Shown here piece after piece: positions 1-64,000 of a stretch of DNA of 64,000 nt. Origin of the DNA: Terrimicrobiaceae bacterium (GTDB lineage Bacteria > Verrucomicrobiota > Verrucomicrobiia > Chthoniobacterales > Terrimicrobiaceae). The translations under genes and the position numbers were made by a program. Location: positions 59 to 64,058 of the forward strand of contig JBILMW010000002.1 in the NCBI GenBank assembly GCA_044375335.1, read 5' to 3'. Below the pieces are notes generated by a model. That model was not told where the DNA came from and did no database searches. It saw only the letters and a program-made list of their open reading frames with translations. Each line of letters starts with the position of its first letter. Positions within the stretch are counted from its first letter, which is position 1.

Positions 1-128
1 TTTAATGCGATCAAACGCTGTGATCTTCAAATGCGTCACACCTATTTTCGGTTGCAATTGCTTCATCTTAAATTTTTAATTTAACCCATTTCTTCTCTCA
101 ACCGGACACTAGTGAAAATCCCTACCCG

Positions 129-329
129 ATGCAACTCGAGCCACTCCATCCCATTCAGATTCAGCGATTCCGCGAAATGACTTTTGCTGAGAAATGGGCT
201 GTGGCCCAAGGATTGTGGCTCATGGCCCGTGATGCCCGCCTGGCGGCGAGCCGGCGAGCCAATCCCGATCTCACCGAAGAAGAACACCAAAAATCTGTTG
301 CCCGTGAATTCGCCCGAACCAGAACCTAA
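129..329 (+). CDS. small hypothetical protein (66 aa), possible antitoxin-like partner of the downstream gene
   Basis: ORF-track ORF lying immediately 5' of a nucleotidyltransferase-fold gene. Small and charged/helical-looking. No family recognised; the assignment rests on position only. Confidence 0.3.
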   Translation: MQLEPLHPIQIQRFREMTFAEKWAVAQGLWLMARDARLAASRRANPDLTEEEHQKSVAREFARTRT

Positions 330-882
330 TCTCCTCGCCCTCTTCGTGCGCCCCATCCACGATGCCGGCCTCCGCTACATTATTGCTGGATCGGTCGGTT
401 CCATGCACTATAGCGAACCCCGCCTCACGCTCGATATCGATATCCCTTTGCTTTTCAGTATCAAAGACATTCCCACGCTCTTATCCCTTTTTCAAGAACC
501 CGAGTATTATTGTCCGCCTGCCGATGTGATCGCCTCGGAAATTGCTCGCGACTGCCGCAGCCACTTCAATATCATCCATATCCCGACAGGGCTCAAAGCA
601 GACTTCTACCCCGGCAATCGCGACGCCACCTTCGCATGGGCTTGGCAAAACCGACTCACCCAACAAACACCGCTCGGCCCGATCCATATCGCACCAGCCG
701 AATATGTTATCCTCTGGAAAATGATCTTTTACCGAGAAGGCAAAAGCGAAAAACATATCCGCGACATCCAACGCATCCTAGACATTCAGCCCATTCTTCC
801 ACACCAAGACTTCCTCAACGAAGCCATAAAAACCCACGCCCTCACAGACATCTGGTCCATATTCCAACGCCCACAATTGTAG
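184..882 (+). CDS. nucleotidyltransferase-fold protein (MNT/AbiEii-like), start uncertain
   Basis: The motif IIAGSVGSMHYSEPRLTLDIDI fits the minimal nucleotidyltransferase signature GS...D.D. The first 48 or so codons of the ORF-track frame overlap the upstream ORF in another frame, so the true start is probably internal (ATG 232 or GTG 346). Confidence 0.5.
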   Translation: MLRNGLWPKDCGSWPVMPAWRRAGEPIPISPKKNTKNLLPVNSPEPEPNLLALFVRPIHDAGLRYIIAGSVGSMHYSEPRLTLDIDIPLLFSIKDIPTLLSLFQEPEYYCPPADVIASEIARDCRSHFNIIHIPTGLKADFYPGNRDATFAWAWQNRLTQQTPLGPIHIAPAEYVILWKMIFYREGKSEKHIRDIQRILDIQPILPHQDFLNEAIKTHALTDIWSIFQRPQL

Positions 883-921
883 CGGCGCGTCTATGACCGC
901 CGAAAATCGCCCCCCCGGGCG

Positions 922-1075
922 CTCGACCCTCGACCCTCGACCCTCGACCCTCGACCCTCGACCCTCGACCCTCGACCCTCGACCCTCGACCCTCGACTCT
1001 CGACTCTCGACTCTCGACTCTCGACTCTCGACTCTCGACTCTCGACTCTCGACCCTCAACCCTCAACCCTCAACC
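922..1075. repeat. heptanucleotide tandem repeat, 22 units: (CTCGACC)x10 (CTCGACT)x8 (CTCGACC)x1 (CTCAACC)x3
   Basis: Counted directly from the sequence with perfect unit phasing. Intergenic, ending 82 nt upstream of the first glycan gene (start 1158). Confidence 0.97.
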
Positions 1076-1157
1076 CTCGTAACTTCTCCTGCCCATAGGC
1101 GGACCCGTCACGCCGGAGTCGCGTAGCGCGTAGGCGGATCACTTCCTCCTTCTTCTC

Positions 1158-1916
1158 ATGCCCACCACCCGCCGCGTCCTCTCCACCGACCTCGCCTGCA
1201 CCGATTATGAGGCCCTTGGCGCGCACCTCCTCACCCGCTGCCGTCAACCCGGCCCCTACGCCGTCGATTTTTCAAATACCCACATCGCCACCATGCGGCG
1301 TCACGACCCCGCATTTGCAGCCACCACAGCCTGCATCGACCTCTTCGTCCCCGATGGAATGCCCCTCATCTGGTGCCTGAACCGCCAAGGCGCTACGCTT
1401 CAAGACCGCGTCTACGGCCCCACCTTTCTGCGAAAATTCCTCGCCACCTGCCCCTCCAAATTCTCTCACTACTTCCTCGGCGGCAGTCCAGAATGCGGAA
1501 AGAAACTCCGCGAACGCCTGCTCGAAAAAAATCCGCAACTCAACATTATTGGTTCCTACCACGGAAACTGCACCGCCGAAGGGACACTGGAAGATGATTC
1601 CAAAGTCATCCAAGAACTTCAATCACTGCGCCCCGACTTCCTCTGGATCGGTCTGGGCACACCCAAGCAATACCACCTCCTCCACCGCCTCAAACCCCTC
1701 CTCCCGAGCGGAATCCTCCTTGCCGTTGGCTTCGCCTTCGATGTCAACGCCGGCACCAAACCCGATGCCCCAGCTTGGATGCAACGCACAGGCCTCACAT
1801 GGACCTACCGCCTCGCCAGCGAACCCCGCCGCCTCGCCGCCCGCTATTTCAAGTGGAACACGCTCTTCTTGTATTACCTGTTGAAAACTAAAAACTACAT
1901 CAATGGTAGACCATGA
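1158..1916 (+). CDS. WecG/TagA/CpsF-family (GT26) glycosyltransferase
   Basis: 252 aa. Motifs: VYGPTFL, FFLGG, LWIGLGTPKQ and the C-terminal TWTYRLASEPRRLAARY, typical of GT26 N-acetylmannosaminyl/ManNAcA transferases. Confidence 0.8.
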   Translation: MPTTRRVLSTDLACTDYEALGAHLLTRCRQPGPYAVDFSNTHIATMRRHDPAFAATTACIDLFVPDGMPLIWCLNRQGATLQDRVYGPTFLRKFLATCPSKFSHYFLGGSPECGKKLRERLLEKNPQLNIIGSYHGNCTAEGTLEDDSKVIQELQSLRPDFLWIGLGTPKQYHLLHRLKPLLPSGILLAVGFAFDVNAGTKPDAPAWMQRTGLTWTYRLASEPRRLAARYFKWNTLFLYYLLKTKNYINGRP

Positions 1917-2620
1917 ACGCGCCCGAACTCGCCATCATCATGCCCGTTTACAACGAGCAGGCCTCCGTCCGGAAGGTGGTCACAGAATGGTTTCATGAAA
2001 TTGAAAACTGGACTGAAAGCTTTGTTTTTCTTTGCATTGATGATGGTTCCAGAGACAAAAGCCTTGAGATCTTGCAACGCCTCCAGCAACAACTTGGAAA
2101 TCGCATTCAAATCATTACCAGAGAGAATAAAGGGCACGGCCAAAGCTGCATTGAGGGATACAACTGGGCCTGCAAGCAAGAAATTCCTTGGGTCTTTCAA
2201 ATCGACTCAGATGGCCAATGCGACCCACAGTATTTTTTCCGCTTTTGGCGTCTGCGACAAAACTACGATGTCGTTTATGGCGTCAGAACACGCCGCGATG
2301 ATGGATGGCGGCGCGTTATGGCCAGTTGGGTTTTGAAAGGCGTTTTATTAACCACGCAAAGAGTTTGGTGTCCAGATGCCAATGTTCCCTACCGCTTGAT
2401 TAAACGCGAGATTCTGACAGCAGAAGTTGAAAAAATCCCTCGCACTTTTTTCTTGGCAAATATCGCACTTGCTGTGCTGCTTAAGAAATCCGCCGTCTCT
2501 CATGGGTATGTCCCCATTGGCTTCAGGGAAAGATATGGTGGCGAACCAAGCGTGCGCTTGGGGAAATTTACAGATAAAGCTGTTGAACTGGTCAAACAGC
2601 TTGCAGATCTACCAAAGTGA
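1913..2620 (+). CDS. GT2 glycosyltransferase, polyprenyl-phosphate sugar synthase-like (GtrB/ArnC-like)
   Basis: N-terminal LAIIMPVYNEQ...IDDGSRDKS...DSDGQ (GT-A fold with DxD). The ATG overlaps the upstream stop (ATGA) and the stop overlaps the next start. Confidence 0.8.
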   Translation: MNAPELAIIMPVYNEQASVRKVVTEWFHEIENWTESFVFLCIDDGSRDKSLEILQRLQQQLGNRIQIITRENKGHGQSCIEGYNWACKQEIPWVFQIDSDGQCDPQYFFRFWRLRQNYDVVYGVRTRRDDGWRRVMASWVLKGVLLTTQRVWCPDANVPYRLIKREILTAEVEKIPRTFFLANIALAVLLKKSAVSHGYVPIGFRERYGGEPSVRLGKFTDKAVELVKQLADLPK

Positions 2621-4122
2621 ATACCGCTGAGAAATTCCAGAACTGCAATTTTATACAGGCAGCCGCGCTTGTTTTTGTTGCACTTATCGGAGTGATTGCG
2701 ATATCCAACCAATCCCTCTGGATTGATGAAGGCAATAGCGCCATGAAGGCTATCCAGCCAAATTTTGTGCTTTTCTGGGGAAAAATGAAAGAACTCGGCG
2801 GTTCCGATTTGCAGATGCCGCTTTACATGGGCCTATTGTGGTTATGGGAGAAGATGTTGGGACATAGTGAGTATGCCTTGCGCGCCTTAAACATTCCCTT
2901 TTTCACTTTGAGCGCAGGAATTCTTCTTTATCTGTGGGACGCCGAACGCCGCCTCAAGTTGGCTTTTATTTTCCTGATGTGTTTTTCACCCATGCTTTGG
3001 GTGTATCTCGATGAAGCCAGGCCATATATTTTTCAGTTTTTTGGAGCGACCTCCATTCTCGTAGCACTGTGGAATCAGGCAAAGAAGCCTCATCTTAACA
3101 AAAACTTAGCCGTCTTCTGCATAGGAGCTCTGGCGCTCTGTGGATCCAGCCTTACAGGTGTTATTTTTACTTTTTGGTTCGGGCTGGCTTTTCTTTTCAT
3201 TCTCATTCGCCAACATGCCTGGCGCAGCATTTTTAGCTCGAAGCAGAATCTACTCATTTTGGCACTGACAAGCATTGGCATGTGTGGCTTAGGAATGTAT
3301 TATTTCTGGACTCTCAGCCAAGGTGCCCGCGCGTCGGGAGTTGGCAAAACAGACCTGCTCAGCATAGGATTCTGCCTTTATGAGTTGCTCGGATTCAGTG
3401 GCCTGGGCCCAGATCGTCTGAGCCTCCGCGAGCACGGCATCACTTCACTGAAGCCCTTCTTCTTGCCTCTCACCTCTCTGGTAATAGCCCTCACAGCCTT
3501 TGGGATTTCAAGCGCGCTTTGTATCACGAAAAGCTCTCGAATGCATCGCACAAAATTTTTCATTTTCGCTGCGGTATTTTGTGGAGCCGTGTCCATGGTA
3601 GCCGTTGGCTACATCGCACATTTCCGAGTGCTGGGCCGCCACTTGATGCCAATCCTTCCGTTCGTTCTTTTGCTTGTGAGCTTTGGCTTTCTGCACTTAT
3701 GGCAATCCGACAAAAAACTAAGCCGAGCGGTCGTTTTAACCATCTGCCTGCTGCTCATTCTCTCCAGCCTGTCAACCAGATTCAGCCCACGCTTCGCAAA
3801 AGACGACTACCGCACCGCTGCGCAGATCGCTAAATCCAGCCAAGAAGACGAGAAAACAATCTGGTGGGCTGCAGACACGGCCACGGCTAACTATTATGGG
3901 TTAGAATTCAGTGAAAAAGTGATAAATGTCGTGGGGCTATCAGCAGAGGAACTCCAAAACATTCCAATACCAGATATCGTTCTTGTCTCCAAATCGGACA
4001 TTTACGATTCGAATTGCTTCATCACAGATTTTTTAGTTGATAAAAACTTGGCGTCTGTGCGAAAAATCAAAGCCTTTTCAATTTATCGCTTTGATAGCGT
4101 TAACTTAAGCTGCATGCTATAA
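2617..4122 (+). CDS. GT-C fold membrane glycosyltransferase (ArnT/PMT-like)
   Basis: 501 aa polytopic membrane protein with many hydrophobic segments. SLWIDEGNS acidic motif after the first TM segment, as in GT39/GT83 enzymes. GTG start overlaps the GT2 stop (GTGA). Confidence 0.65.
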   Translation: MNTAEKFQNCNFIQAAALVFVALIGVIAISNQSLWIDEGNSAMKAIQPNFVLFWGKMKELGGSDLQMPLYMGLLWLWEKMLGHSEYALRALNIPFFTLSAGILLYLWDAERRLKLAFIFLMCFSPMLWVYLDEARPYIFQFFGATSILVALWNQAKKPHLNKNLAVFCIGALALCGSSLTGVIFTFWFGLAFLFILIRQHAWRSIFSSKQNLLILALTSIGMCGLGMYYFWTLSQGARASGVGKTDLLSIGFCLYELLGFSGLGPDRLSLREHGITSLKPFFLPLTSLVIALTAFGISSALCITKSSRMHRTKFFIFAAVFCGAVSMVAVGYIAHFRVLGRHLMPILPFVLLLVSFGFLHLWQSDKKLSRAVVLTICLLLILSSLSTRFSPRFAKDDYRTAAQIAKSSQEDEKTIWWAADTATANYYGLEFSEKVINVVGLSAEELQNIPIPDIVLVSKSDIYDSNCFITDFLVDKNLASVRKIKAFSIYRFDSVNLSCML

Positions 4123-4149
4123 TCATTTTGAAAGAGATATTAATAATTT

Positions 4150-5363
4150 ATGTTTGTTATTATTAATTTTAAGAGTTTAGTAAATTCTTTTGCATTTGAA
4201 TTGAGAAGACTAAGAAAGGTTCATTCGATTTTGAGATTTTTAAGAAGGTCTATTTGGCATGGTTTAAAAGAAGGTCTATGGGAGTTTTTAAGAATTATTT
4301 TGAAAGATTGCAAAAAATTGGGCCCCCCTTCCAAAACATTTTCAATTTATAAGGAATTACGTGCTCAAAATCCAGCTTACTCCGGAAAAGTAATAACTGA
4401 AGATCAAGGAACACCATATGTAGAACAAGATTCCGTAGTCATAAAATCAAGATTAAGACAGCATTTGGAACAACCTTGGCCTGTCGTATGGAGCGAGCAC
4501 ACGGATCAAAGACTGATCTCTCATTCACTTGCTTTAGTTAATGAAGATAAGGAGCTATGCATAGAATCAGTTTATGGATATGAAAGATTGCGAGATGACC
4601 CAGCTAGCAAATATCTATTTTGGGAAAAGGAAACTTATCTTTCTGGAAAATGGACAAGTATTGTGTCGAACTGGAATCGATTGGATGGAGTTCCGATTTA
4701 CGGTCATTGGCTTCATGATGCGCTTCCACGACTTACTTATTTGGATGAACTGCCATCAGACACCGGAATTCTTGTTCCTAATGAATTGAAGCCAATACAT
4801 TGGGAGGCTTTAGAATTACTGGGTGTAAAAGATCGCTGCAGGCCTACAAAAGAAACCAATATTATTGTTTAAAAGTATTATTTTTCTTCTCCAACATCAA
4901 TGATTACCTGCTATAACCCATATGGCATTAATTGGATGCGAAAAAAACTTCTTCCTAAAGCCGATAAAGATTTAACGGGCCCAAAAAATTCTTTTTTGCC
5001 CGAAGTGGAAAAAATAGGTCCATCGGTAATATTGCGGAAATCACCAATGAGATTCAAAACATGGGGTGGACTGTAGTTAATGACTTGGATTTCAATTTTT
5101 CACAAACGATCAAGTTGTTTTCCGAGGCAACGAATGTGTGTGGATTTCTTGGGAGTAACATGTCTAATGTCATATTCTGTCAGGAGGGATGTAAAGTAAC
5201 CACTCTTGTTCTTGATTTTTGGCCAGATGGTTTTGTTGATTTGATAGCATGCCATCTAAACCTAAATCACCAATCGTTTACTTTACCTGCAGGTGGACCT
5301 TTTGTGCATACACCTATTGTAAAAGCTGCGAATGTAGTTTCTGCCCTAAAGAAAAGAATTTAA
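4150..5363 (+). pseudogene. decayed GT61/DUF563-family glycosyltransferase (in-frame TAA plus 1-nt frameshift)
   Basis: The N-terminal part (4150..4872) carries YGHWLHDALPRL. The C-terminal part (frame of 5061..5363, readable from about 4968) carries FFFARSGKNRSIGN...LFSEATNVCGFLGSNMSNVIFC. Both are typical of one roughly 400-aa DUF563 protein. It is interrupted by TAA at 4870-4872 and by a frame change near the A6 tract at 4983-4988. Confidence 0.65.
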
Positions 5364-5376
5364 CGCTTTGTAATTT

Positions 5377-6921
5377 ATGTCACGCTCGAAGCATTTTATT
5401 ACGGGATTGCTATCAAGTTATGCGGCAATATGCGTCAACATTCTTTATACGCTGGCATCGGTTCCTTTGGCATTACACTATCTTGACAAAGATGAGTTTG
5501 GGCTTTGGGCCTTGGTGACGCAGCTTTCGGGTTATTTGATGCTTCTCGAATTTGGGATGAATGGCGCTGTCGCTCGCTCCCTTTCCGATCACAAGGACCA
5601 TGTTGAAGATGGTATCTATGGCAGCATCTTGCGCACAGGTTCGCTTGTTTTTGCGATTCAGGGCGGGCTCGTAGCAATTTCAGGAATAGCTCTTGCTTGG
5701 TTTGCCGCTCCTTTTTTTGGACTCCCGCCCTCAATGGAGAGTTCGTTCACGATTCTAATGGCGGCACAAGCCGTGCTGAGTGGAATACGCCTCTCGCTGA
5801 CCACTCTGGGCTCTCCTTTATGGTGTAACCAACGCCTTGATTTGAGCAATCTTGCCACCAGCTTGAGCCTCGTAGTGGCTTTTTTTGTTTTATGGCTTGG
5901 CTTTTACATGGGGTGGCATCTCTACAGTTTGCTGATCTCAGCAGCAATAGGATCCATCGTTACCTTGACGTTCTGTTATTTATCCTGCAAACGACTCGGA
6001 TTGTATCCCTCGCACCAATACAAGGGGCGATTTGATCCTGCGATTTTCCGCAAATTGTTTCATTTTGGAGGCGGTCTTTTTTTAATGAATTTGGGAGCTC
6101 AGTTTGCATCGGCAAGTCAAGTTATTATCATCAGCCGCATTCTCGGCATTGAAGCTGCAGCAACATGGGCGATTTGCACCAAGGTCTTTACTATGGCGCA
6201 ACAATTTGTCTCGCGTATTTTTGATTCCTCTGCCGGCGGCTTGGCGGAAATGGTCGTCCGCGGCGAATTCAGTCGCTTACAAAAACGCTTTCGGGATTTA
6301 GTTGCGATCTCTGCAATCATGGCTAGCGCAGTAGGTGCCGGCATCGCTCTCATGAATGGTTCCTTCGTAGAGCTTTGGACTTCGGGAAAAGTGACATGGT
6401 CTCCTTGGAACAACTACCTTCTGGCTTGCGTGCTGTTTATTACCACTGTTACACGCTGCCATATAGGGCTTAGCGGAATCACAAAACACATTAGTGGCAT
6501 GAAGTATGTTTATCTCATCGAGGGCATTGTGTTTGTCTCTGTTTCAATTCTCGTTGTGCCTAGCATGGGATTTATCGGTCTGCTAACGACCGCTTTACTT
6601 TGTAACCTGGGAATTACTGGAACTTATGGAGTATATCGAACAGGTGCATTTTTTCGAATCCCTCGCCTCGAAGTTGTTGCATGGGTCGCGCGTTCGGGCG
6701 GATTCATCATGCTCATTGCCGGACTTTTTTCCTTGTCATTTATTCCCTCCTTCTCGGCGCTCGACACCAAATTGCAGCTGTGCTTGGAGGGCCTTGCCTT
6801 TGGAATGATAGTGTTTCCTTCAGCTTGGTTTATATCGACGACTAAAGAGCTTCGTATAGAAATCAAATTAACCATCTGTAATATATTTCGAAAAATTTTT
6901 CAAATTCGTAAACCTATTTAA
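5377..6921 (+). CDS. wzx: oligosaccharide flippase (MOP/Wzx family)
   Basis: 514 aa with about 12-14 hydrophobic segments. N-terminus (LLSSYAAICVNILYTLASVPLALHYL..EFGLW) is typical of polysaccharide-biosynthesis flippases. Lies inside a glycosyltransferase cluster. Confidence 0.75.
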   Translation: MSRSKHFITGLLSSYAAICVNILYTLASVPLALHYLDKDEFGLWALVTQLSGYLMLLEFGMNGAVARSLSDHKDHVEDGIYGSILRTGSLVFAIQGGLVAISGIALAWFAAPFFGLPPSMESSFTILMAAQAVLSGIRLSLTTLGSPLWCNQRLDLSNLATSLSLVVAFFVLWLGFYMGWHLYSLLISAAIGSIVTLTFCYLSCKRLGLYPSHQYKGRFDPAIFRKLFHFGGGLFLMNLGAQFASASQVIIISRILGIEAAATWAICTKVFTMAQQFVSRIFDSSAGGLAEMVVRGEFSRLQKRFRDLVAISAIMASAVGAGIALMNGSFVELWTSGKVTWSPWNNYLLACVLFITTVTRCHIGLSGITKHISGMKYVYLIEGIVFVSVSILVVPSMGFIGLLTTALLCNLGITGTYGVYRTGAFFRIPRLEVVAWVARSGGFIMLIAGLFSLSFIPSFSALDTKLQLCLEGLAFGMIVFPSAWFISTTKELRIEIKLTICNIFRKIFQIRKPI

Positions 6922-6927
6922 TTATAA

Positions 6928-7668
6928 ATGAGCTCTAAAATAAATCAACTTATCAGCCGACTTCTGAAAATTGCACTGCGAAATCCCCAAGATCTTAAAC
7001 ATATTCTAGGTGTGACAAATTGGGCAGCTGGAGAAATTCTTGATCCTATGGTTGATATTCGATCGATACCATCAGTCGATCTCTTTGATATATGCCCAGG
7101 AACGCGTTTGACACTACAATCCCTCCCAGGCATTAGATCTTCAATTAGCCCATTAGAGTGCGCCGCACTCGCGGCCCTATCGCACTCTGTAACTGCTAAA
7201 AGAGTTTTTGAATTTGGGACTTACAAAGGTGTTTCCACTACCCAACTCGCTCTAAATATCGCCGCTGATGGCATGGTATTTACCCTTGATCTTCCCGAAG
7301 AGCATCCAGCCTACAGGCTGCCAATTCCAAGACTCGATGAACAGGAGATTACCCTTGAATCCGGTAAAGGCACACTTGTTCCGCATGACTTACTGGACCG
7401 AGTAACTTTCCTGAAATCTGACTCAGCATGCTTCGATGAAAAACCCTACCACGGGATTATGGACCTCGTGTTTGTCGACGGCGCCCATAGTTACGAATAT
7501 GTAAAAAACGATACGGAAAAGGGTTGGCTCATGCTTCGCTCTGGCGGAATACTCGCATGGCACGATTGCGCTCCGCACCATAAAGATGTAGTTAAGTATA
7601 TTAAAGAATGCGGGCTAAATTTAAATCTCGTAAAAGGCACTGCGCTGGCATTTGCAACGAAAAGATAA
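6928..7668 (+). CDS. class I SAM-dependent methyltransferase (Methyltransf_24-like)
   Basis: VFEFGTYKGVST (SAM-binding glycine motif) and DLVFVDGAHSYEYVKND...GGILAWHD. Confidence 0.75.
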   Translation: MSSKINQLISRLLKIALRNPQDLKHILGVTNWAAGEILDPMVDIRSIPSVDLFDICPGTRLTLQSLPGIRSSISPLECAALAALSHSVTAKRVFEFGTYKGVSTTQLALNIAADGMVFTLDLPEEHPAYRLPIPRLDEQEITLESGKGTLVPHDLLDRVTFLKSDSACFDEKPYHGIMDLVFVDGAHSYEYVKNDTEKGWLMLRSGGILAWHDCAPHHKDVVKYIKECGLNLNLVKGTALAFATKR

Positions 7669-7686
7669 ATACGAAAACATTTTTTT

Positions 7687-8535
7687 ATGGGCCTTGATAT
7701 TAAAGCAATCCGATTTCTTCTGGGAGAAAAAGCCCGAGGTATACAATTTGGGAAAACGCTTACACTCGGCCGACAAAGTCTTTATATGAGTCAGCAAGAG
7801 CTTGCTGAACTTTCAAATAAAATAAATATTGAATTATTTAGCTCGAGCTTTGCAGATGATTTTTTGGCATACCTTGCTGGGATTCCCTCGCTGAGCATGG
7901 ATGCGTCAGCTTACGAGGGGGCGCAAATCATTCATGACATGAATTTTCCAGTGGAAGAAAAATACCATGACTCATTTGATACCATTATTGATGGAGGGAC
8001 TCTTGAGCATGTTTTTAACTTCCCAATGGCAATTAAAAATTGCATGGAAATGTTAAAGGTGGGTGGATCCCTAATTTTTATGACTCCATGGCATAATTTT
8101 TCAGGACACGGTTTTTACCAGTTTAGCCCTGAGCTTTTCTATAGCACTCTTTCTGATGCAAACGGATTTCAGCTCGAGCGGATGCTGATTGCAGTAGAAG
8201 GATATTGGTATTCGGTAAAAAATCCTTCCATAGTAAATGAGCGCGTAGAAATTAAAACTGACGAGGAAATTTTACTTTTCGTAACGGCACGAAAAACTTC
8301 GATTTCAAAAATCTTCGAAAACTGGCCACAGCAATCCGATTACTGCGCCGCTTGGAAATTCGAGACACATGATTGTTTAAAGGAAACGCCTATTTCCATT
8401 TATCAAAATTTTTTAAATTATTCTATTTTAAGTAAACTTAGATCTTGGTGGCGGGATTATAAAAAACAGAGAAGTAGGAGGCCAAAGAACAATAAGGCTT
8501 TGAAAATTGTTTGTTCTTATAAGGAAATACCATGA
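7687..8535 (+). CDS. class I SAM-dependent methyltransferase
   Basis: FDTIIDGGTLEHVFNFPMAIKNCMEMLKVGGSLIF is a typical methyltransferase type 11/12 post-I to motif III region. Stop overlaps the next start. Confidence 0.7.
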   Translation: MGLDIKAIRFLLGEKARGIQFGKTLTLGRQSLYMSQQELAELSNKINIELFSSSFADDFLAYLAGIPSLSMDASAYEGAQIIHDMNFPVEEKYHDSFDTIIDGGTLEHVFNFPMAIKNCMEMLKVGGSLIFMTPWHNFSGHGFYQFSPELFYSTLSDANGFQLERMLIAVEGYWYSVKNPSIVNERVEIKTDEEILLFVTARKTSISKIFENWPQQSDYCAAWKFETHDCLKETPISIYQNFLNYSILSKLRSWWRDYKKQRSRRPKNNKALKIVCSYKEIP

Positions 8536-9680
8536 AGAAACCGCGTTTTATCGTTGCGTGTCCACAAAGAACCTCGGCAGACTACCACGCTGCTGTTTTA
8601 GTGAAGCATGGCATGCTTCGCAAATACTTCATTGGCACACGGAGACCTACCGATGGTATACCAGAGGAGTTAACATGTTTTATCAAGGCTTGGGGCGCGG
8701 TTGCTACACTAAGCGCCATGGTTTTACCCTCGTATCAGGGCGAGTGGGTTAGATCTGCCATTCATCCACTGTATGATGCGTGGGTTTTACCTCAAATCCA
8801 ACCTGGAGACAATATCATATCCAGCTACGGCTATGCAAATTACTGCTTCAAAAAGGTTAAAAAATTGGAGGGCAAAACCTTCCTTGATGCAGGAAATTCG
8901 CATCCTGCACATTTTTGGGATGTTATTACAGAGGAACATCATATCTGGGGAGTAAAGCGCCCCCCCTATCCTCCGCATTGGAATCAGCGCGCAAGGCAAA
9001 TGCTGGACTCTACAGATTATATCATTTGTCCCAGTCGCTATGTGGAAAAAACCTATCTGGAACGGGGATTTACCAAAGATCGTTTGCTTTACGCTCCATT
9101 TCCGACAGATTTAAGCCTTTTTAAACCAGATTTGGAAACTATTCCTCCTGCCAATCCCCTCTGGGTTATTTGCACGGGAAGTGTCAGTTTAAGAAAGGGC
9201 TTCCCGTATTTACTCGAGGCGGTTCGCTTGCTGAGAAAAGACCGCGATGTGCGCTTGATGCTGACACACATTATTGAAAGCTCAATGATCACTATTTTAA
9301 AAACATACGATGATATTCCCATTGAGTGGGCTCCAAGCCTTAATCATAGAGATCTCGCAAACCGTCTAAAAAAAGCGCATGTCTTTGCCCTGCTTTCTTT
9401 GGAAGATGGTTTTGCAAGAACTGTATCAGAGGCTCTGGCCTGCGGACTTCCAGCAGTTGTCACTCCTCATACCGGGGCCAGAGATTTCATACTGGAGGGC
9501 AAAAATGGCTATGTTGTGCCGATCCGCGATGCAGCAGCCGCCGCTGATGCTATTCAAAAGGCAGCAGATATTCGACTCAGCGGTTTGCGTAGCGATATAG
9601 AGCTGCCCGATCTATCTTTTCAAGCCTTCGAGGCCCAATTTATAAAGGAATTAGCAAGAATTGGCACGACCGGCTTCTAG
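8532..9680 (+). CDS. GT4 (GT-B fold) glycosyltransferase
   Basis: C-terminal EDGFARTVSEALACGLPAVVTPHTGARDFILEGKNGYVVP, the E-x7-E type GT4 signature. Confidence 0.85.
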   Translation: MKKPRFIVACPQRTSADYHAAVLVKHGMLRKYFIGTRRPTDGIPEELTCFIKAWGAVATLSAMVLPSYQGEWVRSAIHPLYDAWVLPQIQPGDNIISSYGYANYCFKKVKKLEGKTFLDAGNSHPAHFWDVITEEHHIWGVKRPPYPPHWNQRARQMLDSTDYIICPSRYVEKTYLERGFTKDRLLYAPFPTDLSLFKPDLETIPPANPLWVICTGSVSLRKGFPYLLEAVRLLRKDRDVRLMLTHIIESSMITILKTYDDIPIEWAPSLNHRDLANRLKKAHVFALLSLEDGFARTVSEALACGLPAVVTPHTGARDFILEGKNGYVVPIRDAAAAADAIQKAADIRLSGLRSDIELPDLSFQAFEAQFIKELARIGTTGF

Positions 9681-9681
9681 C

Positions 9682-10851
9682 ATGAAATGCCTTGTTCTCA
9701 CAAGTGAATACCCTCCGTCCATAGGCGGAGTGGGCAATGCAGCAGCAGCATTCTCTCGAGAGTTTTCCGCACGCGGGTGGGTCATTGAAATTATCACTGT
9801 AGCCACTCATAGCCAAGCATCGAGAGAGAAGGTCCCAGAGGGAATCATCCACAGATTATCGTTGAGTGGAGATTCCAGTTGCTGGAATCCCCTTTCTGGT
9901 GAAGTCGCGAGAGTTGAAGCCTTGATTGCTGACTTCTCACCAGATGTCGCAGTCATTCATGGTTGGCAGGGGTGGTGCACAAGAACCGTGCCGCGTTTAT
10001 ATTCCGCAAAAATCCCTATCGTATTGCAAAGCCATGGATTTGGAATGCATCGAGTGCCATGGCATTGGAGACCACCTTTTGGCCTTAAGGCTTGGGCAGG
10101 TTATCTGCCGTTTATTCTGCGTTTGCCTTCGTTCATTCGAAAATTATCTGCGCTGTCCGTTTTGAGCAAGGAACCAAGATTACTTAAGGGATTTGACCAC
10201 TGGGTTGGCTCACATTTTGGATGTCAAAATGTTGTAACAATTCCCAATGGCGTCAAAAAAATACAAAGTTCACCGCTGGAATTTTTAGAAACCTGTCCCC
10301 TTGCTCTCAATAAGCATATTGTGCTTTGCGTGGCAAATTATTGCGACCGTAAAAACCAATTCCTAGCTTTGGATGTGGCTCGTCAGACTGGAAAAGAGGA
10401 TCTTTTTTTTGCGTTCATCGGAGGTGACCAGAATGCCTATTACAGAGAGCTTGAAAAACGAACTCAGGCATGGGGTCTTGAAAGACGCGTTGCTCTATTT
10501 CATGGCGTTTCCCGTTCATTCACAGAATCTGCGATCCAAGCCTGCGACATCGCACTTATGACTTCCAAGTGGGAAATGCAACCTCTGTTTCTCCTTGAGG
10601 CTATGTCCGCCGGCAGACCTTGGGTATCCACAAATGTAGGGAGCGTTAGCGAACTTCAAGGAGGTATCATCTCAAAAGTTTCGACTAAAAATCTTACGTC
10701 AAATTTATTGAGACTATTAAACGATAAAAAACTTAGGAAGCAGCTAGGGAAAGAAGGGGCGCGCCAATGGGCTACTGAATTTTCAACAGATATGGTTTAT
10801 GATCGCTGGCAAGATCTCCTTCTATCTGCAGTAGGTAAAACTCATCAGTAG
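9682..10851 (+). CDS. GT4 glycosyltransferase
   Basis: MKCLVLTSEYPPSIGGVGN N-terminus and C-terminal WEMQPLFLLEAMSAGRPWVSTNVGSVSEL. The ATG at 9682 was chosen over the ORF-track start 9661 because it directly follows the upstream stop. Confidence 0.8.
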   Translation: MKCLVLTSEYPPSIGGVGNAAAAFSREFSARGWVIEIITVATHSQASREKVPEGIIHRLSLSGDSSCWNPLSGEVARVEALIADFSPDVAVIHGWQGWCTRTVPRLYSAKIPIVLQSHGFGMHRVPWHWRPPFGLKAWAGYLPFILRLPSFIRKLSALSVLSKEPRLLKGFDHWVGSHFGCQNVVTIPNGVKKIQSSPLEFLETCPLALNKHIVLCVANYCDRKNQFLALDVARQTGKEDLFFAFIGGDQNAYYRELEKRTQAWGLERRVALFHGVSRSFTESAIQACDIALMTSKWEMQPLFLLEAMSAGRPWVSTNVGSVSELQGGIISKVSTKNLTSNLLRLLNDKKLRKQLGKEGARQWATEFSTDMVYDRWQDLLLSAVGKTHQ

Positions 10852-10901
10852 CAAACTACTTTTATGCTTAGCTGAAATTCCTATCGAAAAAAACTTTTGA
10901 A

Positions 10902-12050
10902 ATGATTGATATCGTATATGAGAGGCAATGGTCATCGCTAAGCAATTTAGTGCAGGTCCTGATCAACTTGAATAAAATGGGAACCCTATATGGGGGCTTT
11001 CCAAAATGGCGCTACATAAACGCTGGAATACCAAGGGAAATTTTACAAACAAATCCAACCGCAAGTCTTGCGAATTTTGTAATCTCAAAAATCGGTTTGC
11101 CTGCATCACTTATGTTGGATGAACCGAAGATAATAGGAAACTGGGTGGCAAAATTTAGCGATTTGTCTGAAACTTTAATTGTCAATGGAACGGCGTATCG
11201 TATTTTATTTCCAAAACTTAAGGACTCAGCTCGAAAACTCATTCTGGAAAGAGGTTCAATGCATCCATGTGAGTTTTTTAGATTGAACCAGAAAGCCCGA
11301 AAAGAAGCAGGCTATTCTTATACAGATAAGATACCTGTGCCGATACTGGATGAAATCGAGAAGACTTCGCTAGCTGACTTTATTATTGCGGGCAGTCAAA
11401 TGGTGCGCCAGTCCTATGTAGACCATGGTTATCCAGTGAACCGAATTTTTGACTGCAGCTATGGAATTGATGCAGAAAAATATTCATATATTCAAAGAAA
11501 AATTCCAAAGGCTCGGCCAATAAAAATAGGAATTATGGGCGTTGTGGGATTTAGAAAAGGGCTTCTGCGACTTTTAAAAATAGGCTCTTGGGCTCGCAGA
11601 AAAGGTTACAATGTAGAAATTCATTTTGCCGGTCCGATTAGTGATATTGAAGCGCATGACCTTCTACAAAAGACTGACGCTAAATATTACCTTCACGGAG
11701 TTCTTAAGGGGAGCGCTCAAATTCAATTCCTTGAAAATTGTGATCTCTACGCGATTCCTTCGTATGAGGAAGGATTACCTTTTTCATTGCTTGAGGCAAT
11801 GAGCACAGGTTTATTAGCAATAGTAAGTAATGACACCGGTGCCCGCGAAGTTGTCGAACATAATAGAAGCGGGTTTATCTTGCAATCGTTCTCCGACGAT
11901 GAATTTGACAGTATTTTACAGCCTCTCTTCAGTTCACCTGAAAGAATAATAAATATGGGAAAGTATGCCAGAAAAAGAATTACTAGCGAGTATTCTTATC
12001 AGAATTATTTTTCTCGTATTAACCATGCATTAAATTTTATGAATGTGTAG
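10902..12050 (+). CDS. GT4 glycosyltransferase
   Basis: YEEGLPFSLLEAMSTGLLAIVSNDTGAREVVEHNRSGFIL signature. AT-rich gene. Confidence 0.8.
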   Translation: MIDIVYERQWSSLSNLVQVLINLNKMGTLYGGFPKWRYINAGIPREILQTNPTASLANFVISKIGLPASLMLDEPKIIGNWVAKFSDLSETLIVNGTAYRILFPKLKDSARKLILERGSMHPCEFFRLNQKARKEAGYSYTDKIPVPILDEIEKTSLADFIIAGSQMVRQSYVDHGYPVNRIFDCSYGIDAEKYSYIQRKIPKARPIKIGIMGVVGFRKGLLRLLKIGSWARRKGYNVEIHFAGPISDIEAHDLLQKTDAKYYLHGVLKGSAQIQFLENCDLYAIPSYEEGLPFSLLEAMSTGLLAIVSNDTGAREVVEHNRSGFILQSFSDDEFDSILQPLFSSPERIINMGKYARKRITSEYSYQNYFSRINHALNFMNV

Positions 12051-12065
12051 CAAATCATTGATTTT

Positions 12066-12752
12066 ATGAGATTCTTAAAGATGCTAATAAAAAAATGTAT
12101 TTATCAATACTATGGACTAATGCCAGAAATCAAAATTCCGTATGAAACTGTTAATCCAGGGGAGCAGGCATGGTATTTCAAAAAAGGCTCTTTAACTCAG
12201 AATTCCATCGTATACTCTTTCGGTTTAGCAGATAATATAGTTTTTGACATTAATATAATAAAAAGTTACAATGTAAATGTTTTCGGGTTTGACCCAACCC
12301 CATCATCAATTAAGTTTATTTCCAGTTTGGAAATTCCTAAGCAATTTTATCACTTCCCATTAGCGATTGCAGACTATGATGGCGAGCTAGATTTTATTAT
12401 ACCAAGGGATTCTAATATATCTGGATTTTCGAAAAATCTACACAAAAATAGCCAAGATGAATTTACAGAAATTAAAGTATCGTGCTGTAGTTTATCATCA
12501 ATAATGAACAAGCTCGGGCATGACAAAATAGATCTCCTAAAAATGGATATAGAAGGGATGGAATACAAAGTTATTGATCAATTAGTTTCGGAACATCTTG
12601 ATATTAAACAAATCTTGGTTGAATTTCACCATAGATTTTCAGGAATTGGTTTACGCAACACGCTTTTAGCAGTTCAAAAACTGAGAAATTCAGGGTTCAA
12701 GCTTTTTCATGTTTCACCTTGGTGTGAGGAATATGCATTCATTAAAGAATAA
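12066..12752 (+). CDS. FkbM-family methyltransferase
   Basis: VYSFGLADN..., FGFDP and IDLLKMDIEGMEYKVI motifs are characteristic of FkbM-type methyltransferases. Confidence 0.8.
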   Translation: MRFLKMLIKKCIYQYYGLMPEIKIPYETVNPGEQAWYFKKGSLTQNSIVYSFGLADNIVFDINIIKSYNVNVFGFDPTPSSIKFISSLEIPKQFYHFPLAIADYDGELDFIIPRDSNISGFSKNLHKNSQDEFTEIKVSCCSLSSIMNKLGHDKIDLLKMDIEGMEYKVIDQLVSEHLDIKQILVEFHHRFSGIGLRNTLLAVQKLRNSGFKLFHVSPWCEEYAFIKE

Positions 12753-13920
12753 AATAAAGGTTGTAATGACCGTTGCTTGCGCTAATGACCTCAGTGGCGC
12801 GTCAATGCGAGATTTAACGCGCGCATCTCCCGTAGTGCATCCTGCTATAGATAACTTATTAGAAGGATTATCAGAATGTCCTGAATTGGATATTGAGGTT
12901 GTATTTGGTAAAAAATATATCAACGCAAATGATTGTCGAAAGGAGGGGAATATTTTATATACACCCGTATTTTATACTCCTCTTCCCTTCCCAGGTATGG
13001 GTTGGTCTTACCTTGCAAGGTATCAGGCAATCAAAAAATATTTAAAGTCTGTTAAGCCAGATATAGTCCATGCACAAGGCACTGAGAGAGAGTCTGGTAT
13101 CGTTGCTGCTTTTTCAAAATCTCCATCATTGCTAACCCTTCATGGAAATTTTCGGGAAATTTCTAAAATTCTTCCATCTCCATTAATAAGCTACAACACT
13201 GTTAATGCTTGGCTCGAATCAATTGCAATCAAAAAGTGCACTTCTATCCTTTGTATTTCAAAATATACAGAAGCATCTGTAAAATCTCTCAACAAAAATA
13301 CTCATCTCTTACCAAACGCTGTCTCCAGTGTTTTTTTTAACGTTGTTAAAAAAACAGTTCCCGGCAGAGTCGTTTGTGTAGCGTCTATTTCAAGAAGAAA
13401 AAATCAAATCTCTCTTTTAAAATCTTGCGATCAAATAGCGGCGCTAATACCAAACTTTAATTTGCATTTTTGGGGAGATTGTAACACTTCCGATCCGTAT
13501 GCTGTAGATTTTTTACAGCAAATTAAAAGTCGAAACTGGGCTCAATATTGCGGAATTTCTTCATCAACGCAGATGCAAAATATTCTTGCCGAGGCCGAGT
13601 TGATGGTGCTGCCATCAATCGAAGATAATTGTCCAGTTGCTTTACTTGAGGCGATGGCTGCAAGTCTACCAATCCTGGCCACATCTGTCGGTGGGATTCC
13701 GGATTTAATTAAAGAAGGGGTGAATGGATTTTTAGTAAAGCCCGCAGAAATGGACAAAATGGCTCAGCATTTTTTCAGTCTTTTGAGTTCGGATTCAATA
13801 GCAACCGAAATGGGATTAAGATCTAGAGAAATAGCTAAAAAATGCTATTCCCCAGAATATATTGCGCAAAAACATCTTAAAATTTATTGTGATCTTGCTG
13901 GCAAGTCGTTTTTTAAATAG
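12733..13920 (+). CDS. GT4 glycosyltransferase
   Basis: IEDNCPVALLEAMAASLPILATSVGGIPDLIKEGVNGFLV signature. Start taken at ATG 12733 (MHSLKNKIKVVM). The 3' end overlaps the convergent gene by 37 nt. Confidence 0.8.
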   Translation: MHSLKNKIKVVMTVACANDLSGASMRDLTRASPVVHPAIDNLLEGLSECPELDIEVVFGKKYINANDCRKEGNILYTPVFYTPLPFPGMGWSYLARYQAIKKYLKSVKPDIVHAQGTERESGIVAAFSKSPSLLTLHGNFREISKILPSPLISYNTVNAWLESIAIKKCTSILCISKYTEASVKSLNKNTHLLPNAVSSVFFNVVKKTVPGRVVCVASISRRKNQISLLKSCDQIAALIPNFNLHFWGDCNTSDPYAVDFLQQIKSRNWAQYCGISSSTQMQNILAEAELMVLPSIEDNCPVALLEAMAASLPILATSVGGIPDLIKEGVNGFLVKPAEMDKMAQHFFSLLSSDSIATEMGLRSREIAKKCYSPEYIAQKHLKIYCDLAGKSFFK

Positions 13921-15404
13921 GCAGATAAGGATCTGTTAGCCAAGTTCAGCAGTGCTAAATTTGAGATGGCTTGAACCATATCATCGCCTAAAGATCCATA
14001 GATAAAAATAAAACCTAAAGGGCTGTAGATAACACCTAAGCCTAAAAATAAAGCCAATGTAAAAAATGGGGTTCCTTTAGATTTTAAAATAATTGAATAG
14101 GCATACTTAGCATTTGCAAAAATTAGTGTGACGAATAATATAAGACCCACCACGCCAACAAACCTAATTGCAGAAACAGGACCGCTATGATAGCCTCCAG
14201 TTACCAAGAAGTAATCCTGAAGGCCTTCGCTGGTATCCATTCTTAAAGCATTCATCGCAGCCCATCCGCGCAACTCAGAGGGGTCGAAGCCGAATCCGTC
14301 ACCCAGCACTTTATTCTTGATGTATCGATCCGTCGTAAGCGCCAAGCGCCACATTTCTAATCGCCAGTCGACTGTTCCCTTAGCATCTACAGTGGCTCTA
14401 TGGTCCCACGATATGGGAATAAAAGAAAGCGCCCTCTGCGCGGCGAGCGGAACTTGTAACCCTGCCGTTTGAACGATGACAATCATGACAATACCTGCGA
14501 CAGCCGCAGCGAACAACGGAAACACCTGCCGGATGCCGCCGCGAATAAAACTGGCGAGGGCTATCGCGAAAAGCCAACCAATCAAGTTGCTTCGGAATCC
14601 TGACAATAAAACGGCGACCAGCGAGGCAAAGAAGCATGCGGAAAGGAAGATGTTTTGGAAGAATATGAGCTTGAAAATGTTCGCATAGGATATTGCCGCC
14701 TTACCGACTTCCACCCCGAAGCCTGCGAGATAGGCGTGCCTCTCGACTCGGCCAGTGTCCACGGGCTCCATCGGATTGGCTTCGCCGCCCGGCATGAATC
14801 CCGAATACAGTGTCGCCAATCGGAATCCCAAGCCTGGTGCAAAATAGCCTACGAGTCCACTGAGAGCGTTTACAACCGATCCCAAACACATGAGAGCGGG
14901 CAAGAGCATTGCAACTCTCGGTTTGATTGTGACATGCTGGAGAACCCAAAATCCGCAACAGGCCAACAGAATGGCAAAATAGGGCCGCCCACCGATGAGG
15001 TTGGATCTGATAAAATCCACACCCACAGGATTTCGAGCGAATACTGTCGCAAGATACAGCAAATTGCAAATCAGCAGCTTGTCACACCAGTTCAGTCGAG
15101 GAAATCTTGGAATGACCTTCAAGGCCTTGAACAGCACAAATAGCCCGAAGCAAAAGGCCACAGACATTTCGGCAATCGATGCCGGCAACCTGCCTCCGCC
15201 AATTGTCCCGCCCAATCCTGAGCAGAGGGGAATGAGCAGCCAGGCATTTTGTTTCAGCCCCAATGCCCCGACCGCAAGCACGGCGAAACCCACATACATT
15301 CCCAGACGGCTGTAATTGTTCTCCGCCACATTCCGTCCCACAACAATGGCAAAGAGCAAGGCTGCGGCCATCACGACCCCAAGAAAAATTTTGTTCTTAT
15401 TCAT
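13884..15404 (-). CDS. O-antigen polymerase/ligase-like polytopic membrane protein (Wzy-like)
   Basis: 506 aa with at least 10 hydrophobic segments and one larger loop. It is the only minus-strand gene in the glycan cluster. Assigned from topology and context; no unambiguous motif seen. Confidence 0.55.
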   Translation of the reverse strand: MNKNKIFLGVVMAAALLFAIVVGRNVAENNYSRLGMYVGFAVLAVGALGLKQNAWLLIPLCSGLGGTIGGGRLPASIAEMSVAFCFGLFVLFKALKVIPRFPRLNWCDKLLICNLLYLATVFARNPVGVDFIRSNLIGGRPYFAILLACCGFWVLQHVTIKPRVAMLLPALMCLGSVVNALSGLVGYFAPGLGFRLATLYSGFMPGGEANPMEPVDTGRVERHAYLAGFGVEVGKAAISYANIFKLIFFQNIFLSACFFASLVAVLLSGFRSNLIGWLFAIALASFIRGGIRQVFPLFAAAVAGIVMIVIVQTAGLQVPLAAQRALSFIPISWDHRATVDAKGTVDWRLEMWRLALTTDRYIKNKVLGDGFGFDPSELRGWAAMNALRMDTSEGLQDYFLVTGGYHSGPVSAIRFVGVVGLILFVTLIFANAKYAYSIILKSKGTPFFTLALFLGLGVIYSPLGFIFIYGSLGDDMVQAISNLALLNLANRSLSAYLKNDLPARSQ

Positions 15405-15551
15405 TCAAAGTGGCGTTATATTAGACCTTTGATAACGGAGGGCAAAAAGAATAGTAGAACTCAGACCAACGTTCAAGAAAAAATCGGAAAAATCTTGGCT
15501 CGAAATACTGTAGCGGCTTTCTATGACTGCCGATTATCAGAAAACATTTTG

Positions 15552-15773
15552 ACCACGGATGACTCGGATGGGCACGGATGAAGAGGAGCGTGGATGCAGT
15601 CGCCGGGCGACTGAGGCGACGAAAAAACAAACCTCCTGCAAGCGAGCTTGCACGAGTTTCGATTTTTCTCTGCCAATCCCACTTTGCGGGATCATCCATG
15701 CCATCCAAGTGATCTGTGAGTAGGCGCACCACTCATTCTTCCCATCCGTGTTTATCAGTGCAATCGGTGGTTA
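15552..15773. repeat. MITE-like repeat, copy 1 (about 222 bp, imperfect terminal inverted repeats ACCACGGATG.../...CATCCGTG..CGGTGGTT)
   Basis: Aligns by eye over its whole length with 16814..17027, for example the shared core GGATGCAGTCGCCGGGCGA...CCTGCAAGCGAGCTTGCACGAGTTTCGATTTTTCTC. The ends are inverted relative to each other. Confidence 0.85.
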
Positions 15774-15810
15774 TAAAAAATTCCCAACAATAATTTTGCC
15801 ATAACTCGTC

Positions 15811-16782
15811 TTGAATCCAAATTTTAGCATCGTTACACCTATCTTCTGCCAACTCGATTGGCTCAGGTTGTGTATCGCCAGCGTGCAGGATCAAGTAGTT
15901 GCCACGCCCTCGACTCTCGACTCTCGACCCTCAACCCTCTCCATCGAGCACATCATCCAAGATGCGGGCACGCCAGGCATCGAAGACTTGGCTCGAGAAC
16001 TTGGTGCTGAGTTTTACCGTGATGGTCAGCTTGTATTTAGTGAGCGGAAAGAGACGAGAGACAAGCGCCGAGAGACAAGCCAACAGCACTCAAAACCCAC
16101 CAATGAGGATCAATCGGTCTACTCTCTCAAAATTTTCAGCGAGAAGGACGCTGGAATGTATGATGCCATTAATCGTGGCCTTGCGCGCTCTGCTGGAGGG
16201 ATTTGTGCATGGCTTAACTCTGACGAGCAATATCTGCCCGAGACCCTTTCCAAAGTGGCGCAGATTTTTCAGCAGCAAACAAAGTTGGATGTCTTGCTTG
16301 GCGATGCGATTTTGCTTAATTCCTCCTTGGAGGCCATTTGCTATAGGCGAATTATGCTTCCCAGCCTTTGGCATACGCGCCTGGACCATTTGCACTCACT
16401 GAGTTGTGCCATGTTCTTTAAAAAGTCTGCCCTACCAAATCCCCCTTTGAATCCTCGCTGGAAGGTTGTTAGTGATGCAGTTTTGATGGAGCATTTTCTG
16501 TTTAGCAGGAAAAACATCTACGCCTGCCAGTTGCCTCTGGCAGCTTATGCCTTCACAGGACAAAATCTTAGTGCAGACAAGAATTGTAAAGAACTGGACC
16601 AATGGTGGGCGGAAACGCGCTGGCCTCCGCGAGCACTTAAGCCTCTCGTTGTCATTCATAACCGCTTCCGACGATTGCTGGCTGGCGCCTATCAAAATTT
16701 CCAACTGAATACAAAAATCCATACTTCTTTTGGATATAAATCCCTAAAAGAAAGCGTTTCAGGCCTATGGCCAGCCCATTGA
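15811..16782 (+). CDS. GT2 glycosyltransferase containing an in-frame heptamer-repeat tract
   Basis: FSIVTPIF...IEHIIQDAGTPG...DAGMYDAINRGLARSAGGICAWLNSDEQYLP is a typical GT2 (WcaA-like) pattern. TTG start. An extra segment, VVATPSTLDSRPSTLS, is encoded by the CTCGACY/CTCAACC repeat. Confidence 0.8.
   Translation: MNPNFSIVTPIFCQLDWLRLCIASVQDQVVATPSTLDSRPSTLSIEHIIQDAGTPGIEDLARELGAEFYRDGQLVFSERKETRDKRRETSQQHSKPTNEDQSVYSLKIFSEKDAGMYDAINRGLARSAGGICAWLNSDEQYLPETLSKVAQIFQQQTKLDVLLGDAILLNSSLEAICYRRIMLPSLWHTRLDHLHSLSCAMFFKKSALPNPPLNPRWKVVSDAVLMEHFLFSRKNIYACQLPLAAYAFTGQNLSADKNCKELDQWWAETRWPPRALKPLVVIHNRFRRLLAGAYQNFQLNTKIHTSFGYKSLKESVSGLWPAH
15909..15936. repeat. heptanucleotide repeat tract inside the GT2 CDS: (CTCGACT)x2 (CTCGACC)x1 (CTCAACC)x1
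   Basis: Read directly. Same units and same order as the 3' end of the 922..1075 array. Confidence 0.95.
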
Positions 16783-16813
16783 TCTTGATGATCTGGAAAT
16801 CCTGAAGAACTGG

Positions 16814-17027
16814 AACCACGGATGGGCACGGATAGAAAAGGGCTTGGATGCAGTCGCCGGGCGAATGGGGCGGAGAAACAACAAACTTCCTGCAAGCGAG
16901 CTTGCACGAGTTTCGATTTTTCTCCGCCAACCCCGCTTTCTGGGGATCATCCATGCCACCCGAGCAATCTACGAGTAGTCTCCCCCCATTCTTCCCATCC
17001 GTGTTAATCCGTGTAATCGGTGGTTAA
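16814..17027. repeat. MITE-like repeat, copy 2 (about 214 bp), direct orientation relative to copy 1
   Basis: Same element as 15552..15773. Begins 32 nt after the GT2 stop and ends 20 nt before the next GT4 start. Confidence 0.85.
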
Positions 17028-17046
17028 ATTCTTCCATCTGTGACTT

Positions 17047-18162
17047 ATGGCTAAACAAGTGATCTCCATCATTGCTGTGGCGCAAACGCCGCCGCCGTTT
17101 CATGGGCAGGCCGTGATGAATCAGCATCTCCTCGAGGGGGAATACTCTGAAATCCAATTCCACCATGTGCGCATGGCTTTTTCGGATGATATCCAGGAGG
17201 TGGGAACCTTTAGGTGGAAGAAGATATTTCATTTGGTGGCAGTTTTTTTTGGCATTGTGGCGGCTCGGGTTCGGACCGGCGCGCAGGTTCTTTACTACCC
17301 TCCGGCAAGTCCGAATATGGTGCCCTTTTTGCGTGATTGCGTGCTACTCATTGGCACGCGCTGGCTTTTTAAGAGAATGGTTTTTCACTTTCACGCCAGT
17401 GGCTTGAAAGAATTCTATAAGCGGCTTCCCTGGCCTCTCCAGAAAGCATTTCATTGGGCTTATGGTCGGCCTGACCTTTCCATTTCGATTTCCAGTTTTG
17501 CGAAAGCTGATGCAGAGTTTCTTGATTCTCATGTCATTTTTGTCATACCAAACGGTATTCCCGAGCCTGACATAGTAAAAAAACTTCATCGCTCATTAGC
17601 TCAAAATGCACCGGAAATTCTTTTTTGCGGAATGCTCAGCAAAGAGAAAGGCGTTGGCATCCTCTTGGAAGCTTGCGCCCACTTAAAAACAAAGGGCCTT
17701 CATTTCCGCTGCACGATTGTAGGCCGTGCAGTTTCGGAGGCAGATCAAAAATTCTTTAATGAATTCATACAATCAAATCAAATGGAGGATATTGTTCAAC
17801 TCGCAGGCCCTCTGCATGGAGACGAAAAGTGGAAAGCTTATTCTTGTGCGGATTTATTCTGTTTCCCCACATTTTACTCAGCAGAAACATTCCCACTAGT
17901 GGCGATTGAAGCCATGCTGTTTGGATTGCCAGTCGTCTCCACGGATTGGCGAGGTCTCCCGGATATCGTGGTGCACGGACAAACCGGCTTCCTTGTCCCT
18001 CCAAAGGATGCCAAATCCATCGCTGAATGCTTGGAAAACCTCATTTTAGATCCAGATTTGCGAGCAGCCATGGGTGCTGCCGGCCGGCGACGCTACGAAA
18101 AGAATTTCACGATTGAAAAATTCCGCAATAGTATAGAGTCTGCTCTTGCTTCGATGGGTTAG
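17047..18162 (+). CDS. GT4 glycosyltransferase
   Basis: YSAETFPLVAIEAMLFGLPVVSTDWRGLPDIVVHGQTGFLVP signature. Confidence 0.85.
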   Translation: MAKQVISIIAVAQTPPPFHGQAVMNQHLLEGEYSEIQFHHVRMAFSDDIQEVGTFRWKKIFHLVAVFFGIVAARVRTGAQVLYYPPASPNMVPFLRDCVLLIGTRWLFKRMVFHFHASGLKEFYKRLPWPLQKAFHWAYGRPDLSISISSFAKADAEFLDSHVIFVIPNGIPEPDIVKKLHRSLAQNAPEILFCGMLSKEKGVGILLEACAHLKTKGLHFRCTIVGRAVSEADQKFFNEFIQSNQMEDIVQLAGPLHGDEKWKAYSCADLFCFPTFYSAETFPLVAIEAMLFGLPVVSTDWRGLPDIVVHGQTGFLVPPKDAKSIAECLENLILDPDLRAAMGAAGRRRYEKNFTIEKFRNSIESALASMG

Positions 18163-18277
18163 GCCAAAAAGCAGAAGAATTTAACCACCGACACGGAAAG
18201 CATAGAGAAACAAAAAGCACAGCAGATAGATGAAATAAATATATAAAATTCTTTCATTATTTCTAAATTAAAATTAT

Positions 18278-19033
18278 ATGTTTAAATTCTTTTTAAATAA
18301 AATTGCTGCAAAACTTGGCTATATTGTCCGAAAGCAAAAAGCGGGTATCAAACGCACAGCAAAGGAAGGTCAAGAAAGCGATGTGGACTTCAAGTGGCTT
18401 ATGCAACAAATCCATGGAAAGGATATCTATAAAAACTTTGATGCTTCGAAATACCCAAGCGATCCGTCTGGTTGGGGGAGTGATTCGCCCGCATTTGCCA
18501 AAATTTTTGAGAAATACAATCCACGCTTTGTGATTGAAGTGGGCACTTGGAAGGGTGGTTCAGCACTAACCATGGCGAAACTTCTGCAGGCTCACTCCGG
18601 TGGCACGATTTTGTGCATAGACACTTGGCTGGGAGCGATTGAATTCTGGGAAGATCAAAATGATCCAAGCCGCTTTCAGTCGCTAAACTGCCATCACGGA
18701 TTTCCTCAAGTTTATTACACTTTTCTGGCGAATGTTTGCCACGCGAATGCTCAGGAAATTATTGTCCCTTTTCCTCTTCATTCGTCATCTGCCGCCTTGT
18801 GGCTGATGCGGCGAGGCATCCAAGCTGACGCCATTTACATTGATGCGAGTCACGAGGAGGATGATGTTTATCAGGATCTTTTGGATTACTCGCAGGTTGT
18901 GAAAAAGGGTTCTATCCTTTTTGGAGATGACTGGTCGTGGCTAGGCGTTCAAAATGCAGTGAAGCGATTTGCAAGTGAACACAAACTCACCATTTCACAT
19001 ATTGACGACAAATGGGTTATCCAAATATGTTAG
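18278..19033 (+). CDS. class I SAM-dependent methyltransferase (Methyltransf_24 / cephalosporin-hydroxylase-like fold)
   Basis: VIEVGTWKGGSALTMAKLL and AIYIDASHEEDDVYQDLLDY...GDDW. Confidence 0.7.
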   Translation: MFKFFLNKIAAKLGYIVRKQKAGIKRTAKEGQESDVDFKWLMQQIHGKDIYKNFDASKYPSDPSGWGSDSPAFAKIFEKYNPRFVIEVGTWKGGSALTMAKLLQAHSGGTILCIDTWLGAIEFWEDQNDPSRFQSLNCHHGFPQVYYTFLANVCHANAQEIIVPFPLHSSSAALWLMRRGIQADAIYIDASHEEDDVYQDLLDYSQVVKKGSILFGDDWSWLGVQNAVKRFASEHKLTISHIDDKWVIQIC

Positions 19034-19496
19034 TTGGCTCGCTCGACGCTCATTCATTGATGAACAGCCACTCCAAAGAACTGCAATCTCCGGTATTCAA
19101 GTCTCTGGTTTCAGGATTCCAGTTTCCCTTCCCCCAATTCCGTTAATTTTGTCAATTTTGTCTAAAAAATCCTGTTTCTCCTGCAAATCCTGTCATCCTG
19201 TCTAAAAAATTTTCTCTCCGTCAATACCATCGATACATGTCAAAATTCAGGTGTATCGAAAAAAAAGCATGAAATTTTTCCGATAGACTCTAAAATAATT
19301 ACATGAATCGAGCGATGAGAAGTAATGTGGCGTCGGACCTTGGGAAAAAATTGCAAAATGTTACTTTCCACTTTCAAATCTCTGTTTTTGTTTGTCCTTC
19401 ACTCGGCGGTCGCAGACCGCTGCTACAGATACCAGTTACCCGTCACGCTCTACGGCTTTTCCTCAATTCCGTAAATTTCGTTAATTCTGTCTAAAA

Positions 19497-20711
19497 ATGT
19501 TCGATTTTCTCATTATAGGCGCCGGGTTTTCCGGTTTAACCATGGCCGAGCGGCTCACGACGCAAATGGGCAAGCGTTGTTTGGTGGTGGACAAGCGCAA
19601 CCATATTGGGGGGAATGCTTATGACCATTATGATTCGCATGGCGTGCTCATCCACACCTATGGGCCGCATTATTTCCGGACGAATTCTCCGAGGATTCGC
19701 GAATACCTCTCACAATTTACGGAGTGGCATGCGGTGGACTACAAAATCCTCTCGCACACCGATGGCCGTTATTGGAATTTTCCCATCAATCTCAATACCT
19801 TCGAGCAACTTATCGGCCGTGCGTCGAAGACCGAAGAGATGGAGGCCTGGCTTGCGGAGAAGCGCATTCCGATAGAAAATCCCACGAATTCCGAGGAGGT
19901 CATCATTTCGCAGGTTGGCTGGGAGCTTTATGAGAAGTTTTTCAAAGGCTACACGCTCAAGCAATGGCGGCGGCATCCGAGAGAGCTGGATGCCAGCGTG
20001 TGCGGGCGCATTCCGATTCGCACGAACCGCGATGACCGCTATCTGATCGACGAGTTCCAGGCTCTCCCGAAGCACGGCTATACCAAGCTCTTTCAGAACA
20101 TGATCCATGCCTGCGGCGACAAGCTGGACCTGCGCTTGAACACCTCCTACCGCGATATTCTTCCGCAAGTGAAATTTAACCACCTCGTCTTCACTGGGCC
20201 GATTGATGAATTCTTCGACTTCCAACTCGGCCGCTTGCCCTACCGATCGCTCCGCTTCGAGGCGGAATCCTTCACGCCTGAAGAGCTCGCTACCAAACAT
20301 TTTGCATCCCCCCATTCCGAATTTCGCATTCCTGCTGGCCACTATCAACCGGCGATGCAAGTCAACTACCCTGGAGAGGAACCATTTACCCGCATTGTCG
20401 AAATCAAGCACGCCACAGGTCAGGATTGCCCGAACACCACGATCGTCCGCGAATACCCGGATGACTTTGGTCCCGGCAAGGAGCCCTACTACCCGATTCC
20501 TGCGCCAGACTCTTCAGCCCTCTACAAAAAATACAAAGAACTTGCCGACCAAGCTTCGCTGAAGCCAGACGCCTATTTGCCAAAAGATTGCGGATGCACC
20601 GGCATTTCCTTCATCGGCCGACTGGCGACTTACCGCTATTACAACATGGACCAAGTCGTCGGTATGGCCCTCAAGGAGTTTGAGGATGTGAGGAAAGATT
20701 CTCAGGGCTGA
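19497..20711 (+). CDS. glf: UDP-galactopyranose mutase
   Basis: MFDFLIIGAGFSGLTMAERL..VVDKRNHIGGNAYD...HTYGPHYFRTN...GRLATYRYYNMDQ, a classical UGM pattern. Confidence 0.9.
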   Translation: MFDFLIIGAGFSGLTMAERLTTQMGKRCLVVDKRNHIGGNAYDHYDSHGVLIHTYGPHYFRTNSPRIREYLSQFTEWHAVDYKILSHTDGRYWNFPINLNTFEQLIGRASKTEEMEAWLAEKRIPIENPTNSEEVIISQVGWELYEKFFKGYTLKQWRRHPRELDASVCGRIPIRTNRDDRYLIDEFQALPKHGYTKLFQNMIHACGDKLDLRLNTSYRDILPQVKFNHLVFTGPIDEFFDFQLGRLPYRSLRFEAESFTPEELATKHFASPHSEFRIPAGHYQPAMQVNYPGEEPFTRIVEIKHATGQDCPNTTIVREYPDDFGPGKEPYYPIPAPDSSALYKKYKELADQASLKPDAYLPKDCGCTGISFIGRLATYRYYNMDQVVGMALKEFEDVRKDSQG

Positions 20712-20789
20712 TCGAATTTCAGCCTTCAAGTGTCAGCTTTCCGTTTTTTCCTCAAAAATTCTATTAATTCTGTTCATTCTGTCTAAAAA

Positions 20790-21818
20790 ATGTTGAAACA
20801 ACTCAAACAAGCCCTTCGCGATATCGGCGTTGGATTTTTTCGGCTCATCGGCTCCGAAATTCGCGACTGCCGAACGGGCAAGCCGCTCGGACGGGGTTTG
20901 ATTTTTTATTGGGGCGGGCGAGTGCATTTGTTGGGCTGCGATTGCGCCGTCGTGCCGCTGCCCATAGCTCAGAAGCGTCTGACCTATTGGAAGCAATTGA
21001 TTGGCTTTACAGCTCATCCGGAGGTAGATTTTCCAAAACAGCACGCAGTTTCGGCTGACGAGCCAGACAAAGTCCTTCTCGTGCTCCTCGATCATCGCGA
21101 TCCGGCATCAGTCAAAAAAACCATTTCTCTTTGGAAAAAAGCGGGTTTTGAGAGCGAGAATGTGCTCTTAGCTTATGGTGGAGGGCGGGATTCCTTCGAC
21201 AAAATCACCCACCCCAACAAATTTCTTCTCACCGAGTCAAGGCATAGAACATCGGACCATCAGCGGGAGAGGCAAGGCTATCGTGAGATTTTTTTACGCG
21301 TCAGTGAATGGCTGCCTAGCCGCTCTTTCACGCACATCCTTTTTCAGGAATACGACCACCTCCCGATGATTGCCGATTTACCTGCACGCATGCTGCGCTG
21401 CCTCGCTGCGGAAAACGCGGACATTCTCGCATACCACTTGGGACGGGTGGATGCCTCTACGAACCCGCATTGGCTGTCCACGGTCTCTGAGACCTACGAC
21501 CAACCGGTAGCGCTATCCATGCTTGGAACCGGCCACTTTTGGACACGCCAGGCTTGGGAGGCCGTTTCAGCGGATGGTGTGCTTGCAAGTTGGTATTTGG
21601 AGCTTGACATTCCCACCACGGCGCATCGCTTGAGCTACAGGATCAGAGAAATTCCATCGCAGGGCAGATTCGTCCAAAATCTGGTCTCGAACCGCCCCTC
21701 GCCTTATGATGCACAAAAACATGGAGCTTGGACACTTCACCCTGTAAAAGACCCCACTACCTTCGCAATCGTAGAAAAGCACTTGAACACTCAACCCGTT
21801 AATTCCAATTGTGGATAG
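20790..21818 (+). CDS. hypothetical protein (342 aa)
   Basis: Long ORF preceded by the same leader motif as glf (CTGTCTAAAAAATG). The 3' end overlaps the exosortase start by 8 nt. No family recognised. Confidence 0.55.
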   Translation: MLKQLKQALRDIGVGFFRLIGSEIRDCRTGKPLGRGLIFYWGGRVHLLGCDCAVVPLPIAQKRLTYWKQLIGFTAHPEVDFPKQHAVSADEPDKVLLVLLDHRDPASVKKTISLWKKAGFESENVLLAYGGGRDSFDKITHPNKFLLTESRHRTSDHQRERQGYREIFLRVSEWLPSRSFTHILFQEYDHLPMIADLPARMLRCLAAENADILAYHLGRVDASTNPHWLSTVSETYDQPVALSMLGTGHFWTRQAWEAVSADGVLASWYLELDIPTTAHRLSYRIREIPSQGRFVQNLVSNRPSPYDAQKHGAWTLHPVKDPTTFAIVEKHLNTQPVNSNCG

Positions 21819-22878
21819 TTACATGTCGCAAATGCGATCACATGCCTCAGATCGTCAGCTCATCGCGCTGGCGATAGCTTGGCTTGTGCCTTTTTTACTT
21901 TTTGCCTTCATCCCTTATTCCCAAGGCTATGGAGAAGTTCCCGAGTCGGCGTTCAAGCAATTTTTAAACATCTCCAAAAGCAGCGGAGACTGGGGGCATT
22001 GCTTGTTCGTTTTTCCCGTGGCGGTCCTTATCTTCATCCACACTATCCACCAAAAACCCCTACCGACGCCATCGTCTTCTTGGCTTGGTTTTGTTTCGGT
22101 TATTACAGCGTTTGCCTGCTTTTGGGCGGGGCAGCGTATGGGCACCCACTTCATCGGATTCTTTGCCTTTCAAGGAATGGTGATCGGAACAATTTGGTTT
22201 CTGATGGGTTGGAGAACGGTTTTATTTTTTGGCTTTCCGCTGATCTTCCTTGCTTTTGCCTGGCCGGTGCCGTTTCTGGACAACTACATCGCCTTTCCCC
22301 TCCGCATGCTGATGTCGCATGCGGCGGTTTTTTCGTTGGATTTCATTGGTATCGATGTGGTGAGGAATGGCACGGGTATCCTTTCGGCGCCGGAGCCGTT
22401 GCTGGGGATTCCGGCGGGGAAAAAGTTTGCAGTGGATGTGGCGGATCCGTGTTCTGGCATTAGGTCGCTTTTTTCGCTGATGATGGCGAGTGCGCTTTAC
22501 GGCCATATGGCGATGAAAAATTGGTGGCAGAAATGGATTCTTTTCCTGTGCTCGGCACCGCTAGCCATTGCGGGAAATCTGGCGCGGATTCTCATGCTGA
22601 CGATTGGCACGATTGTGTTCGGGTCGGAGTTTGCCATTGGCAAAAATCCTCTCACCGATCCTTCATGGTTCCATGTTATTGCGGGTTTGCTTGTCTTCGC
22701 CGTGGCCTTGGGCGGGATGGTTGGCATTTCCAAAATCCTGCTGAACGCCTCATACATTCGGGAATTCCTGACGCAAGGCATGAGATCGCTCTTTCGGCAA
22801 CGGACTCCCGCTACCGCGCTACGGCCCCCTCCACCGCCTTCGAGATCCATGCAAAAAAAGACCGAGGACGACTACTGA
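21811..22878 (+). CDS. exosortase (EpsH/Xrt family)
   Basis: Polytopic membrane protein with the hallmark DPCSGIRSL (catalytic Cys) and AGNLARI (Asn/Arg) motifs of exosortases/archaeosortases. Start is GTG 21811 or ATG 21823. Confidence 0.8.
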   Translation: MDSYMSQMRSHASDRQLIALAIAWLVPFLLFAFIPYSQGYGEVPESAFKQFLNISKSSGDWGHCLFVFPVAVLIFIHTIHQKPLPTPSSSWLGFVSVITAFACFWAGQRMGTHFIGFFAFQGMVIGTIWFLMGWRTVLFFGFPLIFLAFAWPVPFLDNYIAFPLRMLMSHAAVFSLDFIGIDVVRNGTGILSAPEPLLGIPAGKKFAVDVADPCSGIRSLFSLMMASALYGHMAMKNWWQKWILFLCSAPLAIAGNLARILMLTIGTIVFGSEFAIGKNPLTDPSWFHVIAGLLVFAVALGGMVGISKILLNASYIREFLTQGMRSLFRQRTPATALRPPPPPSRSMQKKTEDDY

Positions 22879-22905
22879 CGCGCCCTGCACGCATTCTCCC
22901 CCCAA

Positions 22906-22941
22906 CAAAAAAAAGACCACCTGACACGGTGGTCTTTTTTA
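22906..22941. terminator. rho-independent, potentially bidirectional terminator
   Basis: A-tract, then stem AGACCACC (22914-22921), loop TGACAC, stem GGTGGTCT (22928-22935), then a T-tract. Lies directly after the exosortase stop. Confidence 0.8.
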
Positions 22942-23040
22942 CTATTCAGGACTGCGTCTCGACCCCGCTCTGCAAGCGGGCACCTGCAACGATCTCAATT
23001 TCCTTCTCTGAGCAGGAGCGCCTGCATAGGATGTCCTGCT

Positions 23041-23721
23041 GTGGCCCATACGCCTGATACCATCATTCGCAATTACGAGCCCCGCGACCGTGCAGCGGTG
23101 CGGCGGCTTTGTTGCGAAACGGGTTTTCTCGGCAAGCCGATCGATCCGGTTTTCGAGGACCGCGAGCTCTTCGCCGACTACCTCACCGCCTACTACACCG
23201 ATGTGGAGCCTGAGGCGGCGTTTGTGCTTGAGCAGGACGGCGTGGTCAAAGGCTACCTCCTTGGCTCCCGGCGTCCGCTGCGCCACCAGTGGTATGGATT
23301 TTTCCAAAACCTCCGCCTCTTCGGCATCGGAATGCTCCGCTACAGGGGCTACAATGAGGCCACGCGCGGCTTCATCCGTTGGATTCTCAAAAATTCCTGG
23401 CGCGAAGTTCCTGCCGCACCCCGCCGCACGGCGCACTTTCATTTCAATGTCCTCCCCGAGGCGCAAAAACTCGCCACGACGCAGGCCATGACGAACAAGT
23501 ATTTCGACTTCCTCCGCGCGCATGGCGAGAAGGAGGTCTTCGGCCAAGTCGTCACCTTCGAGTCCCGGCGCGGCGCGAAGCTTTTCGAGCGATTCGGATT
23601 CCGCGTCGTCGAGAAGCGCGAGATCACCAAATACAGGGACAAACACCCCGAGCCGGTCTATCTCATGACCGTCATCAAAAACCTCGCCCTGCCCGATTCC
23701 CGCACGGTCGCGGGTCGTTAG
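23041..23721 (+). CDS. GNAT-family N-acetyltransferase
   Basis: IIRNYEPRDRAAVRRLCCETGFLG..., HFHFNVLPEAQ and a C-terminal RFGFRVV motif. GTG start. The longer antisense ORF 22942..23646 is rejected. Confidence 0.7.
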   Translation: MAHTPDTIIRNYEPRDRAAVRRLCCETGFLGKPIDPVFEDRELFADYLTAYYTDVEPEAAFVLEQDGVVKGYLLGSRRPLRHQWYGFFQNLRLFGIGMLRYRGYNEATRGFIRWILKNSWREVPAAPRRTAHFHFNVLPEAQKLATTQAMTNKYFDFLRAHGEKEVFGQVVTFESRRGAKLFERFGFRVVEKREITKYRDKHPEPVYLMTVIKNLALPDSRTVAGR

Positions 23722-23767
23722 AATCCGTCAAAAAACAATACAGGCTGCGCAGGATTTTTCGCGCAAA

Positions 23768-23803
23768 GACCAAATTTTTGGACGATCGTCCAAAAATTTT
23801 GTC
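23768..23803. repeat. 36-bp near-perfect palindrome GACCAAATTTTTGGACGA|TCGTCCAAAAATTTTGTC
   Basis: Read directly; one mismatch between the arms. Core is TTGGACGATCGTCCAA. Confidence 0.9.
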
Positions 23804-23940
23804 AAACGCTCACCGCCTGCGTTCTTGGCCTGGATTCCAAATTCAACCTCCTGCTTTTGCAAGAAAGACACCCCTTCAAAAAAAGTGCTTTCTTCAGACA
23901 TCCTGCACTTCTTTTTCCAGGAGTAACTTATAAACTGCCG

Positions 23941-23978
23941 CGACCAAAAATTTGGACGATCGTCCAAATTTTTGGTCG
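23941..23978. repeat. 38-bp perfect palindrome CGACCAAAAATTTGGACGA|TCGTCCAAATTTTTGGTCG
   Basis: Read directly. Same TTGGACGATCGTCCAA core, 174 bp centre-to-centre from the first copy and 177 nt upstream of the fabG ATG. Confidence 0.9.
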
Positions 23979-24154
23979 TTACGGACATGGATATTCCTGG
24001 TCATTGCGAGTTTGGGCGGCGAGGGGATTCGAAGGTTGAGATCGTTGGCGAAGCGGAGATGCGGCGCCTGAGCGCCGAGCGATGCGTTAGAAAAAATCGG
24101 ATGGAAATTTTTGTTTCCAATCCGCTTCGGCGGTGGTCTTCTGTGCCCTCCAGC

Positions 24155-24907
24155 ATGAGCACAAAACGATTTGAAAATCAGGTCGCCGTCGTCACCGGAG
24201 CAGGTCGCGGCATCGGCGAAGCCATCGCAAAACGCCTCGCCGCCGAAGGCGCGAAAGTCGCCGTCGTCAGCCGCACGGAATCCAACTCCGCACGCACGGC
24301 CGATGCCATCAACGCCGTCACGCCAGGTGCAGCCAAGCCCTACGCGGTGGATGTCGCCGACTTCGATGCCGTGCAGAAGACGGGAGATCAAATCCTCGCC
24401 GACTTCGGCCGTTGCGACATTCTGGTGAACAATGCCGGCATCACCCGCGACACACTCGCCATGCGCATGTCGAGCGACGATTGGGATGTCGTGCTCCAGA
24501 CCAATCTCAAAGGCGCCTTCAACTTCACCCGCGCCATCCTCCGCGCCATGGTCAAGCAACGCTCCGGCCGCATCATCAATATCAGCTCCGTGAGCGGACT
24601 CATGGGACTCGCCGGCCAGGCAAACTACGCCGCCAGCAAAGCCGGCCTCATCGGCATGACGAAGAGCATCGCCCGCGAAATCGCCAGCCGTGGCATCACT
24701 GTCAATGTCGTCGCCCCGGGTTTCATCGAGACCGACATGACCTCCGTGCTCAACGAAGAAGTCCGCAAAGGCGCTCTCTCGCAGATTCCAGTCGCTCGAT
24801 TTGGTGCGACGGATGACATCGCCGCCGCCGTGAGCTTCCTCGCCAGTGCCGAAGCCTCCTACATCAGCGGCCAAGTGCTCGCGGTGGATGGCGGCATGAG
24901 CATGTAA
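24155..24907 (+). CDS. fabG: 3-oxoacyl-[acyl-carrier-protein] reductase
   Basis: VAVVTGAGRGIGEAIA, NNAGITRD, YAASKAG and ITVNVVAPGFIETDMT. Start is ATG 24155 (MSTKRF), inside the longer ORF-track ORF. Confidence 0.85.
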   Translation: MSTKRFENQVAVVTGAGRGIGEAIAKRLAAEGAKVAVVSRTESNSARTADAINAVTPGAAKPYAVDVADFDAVQKTGDQILADFGRCDILVNNAGITRDTLAMRMSSDDWDVVLQTNLKGAFNFTRAILRAMVKQRSGRIINISSVSGLMGLAGQANYAASKAGLIGMTKSIAREIASRGITVNVVAPGFIETDMTSVLNEEVRKGALSQIPVARFGATDDIAAAVSFLASAEASYISGQVLAVDGGMSM

Positions 24908-24923
24908 AAAGCAGCCTCCCTCC

Positions 24924-25391
24924 ATGACCATCTACTTCCTGCGCCACGCTGAAGCCGAGGATCTGGCCGAGTCGGACTTCGACCGCAAACTCACGCCCAA
25001 AGGGCTGCAGCAGGCGGCGAAGGTTGGAAAATTCTGCGCCAATCATGGGCTCAATCCAGCTGTTATTTTGAGCAGTCCCGTGACCCGCGCCAGGCAAACA
25101 GCGGAGATCGTCGCTGAAACGCTCGGGCGCGAAGTCGCCATTGAAAGCTGGCTCGCCTGCGGGATGGAAACTTCCACCCTGCTTGCACGCCTCGCGCCCC
25201 ACGCTGCCAGCGACTCTGTCTTGCTCGTCGGTCACGAACCCGATTTCAGCACAACCATCGGCGAGCTTCTGGGAACTCCCGAACCAGCCGCCGTGCTGGT
25301 CAAAAAAGCCTCCCTCATCGCCATCGACGCCCCGTGGCTTGAGCCCGGCGCCGGCCAACTCCAGTTCTCCATTCCCTGCCGCCTGATGTGA
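24924..25391 (+). CDS. sixA: phosphohistidine phosphatase SixA-like (histidine phosphatase superfamily)
   Basis: 155 aa, with MTIYFLRHAEAE (RHG-type motif) and LLVGHEPD. Confidence 0.7.
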   Translation: MTIYFLRHAEAEDLAESDFDRKLTPKGLQQAAKVGKFCANHGLNPAVILSSPVTRARQTAEIVAETLGREVAIESWLACGMETSTLLARLAPHAASDSVLLVGHEPDFSTTIGELLGTPEPAAVLVKKASLIAIDAPWLEPGAGQLQFSIPCRLM

Positions 25392-25405
25392 ATCAATCCA
25401 GTCCC

Positions 25406-26611
25406 ATGAAAGCTCTGTTCCTCACCAACGAATATCCACCCCACATCTACGGCGGCGCCGGAGTTCATGTCGAATACCTCAGCCGCGAACTCGCCAAGCT
25501 CATGCCTGTCGATGTCCGCTGCTTCGGCGACCAAAACACCTCCTTAGGGCAACTCTCCGCCCAAGGCTTCGGCCTCGACGCAGCCGGGTGGACATCTCCG
25601 AAACAGCTTCAATCCGTCTTCGGTGCTCTCCAGCGCTGCCTCAATTTCAACACTGCCAACATCGACGCCGGCGTCGTGCACTGCCACACTTGGTATGCCC
25701 ACTTCGGCGGCATCCTCGCCAAGCTGAACTACGGCATTCCCCTCGTCATCACCGTCCACTCGCTCGAGCCGCTCCGGCCCTGGAAACGCGAGCAACTCGG
25801 CGGCGGCTATGATTTCACCTGCTGGCTTGAGCGCACAGCCCTCGAAATGGCCGACGCCGTCATCGCCGTCTCCGAAGGCACCCGCCGCGATGTGGAAAAA
25901 CTTTTCCAGATCGACCCCTCCCGCCTGCACATCATCTACAACGGCATCGACCCCGCCGAATACCAAGCCGTCGCAACACACAGCGTGCTGGACCGCTTCG
26001 GTATCGACCCTGCCAAACCTTACGCCCTCTTCCTCGGCCGCATCACCCGCCAGAAAGGCATCATACACCTCGTCAACGCCATCAAGCACCTCGACCCCGG
26101 CTTCCAAATCGTCCTCTGCGCCGGAGCGCCCGACACACCCGAGATCGCCGCTGAAATGAAAGCCGCCGTAGCCCAAGCCCAAAGCCAACGCGACGGCATC
26201 ATCTGGATCGACCAGATGCTCGACAACAAATCCAAGATCGAACTCTACAGCCACGCCGGCGTTTTCGTGTGCCCCTCGATCTACGAGCCCTTCGGCATCA
26301 TCAACCTCGAAGCCATGGCCTGCGGACGCGCCGTCGTGGCCAGCGCCGTCGGCGGCATCCCCGAAGTTGTCGTCCATGGTGAAACCGGCTACCTCGTCCC
26401 CGTCGAGCAAATGACCGAGAGCCCGTTCGAACCGGTCAACCCCGAAAAATTCTCCCGCGACCTCGCCACGCGCATCAACGAAATCATGGCCGACCCCGCG
26501 AAACAAAAAGCCTTCGGCAACGCCGGGCGCCAGCGCGCCATCGACACCTTCTCCTGGGCCTCCATCGCCAAACAAACCAAAGCCCTCTACGAAACCCTCG
26601 CAGCATCGTAA
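25406..26611 (+). CDS. GT4 glycosyltransferase, actinobacterial-type glycogen synthase-like
   Basis: MKALFLTNEYPPHIYGGAGVHVEYLSREL, LFLGRITRQKG and YEPFGIINLEAMACGRAVVASAVGGIPEVVVHGETGYLV. Confidence 0.75.
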   Translation: MKALFLTNEYPPHIYGGAGVHVEYLSRELAKLMPVDVRCFGDQNTSLGQLSAQGFGLDAAGWTSPKQLQSVFGALQRCLNFNTANIDAGVVHCHTWYAHFGGILAKLNYGIPLVITVHSLEPLRPWKREQLGGGYDFTCWLERTALEMADAVIAVSEGTRRDVEKLFQIDPSRLHIIYNGIDPAEYQAVATHSVLDRFGIDPAKPYALFLGRITRQKGIIHLVNAIKHLDPGFQIVLCAGAPDTPEIAAEMKAAVAQAQSQRDGIIWIDQMLDNKSKIELYSHAGVFVCPSIYEPFGIINLEAMACGRAVVASAVGGIPEVVVHGETGYLVPVEQMTESPFEPVNPEKFSRDLATRINEIMADPAKQKAFGNAGRQRAIDTFSWASIAKQTKALYETLAAS

Positions 26612-26614
26612 TTT

Positions 26615-26750
26615 TGGGAGGGGCATCGTCTCGCATGTCCCAAGTTTCAGCCGCGAAGCGGCGTTCGGCGTAATGGGAACGGGACGGCGTGGTAGTAGAG
26701 CGGTTCAGTCTTGGGTCAAGCCGGCGGTTGACCCTCCAAAAGTCGGCGCG
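26615..26750. repeat. roughly 135-bp structured intergenic repeat, copy A
   Basis: Aligns with 30398..30550. Shared blocks: TGGGAGGG, CATCGTC..TCGCATG, TTTCAGCCGC.AAGCGGCG, GGCGTAATGGGAACG.GACGG and AGCGGTTCAGTCTTGGGTCAAGCCGG.GGTTGACCCTCCAA. Contains the hairpin GGGTCAA/TTGACCC. Confidence 0.85.
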
Positions 26751-26754
26751 CTTC

Positions 26755-28179
26755 TTATTGGTCTTCGTAGAAACCGAAGTAGCGACGGGCGTTGTGGTAG
26801 CTGATGTCCTCCACCATTTTTCCGACGAGTGAAAAATCGTTGGGCAGGCGTCCGCGCTCGATGTCGTCGCCGAGGATGTTGCAGAGCAACCGGCGGAAGT
26901 ATTCGTGGCGCGTGTAAGAGAGGAAGGAGCGGCTGTCGGTGAGCATCCCGACGAATTGGCTGAGGAGACCGAGTTGGGAGAGGCTTTCGATCTGGCGCGT
27001 CATGCCGTCGAGTTGATCGAGGAACCACCATCCGCTGCCGAACTGGATTTTGCCTGCTGTGATGCCATCCTGGAAGTTCCCGAGCATCGTGGCGACGAGT
27101 TCGTTGTCGCGGGGGTTGAGGTTGTAGATGATCGTCTTGGGCAGGCTGCCCGCGAGGTCAAGTCGGTCGAGGTGTTTGGCCAAAGCAGCGGCCACGGGCA
27201 GATCGCCGATGGAATCGAATCCACAATCCGCGCCGAGCATTTTTTTCATGCGCGTGTTGTTATTTCGAATGGCTCCGTAGTGGATCTGCATCGTCCATCC
27301 TTTTGCCGCATCCATCACGGCGAGTTCGTGGAGAAGGTAGGATTTGTAACGCAGCGCCTCATCCGGCGTCACGGCGCCGCCTGCCCGCGCCTTGGCGAAG
27401 ATCGAGGCTGCTTCGCTCTCTGTGCAATCCTCGGCCCAGACAGTGTCGACGCCACGGTCGGAAAGACGGCATCCACGGGAGGCGAAGAAATCATGCCGGT
27501 TTTGCAGGGCCTTCATGAGATCGGATAGCGTGCTGATGTTCATTCCCGACGCTTTTTCCAGCGCTTCAAGCCAAGTGGTGAAGGCGGCGGGTTGATCAAT
27601 AATGAGCGCTTTGTCGGGACGCCAGGTCGGGCGCACTTGGATATCAAACGACGCATCGGCGGCGATGGCGGCATGGTGTTCGAGCGAATCCACCGGATCA
27701 TCGGTCGTGCAGACGACCTCGACCTTGGATTTTTTCATCAGGCCCCGGCAGGAGAAATCCGACTGCGCGAGAAGCGAGTTACAGTGGTCGTAGATGTCGC
27801 GTGCGGTTTCGGGATTGAGCAGGCGGTCACTGACTCCAAAGTAGCGCGCGAGTTCGATATGCGACCAATGGTAGAGCGGATTGCGCAGCAATTTCGGCAT
27901 GGTGGCGGCGTATTGCTCGAACTTTTCCCAAGGCGTCGCATCACCAGTGCAGAAGCGCTCGTTGACTCCCGCCGTGCGCATCGCCCGCCATTTGTAGTGG
28001 TCGCCGCCAAGCCAGAGCGTGGCCATGTTGTCCCAGCGAATATCGTCCGCAATCTCCTTGGGCGGAAGATGGCAATGATAGTCGATAATCGGCAGATCGG
28101 CCGCGTGGCGGTGGTAAAGCTCTCGCGCGGCTGGTGAGTCGAGAAGGAAGTCTTCGTGGATGAACGGGCGTGATTTCAT
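26755..28179 (-). CDS. uxaC: glucuronate isomerase
   Basis: MKSRPFIHEDFLLDSPAARELYHRHAADLPIIDYHCHLPPKEI and overall length (474 aa) are classic for UxaC. Confidence 0.9.
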   Translation of the reverse strand: MKSRPFIHEDFLLDSPAARELYHRHAADLPIIDYHCHLPPKEIADDIRWDNMATLWLGGDHYKWRAMRTAGVNERFCTGDATPWEKFEQYAATMPKLLRNPLYHWSHIELARYFGVSDRLLNPETARDIYDHCNSLLAQSDFSCRGLMKKSKVEVVCTTDDPVDSLEHHAAIAADASFDIQVRPTWRPDKALIIDQPAAFTTWLEALEKASGMNISTLSDLMKALQNRHDFFASRGCRLSDRGVDTVWAEDCTESEAASIFAKARAGGAVTPDEALRYKSYLLHELAVMDAAKGWTMQIHYGAIRNNNTRMKKMLGADCGFDSIGDLPVAAALAKHLDRLDLAGSLPKTIIYNLNPRDNELVATMLGNFQDGITAGKIQFGSGWWFLDQLDGMTRQIESLSQLGLLSQFVGMLTDSRSFLSYTRHEYFRRLLCNILGDDIERGRLPNDFSLVGKMVEDISYHNARRYFGFYEDQ

Positions 28180-28185
28180 AACAGA

Positions 28186-29433
28186 TCAGCAAAACAGCGG
28201 CTCGATGTGCTTCTTGAGCAGGTTGTCGCGAACCCTGCGTCCGACGATACCGCGGTTGGTCTTCAAGGCATCGGTGTAGCGCGCACCCATGCCGGCGGCA
28301 ACTTTGAACGCGACATGGATGAACTGCCGGAACTGAAGATTGTATTTCGGGCAAGCGGCATCGTGGTTGAGCGCTTCGACAAAGTCCTGTGAAGTCCAAC
28401 TGCGGACCGTTTCGATCGATGGCAGCTTCGGAATTTCAATGTCCACAACAGGCGCATATGGCTTGATGAGTTCTTCGGCCTGCGGAAGTGCGGCGGCGTA
28501 GATGTCCTTCGCGATTTCCAATCCCTCGCCTCCGGATTCCGCCAAACCTGCCACCTCTTCAAGCCAGGTCGTGCCGGCGGTTTTCAGATGAAGCCCCGCG
28601 TTGTGACGCGCAACCAGACGGCGAATGATCGGGTAGAGCGAGAATTTGTCGCTACCGGAGTGGACGCTGATTTTGAGCGTGTCGGGCAAACCGAATTCAC
28701 GCACCGCATAGGCCAGCACGGCCAGATCGGCATCGAACTCGCGCTCGAAGGCCGCGATGTCGCCGACATAGTCCACACCCTTGTTGAAGCGTCCGGTGAA
28801 CTTCGGCGCGATGGTTTGAGCGGGAATTCCTTCGTCGGCGATCATGGCCAGAATGATCAACAACTCTGCGGGAGTCTGCGGCGTGTCGGTTTCATCCACA
28901 GAGACCTCCACGGCAAAAGAGTCCGCCGGTTTCGCAGCGGCGATATGACGGTAGATGCGGCCTGCCTCCTGCATGGCCCAGAGGAATTTTCCCGCCGTGC
29001 GCTCTAGATCGGCGCGGGTGATTTCCAGTGGCGCATCAAGCAAGGGGAGACGATGCGAGCCAACCAAACCGGCGCGCTTTTCGAGAAACGCCGCCAGGCT
29101 CTCAAGGCTTGCGGGTTTGCCGGAATAATCCGCCACATCGAGGGTGAAAAAATCACTCGCCGCGAGGAATCCATCCACCGTGTGCAGGTTGATGTGATCG
29201 GCATCCACAAAGTAAGGCGCGGTCCAATTCAATGCCTTCACGGCGGCATCCGCTTCGGCGCGGAGACCCTCGGGTTTTGTGCCAATGAGGGTGTGCTCAC
29301 GATTCGACTTGTTCCAAACTGGGTGCAGCGGCACGCCGCGTTCTGCAGCGGATTGGACGGCGGAAAGCTGGGCCTCGCCTTGATGGGCAAAACGGTCACC
29401 CATGCCGATGGTGAATCTCGGGAGTTTTTTCAT
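28186..29433 (-). CDS. uxaE: tagaturonate/fructuronate epimerase
   Basis: Blocks GMGDRF, FVDADH, EVSVDETDTPQTP, KGVDYVGDIAAFEREF, SVHSGSDKFSLYP and LHLKTAGTTWLE match my recollection of Thermotoga UxaE (TM0440 family). Start taken at MKKLPRF (29433). Confidence 0.8.
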   Translation of the reverse strand: MKKLPRFTIGMGDRFAHQGEAQLSAVQSAAERGVPLHPVWNKSNREHTLIGTKPEGLRAEADAAVKALNWTAPYFVDADHINLHTVDGFLAASDFFTLDVADYSGKPASLESLAAFLEKRAGLVGSHRLPLLDAPLEITRADLERTAGKFLWAMQEAGRIYRHIAAAKPADSFAVEVSVDETDTPQTPAELLIILAMIADEGIPAQTIAPKFTGRFNKGVDYVGDIAAFEREFDADLAVLAYAVREFGLPDTLKISVHSGSDKFSLYPIIRRLVARHNAGLHLKTAGTTWLEEVAGLAESGGEGLEIAKDIYAAALPQAEELIKPYAPVVDIEIPKLPSIETVRSWTSQDFVEALNHDAACPKYNLQFRQFIHVAFKVAAGMGARYTDALKTNRGIVGRRVRDNLLKKHIEPLFC

Positions 29434-29560
29434 AGTGGAGTTTTGAGAGTTGGGGACTTCGATAGGAATTGCAGAGAGCTTTATAATTCTCATTGCTTCA
29501 GCCCATCATAGAAACACAAAAGCGATAGCCATTCTCCTACGAGTGACATAAACTGCTACT

Positions 29561-30367
29561 GTGCCGAACCCCGTTTCCAAAGTGACCGTCCATCCCCCGC
29601 CTGGCCGTCCGAGTTGGGGCGGGCAAGGGAATCTCCCGCTCATCTACCTTGGCTGGGGGCGCCGGGATTTTGCGAAAAATCCCCTCCCCGTCCACTATGA
29701 CCGTGGCACAAACTACTTCATCCTCGTCAGCGGCGAGATTGTGCTATCCGTCGGCAACGAGCAAAAAGTCGTTCAGGGACCAAGCGCCATCCTGATCGAC
29801 TCCGACTGCCGCTTTGGCATCACGCAAAAACGGCGCGAGACGGTTAACATCCTCGTTTGGGTATGGAAGGATCGTCCCCAGCTCCCTGAACTCGAAATTA
29901 CCGAGGGCGCATCGCGCACACTCGACTTGCGCGACTCCTCACTCGATGCGCTCAAGGAACTGCACTCCCGCTGCCGCAAGGAGATTGCCGTCTCGGACAG
30001 CGCCCTGCCATTTACCCTCAACGCGCTGCGCCAACTCGTAGAAGTCGAAATCCTGCGAGCCACGCGCACGGCAGCCGCCACCGGCGACTTGCGGTGGGAG
30101 TTGGCCCACTCCTGGATGATGAACAACCTCTCCATCCACACGCCCGTGCCCGCCCTCTGCGACTACTTGGGAATGTCCCCCAGCGCCTTGCACCGCTTCT
30201 TCCGAAATAAGGCAGAACTCTCCCCCGGCGCCTATTTTAGAAAGCTCAAATGGCAAGAAGCCCGTCGACTCGTCCAAAAAGAAGGCTGGCAAGTCAAAGC
30301 CGCCGCCTACCACCTCGGATATCGGCATCCCAACGACCTCAGCAGAGCGTTGTTGGCGCATCGATGA
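29561..30367 (+). CDS. AraC-family transcriptional regulator
   Basis: C-terminal double HTH: LCDYLGMSPSALHRFFRNKAELSPGAYFRKLKWQEARRLV...AAAYHLGYRHPNDLSRAL. Divergent from uxaE-uxaC. GTG start. Confidence 0.8.
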   Translation: MPNPVSKVTVHPPPGRPSWGGQGNLPLIYLGWGRRDFAKNPLPVHYDRGTNYFILVSGEIVLSVGNEQKVVQGPSAILIDSDCRFGITQKRRETVNILVWVWKDRPQLPELEITEGASRTLDLRDSSLDALKELHSRCRKEIAVSDSALPFTLNALRQLVEVEILRATRTAAATGDLRWELAHSWMMNNLSIHTPVPALCDYLGMSPSALHRFFRNKAELSPGAYFRKLKWQEARRLVQKEGWQVKAAAYHLGYRHPNDLSRALLAHR

Positions 30368-30397
30368 GATTTCCGCGCGGTAGCGCGATTCGATAAC

Positions 30398-30550
30398 TGG
30401 GAGGGTTCATCGTCCTCGCATGACCCAAATTTCAGCCGCAAAGCGGCGTTTTTGTTTGCACGGCGTAATGGGAACGAGACGGTGCGATAACGAAGCGGTT
30501 CAGTCTTGGGTCAAGCCGGAGGTTGACCCTCCAAGGGGTTGCGCGAAGCG
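30398..30550. repeat. roughly 135-150-bp structured intergenic repeat, copy B
   Basis: Same element and same orientation as 26615..26750, with small indels. Confidence 0.85.
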
Positions 30551-30592
30551 GCGTCTTTAATTGTCGGGCGAGGTGTGATTGATTGTCAGGCG

Positions 30593-31282
30593 ATGAATTT
30601 ACCTTCTTCGCTGCGTTCTCCGATGGCTGCTTATGTGATGCCGTTTTTCGTTTTCATGGGTGGGTTGATGTTGGTGTCCCTCGTCAAAAATCCCGCTGCG
30701 GATTCGCTCTGGTTCCGGAGTCCGGAGTATTGGATTTATCCGCTCCAAACAGCCTTGTGCGCAGCGGCTCTCGTTTTTTATTGGCGGCAATATGACTTTG
30801 GAAAACGAGGCGGAACCTCGCTGGCTCTGGCTGCCGGCGTGGTGGTGCTCGGCCTCTGGATCGCTCCGCAAGCGTTTCTGGGAGCGGGGGCGCGAGTGGA
30901 TGGATTCGATCCCACCGTGTTCGGCGAGGGTTCGGCGCTTTACTGGATGACTGTCGCGGCACGCTTTGCACGATTGGTTGTTGTTGTTCCTTTGGTGGAG
31001 GAAATTTTCTGGCGCGGGTTTTTGATGCGTTACTTGATTCGGGAGGATTTCACCTCTCTGCCGATGGGAGCTTTTCAATGGAAATCCTTCGCTGCGGTGG
31101 CGGTGTGTTTCATGCTGGTGCACGGCATGGCGGATTGGCTTGCGGCGCTGCTTTGCGGGGTGATCTACAATTTCGTGGCGGTGCGGACGGGCAGTCTCGC
31201 GGCCTGCGTGCTCGCGCACGGGGTGACAAACCTCGGGCTGGGCGTTTACATTATGGCGACGCGGCAGTGGGGATTTTGGTAA
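30593..31282 (+). CDS. CPBP-family intramembrane glutamic protease (CAAX protease-like)
   Basis: Polytopic, with VEEIFWRGFLMRY (EExxxR) and a later LVHGMAD/LAHGVTN histidine motif. Start is ATG 30593. Confidence 0.75.
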   Translation: MNLPSSLRSPMAAYVMPFFVFMGGLMLVSLVKNPAADSLWFRSPEYWIYPLQTALCAAALVFYWRQYDFGKRGGTSLALAAGVVVLGLWIAPQAFLGAGARVDGFDPTVFGEGSALYWMTVAARFARLVVVVPLVEEIFWRGFLMRYLIREDFTSLPMGAFQWKSFAAVAVCFMLVHGMADWLAALLCGVIYNFVAVRTGSLAACVLAHGVTNLGLGVYIMATRQWGFW

Positions 31283-31286
31283 TTTT

Positions 31287-32909
31287 ATGAATATCGGACT
31301 GGCTCAGATTAATTCGACGGTGGGGGACTTGGCGGAAAATGCGCGCCGCATTGTGGAGGCTTGCCGCTCGCTGGAAGCGCGGGGAGCGGATGTCATTCTC
31401 ACGCCGGAATTGGTTCTCACAGGCTACCCGCCGCAGGATTTACTCTTCCAATCAAACTTTGTGCCGATGAGCCTACAGGCGCTCGATGAGATTCACCGCG
31501 AGGTCGGCTCGGCGGCATGGATCATCGGTTGCGTGCAAAAAAATCCCACGACCTCGGGACGACCTTTTTATAATGCGGCTGCGATTCTGGAGCGGGGCCG
31601 CGCCATTCGCTGGGTTTATAAGACACTTCTGCCGACCTACGATGTCTTCAACGAGAGCCGGTATTTCGAGCCTTGTGAAAATCCAACGCCTGTTGAAATC
31701 CATGGCCAACTTTTCGGCCTCACGATCTGCGAAGACATTTGGACACCGGACTTCCTACACCGCTCGTTGTATTCGAGTGATCCCGTAGGAACGCTTGTCG
31801 CCGCCGGAGCCAAGGCGATTTTGAATTTAAGCGCCTCGCCATTCCAACTCGGCAAGCCCTCGCAACGCGAAACCATGATCAAAAATCAGGCGCGTCGTCA
31901 TGGGGTTCCCTTTTACTACTGCAATGCTGTCGGAGGAAACGACGAACTGGTCTTTGACGGCCACTCGCTGGCCATCAGCGCGGAGGGAGAAGTCGAAACG
32001 CGGCTGCCAGGTTTCGAGGAAAGCGCGCGTCTTGTTTCGGAAGGCTATATTATTCCTCATTCGAATCGCCTTGAGGACTTGCGTCGCGCGTTGGTGTTGG
32101 GTGTGCGCGACTATGCCAGAAAGTGTGGTTTTCGCTCGGCGGTGTTGGGCTTGAGTGGCGGCATCGACAGCGCTGTTGTCGCCTGCCTCGCCGTCGAAGC
32201 GCTTGGTGCAGACAAAGTGACAGGTGTCGCGATGCCCTCCCCTTTTTCCTCATCGCATAGTGTGGAGGACGCTCTCTCTCTGGCCAAAAACCTCGACATC
32301 AAATGTCTCACGATACCCATTGGCGAAAGTTTCGAGGTTTTTAAAAAACAAATGCGTCCAGTCTTTGATTATCTGCCAGAGGATGCCACGGAAGAAAACA
32401 TGCAAGCGCGCTTGCGTGGTCTCATGCTCATGTCGCTTTCGAATAAATTCGGCCACCTCCTGCTCACGACCGGCAACAAAAGTGAACTCGCTGTAGGATA
32501 TTGCACGCTCTACGGCGATATGGCCGGTGGACTTGCAGCGATCTCGGATGTGCCAAAAACCCTCGTTTACGAGCTGGCGGAACATTTGAACCGCGACCGG
32601 GAAATCATCCCCCGCCGCACTATCGATAAACCACCCAGCGCGGAGCTCCGCCCTGATCAAACAGATCAAGACACCCTCCCGCCTTACGATGTCCTCGATG
32701 GCATTCTCAAATTATATGTGGAGGAAAACTTGGGCGCTGATGAGATTGTGTCAGCAGGTTTCGATGCCGAAACCGTCCGCTGGGTGACTCGCAAGGTGGA
32801 TTTTAACGAATACAAACGCGAACAAGCCGCTCCGGGACTCAAGATGACGAGTCGTGCTTTTGGCATGGGACGACGCATGCCAATCGCGCAGAAATTTTTG
32901 ACCAAATGA
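31287..32909 (+). CDS. nadE: glutamine-dependent NAD+ synthetase
   Basis: 540 aa. N-terminal nitrilase-like domain (LTICEDIW) plus C-terminal NAD synthetase domain (GLSGGIDSAV and TTGNKSELAVGYCTLYGDM). Confidence 0.9.
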   Translation: MNIGLAQINSTVGDLAENARRIVEACRSLEARGADVILTPELVLTGYPPQDLLFQSNFVPMSLQALDEIHREVGSAAWIIGCVQKNPTTSGRPFYNAAAILERGRAIRWVYKTLLPTYDVFNESRYFEPCENPTPVEIHGQLFGLTICEDIWTPDFLHRSLYSSDPVGTLVAAGAKAILNLSASPFQLGKPSQRETMIKNQARRHGVPFYYCNAVGGNDELVFDGHSLAISAEGEVETRLPGFEESARLVSEGYIIPHSNRLEDLRRALVLGVRDYARKCGFRSAVLGLSGGIDSAVVACLAVEALGADKVTGVAMPSPFSSSHSVEDALSLAKNLDIKCLTIPIGESFEVFKKQMRPVFDYLPEDATEENMQARLRGLMLMSLSNKFGHLLLTTGNKSELAVGYCTLYGDMAGGLAAISDVPKTLVYELAEHLNRDREIIPRRTIDKPPSAELRPDQTDQDTLPPYDVLDGILKLYVEENLGADEIVSAGFDAETVRWVTRKVDFNEYKREQAAPGLKMTSRAFGMGRRMPIAQKFLTK

Positions 32910-33259
32910 GCGGCTCCAAGGCTTTGTTAAAGATGTCAACAGCCTGTGAACAACTTATGAATCCCTGCCAGCAAGATCGAACAACTGACGGAAAAAACCG
33001 AGTTTTTCAGAGTCGCTCTTTTTCATTCACAGGTTTTACACAGGCTCAAAAATGCGTGGAACGCGCACTGGGAGCGTGAAGAACAAACTTCTCCCCGCTT
33101 GTTCACACCAATAAGAAGAAGAGTATTTCTAAAAAATCATTTCTTCTTTATTAGAAGATGTGAACAACCTCCCATTTTCGCGAGGCTTCTGGACAGGCGA
33201 TCTCGCTTTGCAGGGAATATTCGACCTGTTAGAAACACGACTCGTTTATCATAACCACC

Positions 33260-34237
33260 ATGTCTCAAGGTCCTGTTTCGCAATTCATCGATCTCCACTA
33301 TCGCCATTTCAACGCCGCCGCACTCAAGGATGCTGCTGAAGCCTACACCCGTCACTTGGACCAGGGCGGAATCATGCTCATGACGCTTGCCGGTGCCATG
33401 AGCACGGCCGAGTTGGGAATTTCCCTTGCGGAGATGATTCGTCAGGGAAAAGTTCATGGCATCGTTTGCACGGGAGCGAACCTGGAGGAGGACATCTTCA
33501 ATCTGGTGGCGCATGATTTTTACGAGCGCATTCCGAACTATCGCGATTTAACTCCAGCTGATGAACAGGCGCTGCTCGCCCGCCACATGAATCGCGTCAC
33601 GGATACCTGCATTCCTGAAATGGAAGCCATGCGCCGTATTGAGGATGTGATTCTCAAGGAGTGGATGGCCGCCGATGCCAAAGGAGAGCGTCTTTTCCCG
33701 CATGAGTTCTTCTGGCGGATTCTTGATTCGCCCGATCTTCAAAAGAGCTTTCAGATCGATCCCAAGAACAGCTGGATGATCGCAGCCAAGGAGAAAAACC
33801 TCCCCATGTTCGTTCCTGGTTGGGAGGATTCAACGCTCGGCAACATGTATGCCGGCCATTGCATCGAAGGGGATGTGAAAAATGTTCACACGGTCCGCTC
33901 TGGCATCGAATACATGATGTCGCTGGCTGAATGGTATGCGCCGACGAGCCACAAAACGCCCATCGGCTTCTTCCAAATCGGCGGCGGCATCGCAGGCGAT
34001 TTCCCGATTTGTGTGGTGCCGATGCTTCACCAGGACCTCCGCCGCACGGATGTGCCGCTCTGGGGTTATTTCTGCCAGATCAGCGATTCCACAACGAGTT
34101 ACGGAAGCTATTCTGGCGCTGTTCCCAACGAGAAAATCACATGGGGCAAACTCGGCGAAAAAACCCCGAAATTTATCATCGAATCAGATGCAACAATTGT
34201 TGCTCCACTAATTTTCGCTAAAATTCTTGGGTGGTAG
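33260..34237 (+). CDS. deoxyhypusine synthase-family protein (homospermidine synthase-like)
   Basis: 325 aa. LTLAGAMSTAELG, IVCTGANLEEDIF and FQIGGGIAGDFPI are typical of bacterial deoxyhypusine synthase homologues. Confidence 0.75.
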   Translation: MSQGPVSQFIDLHYRHFNAAALKDAAEAYTRHLDQGGIMLMTLAGAMSTAELGISLAEMIRQGKVHGIVCTGANLEEDIFNLVAHDFYERIPNYRDLTPADEQALLARHMNRVTDTCIPEMEAMRRIEDVILKEWMAADAKGERLFPHEFFWRILDSPDLQKSFQIDPKNSWMIAAKEKNLPMFVPGWEDSTLGNMYAGHCIEGDVKNVHTVRSGIEYMMSLAEWYAPTSHKTPIGFFQIGGGIAGDFPICVVPMLHQDLRRTDVPLWGYFCQISDSTTSYGSYSGAVPNEKITWGKLGEKTPKFIIESDATIVAPLIFAKILGW

Positions 34238-34478
34238 CGCAGAGGGAGATTAACCACAACCGAGCACCGTGGCAGACGGGAGGTAGAGCAAATGAAGGGT
34301 GGCCCCCAAGGGGCGAGACGAGCGGGAGCGAGCGAGTCAAAGAACACAGAGAAAAACCTAGGGTCGGCTTGCCGCGCTTTGCGGGCAGGAGTCACGCTAC
34401 AAGCAAGCAGGGATAGGTCACTAGGGAATTTAGGAATACTGTCTTGTCTCTCCACGATGTTCGTGCTATTCTCACAAC

Positions 34479-34703
34479 ATGACACTCACGGAACTTCCTC
34501 AGGTTCAAGCGCTGTCGGCGCGCGCGAAGTTGGAATTGGTTGACGAGATATGGAGAAGCCTATCTATCAGTCCAGATTATTTGGAAGTAACTCAAGAAGA
34601 AAAAGATATATTGGATAGTCGCTGGGAGGAGTTTCTTAGTAACCCTACCTCTGCACTCTCAATTGATGTATTCAAAAGCAAAATCCATGCGATTCGCGCA
34701 TGA
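34479..34703 (+). CDS. addiction-module antitoxin component
   Basis: 74 aa. LSARAKLELVDEIWRSL...LDSRWEEF is typical of the short antitoxin family paired with ParE/RelE toxins. Its stop overlaps the toxin start (ATGA). Confidence 0.7.
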   Translation: MTLTELPQVQALSARAKLELVDEIWRSLSISPDYLEVTQEEKDILDSRWEEFLSNPTSALSIDVFKSKIHAIRA

Positions 34704-35008
34704 GGGAGATTCGGATTCTTCCTGCGGTATTGCAGGATGTTGCGGAGGCTGCAGCATGGTATGACGAGCAGAAGTATCCGGGTCTCGGGGATCGTTTTCT
34801 CGATACCTTTTATGCGTCGCTTTCGCACATTCAGCAAGACGGAGAGATTTACTGTGCCGCCTATCAAGACTTCCGCAAGATACTGATCCGTCCTTTTCCA
34901 TACTCAGTTTACTATCGCCTTCACTCCAACATATGGATTGTTACCCTTGTTATGCATGCTGCGAGAAAACCTTCTACGGCACGGGCGCTTTTACGGGGCA
35001 GAAAATAG
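34700..35008 (+). CDS. type II toxin-antitoxin system RelE/ParE-family toxin
   Basis: 102 aa. ILPAVLQDVAEAAAWYDEQ..GLGDRFL and FPYSVYYRL...IWIVTLVMHAARKP. Confidence 0.75.
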   Translation: MREIRILPAVLQDVAEAAAWYDEQKYPGLGDRFLDTFYASLSHIQQDGEIYCAAYQDFRKILIRPFPYSVYYRLHSNIWIVTLVMHAARKPSTARALLRGRK

Positions 35009-35194
35009 CCAGAACAGGCCGGTTGACTTGATCTATTCGTGCAGTATTGGCTCGCGTCATGCCTCCAGCATGCGCTTCGCGAAAGTGTTAAGCGACACCA
35101 ACGAGGCTCAGCGCATAAACAACGGTGTCTGCAAAAAAGAATTCCAGACCGAAAAAACTTCAAACTTAACACCTAAAACTTAAAACTCCTCTCC

Positions 35195-36082
35195 ATGCAC
35201 ATCCTCGACATTCTCAAGCCCGGAAAACCAACCGTATCGTTCGAGTTTTTCCCACCGAAGACCGCCGAGGCTCAGCAAGCTCTATACGACACAATTCGTG
35301 AGCTGGAAAAAATCCACCCGAACTTCGTCAGCGTTACCTATGGAGCGGGCGGTTCGACCCGTGAACTCACGCACGATCTGGTTTTGCGTTTGAAGACCAC
35401 GACCGCGTTGGATCCTGTGCCACACTTGACTTGCGTGGGTCATACGCGCGAGGAGATCACTGCCATTCTCGAGCGCTATGCAGCCGCCGGCGTGAGCAAT
35501 ATCCTTGCTCTCCGAGGCGATCCACCGCGTGACAAGCCGGATTACAACCATTCGCAGGACACATTTCCGCAAGCAGTGGATCTGGTGCGTTTCGTCAAAA
35601 GTTTCAGCGGCCATCCCGATTCACGCGGTTTCGGCATCGGTGTGGCTGGTTTTCCAGAAGGCCACCCTGCCACGCCAAATCGCCTGTTGGAAATGGACTA
35701 CCTCAAGGCGAAGGTGGACGCCGGAGCGGATTACATCTGCACCCAACTTTTCTTCGATAACCACGACTTCTACGACTTTCGTGAGCGGTGCGCGCTGGCA
35801 GGCATTCATGTGCCGATCATTGCTGGCATCATGCCCGTGACCAGCCAGTCCTCGATGCGCCGAATGGCCGAACTCGCAGGCGGCGCCCGTTTTCCTGGGC
35901 GTCTTCTCAAGGCCTTGCAACGCGCTGGCGACTCAAGTGAGGCATTCCGCCAAATCGGCCTGCACTATGCCACCGAGCAATGCGCCGACCTTCTCGATCA
36001 AGGCGTTGCCGGCATCCATCTCTACACGCTCAACCAATCCACCGCCACGCGCGAAATCTGCCAGCGGCTTGGAATTCTTTAA
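35195..36082 (+). CDS. metF: 5,10-methylenetetrahydrofolate reductase
   Basis: SFEFFPPKT, VSVTYGAGGSTRE, HLTCVG, NILALRGDPP and TQLFFDN. Confidence 0.9.
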   Translation: MHILDILKPGKPTVSFEFFPPKTAEAQQALYDTIRELEKIHPNFVSVTYGAGGSTRELTHDLVLRLKTTTALDPVPHLTCVGHTREEITAILERYAAAGVSNILALRGDPPRDKPDYNHSQDTFPQAVDLVRFVKSFSGHPDSRGFGIGVAGFPEGHPATPNRLLEMDYLKAKVDAGADYICTQLFFDNHDFYDFRERCALAGIHVPIIAGIMPVTSQSSMRRMAELAGGARFPGRLLKALQRAGDSSEAFRQIGLHYATEQCADLLDQGVAGIHLYTLNQSTATREICQRLGIL

Positions 36083-36093
36083 TCCCTCCGCCA

Positions 36094-36348
36094 ATGGCTG
36101 AAACTCCGGACGCCATCGCAAAAAAAGAGGCCAAGCTCTTTGAAATTCTCTCTTCCGAAATTCTGGAGATTCCCCCGGAATTCCAGATCACAGACGACCT
36201 CTTCGATGCCGGGCTCGATTCGATGTCGATCATGCGACTCCTCATTCATATTGAAGGAGCTTTCGGATGCCGGATTCCGGTGAACCAGGTGAGCCGCGAG
36301 AATTTTTCCACAGTGGCCAAAATTGCCTCGCTCATTCCCGTTGAGTAA
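36094..36348 (+). CDS. acyl/aryl carrier protein (stand-alone, DltC/ACP-like)
   Basis: 84 aa with the phosphopantetheine attachment motif DAGLDSMSIMRL. Start is ATG 36094, 12 nt after the metF stop. Confidence 0.7.
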   Translation: MAETPDAIAKKEAKLFEILSSEILEIPPEFQITDDLFDAGLDSMSIMRLLIHIEGAFGCRIPVNQVSRENFSTVAKIASLIPVE

Positions 36349-36352
36349 TTCC

Positions 36353-37564
36353 GTGAGTTCCCCGGAAAAATTCGACATTCTCATCGTGGGTGGTGGCACT
36401 GCAGGAATAGCCGCCGCCGTGTTAGCCGCGCGGACTGGCGCGAAGACCCTCCTTGTCGAGCGACGCAGCGCGCTCGGTGGCATGGCTTCGAATGCCCTCG
36501 TGCACACGCTCTGTGGTCTTTACCTGCTGCGAGACGACGAAACCCAGCCGCTGGCCTACGCCAACGAGGGCTTTCCACGCGAGTTTGCCGAGAGTCTCAT
36601 CGCTGCAGGCGGAGCGTCCGCTCCTGTGCGAATGGGAAAACTCGATGTCCTGCCGCACCGTCCAGCTGCCCTCGCCGCTGTGGCGGATGACATCACCCGC
36701 CGAACCCCCAATCTGACCGTTCTTCTCCACACCGACCTCACAGGTATCGAATCAGCCTCTGGTCAAATCCAAGCCGCGCGCTTCCATTCGCGGGGGCGTG
36801 TCTTTGAGGTCGAAGTGAAATCCCTCATCGATGCCTCGGGTGATGCCGAAGCGGCCGCACTCGCGGGTGCCGAGTTTGAATGCGCACCGCCGGATCGCCT
36901 TCAGCGGCCGGCCTGCATTTTTGGAATTGGCGGGGCTGATGAAAGCGCTTTGGAAGGCGATGCGAGACTCAAGCTGGCCCACCTTCTGAGTGGCGCTGTG
37001 ACATCCGGGCATCTTCCCTCCGAAGCCCTGGGCGTTGCCTTTCGTTATGGCATGAGCCGAAGCGAACTTTGGGCCACACTCGATTTGCAGGCTGATCCCT
37101 ACGACCCCTGCTCGCTGGAATGTCTGACTCGCGTGGAGGCTTGCGGACGCCGAGTGGCATTTGAAATCATCCGCTTTCTGCGAAGTCATGCGGCAGGTTT
37201 TGAAAATTCACGCATCACCTGCACTCCCGCACAGGTAGGCGTTCGCGAGAGCCGTCAGGTTCTTGGAGTAGGCTGTTTGACGGAGGAGGACATCCTTCAA
37301 GGCCGCACTGGGAAAGAACCGGTCGCTTTTGCATGCTGGCCTCTGGAATTGCGAGAGAACGCCAAGGGCCCGCGCTTCAGGTTTCCTGTTGAGAACCGTC
37401 CTACCGGTATTTCGTTGGATTGTCTCCGCTCGCGGACTTTCGAGAATCTGTTCGTCGCTGGCCGTTGCATTTCCTGCACGCACGAGGCACAGGCGTCGAT
37501 TCGCGTCACCGGCACATGTTTGGCTACAGGTGAAGCAACGGGCAAAGCCGCCGCTGCATTTTGA
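36353..37564 (+). CDS. FAD-dependent oxidoreductase
   Basis: FDILIVGGGTAGIAAAVLAARTGAKTLLVERRSALGG (GxGxxG dinucleotide fold). Start is GTG 36353, just after the carrier-protein stop (the ORF-track TTG at 36323 is an alternative). Confidence 0.65.
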   Translation: MSSPEKFDILIVGGGTAGIAAAVLAARTGAKTLLVERRSALGGMASNALVHTLCGLYLLRDDETQPLAYANEGFPREFAESLIAAGGASAPVRMGKLDVLPHRPAALAAVADDITRRTPNLTVLLHTDLTGIESASGQIQAARFHSRGRVFEVEVKSLIDASGDAEAAALAGAEFECAPPDRLQRPACIFGIGGADESALEGDARLKLAHLLSGAVTSGHLPSEALGVAFRYGMSRSELWATLDLQADPYDPCSLECLTRVEACGRRVAFEIIRFLRSHAAGFENSRITCTPAQVGVRESRQVLGVGCLTEEDILQGRTGKEPVAFACWPLELRENAKGPRFRFPVENRPTGISLDCLRSRTFENLFVAGRCISCTHEAQASIRVTGTCLATGEATGKAAAAF

Positions 37565-37565
37565 G

Positions 37566-38930
37566 ATGAACATCGCCGAGGAAATTTTCAAAAAAGCGAA
37601 TCCCGCTGCGGTTGCCATTTTCCACGCTGAGCAGGAAACAACCTATGCGGAGCTTGATAAAAAAAGCGCCTCGATTGCGGGTCATCTTCGCCCGCTGTTC
37701 GAGTCCCTGCCTTGCCCGCGTGTTGGCCTTCAATGTCCCGACGGGGCAGATTACATCGCTCACGCGCTTGGCATCCTGCGGGCTGGCGGGTGTTTCGTTC
37801 CAATTGCTCCGGAGCTTTCCGCCCCCGAGCGAGAGCGCCTCATCGAGGAAGTCCACCTCGATGTCATCGTCAAGCAAACCCAAGCCGGCGCAGTGCTTCT
37901 TGAATCCCCAGACCACGCGTCACCTCCTCCCGATTGGATCAAGCCTCTCACTGAAATCCGCCCCGCATTTATCCGATTCACCTCTGGCACCACTGGCTCC
38001 GCGAAGGGCATCACGCTCTCCCACAAAACCCTGCTGGACCGCATCACGGCTGCAAACGACGGTCTCGGCATCACGCCTGCGGATCGCATCCTCTGGGTGC
38101 TGCCGATGTCGCACCATTTCGCCGTTTCGATCATGCTCTACCTCTGGCATGGCGCAGGCATTGTGCTTCCCCACTCGAATCTCCCGGGAGACCTCCTCGA
38201 GGCTTCCAAACGCTGCGGTGCGACGGTTCTTTATGCCGCACCTTTTCACTATGAAATGCTTTGCGGCGCGGCCTCCGGAGAGGGAATTCACTGGCGTTTG
38301 GCCGTTTCCACAACGGCTCCGCTGTCGACATCCACCGCACAGGCTTTTCACAAAAAGTTCGGCCTCTGCCCGGCCCAGGCGCTTGGCATTATCGAAGTCG
38401 GCCTGCCTTGCCTAAACTCGCCCGCACCCGAATTTCGACCGGCCTCGATAGGGCGTCCACAACCCTCCTTCCAAGCCAAGCTGAAGGATTCCCAACTTCT
38501 GCTGCGCGGGCCGGGCTGCTTGGATGCCTATCTGTCTCCCTGGAAGCCCCGCGCTGACATTTTGGATGGGGATGGATGGTTTGCGACGGGCGACATCGCC
38601 GAGATCGATGAGCAGGGATTTATTACCCTCCTCGGGCGCACCAGCACGGCCATTTCGATCGGTGGAATGAAGTTTTTTCCCGATGAGGTCGAATTTGTTT
38701 TGAATGCACATCCCGCTGTGGAATGCAGCCGCGTTATCGCCCGCAAACACCCCGACTTCGGCATGGTTCCTATTGCCGAGGTTGTTGCTGCTGCCGGCGT
38801 CGAACCTCCGACCCGTTTTGATCTGCTCAAGCTCTGCCGCCGCGAATTGTCTGCACACAAAGTTCCTGTCGAAATCCATTTCGTGGAAAAAATCCCGCTC
38901 ACACCAAGCGGCAAAATCAAACGCCAATGA
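37566..38930 (+). CDS. AMP-dependent synthetase/ligase (adenylate-forming enzyme)
   Basis: TYAELDKKS, IRFTSGTTGSAKGITLSH (A3 core), GWFATGDIAE (A8-like) and the C-terminal PLTPSGKIKR (A10). Start is ATG 37566, 2 nt after the upstream stop. Confidence 0.8.
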   Translation: MNIAEEIFKKANPAAVAIFHAEQETTYAELDKKSASIAGHLRPLFESLPCPRVGLQCPDGADYIAHALGILRAGGCFVPIAPELSAPERERLIEEVHLDVIVKQTQAGAVLLESPDHASPPPDWIKPLTEIRPAFIRFTSGTTGSAKGITLSHKTLLDRITAANDGLGITPADRILWVLPMSHHFAVSIMLYLWHGAGIVLPHSNLPGDLLEASKRCGATVLYAAPFHYEMLCGAASGEGIHWRLAVSTTAPLSTSTAQAFHKKFGLCPAQALGIIEVGLPCLNSPAPEFRPASIGRPQPSFQAKLKDSQLLLRGPGCLDAYLSPWKPRADILDGDGWFATGDIAEIDEQGFITLLGRTSTAISIGGMKFFPDEVEFVLNAHPAVECSRVIARKHPDFGMVPIAEVVAAAGVEPPTRFDLLKLCRRELSAHKVPVEIHFVEKIPLTPSGKIKRQ

Positions 38931-39571
38931 CCCGCTGCATTCTCTTTTTCATAGCGCTGCTCACTCTCCCCGTTCACGCGGACGACACCGAAGCCATCCT
39001 GCGCGACTGGATTTCCAAGCAGGCCACCATCCGCTCGCTCCGTGCGGATTTTACTCAAGCCCGCCGACTGCCCGCGTTACGGATTCCGCTCAAAAAGTCC
39101 GGCACGGTCTGGTTTGGCGCGGACGGACGCTTTCGCTGGCAAGTCGGCGATCCTGTGGAGTTGCTCGTGGTGAAATCCCCTAACGACTTCCTCGTCATCG
39201 AACCCAAAAAATCCCTCGCCCGCAGGCTGTCGGCCTCTTCCGCTGCGAGCCGCGTGTTTCAGGAATTGCCGGTGCCATTCGCCGTCTCGCTCGATGAGTT
39301 TCAGTGCCGATTTGAAGTCCTTTCCTTGGAGAATGCTGCCGGACAGGTGGACCTCGTTCTCCGTCCCAAGGATCCTCGCCTCGCCGAAGGCATGAAATCC
39401 CTGCGCATCCGCTTTGATGCTGCAACCGGTGCCGTTTCCCTCTTTGAAATGGTATTTCGCGACGGCAGCGAAGTCTCCACGGAATTTACCCTCATCGAGC
39501 GAAATCCCAAGCTCGCGCCCGACCTCTTCCTGCCTGATCTGTCCGGCCTTAAAATCGAAGACCCTTCTTGA
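38927..39571 (+). CDS. LolA-like outer-membrane lipoprotein carrier family protein
   Basis: Signal peptide MTRCILFFIALLTLPVHA, then ...IRSLRADFTQAR...KSGTVWF...RFRWQV, typical of the LolA fold. ATGA overlap with the ligase. Confidence 0.6.
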   Translation: MTRCILFFIALLTLPVHADDTEAILRDWISKQATIRSLRADFTQARRLPALRIPLKKSGTVWFGADGRFRWQVGDPVELLVVKSPNDFLVIEPKKSLARRLSASSAASRVFQELPVPFAVSLDEFQCRFEVLSLENAAGQVDLVLRPKDPRLAEGMKSLRIRFDAATGAVSLFEMVFRDGSEVSTEFTLIERNPKLAPDLFLPDLSGLKIEDPS

Positions 39572-39658
39572 GGCGCGTCGAAAATTTCATTCGCATGCAA
39601 GGAAGTCCTGTGCTGACATCGTGATCCACAGATCAAAAATGAACATTTTTTACTCACG

Positions 39659-41407
39659 ATGAGTGATCGTTCGAAGCCTGTGGCCGCCCGGTTTTGGGGC
39701 TATGTCCGCCGCTACAAGGGCCTGCTTGGCGTCTCCGCTGTTGGAAACCTGATTACGGTATCGATTGCAACAATGGCGCCGCTTTTCATGAAGCTCGTCA
39801 TTGATGAGGCGATTCCCGGCCGCAATGTGCCGTTCCTCGCTGGCATTGTGGTCGCCTTTCTCATCCTCGAAGGCGTTCGCTATCTCGTGGGCTACGGTCA
39901 CAACTACTTGCTCTATTATACCGGCCAGCGGGTGGTCTTCGACATCCGCCGAGCCTTGTTCCACCACCTTCAGATGCTGCATCTCTCGTTTTACGAAACC
40001 CAGCGCACGGCGAGTCTCGTGAACCGCGTTGTCCATGATGCCACCGCAGTGCAGCAGTTTATCAATACGGCGCTCACGACTATTTCAAACAGCTTGGTAT
40101 CCCTCGCCCTGGCGATGACGATCATGTTTTTCCTGAATTGGAAAATGGCCCTCTTCTGCACGGCGAGCCTGCCTGTTTATTTTGCCGTGATCCACCTGTA
40201 TCGCCGCGGGCTCCACACGCGCTCCCACGATGTGCAGGAGCGCCAGTCCGCTTTGGCAGGCACGCTGGGAGAGACATTCACTGGCATCAAGGTTGTGAAA
40301 TGTTTTGCGCAGGAGGATCATGAACGCCGGCGTTTCATCCAGCGCATTCGCGAAAATTTCCCCCACGAGCTGGAGTTGTCCCTCATGGGCACCCGCATGT
40401 GGCTCTTCTTGGCTGGAATCTTTGCCGTTGTCTATGGATCCGTGCTCCTCTGGGGCGGAAGCAATGTGATGTATGGCGCCATGTCGCTCGGCTCATTCGT
40501 GGCTTTTACCAGCTACCTCATGATGCTCTTCGGCCCGTTGCAAAATCTCTCCAGCCTTATTCAAATCAGCACCAGCGCTCGCACCGGCTTCGAGCGCATT
40601 CTCAGCCTTCACGACATACGGCCGAATATCACGGAAATCCCGAATCCCATTGAACTGCCCGCTCTTCGCGGAGCGGTGGATTTCGACCATGTGAGTTTTT
40701 CCTACGACCGCGGTGTTGCCGTGAACGACTTCACCCTGAGTGTTCCTGCGGGCGAGATCATCGCCCTCGTTGGCCCGAGCGGCAGCGGCAAGTCCACACT
40801 CATCAGCCTACTCACCCGGTTCTACGATCCCTCCTCGGGAACGATCCGCATCGACGGCCATGATTTGCGCACGCTGGACTACGACATCTATCGCCAGCAA
40901 ATCGGCATCGTCCTCCAGGACAACTTTCTCTTTTCGGGCTCGATGGATGAAAACATCCGCTACGGGCGGCCCGATGCGACCGAGGACGAGGTGCGCCGCG
41001 CCGCCGAATTGGCGAATGCGTGGGAATTCATCGCCAAGATGGATGGCGGGCTCAAAGCGCAGGTGGGTCAAGGCGGTGCAACGCTTTCCGGCGGACAGCG
41101 CCAACGGATCGCTATCGCCCGTTGTTTATTGAAAGACCCCCGGATTTTGATTTTCGACGAGGCCACCAGCGCGCTCGACAACGAAAGCGAGGCGCTTGTG
41201 CAGCAGTCCCTCGATACGCTCATGGAAGGCCGCACGGTGTTCATCGTTGCCCACCGCCTCAGCACGATCCGCCGCGCCAACCGCATCGCCGTGATGGAGT
41301 CCGGCCGCCTCGCGCAGTTGGGAACACATCAGGAACTTATCGCGGTAGAGGGTCCTTATCGCAATCTTCAGAAACTCTCTGTCGTTGCTGCACAAGCAGC
41401 GGCTTGA
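39659..41407 (+). CDS. ABC transporter, fused permease/ATPase (MsbA/ABCB-type exporter)
   Basis: Six N-terminal TM segments, Walker A GPSGSGKST, signature LSGGQRQRIAIAR and Walker B ILIFDEATSALD. Confidence 0.9.
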   Translation: MSDRSKPVAARFWGYVRRYKGLLGVSAVGNLITVSIATMAPLFMKLVIDEAIPGRNVPFLAGIVVAFLILEGVRYLVGYGHNYLLYYTGQRVVFDIRRALFHHLQMLHLSFYETQRTASLVNRVVHDATAVQQFINTALTTISNSLVSLALAMTIMFFLNWKMALFCTASLPVYFAVIHLYRRGLHTRSHDVQERQSALAGTLGETFTGIKVVKCFAQEDHERRRFIQRIRENFPHELELSLMGTRMWLFLAGIFAVVYGSVLLWGGSNVMYGAMSLGSFVAFTSYLMMLFGPLQNLSSLIQISTSARTGFERILSLHDIRPNITEIPNPIELPALRGAVDFDHVSFSYDRGVAVNDFTLSVPAGEIIALVGPSGSGKSTLISLLTRFYDPSSGTIRIDGHDLRTLDYDIYRQQIGIVLQDNFLFSGSMDENIRYGRPDATEDEVRRAAELANAWEFIAKMDGGLKAQVGQGGATLSGGQRQRIAIARCLLKDPRILIFDEATSALDNESEALVQQSLDTLMEGRTVFIVAHRLSTIRRANRIAVMESGRLAQLGTHQELIAVEGPYRNLQKLSVVAAQAAA

Positions 41408-41418
41408 AGGTTTTTCCT

Positions 41419-42522
41419 ATGTCCGCCTTTTCCTCATCGATCCAAGTGCGCCTTCGCCGCATGCGGATGCTCATTTTTGCAGCCGCGTTTTTGATTGTTC
41501 CTCTGATTGCCGCGATTGTGTTGTTGCTGCCGGTGGATGAAAAAGTCCCCGCCACGGGTGTGGTCAGAGCGCAGGACGATGTTCATGTTTTTTCCCCGCA
41601 AGACGGACTCCTCGCCGCGATTCGTTGTCCGGAGGGCACGGCCGTCAAAAAGGGGGATATTCTGTTCGAATTGGACTCGATTCTTTACACGCAGCGCTCG
41701 GCTTCTGCCGCAGCCTCGCTGGCGGAGGCGGAAGCCACGCTTCGCTTGAAAGAGGCCCAGCTCCAAAAGACGAGCGGCCTGCCGTTGCCAAAGGAATTCT
41801 GGCATGTGCCCGAGGAACTCAAGCAGGCGAACGAGCGCCTCGCCCTCGCGGAGCGGGAATGCGATCGCTACGAAACGCTCTCTAAAACCGGTGGCGCGAG
41901 CCGGCAGGACTACGACCGCTCGCTCGCCCAGCGCGAAGTATCACGGGGTGAAGTGGAGAAAATTCAGGAAAAGCTCGATGTCCTCAGCCGTGGCTACCGC
42001 GAACAAGTCATCGCCGAAGCCGAAGCAGAGACCGCCGCTGCCAAAGCCGTCGTGGGCCGCTGGAAAGTCGAGAGGGACAACGCCGCCGCCATGGTCGAGC
42101 GCTGCCTCATTCGCGCGCCGGAGGATGGAATTATCACTCTTGTCGAGAAAAGCCGCCCGGGGATGTCCGTGGACGCCGGTGAAAAACTCGCCCACATCTC
42201 GCGCGGGCCGGCGAACCGCGTCAAAATCTTCCTCGCCGAGGAAAAGATCATCCGGGTTGCCGCTGGTCAGGAGGTCATTCTGCGCCCTCTCTCGATTCCT
42301 TGGTTCAAATACGGTCACGCCCATGGAATCCTGCGCAATGTTTCCACCGAGCCTTCGTTTCCTGAAAGTGTTCCCGGCGGCGTGCGGCGTTACGAAGCCA
42401 CGGTGGATGTCACAGAATCCCCTGTTGCCTTGGCGATCGGTTCAACGGTGGATGCCGATGTGATCCTGCGCCGCAGGCCCATGTGGCAACTGCTACTTCC
42501 TGCTGTGTTCGACCGGGAATAG
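41419..42522 (+). CDS. HlyD-family membrane fusion / secretion protein
   Basis: N-terminal TM anchor, lipoyl-like motif (GTAVKKGDILFELD), long coiled-coil stretch and C-terminal beta-barrel-like part. Start is ATG 41419; the ORF-track 5' extension overlaps the ABC gene. Confidence 0.7.
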   Translation: MSAFSSSIQVRLRRMRMLIFAAAFLIVPLIAAIVLLLPVDEKVPATGVVRAQDDVHVFSPQDGLLAAIRCPEGTAVKKGDILFELDSILYTQRSASAAASLAEAEATLRLKEAQLQKTSGLPLPKEFWHVPEELKQANERLALAERECDRYETLSKTGGASRQDYDRSLAQREVSRGEVEKIQEKLDVLSRGYREQVIAEAEAETAAAKAVVGRWKVERDNAAAMVERCLIRAPEDGIITLVEKSRPGMSVDAGEKLAHISRGPANRVKIFLAEEKIIRVAAGQEVILRPLSIPWFKYGHAHGILRNVSTEPSFPESVPGGVRRYEATVDVTESPVALAIGSTVDADVILRRRPMWQLLLPAVFDRE

Positions 42523-42532
42523 GGAATGCGGC

Positions 42533-43252
42533 CTATGAATGGAGGGATTCCCCAAGGTAGGCCGAACGAACGGCGGGGTTTGAGCGCAAGTTTTCTGCGG
42601 TGTCCTGAAGGATGACGCGGCCCGTTTCCAGAACATAGCCGTGGCTGGCGATGCGCAGGGCGAGGTTGGCGTTTTGTTCCACTAGGAGGATGGTCAGGCC
42701 CAGCTCGCGGTTGATTTCCACAATGCGTGAAAAAATGGTTTGGACGAGGAGCGGGGCGATGCCAAGCGAGGGCTCGTCGAGGAGGAGGCATTTCGGCTTC
42801 GACATCAAGGCGCGCGCAATGGCGAGCATCTGCTGTTCACCGCCGCTGAGTGTTCCAGCGGCTTGCTGGAGGCGTTCCTTTAACCTCGGGAAGAGAGTAA
42901 ATATGCGTTCGAGATCGGAGGCGATGGCGTTCCGGTCGCGCCGCAGGTGAGCCCCCATGTGCAAATTCTCAAGCACGGTGAGATTCGAAAAAACCATGCG
43001 TCCCTCGGGTGAGTGCGCGATGCCGAGGGCCACAATCTCGTGGGCGGGTTTGTTCGTGATATCGCGTCCCTCGAAGAAAACCGAGCCCCCTGTGACCTTG
43101 GCTATGCCGGAAATCGCGCGAAGGGTGCTGGATTTTCCAGCTCCGTTGCCGCCGATGAGCGTGACGATGCTCCCGGCTGGGACTTGGAGAGCAATGCCGT
43201 GCAGTGCGGCGATGCCGCCGTAGCTGACTTGGAGGTCCCGAATCTCAAGCAT
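42533..43252 (-). CDS. livF: branched-chain amino acid ABC transporter ATP-binding protein
   Basis: MLEIRDLQVSYGG, GGNGAGKSS, LSGGEQQMLAIARAL and LLLDEPSLGIAP. Start at 43252. Confidence 0.85.
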   Translation of the reverse strand: MLEIRDLQVSYGGIAALHGIALQVPAGSIVTLIGGNGAGKSSTLRAISGIAKVTGGSVFFEGRDITNKPAHEIVALGIAHSPEGRMVFSNLTVLENLHMGAHLRRDRNAIASDLERIFTLFPRLKERLQQAAGTLSGGEQQMLAIARALMSKPKCLLLDEPSLGIAPLLVQTIFSRIVEINRELGLTILLVEQNANLALRIASHGYVLETGRVILQDTAENLRSNPAVRSAYLGESLHS

Positions 43253-44021
43253 GGTGTGTCTCCTCTCCGAGATAGGCTTCGATGACCTTGGAATCGCGCT
43301 GAATCGCTTCCGGCGTGCCCTCGGCGATTTTCTGGCCATGGTCGAGGACAACGATGCGCTGGCAAACACCCATCACGACGCGCATGTCGTGTTCCACCAA
43401 AAGCACGGCGATGCGGAATTTTTCCTGAACAAAGCGGATAAGCTCCATGAGGCGCACCTTTTCGGTGGGATTCATGCCTGCGGCCGGTTCGTCGAGCAGG
43501 AGCAATCGCGGTCCAGTGGCGAGGGCGCGCACGATTTCCAACCGCCGCCGGTCGCCGTAGGGGAGGTCGTTTGCCTGGCGTGCGGCGTCTTCTTTGAGGC
43601 TAAAAATATCCAGAAGGTCGAGAACCTCTCCGCGAATGCGGTCCTCTTCAGCGCGAAACGCAGGGCCTCGTGTGAGCGAGTGGATGATGCCATGGCGGAG
43701 GCGGCCATTCATGGCTGTGCGGACATTGTCGAAAACGGTCAGCGAACTGAAGAGGCGGATGTTTTGGAAAGTGCGGGCGATACCAAGCGCCGTGATGCGG
43801 TGGGCTTTCTTATCGTGGAGCGAAACCCCGTCGAAGCGCACCTCGCCGCTCGTGGGCTTGTAAACGCCAGTGATGATATTGAAAACCGTTGTCTTCCCAG
43901 CGCCATTCGGTCCGATCAGGCCGACCATTTCTTTCGGCGCGATGTGAAAATCCAGATCCCCGACCGCCCGAAGTCCGCCGAATTGCATGGTCACACGCTC
44001 GAGTTTCAACAACTCACTCAT
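43245..44021 (-). CDS. livG: branched-chain amino acid ABC transporter ATP-binding protein
   Basis: LKLERVTMQFGGLRAV, GPNGAGKTT, LPYGDRRRLEIVRAL and LLLDEPAAGMNP. Confidence 0.85.
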   Translation of the reverse strand: MSELLKLERVTMQFGGLRAVGDLDFHIAPKEMVGLIGPNGAGKTTVFNIITGVYKPTSGEVRFDGVSLHDKKAHRITALGIARTFQNIRLFSSLTVFDNVRTAMNGRLRHGIIHSLTRGPAFRAEEDRIRGEVLDLLDIFSLKEDAARQANDLPYGDRRRLEIVRALATGPRLLLLDEPAAGMNPTEKVRLMELIRFVQEKFRIAVLLVEHDMRVVMGVCQRIVVLDHGQKIAEGTPEAIQRDSKVIEAYLGEETHHA

Positions 44022-45001
44022 CCTTGCGGGGCCTTTCTTTTTTTACGCTGAAAGTTCCCCAGCAGACCCTGCGGACGCACGATCATTAAAACAATGAGCA
44101 GGAGTGCAAAAACGATCATCCGGTATTGTTCGAAATCGCGCAGGAGCTCGTTGAGTAAAGTCAGCAAAACTGCTGCAGCAGCAACGCCCGGCGTGCTACC
44201 CATTCCACCAAGGATAACCATCACCACGACATCCACCGATTTCAGGAAATTGAACCCCTCCGGCGCAATGTAGCTGATGAAGTGGGCATAGAGTCCGCCT
44301 GCGAGCCCGGCGAAGAATGCGCCGACGACGAATGCGGCGACCTTGTATTTCGTGGTGTTGATCCCCATGGCCTCGGCGGCGATCTCGTCATCCCGCACGG
44401 CGATGAAGCCCCGTCCGTAGGTTGAATTCACAAGGCTCGCCACCACATAGATGCAGATGGTCGCGATGCCAAATGTCCAAAGCAGATTTGTGTAAGGCGG
44501 GATTCCTTCGAGTCCACGGGCACCTCCAAGCGCATCGGTGTTTTGAATGACGACGCGGATGATTTCTCCGAAGCCGAGTGTGACGATGGCGAGGTAGTCG
44601 CCGCGCAGTCGCAGCGATGGCACCCCGACTAGAAAGCCGCAAAAGGCTGCAAAGACGCCGCCCGCAAGCAGGGCGCCCAGAAAAGCCGCCTGGGATTGCC
44701 ATTCCGGCGCCTTCGCGAGAATTGGGGCGAGGGAAAGCGTGATGATGCTCGATGTGTAGGCTCCGGCAGCCATGAAGCCTGCGTGGCCCAGCGAGAACTG
44801 GCCGGTGTGGCCATTCACCAGATTCAGACTTACTGCCAGGATGATGTTGATTCCGGCCAGAACGAGAATGTTCACGGCGTAATCATCGAGCTGCGGAGCC
44901 ATGGCATAGAGGGCGGCACTGGCGATCAAACCGGCGGCGAGAGCAATATGGGCGGCGTGCTTTTTCACGGCATCAGACCTTCTCGCGCTCGGATTTTCCA
45001 A
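44018..45001 (-). CDS. livM: branched-chain amino acid ABC transporter permease
   Basis: Polytopic with GQFSLGHAGFMAAGAY, typical of LivM. The start may instead be GTG at 44968, 5 nt after the livH stop. Confidence 0.8.
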   Translation of the reverse strand: MENPSARRSDAVKKHAAHIALAAGLIASAALYAMAPQLDDYAVNILVLAGINIILAVSLNLVNGHTGQFSLGHAGFMAAGAYTSSIITLSLAPILAKAPEWQSQAAFLGALLAGGVFAAFCGFLVGVPSLRLRGDYLAIVTLGFGEIIRVVIQNTDALGGARGLEGIPPYTNLLWTFGIATICIYVVASLVNSTYGRGFIAVRDDEIAAEAMGINTTKYKVAAFVVGAFFAGLAGGLYAHFISYIAPEGFNFLKSVDVVVMVILGGMGSTPGVAAAAVLLTLLNELLRDFEQYRMIVFALLLIVLMIVRPQGLLGNFQRKKRKAPQG

Positions 45002-45902
45002 GGAGTCCGGCTGGTTTGAACATGAGAATCAAAATTAAAATAACAAATGCAACGGCATCGCGGAATCCGGGCGGGATGCCGATGTTTTTGCTGTATCCGA
45101 CGACGAGGGTTTCCACGAGGCCGATGATTACGCCACCCAGCGCGGCGCCAGAGATGTTTCCTATTCCGCCAAGCACGGCTGCCACGAAGGCTTTGATGCC
45201 GGGCAGTATGCCCATGAAGGGATCGATGGCCTGGTAAAGCATTGCAAAGAAAATGCCGGCGGCTGCCGCCAGAGCGGATCCCAGGCCGAAGGTGAAGGAA
45301 ATGACGGCGTTGGTGTTCACGCCCATGAGCGATGCGGCAGTTGGGTTGTTCGAAAGCGCGCGCATCGCCAGACCCATGCGCGTTTTTTGAACAATGAAAC
45401 GCAGCGAAACCAGAAGTAAAATCGTCACCGCAAGCACAACGATCTGCTCGGTCGTGATGGAAACTGTTCCTGCCAGGTTGTGGGTTTCGTTTTTGATCAG
45501 TTGAGGGAAACCCTTCGGGGCCGCTCCAAAGAGGAGTTGCGCGCCGTAGGAAAGAAGCAGCGAGACGCCGATGGCTGTTATGAGCACTGTAAGTCGCGAG
45601 CGTTGCCGGAGGGGCTTGTAGGCGAGTTTTTCAATCACGACGCCAAGAGCTGCGCAAATCGCCATGGAAAGCAGGAGCACGACCAGAGCGGACAGGAACT
45701 CCGGCATCCACTGGAAAAAAGGCTTCAGCCACCGGTGCACATACAACCCCGCGAAGGCGCCGATCATGAACACATCGCCATGCGCGAAGTTGATAAACCG
45801 CAATACGCCGTAAACCATCGTGTATCCGAGCGCGATGAGGGCGTAGATCGCGCCCAGCGAGAGGCCGTTGATGAGTTGCTGTGTGAGGTTGGCCCAGTCC
45901 AC
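44973..45902 (-). CDS. livH: branched-chain amino acid ABC transporter permease
   Basis: LINGLSLGAIYALIALGYTMVYGVLRFINFAHGD is a classical LivH N-terminus. Confidence 0.85.
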   Translation of the reverse strand: MDWANLTQQLINGLSLGAIYALIALGYTMVYGVLRFINFAHGDVFMIGAFAGLYVHRWLKPFFQWMPEFLSALVVLLLSMAICAALGVVIEKLAYKPLRQRSRLTVLITAIGVSLLLSYGAQLLFGAAPKGFPQLIKNETHNLAGTVSITTEQIVVLAVTILLLVSLRFIVQKTRMGLAMRALSNNPTAASLMGVNTNAVISFTFGLGSALAAAAGIFFAMLYQAIDPFMGILPGIKAFVAAVLGGIGNISGAALGGVIIGLVETLVVGYSKNIGIPPGFRDAVAFVILILILMFKPAGLLGKSEREKV

Positions 45903-45914
45903 GGGGAGTCGGGA

Positions 45915-47090
45915 TCAGGGAGCCACGGTTTCCACAAAGCGGAATTTGCCGTCTTGGATTTGGAGGATCACAGCGGACTTGCTCGCATTCCGGCTGGCGT
46001 CGAGCGTGATGTTGCCCGTGACCGCCGGGAATCCGCTTGTGGAGGCGATGGCGTCGCGAAGGGCGGCTGACTCCGTCGTTCCAGCGCGTTTCATGGCGTC
46101 GAAGAGGAGCATGGTGGCATCATAGGCCAGCGCCGACATGGCATCGGGGCTCTCAATGTATTTGGCTTTGTATTTTGCAAGGAAGTTCTGCACGGCGGGC
46201 GACTTGTCCTCGGCAGAAAAATGGTTGGAGAAAAAGTTCCCCTCCATCGAATCCCCTGCCACTTCGACGAGGGATGGCGAGTCCCACCCGTCGCCGCCGA
46301 GCAGGGGGACTTTGATGTCCAACTCGCGGGCCTGGCTGGCGATGAGGCCGGCCTCGTTGTAATAGCCTGCTACGAGGATGGCCTCGGGATCGGCGCTGCG
46401 GATCGAAGTGAGCTGGGCTTTGAAATCCTTGTCACCCGAGCTGTAGCTCTGCTCGCTCACAATGGTGCCGCCATTTTTTGTGAAGTAGTCTTTGAAGAAA
46501 TCCGTGAGTCCCACGGCGTAGTCCTGTTTCACATCGGTGAGGATGGCCGCCTTTTTCCAGCCGCGCTGGAGCATGAACTTCGCGAGGACGGAGCCTTGGA
46601 ACGGATCGATGAAGCAAACGCGGAAGATGTAGTCTCCGGTCTCCGTGACTTTTGGATTCGTCGAGGCAGGCGAGATCATGGGAATTTTGTTTTGCTGGCA
46701 GATCGGTGCGGCTTCCAGCGAGCGGGAGGAAGCGACCTCGCCGATAATGGCGACCGGTTTTTCGCGTGAGATCATCCGCCGCACGACCGTCGCCGCCTCG
46801 CCGGCTTTGGATTGGTCGTCTTCCGTCACGAGACGCACTTTTTTGCCCAGCACGCCGCCGTTGGCATTCATCTCGTCCACCGCCATGCGAACGCCTTTGT
46901 GCGCGGACTGGCCGAAGCTCGCGGTCGCTCCCGTGAGCGAGGCGAACTCGCCGATCACGATTTCGTTGGGATTTCCCTCTGCATCTTTCTTTTTACAGCC
47001 TGCAAAAAACAAACCGCAAAGCAGGGTTGCCACAAGGGCGGTCGAATGAAGGGGGCGTAAAGCTACGAGCGAAAAAAAGTTCCGAGTCAT
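45915..47090 (-). CDS. ABC transporter substrate-binding lipoprotein (LivJ/LivK-like, type I periplasmic binding fold)
   Basis: Lipobox LFFAGC, then IVIGEFASLTGATASFG...NANGGVLGKKV. Start is ATG 47090. Confidence 0.8.
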   Translation of the reverse strand: MTRNFFSLVALRPLHSTALVATLLCGLFFAGCKKKDAEGNPNEIVIGEFASLTGATASFGQSAHKGVRMAVDEMNANGGVLGKKVRLVTEDDQSKAGEAATVVRRMISREKPVAIIGEVASSRSLEAAPICQQNKIPMISPASTNPKVTETGDYIFRVCFIDPFQGSVLAKFMLQRGWKKAAILTDVKQDYAVGLTDFFKDYFTKNGGTIVSEQSYSSGDKDFKAQLTSIRSADPEAILVAGYYNEAGLIASQARELDIKVPLLGGDGWDSPSLVEVAGDSMEGNFFSNHFSAEDKSPAVQNFLAKYKAKYIESPDAMSALAYDATMLLFDAMKRAGTTESAALRDAIASTSGFPAVTGNITLDASRNASKSAVILQIQDGKFRFVETVAP

Positions 47091-47212
47091 CGGGTTCACA
47101 AACTGGAAAATGCGCCCCAAAGAATCAAGTTCCATATCAGGTGGAATCCTGAAATGTGCGTTCCCCCTCGACGCAGGACGCGCTGCGGTTGATAAAAAGG
47201 CCTCCTTTCTCC

Positions 47213-49594
47213 ATGGCTGCCGACCTGCCTTCCATCTTCATGAAACAAATGTTCCGCTGGCGCGTCGTTTTGATCGCTGTTATTCTCGTGGCGACTGTTG
47301 CCGGGCTGGCCCGCATCCGGGTGGATGCCAATGTTCTTGATCTCTTGCCGCAGGATCTTGTCCCGGTGAAGGGGCTCAAGGTTTTTCTGGGTCATTTCGG
47401 ACAGCCGCGTGAGTTGATCGTCGTGGTCGAGGGCAAGAATGCCGCCTCGGCAGGCGATCTGGCTAATTCCTTGGCTGGAGAACTTCGGTCCTCGCCTGAT
47501 CTCATAGTCCACAGCGCGCCTCCTTGGGCTTCGGACCCTCGCGAGCTTGTTCCTCTCGCCGCTTATGCGCTGCTCAATCAGGCTCCGGATAAATTTCAGG
47601 CGACACTGGAAAACTTATCGCCTGCGAGTGCGGGCGAGCGCGCTGCGGCCGCAGTCGAACGCCTTTCTACCACCATGGCTCCGGAGGAAATCGCCCGCAT
47701 TGCCTATGATCCGCTGAATTTGCTTTCGGCGCTCGCATCCTCCGCCTCGCCGGATATGGCAAACCGCGAGTTTTCCTCGGAGGATGGCAGAACCCGCCTT
47801 CTTTATGTGAACCCCGTCTCGCCGGACCCGCCAAGGGACTGGGTGCTTCAAGCGACTGATCGGATTCGCGAGTGGCAATCAGCCTCGCCTGAGCACATGG
47901 ACGCCCAGGTGGGATGGACAGGCGAGCCGGCATTTGTGCATGAAATATCAAGCGCCATGGAGAGCGACATGCGCGGATCGTCCATTTCTTCGCTCGCATT
48001 CGCTGCGCTCATCTTCTTTCTCGCCTATCGGCGCCTGCGGCCGCTTTGGGGATTGCTTTTTTATGTCTGCTGCAGCTTTGCGATCGCGCTTGGCCTCACG
48101 GCGCTGATCTTTCCAGGGCTTTCAATTATCAGTGTCGGCTTCGCCGCCATCCTTGCTGGGCTGACCGTGGATTACGGCTTCATTTTCTATCAACGGCGCA
48201 TCGAGCATGGAGGCACTCTTCAGGAACTCCGCGCGGCGACAACCCCCGGTATCCTTGCTGGAGCGTCAACCACAGCGGCGGCCTTTTTCAGCCTGAATCT
48301 TTCAGGCCTGCCGGGCATTGCCCAGCTCGGCACCACCGTTGCAATCGGGGTGATGGCTGGCGCTTTGCTCATGATTTTTTTCTATGCGAGCGATCTTCAA
48401 AAAATGCCGCTTCCCGCGCCGCGCCACTCACGCCCTGTCAATCCGCGCCTGCTCGGTTTGGGGAAGACCTTTTCCTTCGCAATCCTTGTGATCTCCGTGG
48501 GCGCCTTGGCGCTGCTCGGTTTTCCCCGCTGGACGACTGACACAAATTCCATGCGACCTCGCGCGAGTGTTGCCTACCCGACACTGGATCGTCTCAGCCT
48601 CGCGCTGGGCAATAATCACGATGTCCTCAACATCATCGCAGCAGGGGAATCCGAATCGATCGTTTCCGAAAAACTCGCCCATGCCCGCGCAGCCCTTGAG
48701 CAGGCGCGGAAAGACGGCCTTATTTCCAGCTTCGACCTTCCCGATGCCCTGTGGCCACATGCGGAGTTTTTAAAAACGAACCTTTCTTCGGCCTCTGTGC
48801 CTATTGCTGATAGTAAGGCCCTCTGCTCGTTGCTGAGCGACGCCGGCTTTTCCGAATCGGGCACTTTTCTTACCAAAGGCATCCTTGATCAATGGCAGGG
48901 CTGGCAGTCATCGGCCTCTCCCTCCTTGCGCGGAAATGCATCTTTTGACTGGATCGCCAGACGCACCATGAGCCTCCTCGGCCCCGACTTTGCAGCGTGC
49001 GGTGTCGCCGTCGAATCTGACCAAAACCCCTCCGCTGTCTCTGAACTCATCGACACGCTGGCCGCACAGGATATCTACATGACTGGATGGCACAAACTCG
49101 GCGACGCCCTCGCGAAGCATGCCCTCGGACACGGCTTATTGGCTGGCGCGGCATTTCTCGCCGTGCTTGGCGCAGCCTTGTTTCTCTCGCTGCGTAGTTT
49201 TCGGGATACGCTGCTCGTATTGGGCATCACAAGCCTTAGCCTTCTGGCAATGACGGGCCTGATGCGGCTCTTTTCGCTGGAGTGGAATTTTCTGAACCTC
49301 TGCTCGGTCACCCTCACCATCGGCGCCGGGGTGGATTACAGCATTCATATGATTTTCGCCCTGCGGCAAAACAATGGCAATGCAACCGCCGCATTCGCGG
49401 ATATCGGAAAAGCTCTCGGGCTCTGCGCGGCCACCACCGTCGCGGGCTTTGGCTCTTTGGCCGCCGCGCAGACCACTGGCTTGGCATCTCTCGGTATCAA
49501 CTGTGCTCTTGGCGTGGCATTGAATGCCCTCTTCGCCCTGTTCCTGCTGCCTGTGCTCTGGCGTTTTTTGATGCGCCGCCCTGCCCGGGAGTGA
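47213..49594 (+). CDS. MMPL/RND-superfamily membrane exporter
   Basis: About 790 aa with two blocks of 5-6 TM segments, each preceded by a large soluble loop. GLTVDYGFIF and GAGVDYSIHM are MMPL-type motifs. Start is ATG 47213 or the ORF-track GTG 47156. Confidence 0.75.
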   Translation: MAADLPSIFMKQMFRWRVVLIAVILVATVAGLARIRVDANVLDLLPQDLVPVKGLKVFLGHFGQPRELIVVVEGKNAASAGDLANSLAGELRSSPDLIVHSAPPWASDPRELVPLAAYALLNQAPDKFQATLENLSPASAGERAAAAVERLSTTMAPEEIARIAYDPLNLLSALASSASPDMANREFSSEDGRTRLLYVNPVSPDPPRDWVLQATDRIREWQSASPEHMDAQVGWTGEPAFVHEISSAMESDMRGSSISSLAFAALIFFLAYRRLRPLWGLLFYVCCSFAIALGLTALIFPGLSIISVGFAAILAGLTVDYGFIFYQRRIEHGGTLQELRAATTPGILAGASTTAAAFFSLNLSGLPGIAQLGTTVAIGVMAGALLMIFFYASDLQKMPLPAPRHSRPVNPRLLGLGKTFSFAILVISVGALALLGFPRWTTDTNSMRPRASVAYPTLDRLSLALGNNHDVLNIIAAGESESIVSEKLAHARAALEQARKDGLISSFDLPDALWPHAEFLKTNLSSASVPIADSKALCSLLSDAGFSESGTFLTKGILDQWQGWQSSASPSLRGNASFDWIARRTMSLLGPDFAACGVAVESDQNPSAVSELIDTLAAQDIYMTGWHKLGDALAKHALGHGLLAGAAFLAVLGAALFLSLRSFRDTLLVLGITSLSLLAMTGLMRLFSLEWNFLNLCSVTLTIGAGVDYSIHMIFALRQNNGNATAAFADIGKALGLCAATTVAGFGSLAAAQTTGLASLGINCALGVALNALFALFLLPVLWRFLMRRPARE

Positions 49595-49676
49595 ATGTAA
49601 ATCTTGAGATCCGTAAGCGCAGAGACAGGCTGGGCTTTACAACCCTTCCCATGCTGTTAGATTGTCCTCTCGATTG

Positions 49677-49750
<74 letters not shown>

Positions 49751-49761
49751 TTTCTTCCCGC

Positions 49762-50832
49762 TTATTCGAGCGTGTCGTCCAATGCGGCGAGCAGAGTTGC
49801 GATCGATTCGCGTGTTTCGTCGCCCATGTTCGAGATGCGGAAGGTTTTTCCTTTGAGTTTGCCGTAGCCGCCATCGATGACGAAGCGGTGTTTCTCACGG
49901 AGGCGTTTGATCCAGGCCGCGACATCGATCTCGCGGTTGTTTTTTACGCAGGTCAGGGAGAGCGAGCGGCGGCCTTCGGGTGCGAAGAACTCGAATCCAC
50001 GGGCGGAGAGCCACTCGTGCACCTGTGTGTTCAGCGCGGCGTGGCGTGCGTGGCGTGCGTCGACGCCCTCGCTAAAAATGTCATCCAGCTTGGATTCGAG
50101 CGCATAGATCAACGAAATAGCCGGTGTGCTGGGCGTCATGTCCTGTTCTTGGTTTTTGGCGAATTCCACAAAGTCGAAATAGTATCCGCGGTCCTTGATC
50201 GACTCGGCGCGTTTCATCGCGCGCTCGGAGACGGCGAAGAGCGCCAGGCCGGGAGGCATGGCCAGCGCTTTCTGGCTGCCTGTGAGCAACACATCGATGC
50301 CGAGATCATCCATAGGAATCGGCTGGGTGGAAAAAGAGGACACGCTGTCCACGATGAACATCACCTCGGGGAATTCACGCAGGACAGCTGCGATCTCGGG
50401 AAGCGGATTGCGCACGCCGCAGGAGGTTTCGTTGTGGATGAGGGTGAAAGTATCGAATCCACCCTCGGAGAGTTTGGCGCGGATCATGTCCGGCTCGATG
50501 GACTGCCCCCACTCGACTTGCAGCGCCGCAGCCTCTTTGCCACAGCGCTTGCTGACATCAAACCACTTGTCCGAAAACGCGCCGCACATGCCGTTGAGGA
50601 CTTTTTTTGTCGTGAGATTCCGGATCGCGCCTTCCATGACTCCCCAAGCCGACGAGGTGGAGAGAAAGACTGGGCGCTGGGTGCCAAAGAGGGTTTGCAG
50701 GCGTGGCTGGATGCCGCCGTAGAGTTTTTTGAACTCCGATCCGCGGTGGCCGATCATCGGCGTGCACATGGCGCGGAAGGTTTTTTCGGAGACTTCGATC
50801 GGACCCGGAATGAAGAGCTTGATGTGTGACAT
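49762..50832 (-). CDS. class V pyridoxal-phosphate aminotransferase (serine/alanine-glyoxylate or phosphoserine aminotransferase-like)
   Basis: MSHIKLFIPGPIEVSEKTFRAM, FTLIHNETSCGV and LLTGSQKALAMPPGLA (PLP lysine). Start at 50832. The antisense ORF 49693..50829 is rejected. Confidence 0.8.
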   Translation of the reverse strand: MSHIKLFIPGPIEVSEKTFRAMCTPMIGHRGSEFKKLYGGIQPRLQTLFGTQRPVFLSTSSAWGVMEGAIRNLTTKKVLNGMCGAFSDKWFDVSKRCGKEAAALQVEWGQSIEPDMIRAKLSEGGFDTFTLIHNETSCGVRNPLPEIAAVLREFPEVMFIVDSVSSFSTQPIPMDDLGIDVLLTGSQKALAMPPGLALFAVSERAMKRAESIKDRGYYFDFVEFAKNQEQDMTPSTPAISLIYALESKLDDIFSEGVDARHARHAALNTQVHEWLSARGFEFFAPEGRRSLSLTCVKNNREIDVAAWIKRLREKHRFVIDGGYGKLKGKTFRISNMGDETRESIATLLAALDDTLE

Positions 50833-50931
50833 GGCAAAAAAGTGAAGCCGCCATGTTACGGCCGATACGAGGCCGATGACGAAGAAATTTTGCAATCCTG
50901 CGAGCCTGCCGCCAAGATTCCCGCATTCCCA

Positions 50932-52047
50932 ATGGCCGCAAAAAAATCTTCATCAGCGATTCACTTCATCAGCGGCTCGGATGACGCCGCCGTCAAGCGC
51001 GCCGCCTCTGAACTCGCCGCCACGCTGGCTCCAGGCGCAGATGCGTTTGGTTTGGAAATTATCGATGGGGCAGTGGAAACAGTTGATGCCTCCATCGCCC
51101 GCACCCGGGAGACGATGCAATCCCTCGCCACCATGCCGTTTTTGGGCGGCACGAAACTGGTCTGGTTGAAGAGCGCGACCTTTCTTGCCGATAGCGTCGC
51201 CGGCCGTTCGGACAATGTCATCACGGTCGTCGAGCAGCTTTGCGACCTGCTCGATGAAGGTTTGCCGGATGGCGTCACTTTTCTTCTCAGCGCGCCGGGT
51301 GCGGACAAGCGCCGCTCTGCCTATAAGCGCTTCTCGAAAGCCGGGAGCACTACTCTGCACGACAAGCCAACGCTGGGCTTCGGCGCGGGCGAGGAGGAGA
51401 TCATCACCTGGACCATGCAGCAGGTGCGTGCCCGAGGGTTGAAAATCTCGGCGGATGCCGTCGAAGTGCTCGCCGCCCGCGTCGGCCTTGATTCCGCACA
51501 ACTCCACAGCGAACTCGATAAAATCGAAACTGCCTTCGGTCCCGGCCACCCCGTTGGCGAGCGCGATGTGCGCGACCTCGTCCCGGCGACACGCGAGAGC
51601 GGCGTCTTTGATATCGGCAACGCCATCTCCGCCCGAAACCTCCCGCTGGCTCTTGAAACGCTCGAGCAACTTTTTTACCAAGGCGAAAAAGGTGTCGGCA
51701 TCCTGCTGGCATCGATCGTTCCGACGGTTCGAAACCTACTGCTCGCGAAAAGCCTCCTCATCCGCCACAAGCTCCGCCCCCCCGCCGAGGCCCAGTATTT
51801 CTCAGGGACACTTGCAAAACTCCCAGCCGAAGAAACAGATTTTCTGCCCCGCAAAAAGGACGGCACCCTCAACGCCTACGGCCTCGGCATCGCCGCCAAA
51901 AGTTCCGTTCACTATGAGCTCGAAGAACTCCAGCGCGCCTTCCACGCCTGCGCCGACGCCAATCTCCAACTCATCACCAGCCAAGGCGCGGAGGATGTCG
52001 TCCTGACACGACTCCTCATCGGCTTCATGGGCAGGCCAGCAGTGTGA
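50932..52047 (+). CDS. holA: DNA polymerase III subunit delta
   Basis: About 371 aa. IHFISGSDDAAVKRAASEL, FLGGTKLVWLKSA and a later helical domain. Start is ATG 50932. Confidence 0.6.
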   Translation: MAAKKSSSAIHFISGSDDAAVKRAASELAATLAPGADAFGLEIIDGAVETVDASIARTRETMQSLATMPFLGGTKLVWLKSATFLADSVAGRSDNVITVVEQLCDLLDEGLPDGVTFLLSAPGADKRRSAYKRFSKAGSTTLHDKPTLGFGAGEEEIITWTMQQVRARGLKISADAVEVLAARVGLDSAQLHSELDKIETAFGPGHPVGERDVRDLVPATRESGVFDIGNAISARNLPLALETLEQLFYQGEKGVGILLASIVPTVRNLLLAKSLLIRHKLRPPAEAQYFSGTLAKLPAEETDFLPRKKDGTLNAYGLGIAAKSSVHYELEELQRAFHACADANLQLITSQGAEDVVLTRLLIGFMGRPAV

Positions 52048-52109
52048 GAAAAGCGGGCGCGGTTTGGGTTGGTTAAAACTGGCAGGCTATACTCTATCCG
52101 GCTCGAGTT

Positions 52110-53885
52110 TTATCGCTTTCCTTTGGACTTACCGGTCAGCAAGGCGGCGGCTTTGGAATTCTTGGAAATGAATTTACTGAACTTGGACAGATTGATTTTT
52201 CCACTAGGCGATTTCACTCCAGCCGGAGCCAACTTGACGGCTTTGGCCAAGTTGGATTTTGACACACCCAAGATTGTTGCGACATCGCTTGCGCTTCTTG
52301 AAGCTGGAGAGCCTTGAGCCAACGCAGCTTGGATTTTCATGTTGAGTAGGCTTCTGACTGCGCCTGCTGTTGAGGCATCGGAGAGTGATGTGTTTGTCGA
52401 CGAAATCGGTTTTTGAGAACTCACCGTGAGGGGCTTCAGGGCGCTACCAAATTTTTCTGGATTATCCTTGGGATTAAAACCGGCGATTTTCGCATCCGAG
52501 GTCGCAACATAGACGAAATTCTTGTAGCCAGTGACAAAACCCCCGTTCGGTGCGCTGGTCGAGGGATTAGTATTGTTCCATGTTCCAATATACGGAACAA
52601 ATGGTCCTTCTTGCTGATACGCAGTATTGGTCTTGGCGATGGGGCCAATACTATACCACTGGTCTCCGTTCGGTTTGTTGGCGTAAAACCAGATTTGATC
52701 ATCCTTAATTAAAACACCAAAAGTCACAAAGTCCGAAGTAGGCGCCCCGCCAACCACTGACCAGTCCGCAGCTTTCTGGTTTACCCCATCCTGCCCATTT
52801 ACTGGACTCTGCAACCAGCCCGTTGCGTTTCCATTTGGAAGATTTACTTGGGGTCCGGGAGGAGTGCTCGTTGTTGCGCCATAGCCGTTCCAGCTTGTTT
52901 CCATAATATCAATCTCTCTGCCGTATCCCCCTGCCCCCCCTGCAGCACTGCCATCCAAATAACCACTCACTCCGGGATACAAGTCTTTTCGCTCAGCGAG
53001 ATAGAATGTTTCACAAAATGTCTGCGCTCCGCCAACCAATGTGTTGAGGGTGCCGTTAGACCCGATTTTGATATCGATTTGCCAGCAGCCATCATAAGCC
53101 ACGCCGGTTCCATCGGTGGCGCTCCATTCGCCTGTTGTTGAATTTTGCGTTAATTGGACTGCATAAGCCCTGCTTCCGGAACCATATCCTTTAATATTTT
53201 TCGTGGATTGCCAGATGGCACCATCCTCTGCATACCACCGATAATCATCAGGTTCTGAGGTGTTTGGTGTAAAATCCATACCATAATCGATCCCCCAGAA
53301 ATTCAACCCGGAGACCCCGATCGCTTCGGAGTTGCCCAGTCCATTCGACCACCCGGCGTTCGAAATCACTGCTGGCCCCAGATTAAAGCTGGCAGGATAG
53401 ATACTTAAATCATACCACCAACGCTCATCCCATGCACTACTACCAGACGTGCTTTTGGATGCATTGTAAGTAAATTGAAGAGTTGCTCCCTGGAGATAAG
53501 TGGAATTTCCACTAAAATTTCCAGAAGAATACGGATAATTCTGCCCAGATGCAATCCCTGGAGGGGGCACATCGCCAGAGGTTACATACTTTGTTTTTGC
53601 GGTAATGCTTCCCAATGGAGTCCCGTTCGCAGCCCAAATATTCATGTTTAATGAATTGAATATAACATAACCCCAACTAGCACCTGAACTCGGAACGAGT
53701 ATTGTCCCGACGGGGGGATTTAACGCCTGACTAGAACCAGAGTTAGAATAAGGAACCCCGCCGGTCACCTCCAAGGCAAAGCCATAGTCCTCCGCAATAC
53801 CCCATTGCATAATGCAAGGGTTGTCATCTGCTCGAACAATGGAGGAAAGGATCAGCGTAGTTAATAAGGTGCTTAAGAATTTCAT
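52110..53885 (-). CDS. secreted protein with possible GH16/ConA-like glucanase core and shared C-terminal basic HTH-like module
   Basis: Signal peptide MKFLSTLLTTLILSSIVRA. GREIDIMETSW contains the ExDxxE core of GH16-type catalytic motifs (only a partial match to the full signature). The last 76 aa are homologous to the tails of 53927..55078 and 55959..57419. Confidence 0.6.
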   Translation of the reverse strand: MKFLSTLLTTLILSSIVRADDNPCIMQWGIAEDYGFALEVTGGVPYSNSGSSQALNPPVGTILVPSSGASWGYVIFNSLNMNIWAANGTPLGSITAKTKYVTSGDVPPPGIASGQNYPYSSGNFSGNSTYLQGATLQFTYNASKSTSGSSAWDERWWYDLSIYPASFNLGPAVISNAGWSNGLGNSEAIGVSGLNFWGIDYGMDFTPNTSEPDDYRWYAEDGAIWQSTKNIKGYGSGSRAYAVQLTQNSTTGEWSATDGTGVAYDGCWQIDIKIGSNGTLNTLVGGAQTFCETFYLAERKDLYPGVSGYLDGSAAGGAGGYGREIDIMETSWNGYGATTSTPPGPQVNLPNGNATGWLQSPVNGQDGVNQKAADWSVVGGAPTSDFVTFGVLIKDDQIWFYANKPNGDQWYSIGPIAKTNTAYQQEGPFVPYIGTWNNTNPSTSAPNGGFVTGYKNFVYVATSDAKIAGFNPKDNPEKFGSALKPLTVSSQKPISSTNTSLSDASTAGAVRSLLNMKIQAALAQGSPASRSASDVATILGVSKSNLAKAVKLAPAGVKSPSGKINLSKFSKFISKNSKAAALLTGKSKGKR

Positions 53886-53926
53886 ATTTATAATTTAAAT
53901 GTTTTGAAATGAGTTTTAACTTGAAT

Positions 53927-55078
53927 TTACTGCTTTTTATTTCGTTTTTTTGAGGTTTTACCTTCTAACAGGGCGGTATTTTTTGAGTTTTTCAAAAAGA
54001 ATTTATTGAGTTTGGAGAGACTAATTTTTCCGTTGGATGATTTGACTCCGGCTGGCGCTAATTTTAGGGCCTTGGACAAGTAGGATTTTGACACGCCCAA
54101 AATGGACGCTATGTCGCCCGCGCTCCGTGTATTTGCAGAACCTTGCGCCAGCGCGTTTTGGATTTTGCTACTATAGTCCGAACCCACCATAGGCCTTACC
54201 GGCAACACGGATGGGGTGGAGCTTTCTTCATCCAACATGCTTTGCGTTGGGAAATACTGCTGGTAGTAACTGTAGTTAACCTGTCCTTCGGAACTATTAC
54301 TGATGTCTGTTGCAACCTGCTGTGGGATGGCAGTCCAGTAGGCAGGCATAAGTGCCGCCAATTCCGGATTGAGCGTGTAAATCAAACAAAAGTTGACGAT
54401 CCAGAGCGGAGGGATCATCGACATTCCGACTTTCACGGAAGAGCTATCGGTCAGGTTGTAAGATACCAACTGCGCTTTGCCTGAACTATTTTGTGATAGG
54501 ACACTGTAAACAGCTTCCGTTGTGTAGGCTAAACTGTAGAGATTTTCAAGCGATTTTGTGGCACCATTTGCCTTGCACCAAGTCTCCATCCAGCCTCCTG
54601 GAGCAAGAATTTCGTTGACAGTCCGGCAAGGAGAAGTCTCCTGTGCACAGCTTTCCAACAATCCATCCTCATTGACGGTTAATCCATAGCTTCCGAGGAC
54701 AATGGTGGTTGCATTGCCGTTTATGTTGCGAACGATAGGATTTTGTTTTGTGTTTGTCAGGATGAGGGTTGCATCTGCGATCATCAATGCATTAGTCAAA
54801 TTACCTCCGTAACCACCGCCGGTAATGAAGGTAAAAAACTGTATTGGTGTGAAACATTTGTCTTTCTGCAGTCCAAACGCTTGAGCCAGTTCGTCAGCCT
54901 TAGTTTGGCCGATTGGCTGATTGATCTTTCGAGTGTCTGTCGACTCAACCCGAGTCGGAGCATAGCGCTCGTATATTTTTGATCCACAATACGGTTCAGC
55001 AAAATATCCTTGTCCAAACAAGGCTGTGTTCCCCGCGAATGCCAACGCTAAGGAAAGTGTAAAAGTGATTTTATTCAT
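53927..55078 (-). CDS. secreted protein of unknown family with shared C-terminal basic HTH-like module
   Basis: Signal peptide MNKITFTLSLALAFAGNTALFG. The N-terminal roughly 270 aa are paralogous to 55126..55962. The last 80 aa carry the shared module. Confidence 0.7.
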   Translation of the reverse strand: MNKITFTLSLALAFAGNTALFGQGYFAEPYCGSKIYERYAPTRVESTDTRKINQPIGQTKADELAQAFGLQKDKCFTPIQFFTFITGGGYGGNLTNALMIADATLILTNTKQNPIVRNINGNATTIVLGSYGLTVNEDGLLESCAQETSPCRTVNEILAPGGWMETWCKANGATKSLENLYSLAYTTEAVYSVLSQNSSGKAQLVSYNLTDSSSVKVGMSMIPPLWIVNFCLIYTLNPELAALMPAYWTAIPQQVATDISNSSEGQVNYSYYQQYFPTQSMLDEESSTPSVLPVRPMVGSDYSSKIQNALAQGSANTRSAGDIASILGVSKSYLSKALKLAPAGVKSSNGKISLSKLNKFFLKNSKNTALLEGKTSKKRNKKQ

Positions 55079-55125
55079 GATCCGGGACTTTGATTGGTTA
55101 TTCGGAAATCTTCTTCTGATCGATT

Positions 55126-55962
55126 TTACTGCTCAAGATATTGTTTAAAATCACTGTAGTTTAACTGTCCCGTGGGACTTGCCATGAGAGCTTCTTTAAC
55201 TGGTGTCGGTATGGGCGTCCAATAAGCGGGCATGAGTGCTGCTAAATCGGGATCCAACACATAGACCGCAATAAAATTAACGATCCAAATCGGAGGAATC
55301 ATCGACATTCCCACATAAGCAGACGCGGCACCCGACTTGTATTCAACCAACTCAGCATTTTTCTCGGCGATGATTTGGGATATGCTTCCATAAATAACCC
55401 CGTCTCTCAGAGCCTTGGATGCCCAGAACATGATCATGGAATCTTCAGCACCATTTGCCTTAAACCAAGTTGGTAAATAGCCGCCAGGTGCCAGAAGTTC
55501 ATTGGCTTTTCTGCATGGTGAAGAGTCTTGTGCGAGGCTTTGAAGTTTTCCATCCTCATTCACCATAAGACCATAACTACCCAGCACAATTGGCGTTGGA
55601 ACGCCGTTGATATTGCAAATGATGGGATTATCCTTCGAGTTGATAAACCAATTCGTTGCTTGGTTCAAAATGAGAGTCTCTGTCATATTGCCTCCGACTC
55701 CGCTCCCTGAGATTAATTGAAGAAACTTCATCGAGCTGAGGCATTTTCTTTTTTCAATTCCGAAGATTTTAGCGAGTTCATCAGCTCTTTCCCTTCCGAT
55801 ACCTTCGTGGAGCTTTGGGCTCGATGCATCGATGGGGGTTGGCGTGTATTTCTCCCATTCCTTTTCTCCGCAATAAGGCTCTGAAAAACCTTGGCTATAT
55901 GATGTGGCGCTGAGCGCCAAGAGGACAGCTAAAAAAGCCCGTGAATGCTGCGTTTTTTTCAT
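55126..55962 (-). CDS. secreted protein of unknown family (paralogue of 53927..55078 lacking the C-terminal module)
   Basis: Signal peptide. Conserved blocks EPYCG.K..E.Y.PT, IVLGSYGL.VNEDG, VGMSMIPP.WIVNF and LAALMPAYWT.IP are shared with the downstream paralogue. The ATG overlaps the upstream stop (ATGA). Confidence 0.7.
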   Translation of the reverse strand: MKKTQHSRAFLAVLLALSATSYSQGFSEPYCGEKEWEKYTPTPIDASSPKLHEGIGRERADELAKIFGIEKRKCLSSMKFLQLISGSGVGGNMTETLILNQATNWFINSKDNPIICNINGVPTPIVLGSYGLMVNEDGKLQSLAQDSSPCRKANELLAPGGYLPTWFKANGAEDSMIMFWASKALRDGVIYGSISQIIAEKNAELVEYKSGAASAYVGMSMIPPIWIVNFIAVYVLDPDLAALMPAYWTPIPTPVKEALMASPTGQLNYSDFKQYLEQ

Positions 55963-57419
55963 TGTTTTGATTTTTTCTTATTCTTTTCTCCAGAAGATTT
56001 GTTCCCGCTTCCGCTGAGCTTCGACTTTCCCGACAGGATGCCGGCGGCCTTCGAGTTTTTGGAAAGGAATTGACTGAGCTTGGAGATGTTAATTTTTCCT
56101 TTGGATGATTTGATTCCTGCCGGGGCCAATTTCAGGGCTTTGGACAAGTTGGATTTGGATACACCCAAGATGGCTGCGACATCACCCGTGCTTCGTGATG
56201 TGGCGGAGCCTTGTGCCAAAGCGGTCTGGATTTTGCTTTTGACGAGGTATTTCACCTCCTCGACGGACTGAGCTGCCAAGATCGAATCGGATGTCTTCGA
56301 ATGAGAGGGCGTTCCATCGGAGGAATTTGAGTTTGTTCCACTTTCGGCGCTGACATTGTTTACGTTCAATAACTGCTTGTTGCCATTCGGATTGCTAGCT
56401 TTTTTGACAGCGTAGGCCGTGCCGCTAGCTAAGATCGGGTTAACGGGTGTGGCAGACCCAACAGAATACCAGTTCGCGCCGGATTTATAGTATGTGCCTG
56501 ACGCTCTGATATCTGAATCACCCACGAACAGTAAATCTCTCAACGATCCAGAAGTGGAAGGGGCGAAATTTTCATCATTAAGTCCAATATCTGAAATGAG
56601 ATACGAAGAAGCTCGCGGCAGCACAAAGAGCGTTTTCAAATCCTCGGTAGGGGAGGAATAAAGCGTAATGCGAAATGGGGTTTTTAGGACAGTGCCGGCG
56701 AAATAGGCATCGATGGAGAAACTCCCGATACCTGTGTTTTGCATGTAGAGGTAGCGGCCCGGTGGCACTGGCACTCCACCAGCAGATACAGTCGGCTCGG
56801 ACTCACTGGCCCAGTTCTTCAAGGAGTGGCTGAAGTAAAACTTTTGCCCTTGGTTCTGTGGTATTTGGGCACCTGATACTGTGACTGGGCTGAGAATCAG
56901 CTTGGTCATGATGTTTTCCGTATTCCTGGTTGGAATGAACGCCGCACCGGCTCCGCTGGCTGGGAAAAGGGTCTCGAGCGTCCAATACGGCCGAACATCG
57001 ATGGATGTAATATTTACGGAGGACAGGGTTTCGCCTTGGGTATCAATGACGATTTGGGAGGCCGTGTTTGAGATCACGCTGTAAAAAGCCCCCGTCGACG
57101 AACCAGCTGTTACTAGAGCGTAATAAACTGGATAAACCTTCTTGTTGTATGCATCTGCCAAGACCGGTGCGTTGTATGCATCGAGCGGCGGGTTGCCGGC
57201 TAATAGGAGCGTTGTTGAATTTCCAGATGTCGAGACACTTGAGATGGAGAGCAGCGCAACCGACGGTTGCTGAAACTCTGGTGCGATGACGGCCGTCTCT
57301 TGTGCAGCTACGGCGATATACTGTTGACCGCCAGTCACCCCAGAAATCCCCGACTCTTGATCAAAGGCTATGGCAACCAGTTGAAAGCCTGCGAGGAGGG
57401 CGAAAAAAGATTTCTTCAT
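55959..57419 (-). CDS. secreted protein of unknown family with shared C-terminal basic HTH-like module
   Basis: Signal peptide MKKSFFALLAGFQLVAIA. The motif VRPYWTLETLFP recalls a secreted PVC-group protein family (from memory, unverified). The last 92 aa carry the shared module plus a long Lys/Ser tail. Confidence 0.7.
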   Translation of the reverse strand: MKKSFFALLAGFQLVAIAFDQESGISGVTGGQQYIAVAAQETAVIAPEFQQPSVALLSISSVSTSGNSTTLLLAGNPPLDAYNAPVLADAYNKKVYPVYYALVTAGSSTGAFYSVISNTASQIVIDTQGETLSSVNITSIDVRPYWTLETLFPASGAGAAFIPTRNTENIMTKLILSPVTVSGAQIPQNQGQKFYFSHSLKNWASESEPTVSAGGVPVPPGRYLYMQNTGIGSFSIDAYFAGTVLKTPFRITLYSSPTEDLKTLFVLPRASSYLISDIGLNDENFAPSTSGSLRDLLFVGDSDIRASGTYYKSGANWYSVGSATPVNPILASGTAYAVKKASNPNGNKQLLNVNNVSAESGTNSNSSDGTPSHSKTSDSILAAQSVEEVKYLVKSKIQTALAQGSATSRSTGDVAAILGVSKSNLSKALKLAPAGIKSSKGKINISKLSQFLSKNSKAAGILSGKSKLSGSGNKSSGEKNKKKSKQ

Positions 57420-57434
57420 AAGTTGTGGTTTCTT

Positions 57435-59696
57435 TTAGGCCCTAACCGAAGTGGGTTCTGATGCGTTTTCATCTGCCTTGGGGAACCAAGCCAATCGATA
57501 GAAGGCTTTATGGTCAGTGACAGCAGAAGTTACCCATACAGGGCCATTGTTGCCAATAATTGGAGACATAACCGTGCCGTCTGAATTCTTCGCAGGTCTC
57601 CAAGTCTTTTGGTCCGTTGAAGTTTGCAACTGGTATTGGGTGTTTGAACGGGAGAGCCAAGTGATCTGCAGTTCGTTTTTGATCAACCCAGAATCCCTAT
57701 ACTCGAAATGCTGCACTTGGAAATCCTCCGGCGGCACGGCTGGACGCTGATTCAGAGGCGTGAGTTTCGTATCAATCGCCGCTTTCAATTTCGCCTCCAT
57801 TTCAGTGCGTTTGGCCACGAGTTCAGGCGTGGCTTTTTTATCGCCACTCTTGTTCTCTGCCCACTCCGAGTAGTTCGTGTATTCCGCGGCCTTCCCGGTT
57901 GTGCCGGTCAAGCCATTATCCTGATCCGTATCAGTGCCGCCATTTGCTTTGCTGCGAAGATCATAGAACTCGCTTTGTGGAGCCTGAACGCCATTTCCGT
58001 CGAAGTAATAAGCGTATTTGTAATCCTTCTCGATCAAAGTGCGGAGGCGATTAGGCGGGTTGACGAGTCCGTTGGGATTGCTCGATTCTTCCTGTCCGCA
58101 GTAGATATCATCGAATGTGAAAAGAATGGAATCCTGAACGGCCGGACCGGCGGGATTGCTCATCAACCGACTATAATCCACGCCTCTTAAATCATAACCG
58201 GCGGTATTAATTCCAACCAGCGAACAGAGTGTTGGAAGAAAATCCACATGCGAAACGAGTTGATCGCAGACTTGGCCGGTTGGAAAGTCGACGGGGTTCG
58301 ACCAAACCAAAGGAATATTCAGCACTTCCTCATAGCACATGAAGGATTTCTGACGCAGTCCACCATGTGTCATGGCGCCATCGCCGTGATCGGAGGAGAA
58401 AATGGTCCACGAATTATCCCTAAGATTTCTGGCCTTGTCAGGATCGACGCCGTCAGCTTCACCGTCCAACAAATCCAAAAGCTTAGACAGTTTGCGGTCG
58501 TTCATCTTCATCAAATTCCCGTAGAAATTCAGGTATTTCAGCTTTTTTGTATCATCATTTACCAAGCCAAGGCCGAGGCTTTTCACCTTAAATTCCTCTT
58601 GGCAGGTGGGCTTCAAGTTTACAAGCAACTTTTCATCTGCTGTTGGTGGAACTTTGATCCTCAAATCCTTGCCATCTGCTTCAATGGGTCCCGTATGTTC
58701 TGACCATGGAGATTCTGAGTAAGGGTGAACGCCAGAGCCTATGTTGCCTGTGTAATAACCATCATAACTCCAATAACCGCCTTCGATATAAGTTCCATTT
58801 CCACCATCTGCCACGGAAATGCCAGGGCATCCCAGAACATCGTGGGGATTGATCAAGCAGATCATGAGGCAAAAGGGATTTCCACCCGGATTGGCAATTT
58901 TTTCTTTGAGGAAAGCATAGGCGCTTTCAAGTTCCGCTTCCGGATTTGGAGTGCCTTCCGCTTGAGTAAAAATTAATTCGGGATTAGCTAAAAACTGCTC
59001 CTTGGAGGGACCAGTCTCCTTGACCCAAGTAGATCCATCAAAATATCTTCCATCATTATCCGGATTGCCGCCGCCGTAATTGGGCATTTTGGCATCGCCA
59101 CCCGCATCGGGGGAGTTCCATTTATTCATTCCGTAGCGTGCGATGTCATCCGAGGTGGAAGAGTCATCGGGGTTATCGACGCCCTTGCTCATATGCCACT
59201 TGCCTTTCCAGACGACATCGTATCCCGCCGCCTTGAAAATGGTGCCTATGTTTGGAAGGGTCGGGTCGAGCTGGTGCTCTTGCATGGACTGGCTCATCCC
59301 CTCAGAGAGCGTATCGAAATTCCTGTGCTGTGCCGGGTAGAGACCGGTGAAGAGAGTCGTGCGGGCGGGGGTGCACATGGCTGTGTTTGTGTAAGCGCGG
59401 GTGAAAGACACGCCCTTGTTTCTGAGGCGGGTCAGACCGGGCAGGTTGGCCGCCTCCCATCCTTCTGGAAACCAGCGGAGATTCTGTTGCTGGTCTGTGG
59501 TGAAGAAAATAATATTGCGGCGTTGGCCGATGGCTTCAGCGGCTTCCGCTGCGGATGGCCAGAGATTGACAGCGCCTTGAACCGCCATGAGCGCACCGGC
59601 ACCGCCGACCATTCTTAAAAAGTCGCGGCGCTTGACTTGATCAAAGAGCGGCTTGGTTTTTTCGGTCTCGATGCTGGGTGGCTGGTCGTTGATCAT
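57435..59696 (-). CDS. Tat-signal formylglycine-dependent sulfatase with C-terminal extension
   Basis: Twin-arginine signal KRRDFLRMVGGAGALMAV. Sulfatase N-terminus IIFFTTDQQ. Formylglycine motif CTPARTTLFTG (CxPxR) and SDHGD. 753 aa, so about 200 extra C-terminal residues. Confidence 0.85.
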   Translation of the reverse strand: MINDQPPSIETEKTKPLFDQVKRRDFLRMVGGAGALMAVQGAVNLWPSAAEAAEAIGQRRNIIFFTTDQQQNLRWFPEGWEAANLPGLTRLRNKGVSFTRAYTNTAMCTPARTTLFTGLYPAQHRNFDTLSEGMSQSMQEHQLDPTLPNIGTIFKAAGYDVVWKGKWHMSKGVDNPDDSSTSDDIARYGMNKWNSPDAGGDAKMPNYGGGNPDNDGRYFDGSTWVKETGPSKEQFLANPELIFTQAEGTPNPEAELESAYAFLKEKIANPGGNPFCLMICLINPHDVLGCPGISVADGGNGTYIEGGYWSYDGYYTGNIGSGVHPYSESPWSEHTGPIEADGKDLRIKVPPTADEKLLVNLKPTCQEEFKVKSLGLGLVNDDTKKLKYLNFYGNLMKMNDRKLSKLLDLLDGEADGVDPDKARNLRDNSWTIFSSDHGDGAMTHGGLRQKSFMCYEEVLNIPLVWSNPVDFPTGQVCDQLVSHVDFLPTLCSLVGINTAGYDLRGVDYSRLMSNPAGPAVQDSILFTFDDIYCGQEESSNPNGLVNPPNRLRTLIEKDYKYAYYFDGNGVQAPQSEFYDLRSKANGGTDTDQDNGLTGTTGKAAEYTNYSEWAENKSGDKKATPELVAKRTEMEAKLKAAIDTKLTPLNQRPAVPPEDFQVQHFEYRDSGLIKNELQITWLSRSNTQYQLQTSTDQKTWRPAKNSDGTVMSPIIGNNGPVWVTSAVTDHKAFYRLAWFPKADENASEPTSVRA

Positions 59697-59896
59697 AGTC
59701 GCTTGATTTTCTATTCGTGTAATCTGGAAAAAACTTCGGAAGGTAGATCTCTGTGCTGGAAGAACATTGTTCCTACGGTCTTTTCCCCATGGAGCATAGG
59801 TAAACTCTATGAAAGCGGCCGAAAAGTCGGTGAATCAGGCAATCGCAAAAAACCTTTTTGCGATAACCTGATGCACTTGTAGAATCTGGTCTCGCT

Positions 59897-61141
59897 TTGA
59901 ATACGCAATCGCCCATTTCCAAGAACTTCCATGTGATGGCCAAGCCCATTGGCCCGATCTGCAATCTCGATTGCACTTACTGCTATTACCTTGAAAAGGA
60001 ATCCCTTTATCCCAAGGGTGAGGATTTTCGCATGAAACCCGATGTGCTGGAGGCATATATCCAGCAATACATCGAATCCCAAAATACCTTTGAGGTGACC
60101 TTTGCCTGGCAAGGCGGCGAGCCCACATTGCTGGGGTTGGACTACTTCCGCAAAATCGTGGAGTTGCAAAAAAAATACGCCCATGGTCGTGCCATCAATA
60201 ACACGCTTCAGACGAATGGAACCCTGCTCAACGACGCATGGTGCCAATTTTTTGCCGAGAATAAATTTCTGATTGGGCTCAGCATCGATGGTCCTCGTCG
60301 CCTCCACGACACATATCGTGTGGACAAGGGCCAGAAGCCAACCTTCGACCGTGTCATGCAGGGATTGGAACTGCTTAAAAAACATCGCGTCGAATTCAAC
60401 ACGCTCACCGTCGTGAGTGCCACCAATGCGAAACATGCCATCGATGTCTATGACTTCCTGCGCGAGGTGGGATCCGGCTATATCCAATTCATTCCGCTTG
60501 TGGAGCGGCTGCCAGCGCCTGGCGAGAAATCCACGGGCCTCGATTACGCCGAGCCACCGGAGCCGGGCCAGGCGGAATCTCCCGTCACGCGCTGGAGTGT
60601 CCCCAGCGAGATGTATGGCGAGTTTCTGATTTCCATCTTTGATGCCTGGGTGCGGCGGGATGTGGGCAAGGTTTTCGTGCAAATGTTCGATGTCTCCCTC
60701 GGCATCTGGTCCGGCCATGGCCCGGGTCTCTGCTTGTTTCTCCAAGATTGTGGAGAAGGCCTCGCGCTCGAACACAATGGAGATTTGTTCTCCTGCGACC
60801 ACTTTGTTTATCCCAAATTCCAATTGGGAAATATCATGAACAAGTCGATCGCCAGCATGGTGAATTCGGCCAAACAAAAACAATTCGGCGAGGCCAAATC
60901 CTCGACGCTGCCGAAATTTTGCCGCGAGTGCGATGTGCGATTCGCCTGCCATGGCGAGTGCCCGAAACACCGCTTCACAAAGACTCCAGACGGGGAAGAT
61001 GGTTTAAATTACCTCTGCTCTTCTTACAAAAAATTCTTCCATCATGTGGACCCCTACATGAAGCAGATGACCGCATTCATGCGGGCCCGGCAGGCTCCGG
61101 CGAACATCATGAATATGGATTTTGATGCTTTGAAAAAGTAG
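59897..61141 (+). CDS. anaerobic sulfatase-maturating enzyme (radical SAM/SPASM)
   Basis: HVMAKPIGPICNLDCTYCYY (CxxxCxxC) and C-terminal Cys clusters CRECDVRFACHGECPKHR (SPASM). Divergent from the sulfatase operon. TTG start 59897 (alternative ATG 59936). Confidence 0.85.
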   Translation: MNTQSPISKNFHVMAKPIGPICNLDCTYCYYLEKESLYPKGEDFRMKPDVLEAYIQQYIESQNTFEVTFAWQGGEPTLLGLDYFRKIVELQKKYAHGRAINNTLQTNGTLLNDAWCQFFAENKFLIGLSIDGPRRLHDTYRVDKGQKPTFDRVMQGLELLKKHRVEFNTLTVVSATNAKHAIDVYDFLREVGSGYIQFIPLVERLPAPGEKSTGLDYAEPPEPGQAESPVTRWSVPSEMYGEFLISIFDAWVRRDVGKVFVQMFDVSLGIWSGHGPGLCLFLQDCGEGLALEHNGDLFSCDHFVYPKFQLGNIMNKSIASMVNSAKQKQFGEAKSSTLPKFCRECDVRFACHGECPKHRFTKTPDGEDGLNYLCSSYKKFFHHVDPYMKQMTAFMRARQAPANIMNMDFDALKK

Positions 61142-61193
61142 GACGCCACCTGCTTGGAGCAGCTCCTTTTGTAATCCGGAGAATGCATTCCGC

Positions 61194-61904
61194 CTACCGG
61201 TCGTGGACGATCTCGTCGATGTCTTTTTGAATATCGGCCTGAAGTCGATTTGACTGTAGCTTGGCGCGCAATCCCTCACGAATTCTTTGCTGAGCAGCGG
61301 GATCTTGTCTCACCAGAATCAAGTAATCTTCCAAGGTGGATAGGGCACTGAAGCGCACATCCTCGGAGGAATCCTCCAAAGCGCCCAGAAGGGTATCGAT
61401 GGTCGATACCGAGGGCTTGCCCAATGTGGAGAGGCCGAGCGCGGCGGCGCCTCTGATTTTCGGGTTTTCTTGGCTCTTGAGATATCCCACCAGGATGAGC
61501 TCATTCACCGGGCTTGGGTAGGCCCCTAAAAGTTTCAGACCCTCGATGCGTTGATGTTCATTGGTAGAGGCGAGGAGTTGCTGAGCGCGCGCGAGTTCGC
61601 TTTTCTCTGGCGCATCCTCGACTACAGGGCTTGGCTTTCGAGGGGCGGATAACATCTCCGGTGCAGGTGGCCGGTGGTTTTCGATGGGCGGGTGCCCTGT
61701 CGAGCTGCGTGCGTGTTCTTTTTTTTGCGGTGCCTCTTGACTCGGAGGGTGAAGTGCCAAGCGAAGGATACCCCCCAGAAGCAAGACGACAATAACTCCC
61801 AGGCCTAAAATGGGCTTGGATACACTACTCACAGGATTTTTGATAGGGGCCTGAGGCATTCCAAAGCAAGTTCGGATTAGGTCTTCCTCAAATTTTGCCT
61901 CCAA
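61194..61904 (-). CDS. membrane-anchored HEAT-repeat protein
   Basis: One TM segment (ILGLGVIVVLLLGGILRL), a Pro-rich linker, then HEAT-like repeats (NPKIRGAAALGLSTLG; SEDVRFSALSTL). Start uncertain (61904 TTG or 61859 ATG). Confidence 0.55.
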   Translation of the reverse strand: MEAKFEEDLIRTCFGMPQAPIKNPVSSVSKPILGLGVIVVLLLGGILRLALHPPSQEAPQKKEHARSSTGHPPIENHRPPAPEMLSAPRKPSPVVEDAPEKSELARAQQLLASTNEHQRIEGLKLLGAYPSPVNELILVGYLKSQENPKIRGAAALGLSTLGKPSVSTIDTLLGALEDSSEDVRFSALSTLEDYLILVRQDPAAQQRIREGLRAKLQSNRLQADIQKDIDEIVHDR

Positions 61905-61953
61905 CCCTTATGATCAAAAGTCGTGAAAGGTGACGCTTTCTTTCGAAGCGTAA

Positions 61954-63609
61954 TCAGATTTTCTTGGCGTTGTATTTTTTAACCCAGTTCTTGGATTTTT
62001 TGGAAACCGTTTGCTTTGATCCCCCGTTGGCTTTCTTGTTGGAGGCGAGCTTGTTTTTTACTGTGCCCTTCTTCGGTTTTTGGACTTGAGACACATCAGA
62101 ACTTGTTGCGCCGCTGTTTGCTGTCGTTGCAGGCGCAGTGGCTATCAGTCCGCCCCACCAATCACTCGCATTTTCCTCAGATGCTATCGGAATGGAGGGA
62201 TTTACTATTGGACCATGCTGGCCTACCACAGCAGGCGGGACATATGTGCCATTCAGAGAGGATCCCAGCGGTCCATAAACACGCAACATCACGGAGAAGC
62301 GACCGGCAGGAATCGGCAGGACATTCGGCCCCACACTTGTTTCTGCATCGCCAATGGTTTTTAAAGTGATTGTTATGGACCCGTTGCCATTTTTTACAAG
62401 GCCGGGCGTGTAAGAAGCTACAGCATATTTGTTAGCGGCATTTGGAACGAGTTCAATCGCATCACTCGTATACGCGGTGATTGACCAGAATCTCTTGTAT
62501 TGAGGCAATTGATCCGCTTCGAAAGTAATGGTATAAGTCTTGTTTCCCGCACCTGTGAGCATGTCACTATGGTTGTCCAAGAAAGCTTGTGCGTAGTAAG
62601 CGGCCTTTTTGGTGTTGCCGTATTGGATAAATAAATTGCCGGACGAGCGATCGGTATAGTCCTCGCCCCAATTTCCCATGTTATTAAAGTGGACCCAGTT
62701 GTTGCCAATTGTATGGAAGTGCCAATTCGCAAGAATTTCATCATGGGCCGCTCTTACTCCAGCGCAGAAATCCGAAAGACTTGAGATAGAGCCTCCAAGC
62801 GCCTCCGCCTTGGCCGCAAAAAATTTCTCTTTAAAGATGTTTATCAGGGTCTTATCGCTATCGGAAAGTGGAGTCGTCGATGAGTTCTCCATAGCCGCTT
62901 GTAGAAGATCGAGAAACGCCTTGGGTTCGGTCTGGGCGAGCAAATCCACGGCTGTTTTCATTGGGGTATCGAAATGGTCTTCGATGGGAAGTATTTGGGT
63001 TTCTCCACCTGATATCGGATTGGAAAGCCAAGCGCTGAGCGATTGCAGTCTTGTAGCTCTCCTGAAGGTTTCCGCTGCGGTTTGAGTGTCAATGTATGTG
63101 GTTCCATTGAGGGTATATCTGTCAGTGCGAATCGCTAATTGCGTCCAATTTTGAGGAACTTGAATCTTTATAACGCCCGAAGGAAGTTCACCCGAATAGT
63201 TAGGTCCAACCAGCGCATAGGTTCCCCCAGCAATCGTCGGCTCAAGTTCAGTCGATAGAATCGTCCCGAAAACATCCACTTGAACAATCGAATAAGAATA
63301 TTGGTAAGCTGGAATGGTCAGAATCTGTGGCTCGTCCGTAAGATTCAGTGTTGCCGATGTGTAGAGCGTATCGACATTGATCGCAACGACAGCCTTGTAA
63401 GACGGACTCATCGGATTTTCTGGTCCTATGAGGGTATTCTTGAGCCCATTGGGCGCAATCTGGCTGGCATAAGTCTGGAATCTCGGGAGGTAACGAATGG
63501 TATAGTTGTAGGCTGTAACGAAATCCGCTCTGCTGGCGAGGGCTAATTCTGGCGTTGCCAATGCGCAGATGGTCAACGCAAGAAGGCTGAGGGTTTTTTG
63601 CAGTTTCAT
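61954..63609 (-). CDS. secreted DUF1254/DUF1214-like protein with Lys-rich C-terminal tail
   Basis: Signal peptide MKLQKTLSLLALTICALATPELALA. ..AYNYTIRYLPRFQTY.. and ..YKRFWSITAYTSD.. resemble DUF1254 and DUF1214 blocks. Tail is KPKKGTVKNKLASNKKANGGSKQTVSKKSKNWVKKYNAKKI. Confidence 0.6.
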   Translation of the reverse strand: MKLQKTLSLLALTICALATPELALASRADFVTAYNYTIRYLPRFQTYASQIAPNGLKNTLIGPENPMSPSYKAVVAINVDTLYTSATLNLTDEPQILTIPAYQYSYSIVQVDVFGTILSTELEPTIAGGTYALVGPNYSGELPSGVIKIQVPQNWTQLAIRTDRYTLNGTTYIDTQTAAETFRRATRLQSLSAWLSNPISGGETQILPIEDHFDTPMKTAVDLLAQTEPKAFLDLLQAAMENSSTTPLSDSDKTLINIFKEKFFAAKAEALGGSISSLSDFCAGVRAAHDEILANWHFHTIGNNWVHFNNMGNWGEDYTDRSSGNLFIQYGNTKKAAYYAQAFLDNHSDMLTGAGNKTYTITFEADQLPQYKRFWSITAYTSDAIELVPNAANKYAVASYTPGLVKNGNGSITITLKTIGDAETSVGPNVLPIPAGRFSVMLRVYGPLGSSLNGTYVPPAVVGQHGPIVNPSIPIASEENASDWWGGLIATAPATTANSGATSSDVSQVQKPKKGTVKNKLASNKKANGGSKQTVSKKSKNWVKKYNAKKI

Positions 63610-63792
63610 GGTTTTGAGATAGGTGTGGTGGACGGTGATTTGGAATTGCCAGAGGCTGGCATCTGATCACTGAAATTAAACCAGCTCACGATGGGTTGAT
63701 CTCCACTCAAGTCGAGCGCGACTCGGCGAATCCGGCAAAAAACTCGTTGAATAGGGCATTTCAAAACCCTATGTCGCGTTGACCTGCAAAGC

Positions 63793-64000
63793 ATGAGGCA
63801 TCAGCATGGCTGTGTGTTCGACGCTTTCCGCAAGAGATATTTCTATCAGCCCACATTCCTGCAGCTCAATTTTTTGGCATGGTGTGGCATTGCGGTCATT
63901 TTGTTTTGGGTCCGGTGGGTCATTTATAAAGATCTGACGCGAGCGCTCGTGATAACGCTTGGTGCGGATACGCTGGGTTTCTTACTCACCTGCGCTTTGC
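63793..64000 (+). CDS. 5' end of a membrane protein gene (truncated by the window edge)
   Basis: ATG at 63793, with the frame open to the window end (69 codons). Translation MRHQHGCVFDAFRKRYFYQPTFLQLNFLAWCGIAVILFWVRWVIY...LGFLLTCAL shows two hydrophobic segments. Not in the ORF track because it has no stop. Confidence 0.3.
   Translation, partial: MRHQHGCVFDAFRKRYFYQPTFLQLNFLAWCGIAVILFWVRWVIYKDLTRALVITLGADTLGFLLTCAL

Follow-up and report, generated by a model that had tools for sequence, protein, structure and literature searches.

What does a long tandem array of heptanucleotides do in front of a glycan operon in an uncultured, presumably free-living freshwater bacterium, and how did it come to be there? 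In host-adapted pathogens, there is ample documentation of mutable repeats by which surface structures are switched or tuned, and intragenic heptanucleotide contingency repeats occur in glycan genes such as pglE of Neisseria (CAAACAA) and neuO of Escherichia coli K1 (AAGACTC). To our knowledge, mutable surface-structure repeats have hardly been documented in free-living environmental bacteria, for which phages are the main selective pressure on surface glycans. The over-representation of heptamers with lineage-specific units is in itself already known in bacteria (PMC4692102, PMC4679880).

Here, we analyzed the left edge of a 64,000-nt stretch of DNA from a Terrimicrobiaceae metagenome-assembled genome (the window), together with orthologous loci, natural alleles in metagenome contigs and the distribution of the repeat unit in the genus and beyond. 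The array proves to be a real heptanucleotide repeat that is young and evolves fast, probably lying in the leader of a glycan operon.

Array sequence and gene context

The array lies between the stop codon of an upstream gene (882) and the ATG of a GT26 gene (1158). The features that concern it are:

129–882, plus strand: TA-like two-gene cassette encoding 66 aa (129–329) and 192 aa (GTG 304 to 882)
868–921, plus strand: left arm and loop of a REP-like hairpin (TGTAGCGGCGCGTCTATGACCGCCG, then AAAATCG, C7, GGGCG), a dispersed element
922–991, plus strand: array block 1, (CTCGACC)x10; the minus strand reads (GGGTCGA)n, a G3N4 quadruplex-type motif
992–1047, plus strand: array block 2, (CTCGACT)x8; G-runs absent on both strands
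1048–1079, plus strand: array tail, (CTCGACC)x1 (CTCAACC)x3 and partial CTCG
1078–1146, plus strand: second dispersed repeat (CGTAACTTCTCCTGCCCATAGGCGGACCCGTCACGCCGGAGTCGCGTAGCGCGTAGGCGGATCAC), ending ..GCGTAGCGCGTAGGCGGATC, many copies in the genome
1147–1157, plus strand: pyrimidine-rich stretch with no Shine-Dalgarno motif, immediately 5' of the GT26 ATG
1158–1916, plus strand: GT26 gene (WecG/TagA/CpsF family), first of the operon; Pfam Glyco_tran_WecG PF03808, E 8.6e-48
1913–2620, plus strand: GT2 gene, start overlapping the preceding stop
2617–4122, plus strand: GT-C-like membrane protein gene, start overlapping the preceding stop
15909–15939, plus strand: second CTCGACY tract, with four in-frame units (..PSTLDSRPSTLS..) within a loop of GT2 (gene 15811–16782)

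Direct reading and a unit-by-unit parse of positions 922–1075 both gave (CTCGACC)10 (CTCGACT)8 (CTCGACC)1 (CTCAACC)3, followed by the partial unit CTCG, and Tandem Repeats Finder placed the array at 922–1079 (period 7, 22.6 copies, 97% matches, score 239), all in agreement with the composition and coordinates of the original prediction. Chance origin is excluded, because the shuffled genome (2.79 Mb) yielded no perfect period-7 array of at least three units, versus 8 such runs in the real genome, three of which are blocks of this array. When imperfect repeats are allowed, its 22.6 copies compare with 13 for the next longest non-triplet array of the genome. The array is a near-perfect tandem repeat of the kind that defines an SSR contingency locus (unit of 1–9 nt, slippable copy number).

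The source genome is a 2.79-Mb MAG of 274 contigs (56.6% G+C), for which reason the exact count of 22 units rests on assembly, and its array is located ~980 nt from the end of a contig. In other assemblies, the locus is broken or has an N gap within the array, and the length and block structure could in principle have been made by the assembler from a short or heterogeneous repeat. We consider this most improbable: independent JGI and ENA assemblies give 10- and 11-unit arrays with an identical left junction, one allele with six C and five T units (C6T5) is exactly alike in two assemblies, and the longest perfect runs within the array (70 and 56 nt) are bounded by variant units and were judged, as an estimate, to be within reach of the large k-mers (77- to 141-mers) of metagenome assemblies. 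In practice, such repeat tracts break short-read assemblies at the edges of glycan loci. A protein-coding reading of the array (ORF 893–1126, with 'STLDPRP' repeats) was rejected because natural alleles differ by unit numbers that are not multiples of three and the ORF is unconserved.

The distance of 82 nt from the end of the array to the GT26 start codon is right, because homology among nine orthologous regions sets in at the ATG at 1158, and both the gene assignment and the spacing proposed earlier are borne out by the PF03808 match and the start shared among orthologues. Since the starts of the GT2 and GT-C genes overlap the stops of the genes before them, the three genes form an operon and would be co-expressed; the same trio is found in a related contig (L224). 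The gene order in related contigs (leuCD, MarR-like gene, TA cassettes, GT26) likewise supports the earlier placement of the array at the 5' boundary of the glycan locus. In one related contig (L222), GT26 is truncated after its first 65 nt (3387–3540) and followed by a NAD-dependent epimerase gene, a breakpoint of glycan-locus replacement just inside GT26.

Dispersed repeats around the array

The boundary stretch that holds the array is made entirely of repeats. In the source genome, the array occupies the place of the right arm of the REP-like hairpin, which is complete (TGTAGCGGCG.GTCTATG.CCGCCG, loop, CGGCGGTCATAGACCGCCGCTACA) elsewhere in the genome (contig C87) and in relatives (L006, L007); the poly-C run of the element is polymorphic, with 4 to 8 C across alleles. 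A check for REP- or MITE-like behavior found that the flanks (868–915 and 1078–1146) are dispersed and that the long array itself is present at one site only. The second dispersed repeat also adjoins heptamer arrays in other genomes of the genus (L152, L155, L156).

Upstream of this boundary, in the region corresponding to window positions 1–921, three related contigs (L222, L224, L225) carry tandem TA-type cassettes between the MarR-like gene and GT26. These are of several types (66 + 192 aa, 84 aa + PIN, MNT + HepT), and every one is bracketed by the same ~60-nt REP-like hairpin. The TA cassette stays 98–99% identical across genomes in which GT26 departs from that of the window by 11–16%. 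Reading these hairpins as integron attC sites was rejected, as the RYYYAAC/GTTRRRY core sites are absent (judged by eye only). A conserved non-coding stretch of ~90 nt (..CCATGGAACGGCC..AAAGGCGGCAGCATGGGTTGAAATAATCAGCC) follows the MarR-like gene, ~100–300 nt upstream of GT26, in L003, L004, L005, L008 and L163, and at G000 C141:3300-3507; it matched no Rfam family and could represent a small RNA or leader not yet described.

Natural alleles of the array

None of nine upstream regions of GT26 orthologues, drawn from eight genomes of the genus, contains the CTCGACY array; the first 300 nt of GT26 are 81–92% identical to the window in the eight of these regions that were measured. One of these genomes (G008, locus L006) has the same TA cassette, and there the right arm of the hairpin plus AAAACTCGCCACCAGTTACCCGCCAAG fills the place of the array, with (CTCACT)4 before the ATG.

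The 66-aa + 192-aa TA-like cassette served as the anchor for finding natural alleles, which were gathered by exact look-up of the 66-aa protein and retrieval of independent JGI, ENA and Logan metagenome contigs; exact look-up of the 192-aa protein in metagenome records returned no entry, and junction-pattern scans of metagenome contigs gave no matches. In the contigs obtained, the left flank (window 129–921) is 97.6–99.1% identical to the window, and GT26 is 84–89% identical, i.e., 11–16% different. Units were counted in the assembled consensus sequences, over the interval from the stop codon of the 192-aa gene to the start codon of GT26:

0 units, intact hairpin: L224, L226, G008 (L006)
2 units, CTCGACC CTCGACA: L222, L227, L235
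10 units, C10, 28 nt to the ATG: L223
11 units, C6T5, 28 nt to the ATG: L220, identical in L232 (second assembly)
At least 9 units, then a 100-N scaffold gap: L221
22 units, C10 T8 C1 A3, 82 nt to the ATG: window

Three further contigs are partial: one Logan contig (L228) ends four units into the array, another (L236) ends 23 nt past the upstream gene and short of the array, and a 990-nt JGI contig with the exact GT26 protein of the window starts 144 nt before the ATG, within the T block. Contig ends and the N gap within the array are a hint, though no proof, of frequent and reversible length change in a clonal population.

Array length is thus not invariant between populations, as it would have been had the original prediction been wrong on this point, but ranges over 0, 2, 10, 11, at least 9 and 22 units. 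Because near-identical flanks carry 0 to 22 units, copy number changes fast between natural populations, and because GT26 differs by 11–16% this is variation between strains or species rather than rapid reversible switching. The identity of the C6T5 array in L220 and L232 further indicates that the array is not so unstable as to differ everywhere.

All array-bearing alleles have a common junction (..CGCCCCCCC(C)GGGCG/CTCGACC, the slash marking the start of the array), and they are those closest to the window in the flank, which fits a single origin followed by gain and loss of units and growth of variant blocks. A T block is also present in L220, and L223 has none. The successive local expansions suggested earlier from the contiguous runs of variant units find support in the C10, C6T5 and C10T8C1A3 alleles, which share the left junction. 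The 0-unit alleles keep the conserved right arm of the hairpin, so that the array-bearing alleles may reflect a loss as well as a gain; that arm could hold regulatory signals.

Directly in front of the GT26 start codon (1130–1157 in window terms) there is another variable repeat, (CTCACT)n, with 0 units in the window, 1–2 in L220 and L223, and 4–5 in L006 and L222.

The tract in the downstream GT2 gene

The same repeat had also been reported inside a GT2 gene at 15909, and had led to the suggestion that recombination between the two sites is conceivable. The tract is real, with four in-frame units (15909–15936), and positions 1034–1064 of the array are identical to 15909–15939 over 31 nt, including the unit order T,T,C,A. 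It is also ancient, being shared by orthologues in seven or more further genomes of the genus. At this tract the unit order is T,T,C,C in G008 but T,T,C,A in the window, i.e., CTCAACC in place of CTCGACC.

Ectopic copying or gene conversion between array and tract may have taken place. We nevertheless regard it as very unlikely that the array and the tract 15 kb downstream matter chiefly as a recombination substrate, i.e., as direct repeats through which deletion or gene conversion would remodel the glycan locus. The shared 31 nt with its unit order, the CTCAACC unit of the GT2 tract that is specific to the source genome, and the locus replacement in L222 with its breakpoint just inside GT26 would all be expected from such a role. 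However, none of the contigs showed the 15-kb deletion or fusion that this role predicts, 31 nt is a short substrate for homologous recombination, and changes of TCGA to TCAA recur independently in other genomes (L168), so that parallel mutation can explain the shared order. Of the original suggestion, the identity between the two sites therefore stands, and recombination between them stays only conceivable.

Distribution of the CTCGACY family

A genome-wide search, as had been recommended, found further tracts, although the source genome holds only about six CTCGACY sites: besides the two in the window, there are runs of five units on contig C269 and of three units each on C145 and C263, all inside another dispersed element. 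Within the genus, runs of at least three units occur in 13 of 41 genomes, mostly at 1–5 sites each, with arrays of 11–16 units at other loci. In a 300-genome sample of the phylum, only two other genomes had at least three units (a reversed control pattern occurred in about ten), and on the strength of these counts the family is specific to the genus. A GTDB scan for at least four CTCGACY units gave at least 120 stretches in many phyla; among the matches listed, 102 of 133 arrays had exactly four units and the longest had 11, and they were often inverted pairs, forming a potential hairpin just before an ATG, amid unrelated heptamer arrays. The general claim of a cross-phylum CTCGACY element or a site for a common factor was rejected in view of the preponderance of four-unit arrays among these matches and the two genomes in 300 of its own phylum. 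Heptamer arrays as such are general, and their units differ by lineage.

The longer arrays of the genus are intergenic and in sense orientation relative to the next gene. A wzt/tagH-like gene has such an array 9 nt upstream of its ATG, with 16, 11, 4 and 3 units among genomes of the genus, and a site upstream of an LPP20-like lipoprotein gene has 15 units versus 3+3, so that relatives differ in length at the same intergenic site at the GT26, wzt-like and LPP20-like genes; no orthologous array site for the wzt-like gene was found in the source genome. Short tracts (3–5 units) lie in frame and in sense orientation in genes for GT2, two DegT families, GT4/GT1-like proteins and an FkbM methyltransferase, where they encode loops of the ..PSTLDSR.. 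type. All tracts with a readable neighboring gene are sense-oriented (many sites are orthologous and were counted once), and they concentrate in glycan genes, including GT26 and the wzt-like gene, and in one restriction-modification methylase gene. This gene range is the functional spectrum typical of contingency loci.

The methylase gene is an hsdM in G022 (L162, G022:C71; HsdM_N + N6_Mtase) that is frameshifted exactly at (CTCAACT)5 (2018–2052, locus reverse strand); its authentic C-terminus lies in the +1 frame, and four or seven units would restore the frame. A separate observation concerns the wzt/tagH-like gene, the first 152 nt of which (MSDTVIRVENVSKLYRLGEVGTGS..) occur up to 10 times on one contig (G048:C66:33.8-56 kb, G043:C3, G011:C48, G004; L153, L154, L160, L183-L212). 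Some of these copies carry a CTCGACT array ending 9 nt before the ATG, and several are split after codon 10 by an insert of ~85 nt with a stop codon.

Probable leader and structural features

The position of the array relative to the promoter can be approached from the spacing of its relatives. From the array to the ATG there are only 28 nt in L220 and L223, and 9 nt at the wzt-like sites, which is too short for a promoter plus leader and argues for an array that is either transcribed or part of the promoter. Most likely, it lies in the transcribed leader of the GT26-GT2-GT-C operon. A consensus scan of the plus strand in 1–2000 found no sigma-70-like promoter and no terminator, and Rfam gave no family in the first 4 kb of the window or in five orthologous loci. 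Shine-Dalgarno-like motifs are not enriched upstream of 1491 long ORFs (13.2% at -20..-5 versus 13.4% in a control window), with the first ATG of each ORF taken as a crude start call.

The palindrome TCGA recurs in every unit, and the array RNA folds as a weak, any-register ladder of 4-bp UCGA:UCGA helices; by the same logic, single-stranded DNA of the array would fold as the same ladder, and such self-pairing may favor slipped intermediates. Another reading is that transcription or mRNA processing is controlled by G-quadruplexes of the template-strand (GGGTCGA)n, or by an RNA hairpin like that of hmw in Haemophilus influenzae, rather than by length. On the minus strand, at least four G3 tracts with loops of 1–7 nt occur in 922–991 and in 1048–1079, the C block having ten with 4-nt loops and the tail adding four (G4Hunter 1.23 and 1.25), and folding of the minus strand with G4 terms enabled yields a quadruplex. 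The G-rich heptamers of Xanthomonas and Nostoc fold into quadruplexes (PMC4692102), and the frequent inverted pairs among the GTDB matches listed are potential long hairpins before an ATG. Yet the T block falls outside this sequence pattern and, like the all-T wzt-like arrays, has no G-runs (G4Hunter 0.29 for the T block), the window has no inverted partner array, and the leader fold is only modestly better than that of shuffled sequence (z = -2.3), with the array unpaired in the centroid structure. We therefore think it improbable that a structural element of this kind, rather than leader length, is what acts here; like recombination and misassembly, it is a minor reading.

Origin and possible function of the array

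The explanation that we favor, at about even probability, is that of a young, slippage-prone heptanucleotide array in a transcribed leader, in which changes of length grade the expression of the operon. The microsatellite would have been born inside the REP-like hairpin, at the junction of the TA-type cassette and the GT26 operon. Slipped-strand mispairing, probably aided by the palindromic TCGA cores, would add or remove whole 7-nt units, and variant units could afterwards expand as blocks. Changes in copy number would alter the length of the C/U-rich 5' leader by up to ~150 nt, in an organism without a Shine-Dalgarno signal, and the template strand would gain or lose G3 tracts. Graded, rheostat-like expression of the operon, not on/off switching, would be expected.

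Nearly as likely is that the array is a runaway microsatellite in repeat-rich junk DNA, growing by fast slippage, unselected and with no meaningful effect on the operon. Both of its flanks are dispersed repeats, the 0-unit alleles drive the same GT26-GT2-GT-C operon (L224), and the in-frame genic tracts resemble tolerated loop inserts. Period 7 dominates the genome whatever the sequence, with 23 of its 27 non-triplet arrays (at least four copies) being heptameric, and the general over-representation of heptameric repeats in bacteria has been ascribed to polymerase slippage (PMC4692102). Even the gene-context bias may be a by-product, because polysaccharide loci gather repeats and rearrangements for non-regulatory reasons. 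What a neutral origin accommodates less readily is that this is the only long non-triplet array of the genome, that the tracts are strictly sense-biased and clustered in glycan genes, and that the arrays stay nearly pure; moreover, when up to 150 nt are gained or lost in a leader ending 28–82 nt before the start codon, a complete lack of effect is unlikely.

A broader form of the leader-tuning explanation would take in the whole genus. The tracts would then constitute a CTCGACY 'phasome' of free-living freshwater bacteria, seeded by ectopic copying between sites, of which the 31-nt T,T,C,A identity would be a trace, and diversifying surface and methylome by slippage under phage pressure. If so, sense tracts would be retained in leaders, and in permissive loops, of genes for surface glycans, glycan export and restriction-modification, and the GT26 leader array would be the most expanded member, an expression dial of 0–22 steps. 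We consider this genus-wide extension unlikely.

For the tuning of glycan expression by leader length, the natural allele series (0, 2, 10, 11 and 22 units on near-identical flanks, before a three-gene glycan operon) makes a direct test feasible. The locus also offers a worked example of how an array may be born inside a REP-like hairpin and grow in blocks.

Comparison with known heptanucleotide repeats

The intragenic repeats of pglE and neuO share unit size and gene class with the CTCGACY family, and a change of one unit shifts the frame in them as in the hsdM of G022. They differ in that the in-frame CTCGACY tracts look old and stable, and the array in the window, being intergenic, cannot act by frameshifting.

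A functional parallel is offered by the hmw1A/hmw2A genes of H. influenzae, where (ATCTTTC)n is transcribed in the 5'-UTR and expression drops as the array lengthens, the repeats and a G-rich arm together making up a long hairpin, which RNase III cleaves (PMC12721329). In both cases, 7-nt units in ten or more copies lie between upstream signals and the start of a surface-structure gene, copy number varies between natural strains, and a graded model applies, being here the one proposed. Unlike in hmw, no partner arm is evident at the GT26 array, which was born inside a REP-like element and whose host is presumably a free-living freshwater bacterium rather than a host-adapted pathogen; switching and the effect on expression are experimental for hmw and would be predictions for the GT26 array.

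Xanthomonas (GGGAATC) and Nostoc (GGGGA(C/T)T) harbor over-represented intergenic heptamer families with ~180 or more copies per genome, most of ~4 units and few reaching 20–26, with lengths that differ widely between close relatives (PMC4692102). The CTCGACY arrays resemble these and the cyanobacterial STRR in having lineage-specific 7-nt units that are mostly intergenic and occur in direct and inverted arrangements, and the CTCGACC unit, as in Xanthomonas and Nostoc, forms G3 tracts on one strand. In contrast to those families, with their many dispersed copies, CTCGACY has only about six sites in the source genome, half of the GT26 array (the T block) is without G4 potential, and many tracts lie in frame within glycan genes.

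In the genomes of Beggiatoaceae, Cyanobacteria and Bacteroidetes that are poor in Shine-Dalgarno signals, direct repeats of the heptamer TAACTGA stand in forward orientation a few nucleotides before start codons, reach tens of copies and have been proposed to play a role in the translation-initiation region (PMC4679880). Similarly placed is the (CTCGACT)n of the wzt-like gene in the genus, with 9 nt between its end and the ATG. However, the unit is a different one, the array in the window ends 82 nt rather than a few nucleotides before its ATG, and CTCGACY is confined to one genus in the phylum sample, with far fewer sites per genome.

Other repeats and motif biases in the source genome

The commonest period-7 repeat of the genome is an AT-rich heptamer family (AAAACTT / CTTAAAA, 4–6 units), present in the window at 35154–35187 and at ~14 other sites in G000. 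Close to the end of a contig, G000 C267:2234-2381 holds a G-rich compound array in which (GGTTGA)14 precedes about nine GGGRTGA heptamers. TCGA as a target of restriction or methylation was rejected, since this tetranucleotide is not avoided in the genome (O/E 1.08). A separate bias concerns GTAC, which is almost absent genome-wide (36 observed versus 3419 expected, O/E 0.01); together with the low values of ACGT (O/E 0.09) and CTAG (0.28), this scarcity looks like strong restriction avoidance.

Follow-up and report, generated by a model that had tools for sequence, protein, structure and literature searches.

Correia/NEMIS elements of Neisseria, the pneumococcal BOX and RUP elements and the enterobacterial ERIC sequences are co-transcribed intergenic repeats of 100–250 bp with terminal inverted repeats (TIRs) and stable hairpins. 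Such repeats can affect mRNA processing or stability and create spurious ORFs, and each family runs to tens or hundreds of scattered copies that can face either way, Correia with a TA target duplication. In the Bacillales, the eps-associated RNA (EAR) is a structured intergenic RNA in the eps operon that promotes processive antitermination. The element described here, termed E, is a non-coding sequence of ~230 bp with a core of ~150 nt, lying between glycosyltransferase genes. E resembles Correia, BOX and ERIC in architecture and EAR in location.

Features shared with Correia/NEMIS, BOX, RUP and ERIC are size, the lack of coding content, TIRs, hairpins, an intergenic position and apparent transcription with the neighboring genes. 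Unlike these families, E occurs in only one to three copies per genome, all co-oriented and within one operon, shows no clear target-site duplication, and has a core conserved beyond neutral sites. EAR is likewise a structured non-coding element of ~100–200 nt in sense orientation between the genes of an EPS operon; however, EAR is found once per operon and E two to three times, and E had no match to any Rfam family.

Integron attC cassettes (e.g., Vibrio VCRs) share with E the arrangement of co-oriented, imperfect palindromic repeats separating single genes, and toxin-antitoxin and small accessory genes are among the cassettes, as they are at E. In contrast to an integron, no IntI/attI/Pc platform was found in the window or in the loci of relatives, and the glycosyltransferase genes at E are core, syntenic operon members. 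E is also about twice the length of attC, with a conserved multi-hairpin core, and the attC core sites (RYYYAAC ... GTTRRRY) are matched by the right end of copy B (GTTAAAT) alone, not by copy A (GTTATAA) or by either left end. REP/BIME sequences are G+C-rich palindromes of 20–40 nt that number in the hundreds and come with a RAYT transposase, whereas E is ~230 bp long and of low copy number, with no RAYT present. The first-pass annotation had called the element MITE-like. TIR-like ends, internal hairpins, small size and lack of coding content agree with that description, but dispersed copies (one to three were found, at one locus), an unambiguous target-site duplication and a cognate transposase in the 64-kb window were not seen. 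A MITE-like architecture need not mean mobility, because E acts like a constrained component of an operon at one locus.

The window, meaning the whole 64-kb stretch of DNA analyzed, came from a lake-water metagenome. Its first ~26.6 kb form a polysaccharide cluster encoding WecG, GT2, a Wzx-type flippase, methyltransferases, several GT4 enzymes, a Wzy-like polymerase, UDP-galactopyranose mutase and an exosortase. Two copies of E were located on the plus strand by profile search (nhmmer): copy A at 15546..15788 (9.6e-82; also by blastn and fold) and copy B at 16803..17033 (7.1e-78). Exactly one gene lies between them, as first annotated: the GT2 glycosyltransferase gene (15811..16782, plus strand; Pfam PF00535, 1.1e-7). 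It carries in-frame heptamer tracts at 15907-15939 and 16050-16076 (TRF) and has 1723 homologues, with 66–87% identity among the non-self matches listed. Copy B separates GT2 from the GT4 glycosyltransferase gene (17047..18162, plus strand; PF00534, 1.2e-35). Copy A sits in the upstream region common to GT2 and a divergent Wzy-like polymerase gene (13884..15404, minus strand; weak match to PF04932), which is syntenic in the related locus L012. With a stub of a third copy (e) after GT4, the window layout is a serial intercistronic unit, E-GT2-E-GT4-e. A 3348-bp contig from an independent JGI assembly had a gene order (Wzy'-GT2-GT4-MT') identical to that of the window. No transposase or integrase domain was found in any major ORF of the 64-kb window.

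The two copies are direct repeats of one element, with 85.3% identity over 211 nt between 15565-15773 and 16819-17026 (blastn, E 2.6e-62). They include a 36-nt block without mismatch (15635..15670 in copy A and 16889..16924 in copy B, both on the plus strand), for which the chance expectation is none. This block makes up the tip of the long central hairpin and includes the palindrome TGCAAGCGAGCTTGCA, present in both copies at 15637-15652 and 16891-16906. The imperfect inverted ends of copy A (15547-15580 and 15743-15776) are 71% complementary over 34 nt, and these TIRs are conserved in nine copies. Each arm is composed of about three tandem words of ~10 nt (TRF), with CACGGATG in the left arm and CATCCGTG in the right one. 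In copy A, the left arm (~15552-15581) holds three CACGGATG-type words, the core (15582-15735) a closing stem and three hairpins, and the right arm (15743-15773) three ATCNGTG words with the terminal GGTGGTTA. Copy B has lost one word from its left arm and retains two.

All full E copies, in the window and in relatives, have the same orientation as the genes. The distance from the end of the right arm to the start codon of GT4, GT2 or a PDDEXK_3 gene is 7–38 nt across the window and relatives; it is 20 nt for copy B and the GT4 ATG, and the PDDEXK_3 ATG lies 7 nt 3' of the right arm. The start region of the gene 3' of the right arm is A-rich and lacks a Shine-Dalgarno sequence. From the GT2 stop to copy B there is a 17-nt tandem duplication, ATCTTGATGATCTGGAA / ATCCTGAAGAACTGGAA (16782..16815, plus strand; TRF). 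By alignment, this duplication accompanies E in L009, L010 and L013 and is missing at empty sites.

Downstream of GT4, the 18181..18197 fragment that had been described as a solo end proved to be real and slightly longer (18174..18197, plus strand), but it is not an isolated end. It contains an 18-nt perfect inverted match to 17017-17034, so that the right arm of copy B and the fragment form an inverted pair of ~25 bp around the GT4 cistron. Read on the plus strand, however, it aligns directly with the left end of E, including the GAAGAA that precedes copy B, and is therefore what remains of a third copy in the same orientation, a stub of its left arm (GAAGAATTTAACCACCGACACGGA). The sequence GAAGAATTTAACCAC is also found 3' of GT4 in L010 and L009, and in L022 a full copy of E occupies this position (6381-6625). 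In Bin_73_16, the L010 contig ends within a left arm and overlaps the start of L014 by 20 nt; L014 opens with a full copy.

A profile built from nine copies matched only copies A and B, plus the stub, in the 64-kb window. In the source run X1, at ≥80% likeness, the E interior was found only on contigs of copy A (11.3x), contigs of copy B (12.8x) and a minor variant (4.1x and 2.7x). When 185,579 species genomes were scanned with a 23-nt motif shared unchanged by most E copies, five loci matched: those of only three Verrucomicrobia/Terrimicrobiaceae MAGs, with one to three copies each, and one in Gemmatimonadota (L011) that was dismissed as chance (E=0.59 against the element profile). An earlier scan of genome contigs with a 21-nt core gave no match, and a metagenome scan gave a single, unrelated low-GC chance match (L001). 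Viral contigs searched for E gave no match either. Across the window, a tRNA was the one Rfam match to reach the gathering threshold, and nothing credible appeared at E<=10 over 15400-17100. A literature search found no description of E or of GxxExxY cassettes. Every E copy with known context lies beside homologues of the window's GT2/GT4 pair in an exosortase/EPS cluster. The ~35-nt arms, unlike the E interior, match many unrelated contigs in the metagenome runs. The E core is thus specific to this EPS locus, and the arms are widespread.

The GT2 context was compared in eleven distinct loci of relatives, and those bearing E were from Verrucomicrobia/Terrimicrobiaceae MAGs. In the syntenic L012, the order was Wzy(-)-E-GT2-GT4, with an orthologue of copy A 5' of GT2; copy B was missing and the GT2 stop overlapped the GT4 start. 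L009 had PIN toxin-antitoxin-GT2-E(left half)-GT4-stub, the right half of E being replaced, and L022 had PIN toxin-antitoxin-GT2-E-E(half)-GT4-E-AAA_14. In L010/L015/L014 the order was GT2-E-PDDEXK_3-E-GT4-E-AAA_14. L013 had a right-arm remnant of copy A before GT2, followed by E, a decayed PDDEXK_3 gene, E, GT4, MT, E and AAA_14. Positional orthologues of copy B were present in L009, L010 (L010b), L013 (L013b) and L022. Three loci carried no E (L005/L006, L016/L017, and L020/L021), and three carried only partial or inverted remnants (L004, L007/L008, and L018/L019).

GT2 itself was found in all eleven contexts. Since every relative has GT2, whether E is there or not, E does not mark its acquisition, and the earlier proposal that the flanking copies do so was dropped. 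Other genes did vary at the element: a PDDEXK_3 (GxxExxY) gene lay directly between two E copies, intact in L010 and decayed in L013, and PIN toxin-antitoxin and AAA_14/DUF4143 genes were found at E boundaries. Filled and empty GT2/GT4 junctions differed by E, a 44-nt spacer with the 17-nt tandem duplication, and a 20-nt leader. This difference did not fall at the TIR ends, and the junctions showed no unambiguous target-site duplication. No direct repeat was common to the flanks of E, and the TTAA at its termini, itself a palindrome, belongs to the TIR.

In the comparison of all copies, copies A and B of the window were the least similar pair (83%), and copies did not group by genome. Positional orthologues of copy B (window, L010b and L013b) shared 87–93% identity. 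Copies at the same position are closer to each other than A is to B, so A and B are old paralogues rather than recent insertions, and the pair has coexisted with GT2 since before the species splits.

E is also more conserved than its surroundings. Identity across E as a whole was 85–93%, and copy B was 87–89% identical to L010b and L013b. Fourfold-degenerate sites in the high-identity coding blocks flanking copy B were 59–74% identical to L009, L010 and L013, and other intergenic spacers were 68–76% identical between the window and relatives. Core columns were 92–97% conserved among nine copies from four genomes, and E diverged ~2–3 times more slowly than neutral sites. The higher identity of E relative to adjacent fourfold sites and other spacers indicates constraint. 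The neutral-site comparison was restricted to the flanking high-identity blocks, the whole-gene version being confounded by mosaicism, and in this restricted form it still supported constraint, less dramatically than the whole-gene version. Identity along GT2-E-GT4 is mosaic (85–95% at 16132-17370 and 45–65% in the middle of GT4), with breakpoints inside GT4 at ~17370 and ~17910. Given this regional mosaicism, part of the identity of E could stem from recent exchange of block 16132-17370. Phylogenetic discordance of GT2 and GT4 with crossovers at E was considered and rejected, as fourfold sites were broadly concordant and the breakpoints lay within GT4.

E folded far better than shuffled sequences on both strands (z = -5.2 and -5.0, single copies). 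In the consensus fold, the arms close a core of a closing stem and three hairpins, with 64 pairs and 94% of cells paired. Two compensatory pairs were found, and 63 of 500 shuffles reached the observed covariation score; covariation was not significant and, the copies being too similar, uninformative, so that selection on RNA structure is putative. The antisense strand folded slightly better in all nine copies, and the attempt to assign a strand by folding energy failed accordingly. A small-protein reading of E was rejected, as the frames differ among the nine copies and none is conserved, in agreement with the first annotation of the ORFs over the element as spurious. Inside E, no match to the sigma-70 promoter or intrinsic terminator consensus was found.

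Four lake metatranscriptomes (X19-X22 among the runs) provided RNA data in the form of low-depth contigs from close relatives, not the exact strain. Sequence of the copy B type was found on contigs in all four. Mapped to the window at 80% likeness, copy B was the only site in the first 20 kb matched in all four RNA runs, and an equally conserved GT2 block (16132-16741) had no RNA contigs. Between 20 and 40 kb, region 24190-24911 was comparably covered by one contig of ~290–415 nt from each of X19, X20 and X21, and X22 contributed a piece at 25071-25250. On L013, the RNA contigs covered E copies only, some entering from the GT2 3' end and some running into GT4. This suggests that E is transcribed within the operon with its flanking genes and is relatively abundant or stable. 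The contigs had a depth of 2–2.6 and no strand information, and the signal could be inflated by DNA carry-over and by pooling across strains and copies. The RNA structure and expression check proposed with the first annotation thus gave a stable fold (z about -5) and RNA contigs in four of four metatranscriptomes, but no significant covariation.

The direct copies had also been proposed to permit loss of the enclosed gene. They do provide ~210 bp of homology, and one contig from run X3 (603 nt, depth 3.5) joins 15633 to 16888 and omits 1254 bp, with 37 nt fitting both sides, the exact product expected from a crossover in the identical 36-nt core. However, this joint is ambiguous. Every 31-mer of the joined form also occurs in the intact locus, so the contig may be an assembly artefact of the k=31 graph. 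Coverage in X3 was patchy (0–5x), and GT2 pieces identical to the window were found in X3 and six other runs. The odds that the contig represents a real GT2 deletion are put at roughly one in three. No contig with an identical Wzy or GT4 protein but no GT2 is on record, and runs X5-X12 lacked the depth to confirm the joined form or rule it out. The search for strains or reads lacking the enclosed segment therefore yielded one ambiguous contig, and GT2 in every relative. Recombination between the copies is best read as a side effect of their repetition.

The preferred reading, to which we give a probability of about 50%, is that E is a conserved, non-coding, co-transcribed, hairpin-rich intercistronic module of an exosortase-linked polysaccharide operon in freshwater Terrimicrobiaceae (Verrucomicrobiota), and not an active MITE. 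Co-oriented copies fill successive spacers of the operon, relatives having further full copies 3' of GT4 or of the methyltransferase gene, and E would act on the operon in cis as RNA. The arms, built of CACGGAT/ATCCGTG word arrays that belong to a common intergenic vocabulary of these bacteria, would pair and close the three-hairpin core into a stable fold. Such a fold, on whichever strand acts, might insulate or process the cistrons next to it, shield mRNA ends, or act as a long leader. Over evolutionary time, E homology has accompanied rearrangements, including the placement of a PD-(D/E)XK_3 gene between copies, the replacement of the left part of copy A by a PIN toxin-antitoxin pair, and the loss or truncation of copies; recombination at E could also delete GT2. 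Against this reading, some lineages do without E: it is missing from L005, L016 and L020, GT2 and GT4 overlap in L012, and the right half is replaced in L009.

Presence or absence differing among close relatives at three sites, together with partial or inverted copies in L004, L007 and L018, would fit a non-autonomous mobile element, either MITE-like or a gene-less derivative of word-armed GxxExxY/PD-(D/E)XK cassettes, that inserted in several spacers of the cluster and owes its high identity to recent spread or exchange and not to function. TIRs made of tandem subterminal words, the small non-coding body, the arms on many unrelated contigs and the intact PDDEXK_3 gene between two copies in L010 point the same way. 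Nevertheless, such an origin is unlikely. Full copies keep to one locus and one orientation at one to three per genome, the TTAA at the ends belongs to the TIR and no unambiguous target-site duplication is seen, and filled and empty sites differ by E plus the 44-nt spacer and 20-nt leader instead of at TIR boundaries. Positional orthologues have common flanks, predate the species splits and are still 87–93% identical, and neither a transposase in the window nor a viral match was found.

The cargo between copies varies: it is GT2 in the window but a PDDEXK_3 gene in L010, where it is intact, and in L013, where it has decayed. This raises a further alternative, in which E would be a DNA-level recombination or docking site, analogous to attC or of the Campbell type, that delimits exchangeable cassettes, with E-gene-E units as its products and GT2 able to loop out. 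The PIN toxin-antitoxin and AAA_14/DUF4143 genes at E boundaries, the 10-bp periodic words resembling arrayed protein-binding sites, and the X3 contig joining A-left to B-right within the 36-nt core minus 1254 bp are consistent with it. This account is more doubtful than insertion of a mobile element. Against it, no integrase or recombinase is nearby, the copies do not consistently carry the integron core sites RYYYAAC/GTTRRRY, and all relatives have GT2 as a core gene whether or not E is there. The A/B pair has coexisted since before the species splits and yet GT2 has not been lost, and at 2–4x coverage a k=31 graph artefact can account for the X3 joint, with GT2 pieces in X3 and six other runs. 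Least probable of all is that E is a decaying, functionless relic of local duplications, its conservation and RNA signal arising from recent block exchange and read-through transcription. The mosaic identity along GT2-E-GT4, where the whole block 16132-17370 is 85–95% identical to relatives, the absence or truncation of E in several lineages, and the lack of covariation would suit a relic; but within that same block fourfold sites are at 59–74% and E at 87–89%, copy A and copies at other positions are equally conserved, and core columns remain 92–97% conserved in nine copies from four genomes.

A bolder version of the conserved intercistronic module is improbable, a little less so than the relic. 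E would then be an undescribed class of cis-acting RNA or nuclease-recognized boundary element that splits Verrucomicrobia polysaccharide operons into separately processed, exchangeable cistrons. The word arms would pair across whole genes (~25 bp around GT4) as RNase III-type processing stems, and the arms may be insertion sites of GxxExxY PD-(D/E)XK nuclease genes, a reading to which the repeated finding of a PD-(D/E)XK_3 gene as E-gene-E cargo lends a low probability. If true, the nuclease-boundary reading would tie a widespread orphan nuclease family to cassette-like diversification of surface polysaccharides.

Few regions of bacterial genomes vary as much, or matter as much ecologically, as surface-polysaccharide loci, through escape from phage and grazers, and the abundant freshwater Verrucomicrobia are uncultured, with little insight into their gene regulation. 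Positioned between glycosyltransferase genes, E would be a candidate for a regulatory RNA or processing signal new to these bacteria, and it would also be a substrate for gene loss, gene gain and cassette insertion in their polysaccharide loci.

The PD-(D/E)XK_3 (GxxExxY) gene of two related MAG loci, L010 and L013, was flanked exactly by two direct copies of the element. This gene was intact in L010 (1477-1844; PF13366, 1.9e-35) and frameshifted in L013 (2410-2719). In L010, 7 nt separated the right arm of the element from the ATG of the PD-(D/E)XK_3 gene.

The middle of the glycosyltransferase gene GT4 (window 17371-17910) shared 63-64% nucleotide identity with its counterparts in the related loci L009, L010, and L013, and 80% with that of L012. 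Nucleotide identity to L009, L010, and L013 at the ends of the gene was 83-91%. GT4 is a mosaic gene, with recombination breakpoints within the gene.

Triplets of a 9-nt AATTNNGTN word occurred at window positions 19129-19168, 19458-19497, and 20757-20782. Followed by CTAAAAA, AATTNNGTN triplets directly abutted the ATG of glf (19497) and that of the ORF at 20790, the same placement as that of the element's right arm before GT4 and GT2; no Shine-Dalgarno sequence was apparent by eye at either the glf or the ORF 20790 start. A different word type, CACAGAG in three copies, lay at the same 'TTTTGACCAC' boundary in other genomes (L012 5400-5440; L013 4125-4160). The arms appear to be members of an interchangeable word vocabulary.

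A CTCGACC heptamer array of 22.6 copies was located 5' of a WecG-type gene (window 922-1079). The same heptamer recurred in frame inside GT2 (4.7 copies), which also contained a second in-frame heptamer tract (the two tracts at 15907-15939 and 16050-16076). The loop holding these tracts varied in length between homologues of 309-361 aa. In the same variable loop of the L013 GT2 homologue, a word array (…TCCGTGTCCTCTGTGCGCTCTGTGGTTAAT…; L013 1395-1440) was translated in frame as HFRSVSSVRSVVNS, and this stretch of 34 nt was matched by unrelated RNA contigs.

Window positions 19240-19494 held a remnant of an AAA_14/DUF4143 gene (5' region and start), which was intact at the equivalent position in relatives (L014 610-1740; L013 5874-7025). 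The 63-aa ORF at 19303-19494 is probably a stub of this gene.

An unannotated ORF region (24190-24911; candidate ORFs 23894-24931 on the minus strand or 23972-24907 on the plus strand) adjoined the exosortase gene and had no Pfam match. One RNA contig of ~290-415 nt fell inside this region in each of three lake metatranscriptome runs (X19, X20, and X21), and an RNA contig from run X22 lay at 25071-25250. The region may encode a highly expressed exosortase substrate. Just 3' of the exosortase region were two copies of a near-perfect palindrome, GACCAAAAATTTGGACGATCGTCCAAATTTTTGGTC (~38-42 nt; 23762-23803 and 23942-23983), with 138 nt between them.

A second structured direct repeat of ~135 bp, unrelated to the element, flanked a uxaC-uxaE-araC module (26615-26750 and 30398-30550). 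Its copies had 85% mean column identity and shared long identical blocks. The window therefore contained two repeat-bracketed gene modules.

What the first reader, a model, noticed from the sequence alone, without database searches (positions are those of the whole stretch)
15909..15936. In-frame 7-bp repeat tract inside a GT2 glycosyltransferase gene: candidate contingency (phase-variable) locus
The GT2 gene 15811..16782 contains CTCGACT CTCGACT CTCGACC CTCAACC (28 bp). The tract lies between the conserved N-terminal FSIVTP...SVQDQ block and the IEHIIQDAGTPG block, and encodes an atypical insert ..TPSTLDSRPSTLS... Both flanks are in the same frame, so the present 4-unit state is ON. Gain or loss of one 7-bp unit would shift the frame.

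The units, and their order, equal the 3' end of the 22-unit array at 922..1075, 15 kb away.

Established knowledge: non-triplet simple sequence repeats in surface-glycan transferases are classic slipped-strand phase-variation switches in Neisseria, Haemophilus, Campylobacter and Helicobacter. I am not aware of a description for heptamers in PVC bacteria.
Basis: partly seen in the sequence, partly recalled or inferred. Interest (0 to 1): 0.75.

Follow-up and report, generated by a model that had tools for sequence, protein, structure and literature searches.

The report
Decayed in-frame heptamer repeat in glycosyltransferase
A short 7-bp repeat inside a sugar-transferase gene of a freshwater Verrucomicrobium is real and arose by repeat slippage in blocks of three units, but comparison with about 27 related genes shows a stable, decaying loop insert and no sign of an on/off switch.

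Summary
Positions 15909-15936 hold CTCGACT CTCGACT CTCGACC CTCAACC, in frame in a GT2 gene (15811-16782). The 31 nt at 15909-15939 are identical to 1034-1064 inside the 22.6-unit array at 922-1079.

The phase-variation reading is only partly supported.
- **Slippage history is real.** Alleles differ by exactly 21 nt, which is 3 units or 7 codons. A second heptamer tract in the same gene (16050-16076) follows the same rule.
- **No switch signature.** All 27 orthologous DNA loci are in frame at this tract.
- **Length is stable.** The 49-nt length class persists in alleles whose units have decayed by point substitution.
- **The perfect run is short.** Only about 2.9 units are perfectly periodic.
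- **No OFF alleles were found.** A search for the product of the 3-unit allele in 5.8 billion proteins returned nothing.

By contrast, the heptanucleotide switch in E. coli neuO has 3-53 units and is out of frame in 66% of genomes.

Both tracts encode low-confidence loops that are only about 5 residues long in distant orthologues. The 5' part of the gene recombines as a module.

Best reading: a slippage-derived, in-frame, low-complexity insert in a permissive loop. Side observations:
- Period-7 repeats are over-represented in these Verrucomicrobiota loci.
- CTCGACY arrays, often of exactly 4 units, also occur in many IMG/VR viral contigs.

The parts
15811..16782 (+). GT2-family glycosyltransferase gene (TTG start, 323 aa) in a polysaccharide gene cluster
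   Evidence: ORF and translation. PF00535 at 32.3 bits against a cut-off of 23.3, covering residues 108-158 only because two inserts interrupt the N-terminal half. WcaE-like, below cut-off. Neighbours are a Wzy-like protein, GT4 enzymes, a methyltransferase and UDP-galactopyranose mutase. 1723 homologues were found, 120 of them listed at 66-100% identity.
15907..15939 (+). Heptamer tract 1 (CC CTCGACT CTCGACT CTCGACC CTCAACC CTC). It encodes PSTLDSRPSTL in the loop between helix 1 and strand 2. It is 21 nt (3 units) longer than the short allele.
   Evidence: TRF 4.7 copies, score 45. L216 and L217 carry the same allele minus exactly 21 nt. pLDDT is below 50 for residues 30-41. Distant orthologues have a loop of only about 5 residues here.
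16050..16076 (+). Heptamer tract 2 (AGAGACG AGAGACA AGCGCCG AGAGACA), degenerate. It encodes ETRDKRRET in a second variable loop.
   Evidence: TRF 3.9 copies, 70% matches. The repeat is perfect, (AGAGACG)4.3, in L081, L092 and L093. L082 and L218 lack exactly 21 nt. An unrelated 90-nt allele replaces it in L004, L005, L086, L087, L089 and L095. pLDDT is below 50 for residues 83-100.
922..1079 (+). Intergenic 22.6-unit array of the same heptamer family: 10 CTCGACC, 8 CTCGACT, 1 CTCGACC, 3 CTCAACC, then CTCG. It ends 79 nt upstream of the WecG/TagA-family gene (1158-1916). Positions 1034-1064 are identical to tract 1.
   Evidence: The array is absent upstream of WecG orthologues of 93% and 84% identity (L213, L215). 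L214 has a different heptamer, (ACTCGCC)4, at that place.
15565..15773 (.). Upstream copy of a roughly 210-nt intergenic repeat element that brackets the GT2 gene
   Evidence: Direct repeats D1, D3 and D2 are contiguous and 79-89% identical to 16819-17026. BLASTN gives 85% over 211 nt, and the same element occurs in L001, L005, L006, L086-L089 and L095.
16819..17026 (.). Downstream copy of the same roughly 210-nt element

Best explanation
The tract is a relic of a heptanucleotide microsatellite that expanded inside a permissive surface loop of a GT2 glycosyltransferase. That loop joins helix 1 to strand 2 of the nucleotide-binding half.

A 7-nt unit shifts the reading frame. Only changes of three units (21 nt, 7 codons) leave a working gene, so only such alleles persist. 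The window carries the long allele, about 4.7 units, which adds the peptide TLDSRPS or an equivalent register. Relatives carry the precise minus-3-unit allele or older non-repetitive short loops.

After the expansion the units have been decaying by point substitution while the length stayed fixed. The window now has only about 2.9 perfectly periodic units. At that size the tract behaves as an ordinary low-complexity linker and not as a hypermutable switch.

The same process acted on a second loop of the same gene (tract 2). The 5' 300-500 nt, which carries both loops, is exchanged between lineages by recombination, and this scatters loop alleles across the gene tree.

Shown: the anatomy, the 21-nt allele differences, the in-frame state of all relatives, the decay of units, and the mosaic structure. 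Inferred: slipped-strand mispairing as the source of the 21-nt changes, the permissiveness of the loop, and the present low mutability.
For: 1. Length classes of loop 1 in 27 orthologous loci plus the window are 49 nt (11 loci plus the window), 43 (1), 37 (1), 28 (6) and 22 (8). All are in frame.
2. L216 and L217 read AGTGGTTGCCACGCCCTCGACCCTATCC, which is the 49-nt allele minus exactly three units. The predicted minus-3 product, QVVATPSTLSIEH, is the sequence seen in P0014 and P0019.
3. Tract 2 shows the same rule: 102 nt against 81 nt in L082 and L218, with a clean loss of three AGAGACR units.
4. Alleles of the same 49-nt length have diverged units. L002 reads CTCGAGG CTCGATG CTGGACT CTCGACC, and L082 reads CTCGCTT CTCAGAT GTCGACC CTCGACG. 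Substitutions therefore accumulated with no length change.
5. The same-species protein from another assembly is identical through the tract. Three contigs from different samples (L081, L092, L093) share an identical perfect (AGAGACG)4.3 tract.
6. Within clusters of at least 90% identity, length differences are allele swaps or partial gene calls, not slippage variants.
7. No protein among 5.8 billion clusters matches the frame-2 product of a 3-unit allele.
8. Loop character: pLDDT is below 50 at residues 30-41 and 83-100, between predicted strands and helices, although the model is poor overall. The solved relative 9omh_A aligns significantly only over profile positions 96-147; its N-terminal match (positions 4-32) is not significant. 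Orthologues of 33-39% identity have about 5 residues in loop 1, for example ADQEDVDLEH.
9. Mosaicism: loop states are scattered over the tree built from the C-terminal part. Window against L004 is 95-97% identical around the tract and 82-88% elsewhere, with unrelated flanks. L081 against L092 is 100% identical to position +480 and about 40-70% after that.
10. Period 7 is the over-represented repeat class in these loci. There are 27 arrays of at least 3 exact copies, against 2-5 for periods 5, 6, 8 and 9. This fits published surveys (PMC4060949; PMC4679880 summarising Mrazek et al. 2007).
Against: - Assemblies give consensus sequence only. A minority of out-of-frame cells, a few percent or less, would be invisible.
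- Three lineages carry the same substitution in two adjacent units: CTCGCCC twice in L084, CTGGACT twice in L001, CTCAACC twice in L218. This hints at unit turnover by misalignment at constant length, so the tract may not be entirely inert.
- Heptamer tracts with different units recur in the same two loops in distant orthologues: L008, L097, L103, L115/L116 and L130. That could reflect selection for mutability and not just tolerance.
- Within about 2 Mb of related loci, CTCGACYCTCGAC occurs only inside this gene family. Pure chance insertion into a tolerant loop does not obviously predict this.
- Permissiveness of the loop rests on a low-confidence model (mean pLDDT 48.5) and on alignment gaps, not on a solved structure.
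Confidence: 0.65

Rival explanations
1. Active contingency locus. Slipped-strand mispairing of the CTCGACY units switches the glycosyltransferase ON (4 or 1 or 7 units) and OFF (3 or 5 units) at high frequency. The population would then be heterogeneous in its surface glycan, for example as a defence against phage or grazers.
For: - The architecture is classical: a non-triplet repeat 98 nt into a polysaccharide-transferase ORF.
- Plus or minus one unit truncates the product.
- Three-unit allele differences at two tracts show that slippage occurs.
- There are hints of unit turnover.
- Heptamer tracts recur in the same loops of distant orthologues.
- A precedent exists: neuO (AAGACTC)n is ON when the unit number is divisible by 3 (PMC13001214).
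Against: - Only about 2.9 perfect units are present. Documented heptanucleotide switches have 3-53 units with a mode of 20 (neuO), 13-38 (hmw) or 6-13 (TonB receptor) (PMC13001214, PMC2651432).
- None of 27 orthologous loci is out of frame at the tract, against 66% OFF among neuO genomes (PMC13001214).
- Length is conserved while units decay.
- There is no protein hit to the OFF-state product.
- The tract is identical in a second assembly of the same species.
Confidence: 0.08
2. Imported element. The 21-28 nt were not generated locally. They were copied by ectopic recombination or gene conversion from a dispersed CTCGACY array, such as the 22-unit array 15 kb upstream or phage-borne four-unit arrays. 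Those arrays may themselves have a DNA- or RNA-level function, for example as binding sites with one protein per heptamer.
For: - There is a 31-nt exact identity with 1034-1064, spanning two variant boundaries (T to C, then G to A).
- Fifty-two stretches of IMG/VR viral contigs carry (CTCGACY) arrays of at least 3 units. Among 75 distinct arrays, 34 have exactly 4 units, against 2 with 5 units.
- The commonest pattern, CTCGACT CTCGACT CTCGACC CTCGACT, differs from the window tract in 2 of 28 positions and from the L004 allele in one.
- The same variant units (CTCAACC, CTGGACT) occur in viral arrays and in GT2 alleles.
- Non-repetitive short alleles have only one near-unit (GCCCTCGGC), which is too little for slippage to start from.
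Against: - The G-to-A variant that completes the 31-nt identity is window-specific and synonymous (TCG to TCA). L004 and L219 have CTCGACC there, so part of the identity may be coincidence at a mutation-prone CG.
- CTCAAC units are common everywhere.
- The left flank of the viral arrays is just a degenerate unit, so there are no element boundaries.
- Viral contigs share nothing else with the window.
- The position of viral arrays relative to start codons is mixed: 18 sense and 10 antisense within 40 nt, out of 64.
- WecG orthologues of 93% and 84% identity lack the upstream array.
Confidence: 0.15
3. Selected peptide linker. The Pro/Ser/Thr-rich insert PSTLDSRPSTL is maintained for a protein-level role such as a flexible hinge, an interaction site or a modification site. 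The DNA periodicity would then be only a trace of its origin.
For: - The 49-nt length is kept in 12 sequences despite many substitutions.
- Outer residues (TPS......STLS) are more conserved than the centre.
- All three frames of the unit encode the same cyclic heptad, so the peptide is robust.
Against: - Eight close orthologues (22-nt alleles) and all distant ones lack it.
- Central residues vary freely: DSRP, DSGL, DAGL, HSQP, RCRP.
- The segment has low model confidence.
- Loop 2 tolerates wholly unrelated sequences and a 120-126-nt insertion.
Confidence: 0.1

Closest known systems
neuO O-acetyltransferase of E. coli K1 (CUS-3 prophage): 5'-AAGACTC-3' heptanucleotide repeat in the 5' coding region
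   Same: - A heptanucleotide unit lies in the 5' part of a gene that modifies a surface polysaccharide.
- Full-length translation occurs only in unit-number classes three apart. Three units make one 7-residue heptad.
- Alleles that differ by multiples of three units are all intact (PMC13001214).
   Different: - neuO has 3-53 perfect units with a mode of 20. Sixty-six percent of genomes are OFF, and about 7% of cells in a culture have a non-modal length.
- Here there are about 2.9 perfect units, no OFF alleles in 27 loci, and a stable length with decaying units.
- The protein is unrelated. Only GT2 was found (PF00535), and it is chromosomal, not prophage-borne.
Tetranucleotide and other repeat contingency loci in LPS/LOS glycosyltransferases of Haemophilus, Neisseria, Campylobacter and Helicobacter
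   Same: A non-triplet repeat inside a glycan-transferase ORF, where one-unit changes cause frameshifts (established knowledge; PMC2651432).
   Different: Those tracts are long and homogeneous and differ in number between strains and within cultures. None of these properties is seen here.
Long simple sequence repeats of prokaryotes (heptanucleotide class) and cyanobacterial or Beggiatoaceae heptamer direct repeats (TAACTGA and related)
   Same: - Period-7 tandem repeats are the over-represented class (PMC4060949, PMC4679880).
- They are mostly intergenic, sometimes close to start codons, and occasionally read through as heptad peptides inside ORFs.
- The same unit is dispersed over many sites and over unrelated genomes.
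   Different: - The unit is different (CTCGACY).
- The lineage is Verrucomicrobiota (Terrimicrobiaceae), for which my literature searches found no report.
- Here the repeat sits inside a conserved enzyme domain.
In-frame low-complexity inserts generated by microsatellite expansion in permissive protein loops
   Same: The insert length is constrained to whole codons, the sequence decays after expansion, and the insert is absent from many orthologues.
   Different: A non-triplet unit needs three-unit steps, which leaves an unusually clean 21-nt signature at two sites of one gene.

Membership tests
Repeat-mediated phase-variable (contingency) gene | Tandem repeat with a unit length that is not a multiple of three, inside the ORF or promoter | tested here: met
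   A 7-nt unit, 4.7 copies, 98 nt into the ORF.
Repeat-mediated phase-variable (contingency) gene | Tract long and homogeneous enough to be hypermutable | tested here: not met
   Only 20 nt (about 2.9 units) are perfectly periodic, and the four units have three different sequences. Known heptanucleotide switches have 6-53 units as a rule (PMC13001214, PMC2651432).
Repeat-mediated phase-variable (contingency) gene | Unit-number polymorphism among close relatives, including out-of-frame alleles | tested here: not met
   All 27 loci are in frame, and only differences of three units are seen. Clusters at 90% identity or more show no slippage variants. The OFF-state product has no hit.
Repeat-mediated phase-variable (contingency) gene | Reversible ON/OFF switching within a clonal population | not testable with these tools
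   No reads or cultures are available. The two look-ups for same-species contigs returned no DNA.
Repeat-mediated phase-variable (contingency) gene | The gene affects a surface structure | tested here: met
   A GT2 gene in a cluster with Wzy-like, GT4, WecG, Glf and methyltransferase genes. Function is inferred from family membership.
neuO-type heptanucleotide repeat (ON in unit-number classes three apart) | Intact alleles that differ by multiples of three heptamer units | tested here: met
   49 vs 28 nt, 43 vs 22 nt, and 102 vs 81 nt.
neuO-type heptanucleotide repeat (ON in unit-number classes three apart) | Frequent alleles whose unit number puts the gene out of frame | tested here: not met
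   None of 27 loci, against 42 of 64 neuO genomes (PMC13001214).
neuO-type heptanucleotide repeat (ON in unit-number classes three apart) | Homology to the NeuO acetyltransferase | tested here: not met
   The Pfam and NCBIfam scans return only GT2-type families.
GT2 (GT-A fold) glycosyltransferase | Match to PF00535 above the gathering score | tested here: met
   32.3 bits against 23.3, E = 1.1e-7. The PDB relative 9omh_A matches at E = 4.9e-9.
GT2 (GT-A fold) glycosyltransferase | Catalytic activity and sugar specificity | not testable with these tools
   Only sub-threshold resemblance to WcaE, TuaG and EpsD.
Prokaryotic long simple sequence repeats, heptanucleotide class | Excess of period-7 tandem repeats over neighbouring periods in the lineage | tested here: met
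   27 arrays with at least 3 exact copies at period 7, against 5, 4, 2 and 3 at periods 5, 6, 8 and 9, in 2.03 Mb. The sample is biased towards polysaccharide loci.

The most novel reading that the evidence does not exclude
This GT2 subfamily may carry a conserved, neuO-like heptanucleotide contingency architecture across Verrucomicrobiota. The evidence is that heptamer tracts of different sequence recur at the same two loops in orthologues of only 37-54% identity. The units are CTCGACY, AGTCGAA, CTCCCAG, GTGCCGC, GCAGGGA, GAAAGGC and AGAGACG.

On this reading the recurrence reflects selection for mutability. The tracts are renewed from a pool of CTCGACY arrays shared with phages of the same lakes. 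The window allele is then a temporarily decayed, locked-ON state of a switch that is active in other alleles, such as the perfect (AGAGACG)4.3 allele of L081.
Probability: 0.1. Interest if true: 0.65.

Novelty: new member of a known kind. Interest (0 to 1): 0.3.

Why it matters
Taken at face value the finding would have been the first repeat-driven phase-variable gene in a free-living freshwater Verrucomicrobium. The comparative data do not bear that out.

What remains is a clean natural example of how a non-triplet microsatellite can live inside an enzyme gene. Only three-unit steps survive, which leaves 21-nt allele differences at two loops, followed by decay into an ordinary linker.

It is also a practical warning. 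A short, imperfect, non-triplet repeat in a glycosyltransferase is not sufficient evidence for phase variation.

The side observations may be worth more than the tract itself:
- Period-7 repeats are over-represented in these Verrucomicrobiota loci.
- The same two loops are hit repeatedly in distant orthologues.
- CTCGACY arrays, often of exactly four units, recur in freshwater viral contigs.

Tried and rejected
- **Long-range mRNA pairing.** Tract 1 and tract 2 have units that are 6/7 complementary. Folding 15895-16090 gave z = -0.02, with 92 of 200 shuffles folding at least as well. Rejected.
- **Promoter or terminator scans.** Nothing above shuffle expectation around the gene or the array.
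- **Same-species DNA from other assemblies.** The contigs carrying P0002 and the WecG protein returned no DNA, so only protein-level identity could be used.
- **L028 as a possible OFF allele.** It showed a partial match. It has several frameshifts with no repeat involved and is only 42% identical. It is either a pseudogene or an assembly with indel errors, and is irrelevant here.
- **L096.** It has a 1-nt deletion in a C-run of the non-repeat loop-2 allele. This is not heptamer-related.
- **Short cluster members (122-180 aa).** They are C-terminal fragments or partial calls, not frameshift products.
- **The 120-126-nt loop-2 insertion of L006, L090 and L091.** I tested whether it derives from the roughly 210-nt flanking element. 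There is no significant similarity. Only a 37-nt match to L003 15012-15047 was found.
- **Viral CTCGACY arrays as leaders upstream of start codons.** Of 64 arrays, 18 have a sense start within 40 nt and 10 an antisense start. Inconclusive.
- **Element boundaries.** The conserved left flank of the viral arrays is only a degenerate unit.
- **Structure prediction.** The model was poor (mean pLDDT 48.5), so I made no fold search. I used it only to show that both tracts fall in the least confident segments, between predicted secondary-structure elements.
- **Frame-2 ORF 15899-16402 (167 aa).** I considered it as an overlapping gene. It has no homologue.
Full report
**1. Observation**

Positions 15909-15936 read CTCGACT CTCGACT CTCGACC CTCAACC. 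Tandem Repeats Finder reports 15907-15939 with period 7, 4.7 copies, 88% matches and score 45. It also reports a 22.6-copy array of the same unit at 922-1079 and a weaker period-7 tract at 16050-16076.

Chance can be excluded. The pattern CTCGACYCTCGAC with up to 1 mismatch occurs 22 times against 0.16 expected, and only in those two places. None of 200 shuffles of the window gives a comparable period-7 stretch.

The tract lies in ORF 15811-16782, which has a TTG start and encodes 323 aa. The peptide reads ...SVQDQVVATPSTLDSRPSTLSIEHIIQDAGTPG.... The ORF is a GT2 glycosyltransferase: PF00535 scores 32.3 bits against a cut-off of 23.3. Its neighbours are Wzy-like, GT4, WecG/TagA, methyltransferase and UDP-galactopyranose mutase genes.

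The 31 nt at 15909-15939 are identical to 1034-1064. That is units 17-20 plus 3 nt of the array, not its very end. Removing or adding one unit gives 194-aa and 68-aa out-of-frame products, while plus or minus three units keep the frame. The main qualification is that only about 2.9 units (20 nt) are perfectly periodic.

**2. Organism and relatives**

The protein has 1723 homologues. The 120 best are 66-100% identical and 260-361 aa long. Genome and metagenome scans returned 160 loci. The close ones are Terrimicrobiaceae (Verrucomicrobiota) genome bins from lakes. Four more loci came from exact-protein look-ups.

**3. The tract in relatives**

I measured the distance between two conserved flanks in 27 orthologous loci. 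It takes only these values:
- 49 nt in 11 loci plus the window
- 43 nt in 1 locus
- 37 nt in 1 locus
- 28 nt in 6 loci
- 22 nt in 8 loci

All are in frame.

L216 and L217 read AGTGGTTGCCACGCCCTCGACCCTATCC. This is the long allele minus exactly three units. Their peptide QVVATPSTLSIEH is what deleting three units from the window predicts. The 43-nt and 22-nt alleles differ by the same 21 nt.

Alleles of the 49-nt class differ strongly in sequence:
- L004 and L219: CTCGACT CTCGACT CTCGACC CTCGACC
- L084: ...CTCGCCC CTCGCCC
- L001: CTCGACT CTGGACT CTGGACT CTCGACG
- L002: CTCGAGG CTCGATG CTGGACT CTCGACC
- L082: CTCGCTT CTCAGAT GTCGACC CTCGACG

Many point substitutions have therefore accumulated without any change of length. 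In a hypermutable tract the opposite is expected, because length changes should far outrun substitutions.

**4. A second tract with the same rule**

Positions 16050-16076 (AGAGACG AGAGACA AGCGCCG AGAGACA) encode ETRDKRRET in a second variable segment.
- In L081, L092 and L093 the repeat is perfect, (AGAGACG)4.3.
- In L082 and L218 exactly 21 nt are missing.
- In six loci an unrelated 90-nt sequence (HAKECGVGV...) takes its place.
- In L006, L090 and L091 that alternative allele carries a further 120-126-nt in-frame insertion.

The only frameshift seen in a close relative is L096, a 1-nt deletion in a C-run of the non-repeat allele.

**5. Search for OFF alleles**

- Clusters at 90% identity or more contain members of different length. 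These are allele replacements with different N-termini, or partial gene calls.
- A second assembly of the same species encodes the identical tract (P0002).
- The frame-2 product that a 3-unit allele would make has no match among 5.8 billion protein clusters. A caveat applies: a gene caller might prefer a downstream restart, and frame-2 peptides diverge quickly.
- For comparison, the heptanucleotide switch of E. coli K1 neuO has 3-53 units. It is out of frame in 42 of 64 complete genomes and shows about 7% non-modal lengths in one culture (PMC13001214).
- The heptanucleotide switches proposed in H. influenzae have 6-38 units (PMC2651432).

**6. Where the inserts sit**

The AlphaFold model is poor, with mean pLDDT 48.5. 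Its least confident N-terminal segments are residues 30-41 and 83-100. They lie between strand 1/helix 1 and strand 2, and just before the YSLKIFS strand.

A profile of the family aligns significantly to the solved glycosyltransferase 9omh_A only over profile positions 96-147. The N-terminal match (positions 4-32) is not significant. The region between the two matches is about 45-50 residues longer here than in the solved chain.

Orthologues of 33-39% identity have about 5 residues in loop 1, for example ADQEDVDLEH. Both tracts therefore lengthen loops that the fold does not need.

**7. Mosaic gene**

Loop states are scattered over a tree built from the C-terminal 620 nt. Pairwise identity profiles show recombination:
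- Window against L004 is 95-97% identical around tract 1 and 82-88% elsewhere, with unrelated flanks on both sides.
- L081 against L092 is 100% identical up to +480 and about 40-70% after that.
- Window against L086 is divergent in the first 300 nt and 85-95% identical from there into the downstream flank.

The 5' module that carries both loops is exchanged between lineages. For this reason I did not count independent length changes on the tree.

**8. Observations that keep a door open**

- Three lineages have the same substitution in two neighbouring units (L084, L001/L081, L218). This suggests occasional unit turnover at constant length. One of the three is a G-to-A change at a CG that is common everywhere, so I regard the signal as suggestive only.
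- Distant orthologues carry period-7 tracts in the same loops, with other units or the other strand:
  - L097 has (CTCGACC)2.7, and so does its tandem paralogue.
  - L008 has AGTCGAA x3.9 plus CTCCCAG x3.3 in loop 1, and CCCTCGA x3.1 in loop 2.
  - L103, L115/L116 and L130 have other units.
- In 2 Mb of related loci, CTCGACYCTCGAC occurs only inside this gene family.

These points fit a tolerant loop in a lineage rich in heptamer repeats. Period-7 arrays number 27, against 2-5 for periods 5, 6, 8 and 9, which agrees with PMC4060949 and PMC4679880. They do not exclude selection for mutability.

**9. The distant array and the wider repeat family**

The array at 922-1079 consists of 10 CTCGACC, 8 CTCGACT, 1 CTCGACC, 3 CTCAACC and a final CTCG. 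It ends 79 nt before the WecG/TagA gene. WecG orthologues of 93% and 84% identity have no array there, and one of 89% identity has (ACTCGCC)4 ending 22 nt before the ATG. The array is therefore a lineage-specific expansion.

A scan of IMG/VR found (CTCGACY) arrays of at least 3 units in 52 stretches of viral contigs with G+C about 0.6.
- Two of them come from the sample that yielded the L007 genome.
- Many others have IDs in the same numeric block, and it is only an inference that they are the same lake series.
- Of 75 distinct arrays, 30 have three units, 34 have four and only 2 have five.
- The commonest patterns are CTCGACT CTCGACT CTCGACC CTCGACT and CTCGACT CTCGACC CTCGACC CTCGACT.
- The variant units CTCAACC and CTGGACT occur there as well.
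- Nothing else is shared with the window.

The GT2 tract thus belongs to a dispersed repeat family. I could not decide whether it was copied from another array or grew in place. The window-specific synonymous G-to-A change that completes the 31-nt identity argues for at least partial coincidence.

**10. Verdict**

The most likely explanation (about 0.65) is a slippage-derived, in-frame, low-complexity insert in a permissive loop, now decaying and length-stable, carried on a recombining 5' gene module. The rivals are:
- An active phase switch (about 0.08).
- Import from a dispersed and possibly functional array (about 0.15).
- A selected peptide linker (about 0.1).

The mechanism it resembles most closely is the neuO "rule of three". 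The membership tests for a contingency locus fail on tract length and homogeneity and on out-of-frame polymorphism, and within-population switching could not be tested. I score it as a new member of a known kind, with interest 0.3.

Noticed in passing
window 922-1079: A 22.6-unit intergenic CTCGACY array in blocks (10 CTCGACC, 8 CTCGACT, 1 CTCGACC, 3 CTCAACC), ending 79 nt upstream of the WecG/TagA gene. Orthologues of 93% and 84% identity lack it, and L214 has (ACTCGCC)4 ending 22 nt before the ATG. By gene coordinates, a 990-nt contig from another sample starts inside the array. It is a much better candidate for a hypermutable repeat than the GT2 tract.
   Followed up: partly
L161-L212 (IMG/VR viral contigs): (CTCGACY) arrays of at least 3 units occur in 52 stretches. 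Among 75 distinct arrays, 34 have exactly four units, 30 have three and 2 have five. There are two stereotyped unit patterns, several arrays per contig, some arrays 4-15 nt before an ATG, and some arrays paired with inverted copies. Function and hosts are unknown.
   Followed up: partly
L001-L160 and the window (2.03 Mb): Period-7 tandem repeats are over-represented: 27 arrays with at least 3 exact copies, against 2-5 for periods 5, 6, 8 and 9. Many loci carry pairs of heptamer arrays in inverted orientation, which could form hairpins (for example L043, L064, L065, L070, L071, L072, L036, L073 and L023).
   Followed up: partly
window 15565-15773 and 16819-17026: The GT2 gene is bracketed by two direct copies (about 85% identical) of a roughly 210-nt element. 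The element has CACGGATG/CATCCGTG-type inverted ends and an internal 29-nt-arm palindrome (16869-16928). The same element is dispersed between genes in relatives (L001, L005, L006, L086-L089, L095).
   Followed up: partly
L006 9340-9468; L090 and L091 10271-10388: A 120-126-nt in-frame insertion in loop 2 of the GT2 orthologue (peptide ...DSFLTNKFHSPHKKHDAKRHFRSVSSVRSVV...). It is not related to the 210-nt element. Only a 37-nt match to L003 15012-15047 was found. Its origin is unknown.
   Followed up: partly
L097 8700-8830 and 9627-10544: Loop 1 of this GT2 orthologue carries CTCGACC-type units. A second GT2-like N-terminal segment about 900 nt upstream, apparently a paralogue (only 130 nt were read), carries them in a different reading register (TPRPSTPPS against ESTLDPRLTP).
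   Followed up: no
L096 loop 2 (about 9330-9420): A single-base deletion in a C-run (GGCGTCCGCC against GGCGTCCCGCC) puts this orthologue out of frame. It is either a pseudogene or an assembly error, and is unrelated to heptamers.
   Followed up: no
window 5000-14000: G+C is 0.417 here against 0.52 for the whole window and 0.54-0.57 beyond 24 kb. This fits a horizontally exchanged polysaccharide gene block. The flanks of the GT2 gene are unrelated between close orthologues.
   Followed up: no
window 15899-16402 (+, frame 2): A 167-codon ORF overlaps the GT2 gene in the frame that a 3-unit allele would enter. It has no homologue among 5.8 billion proteins, so it is most likely spurious.
   Followed up: yes
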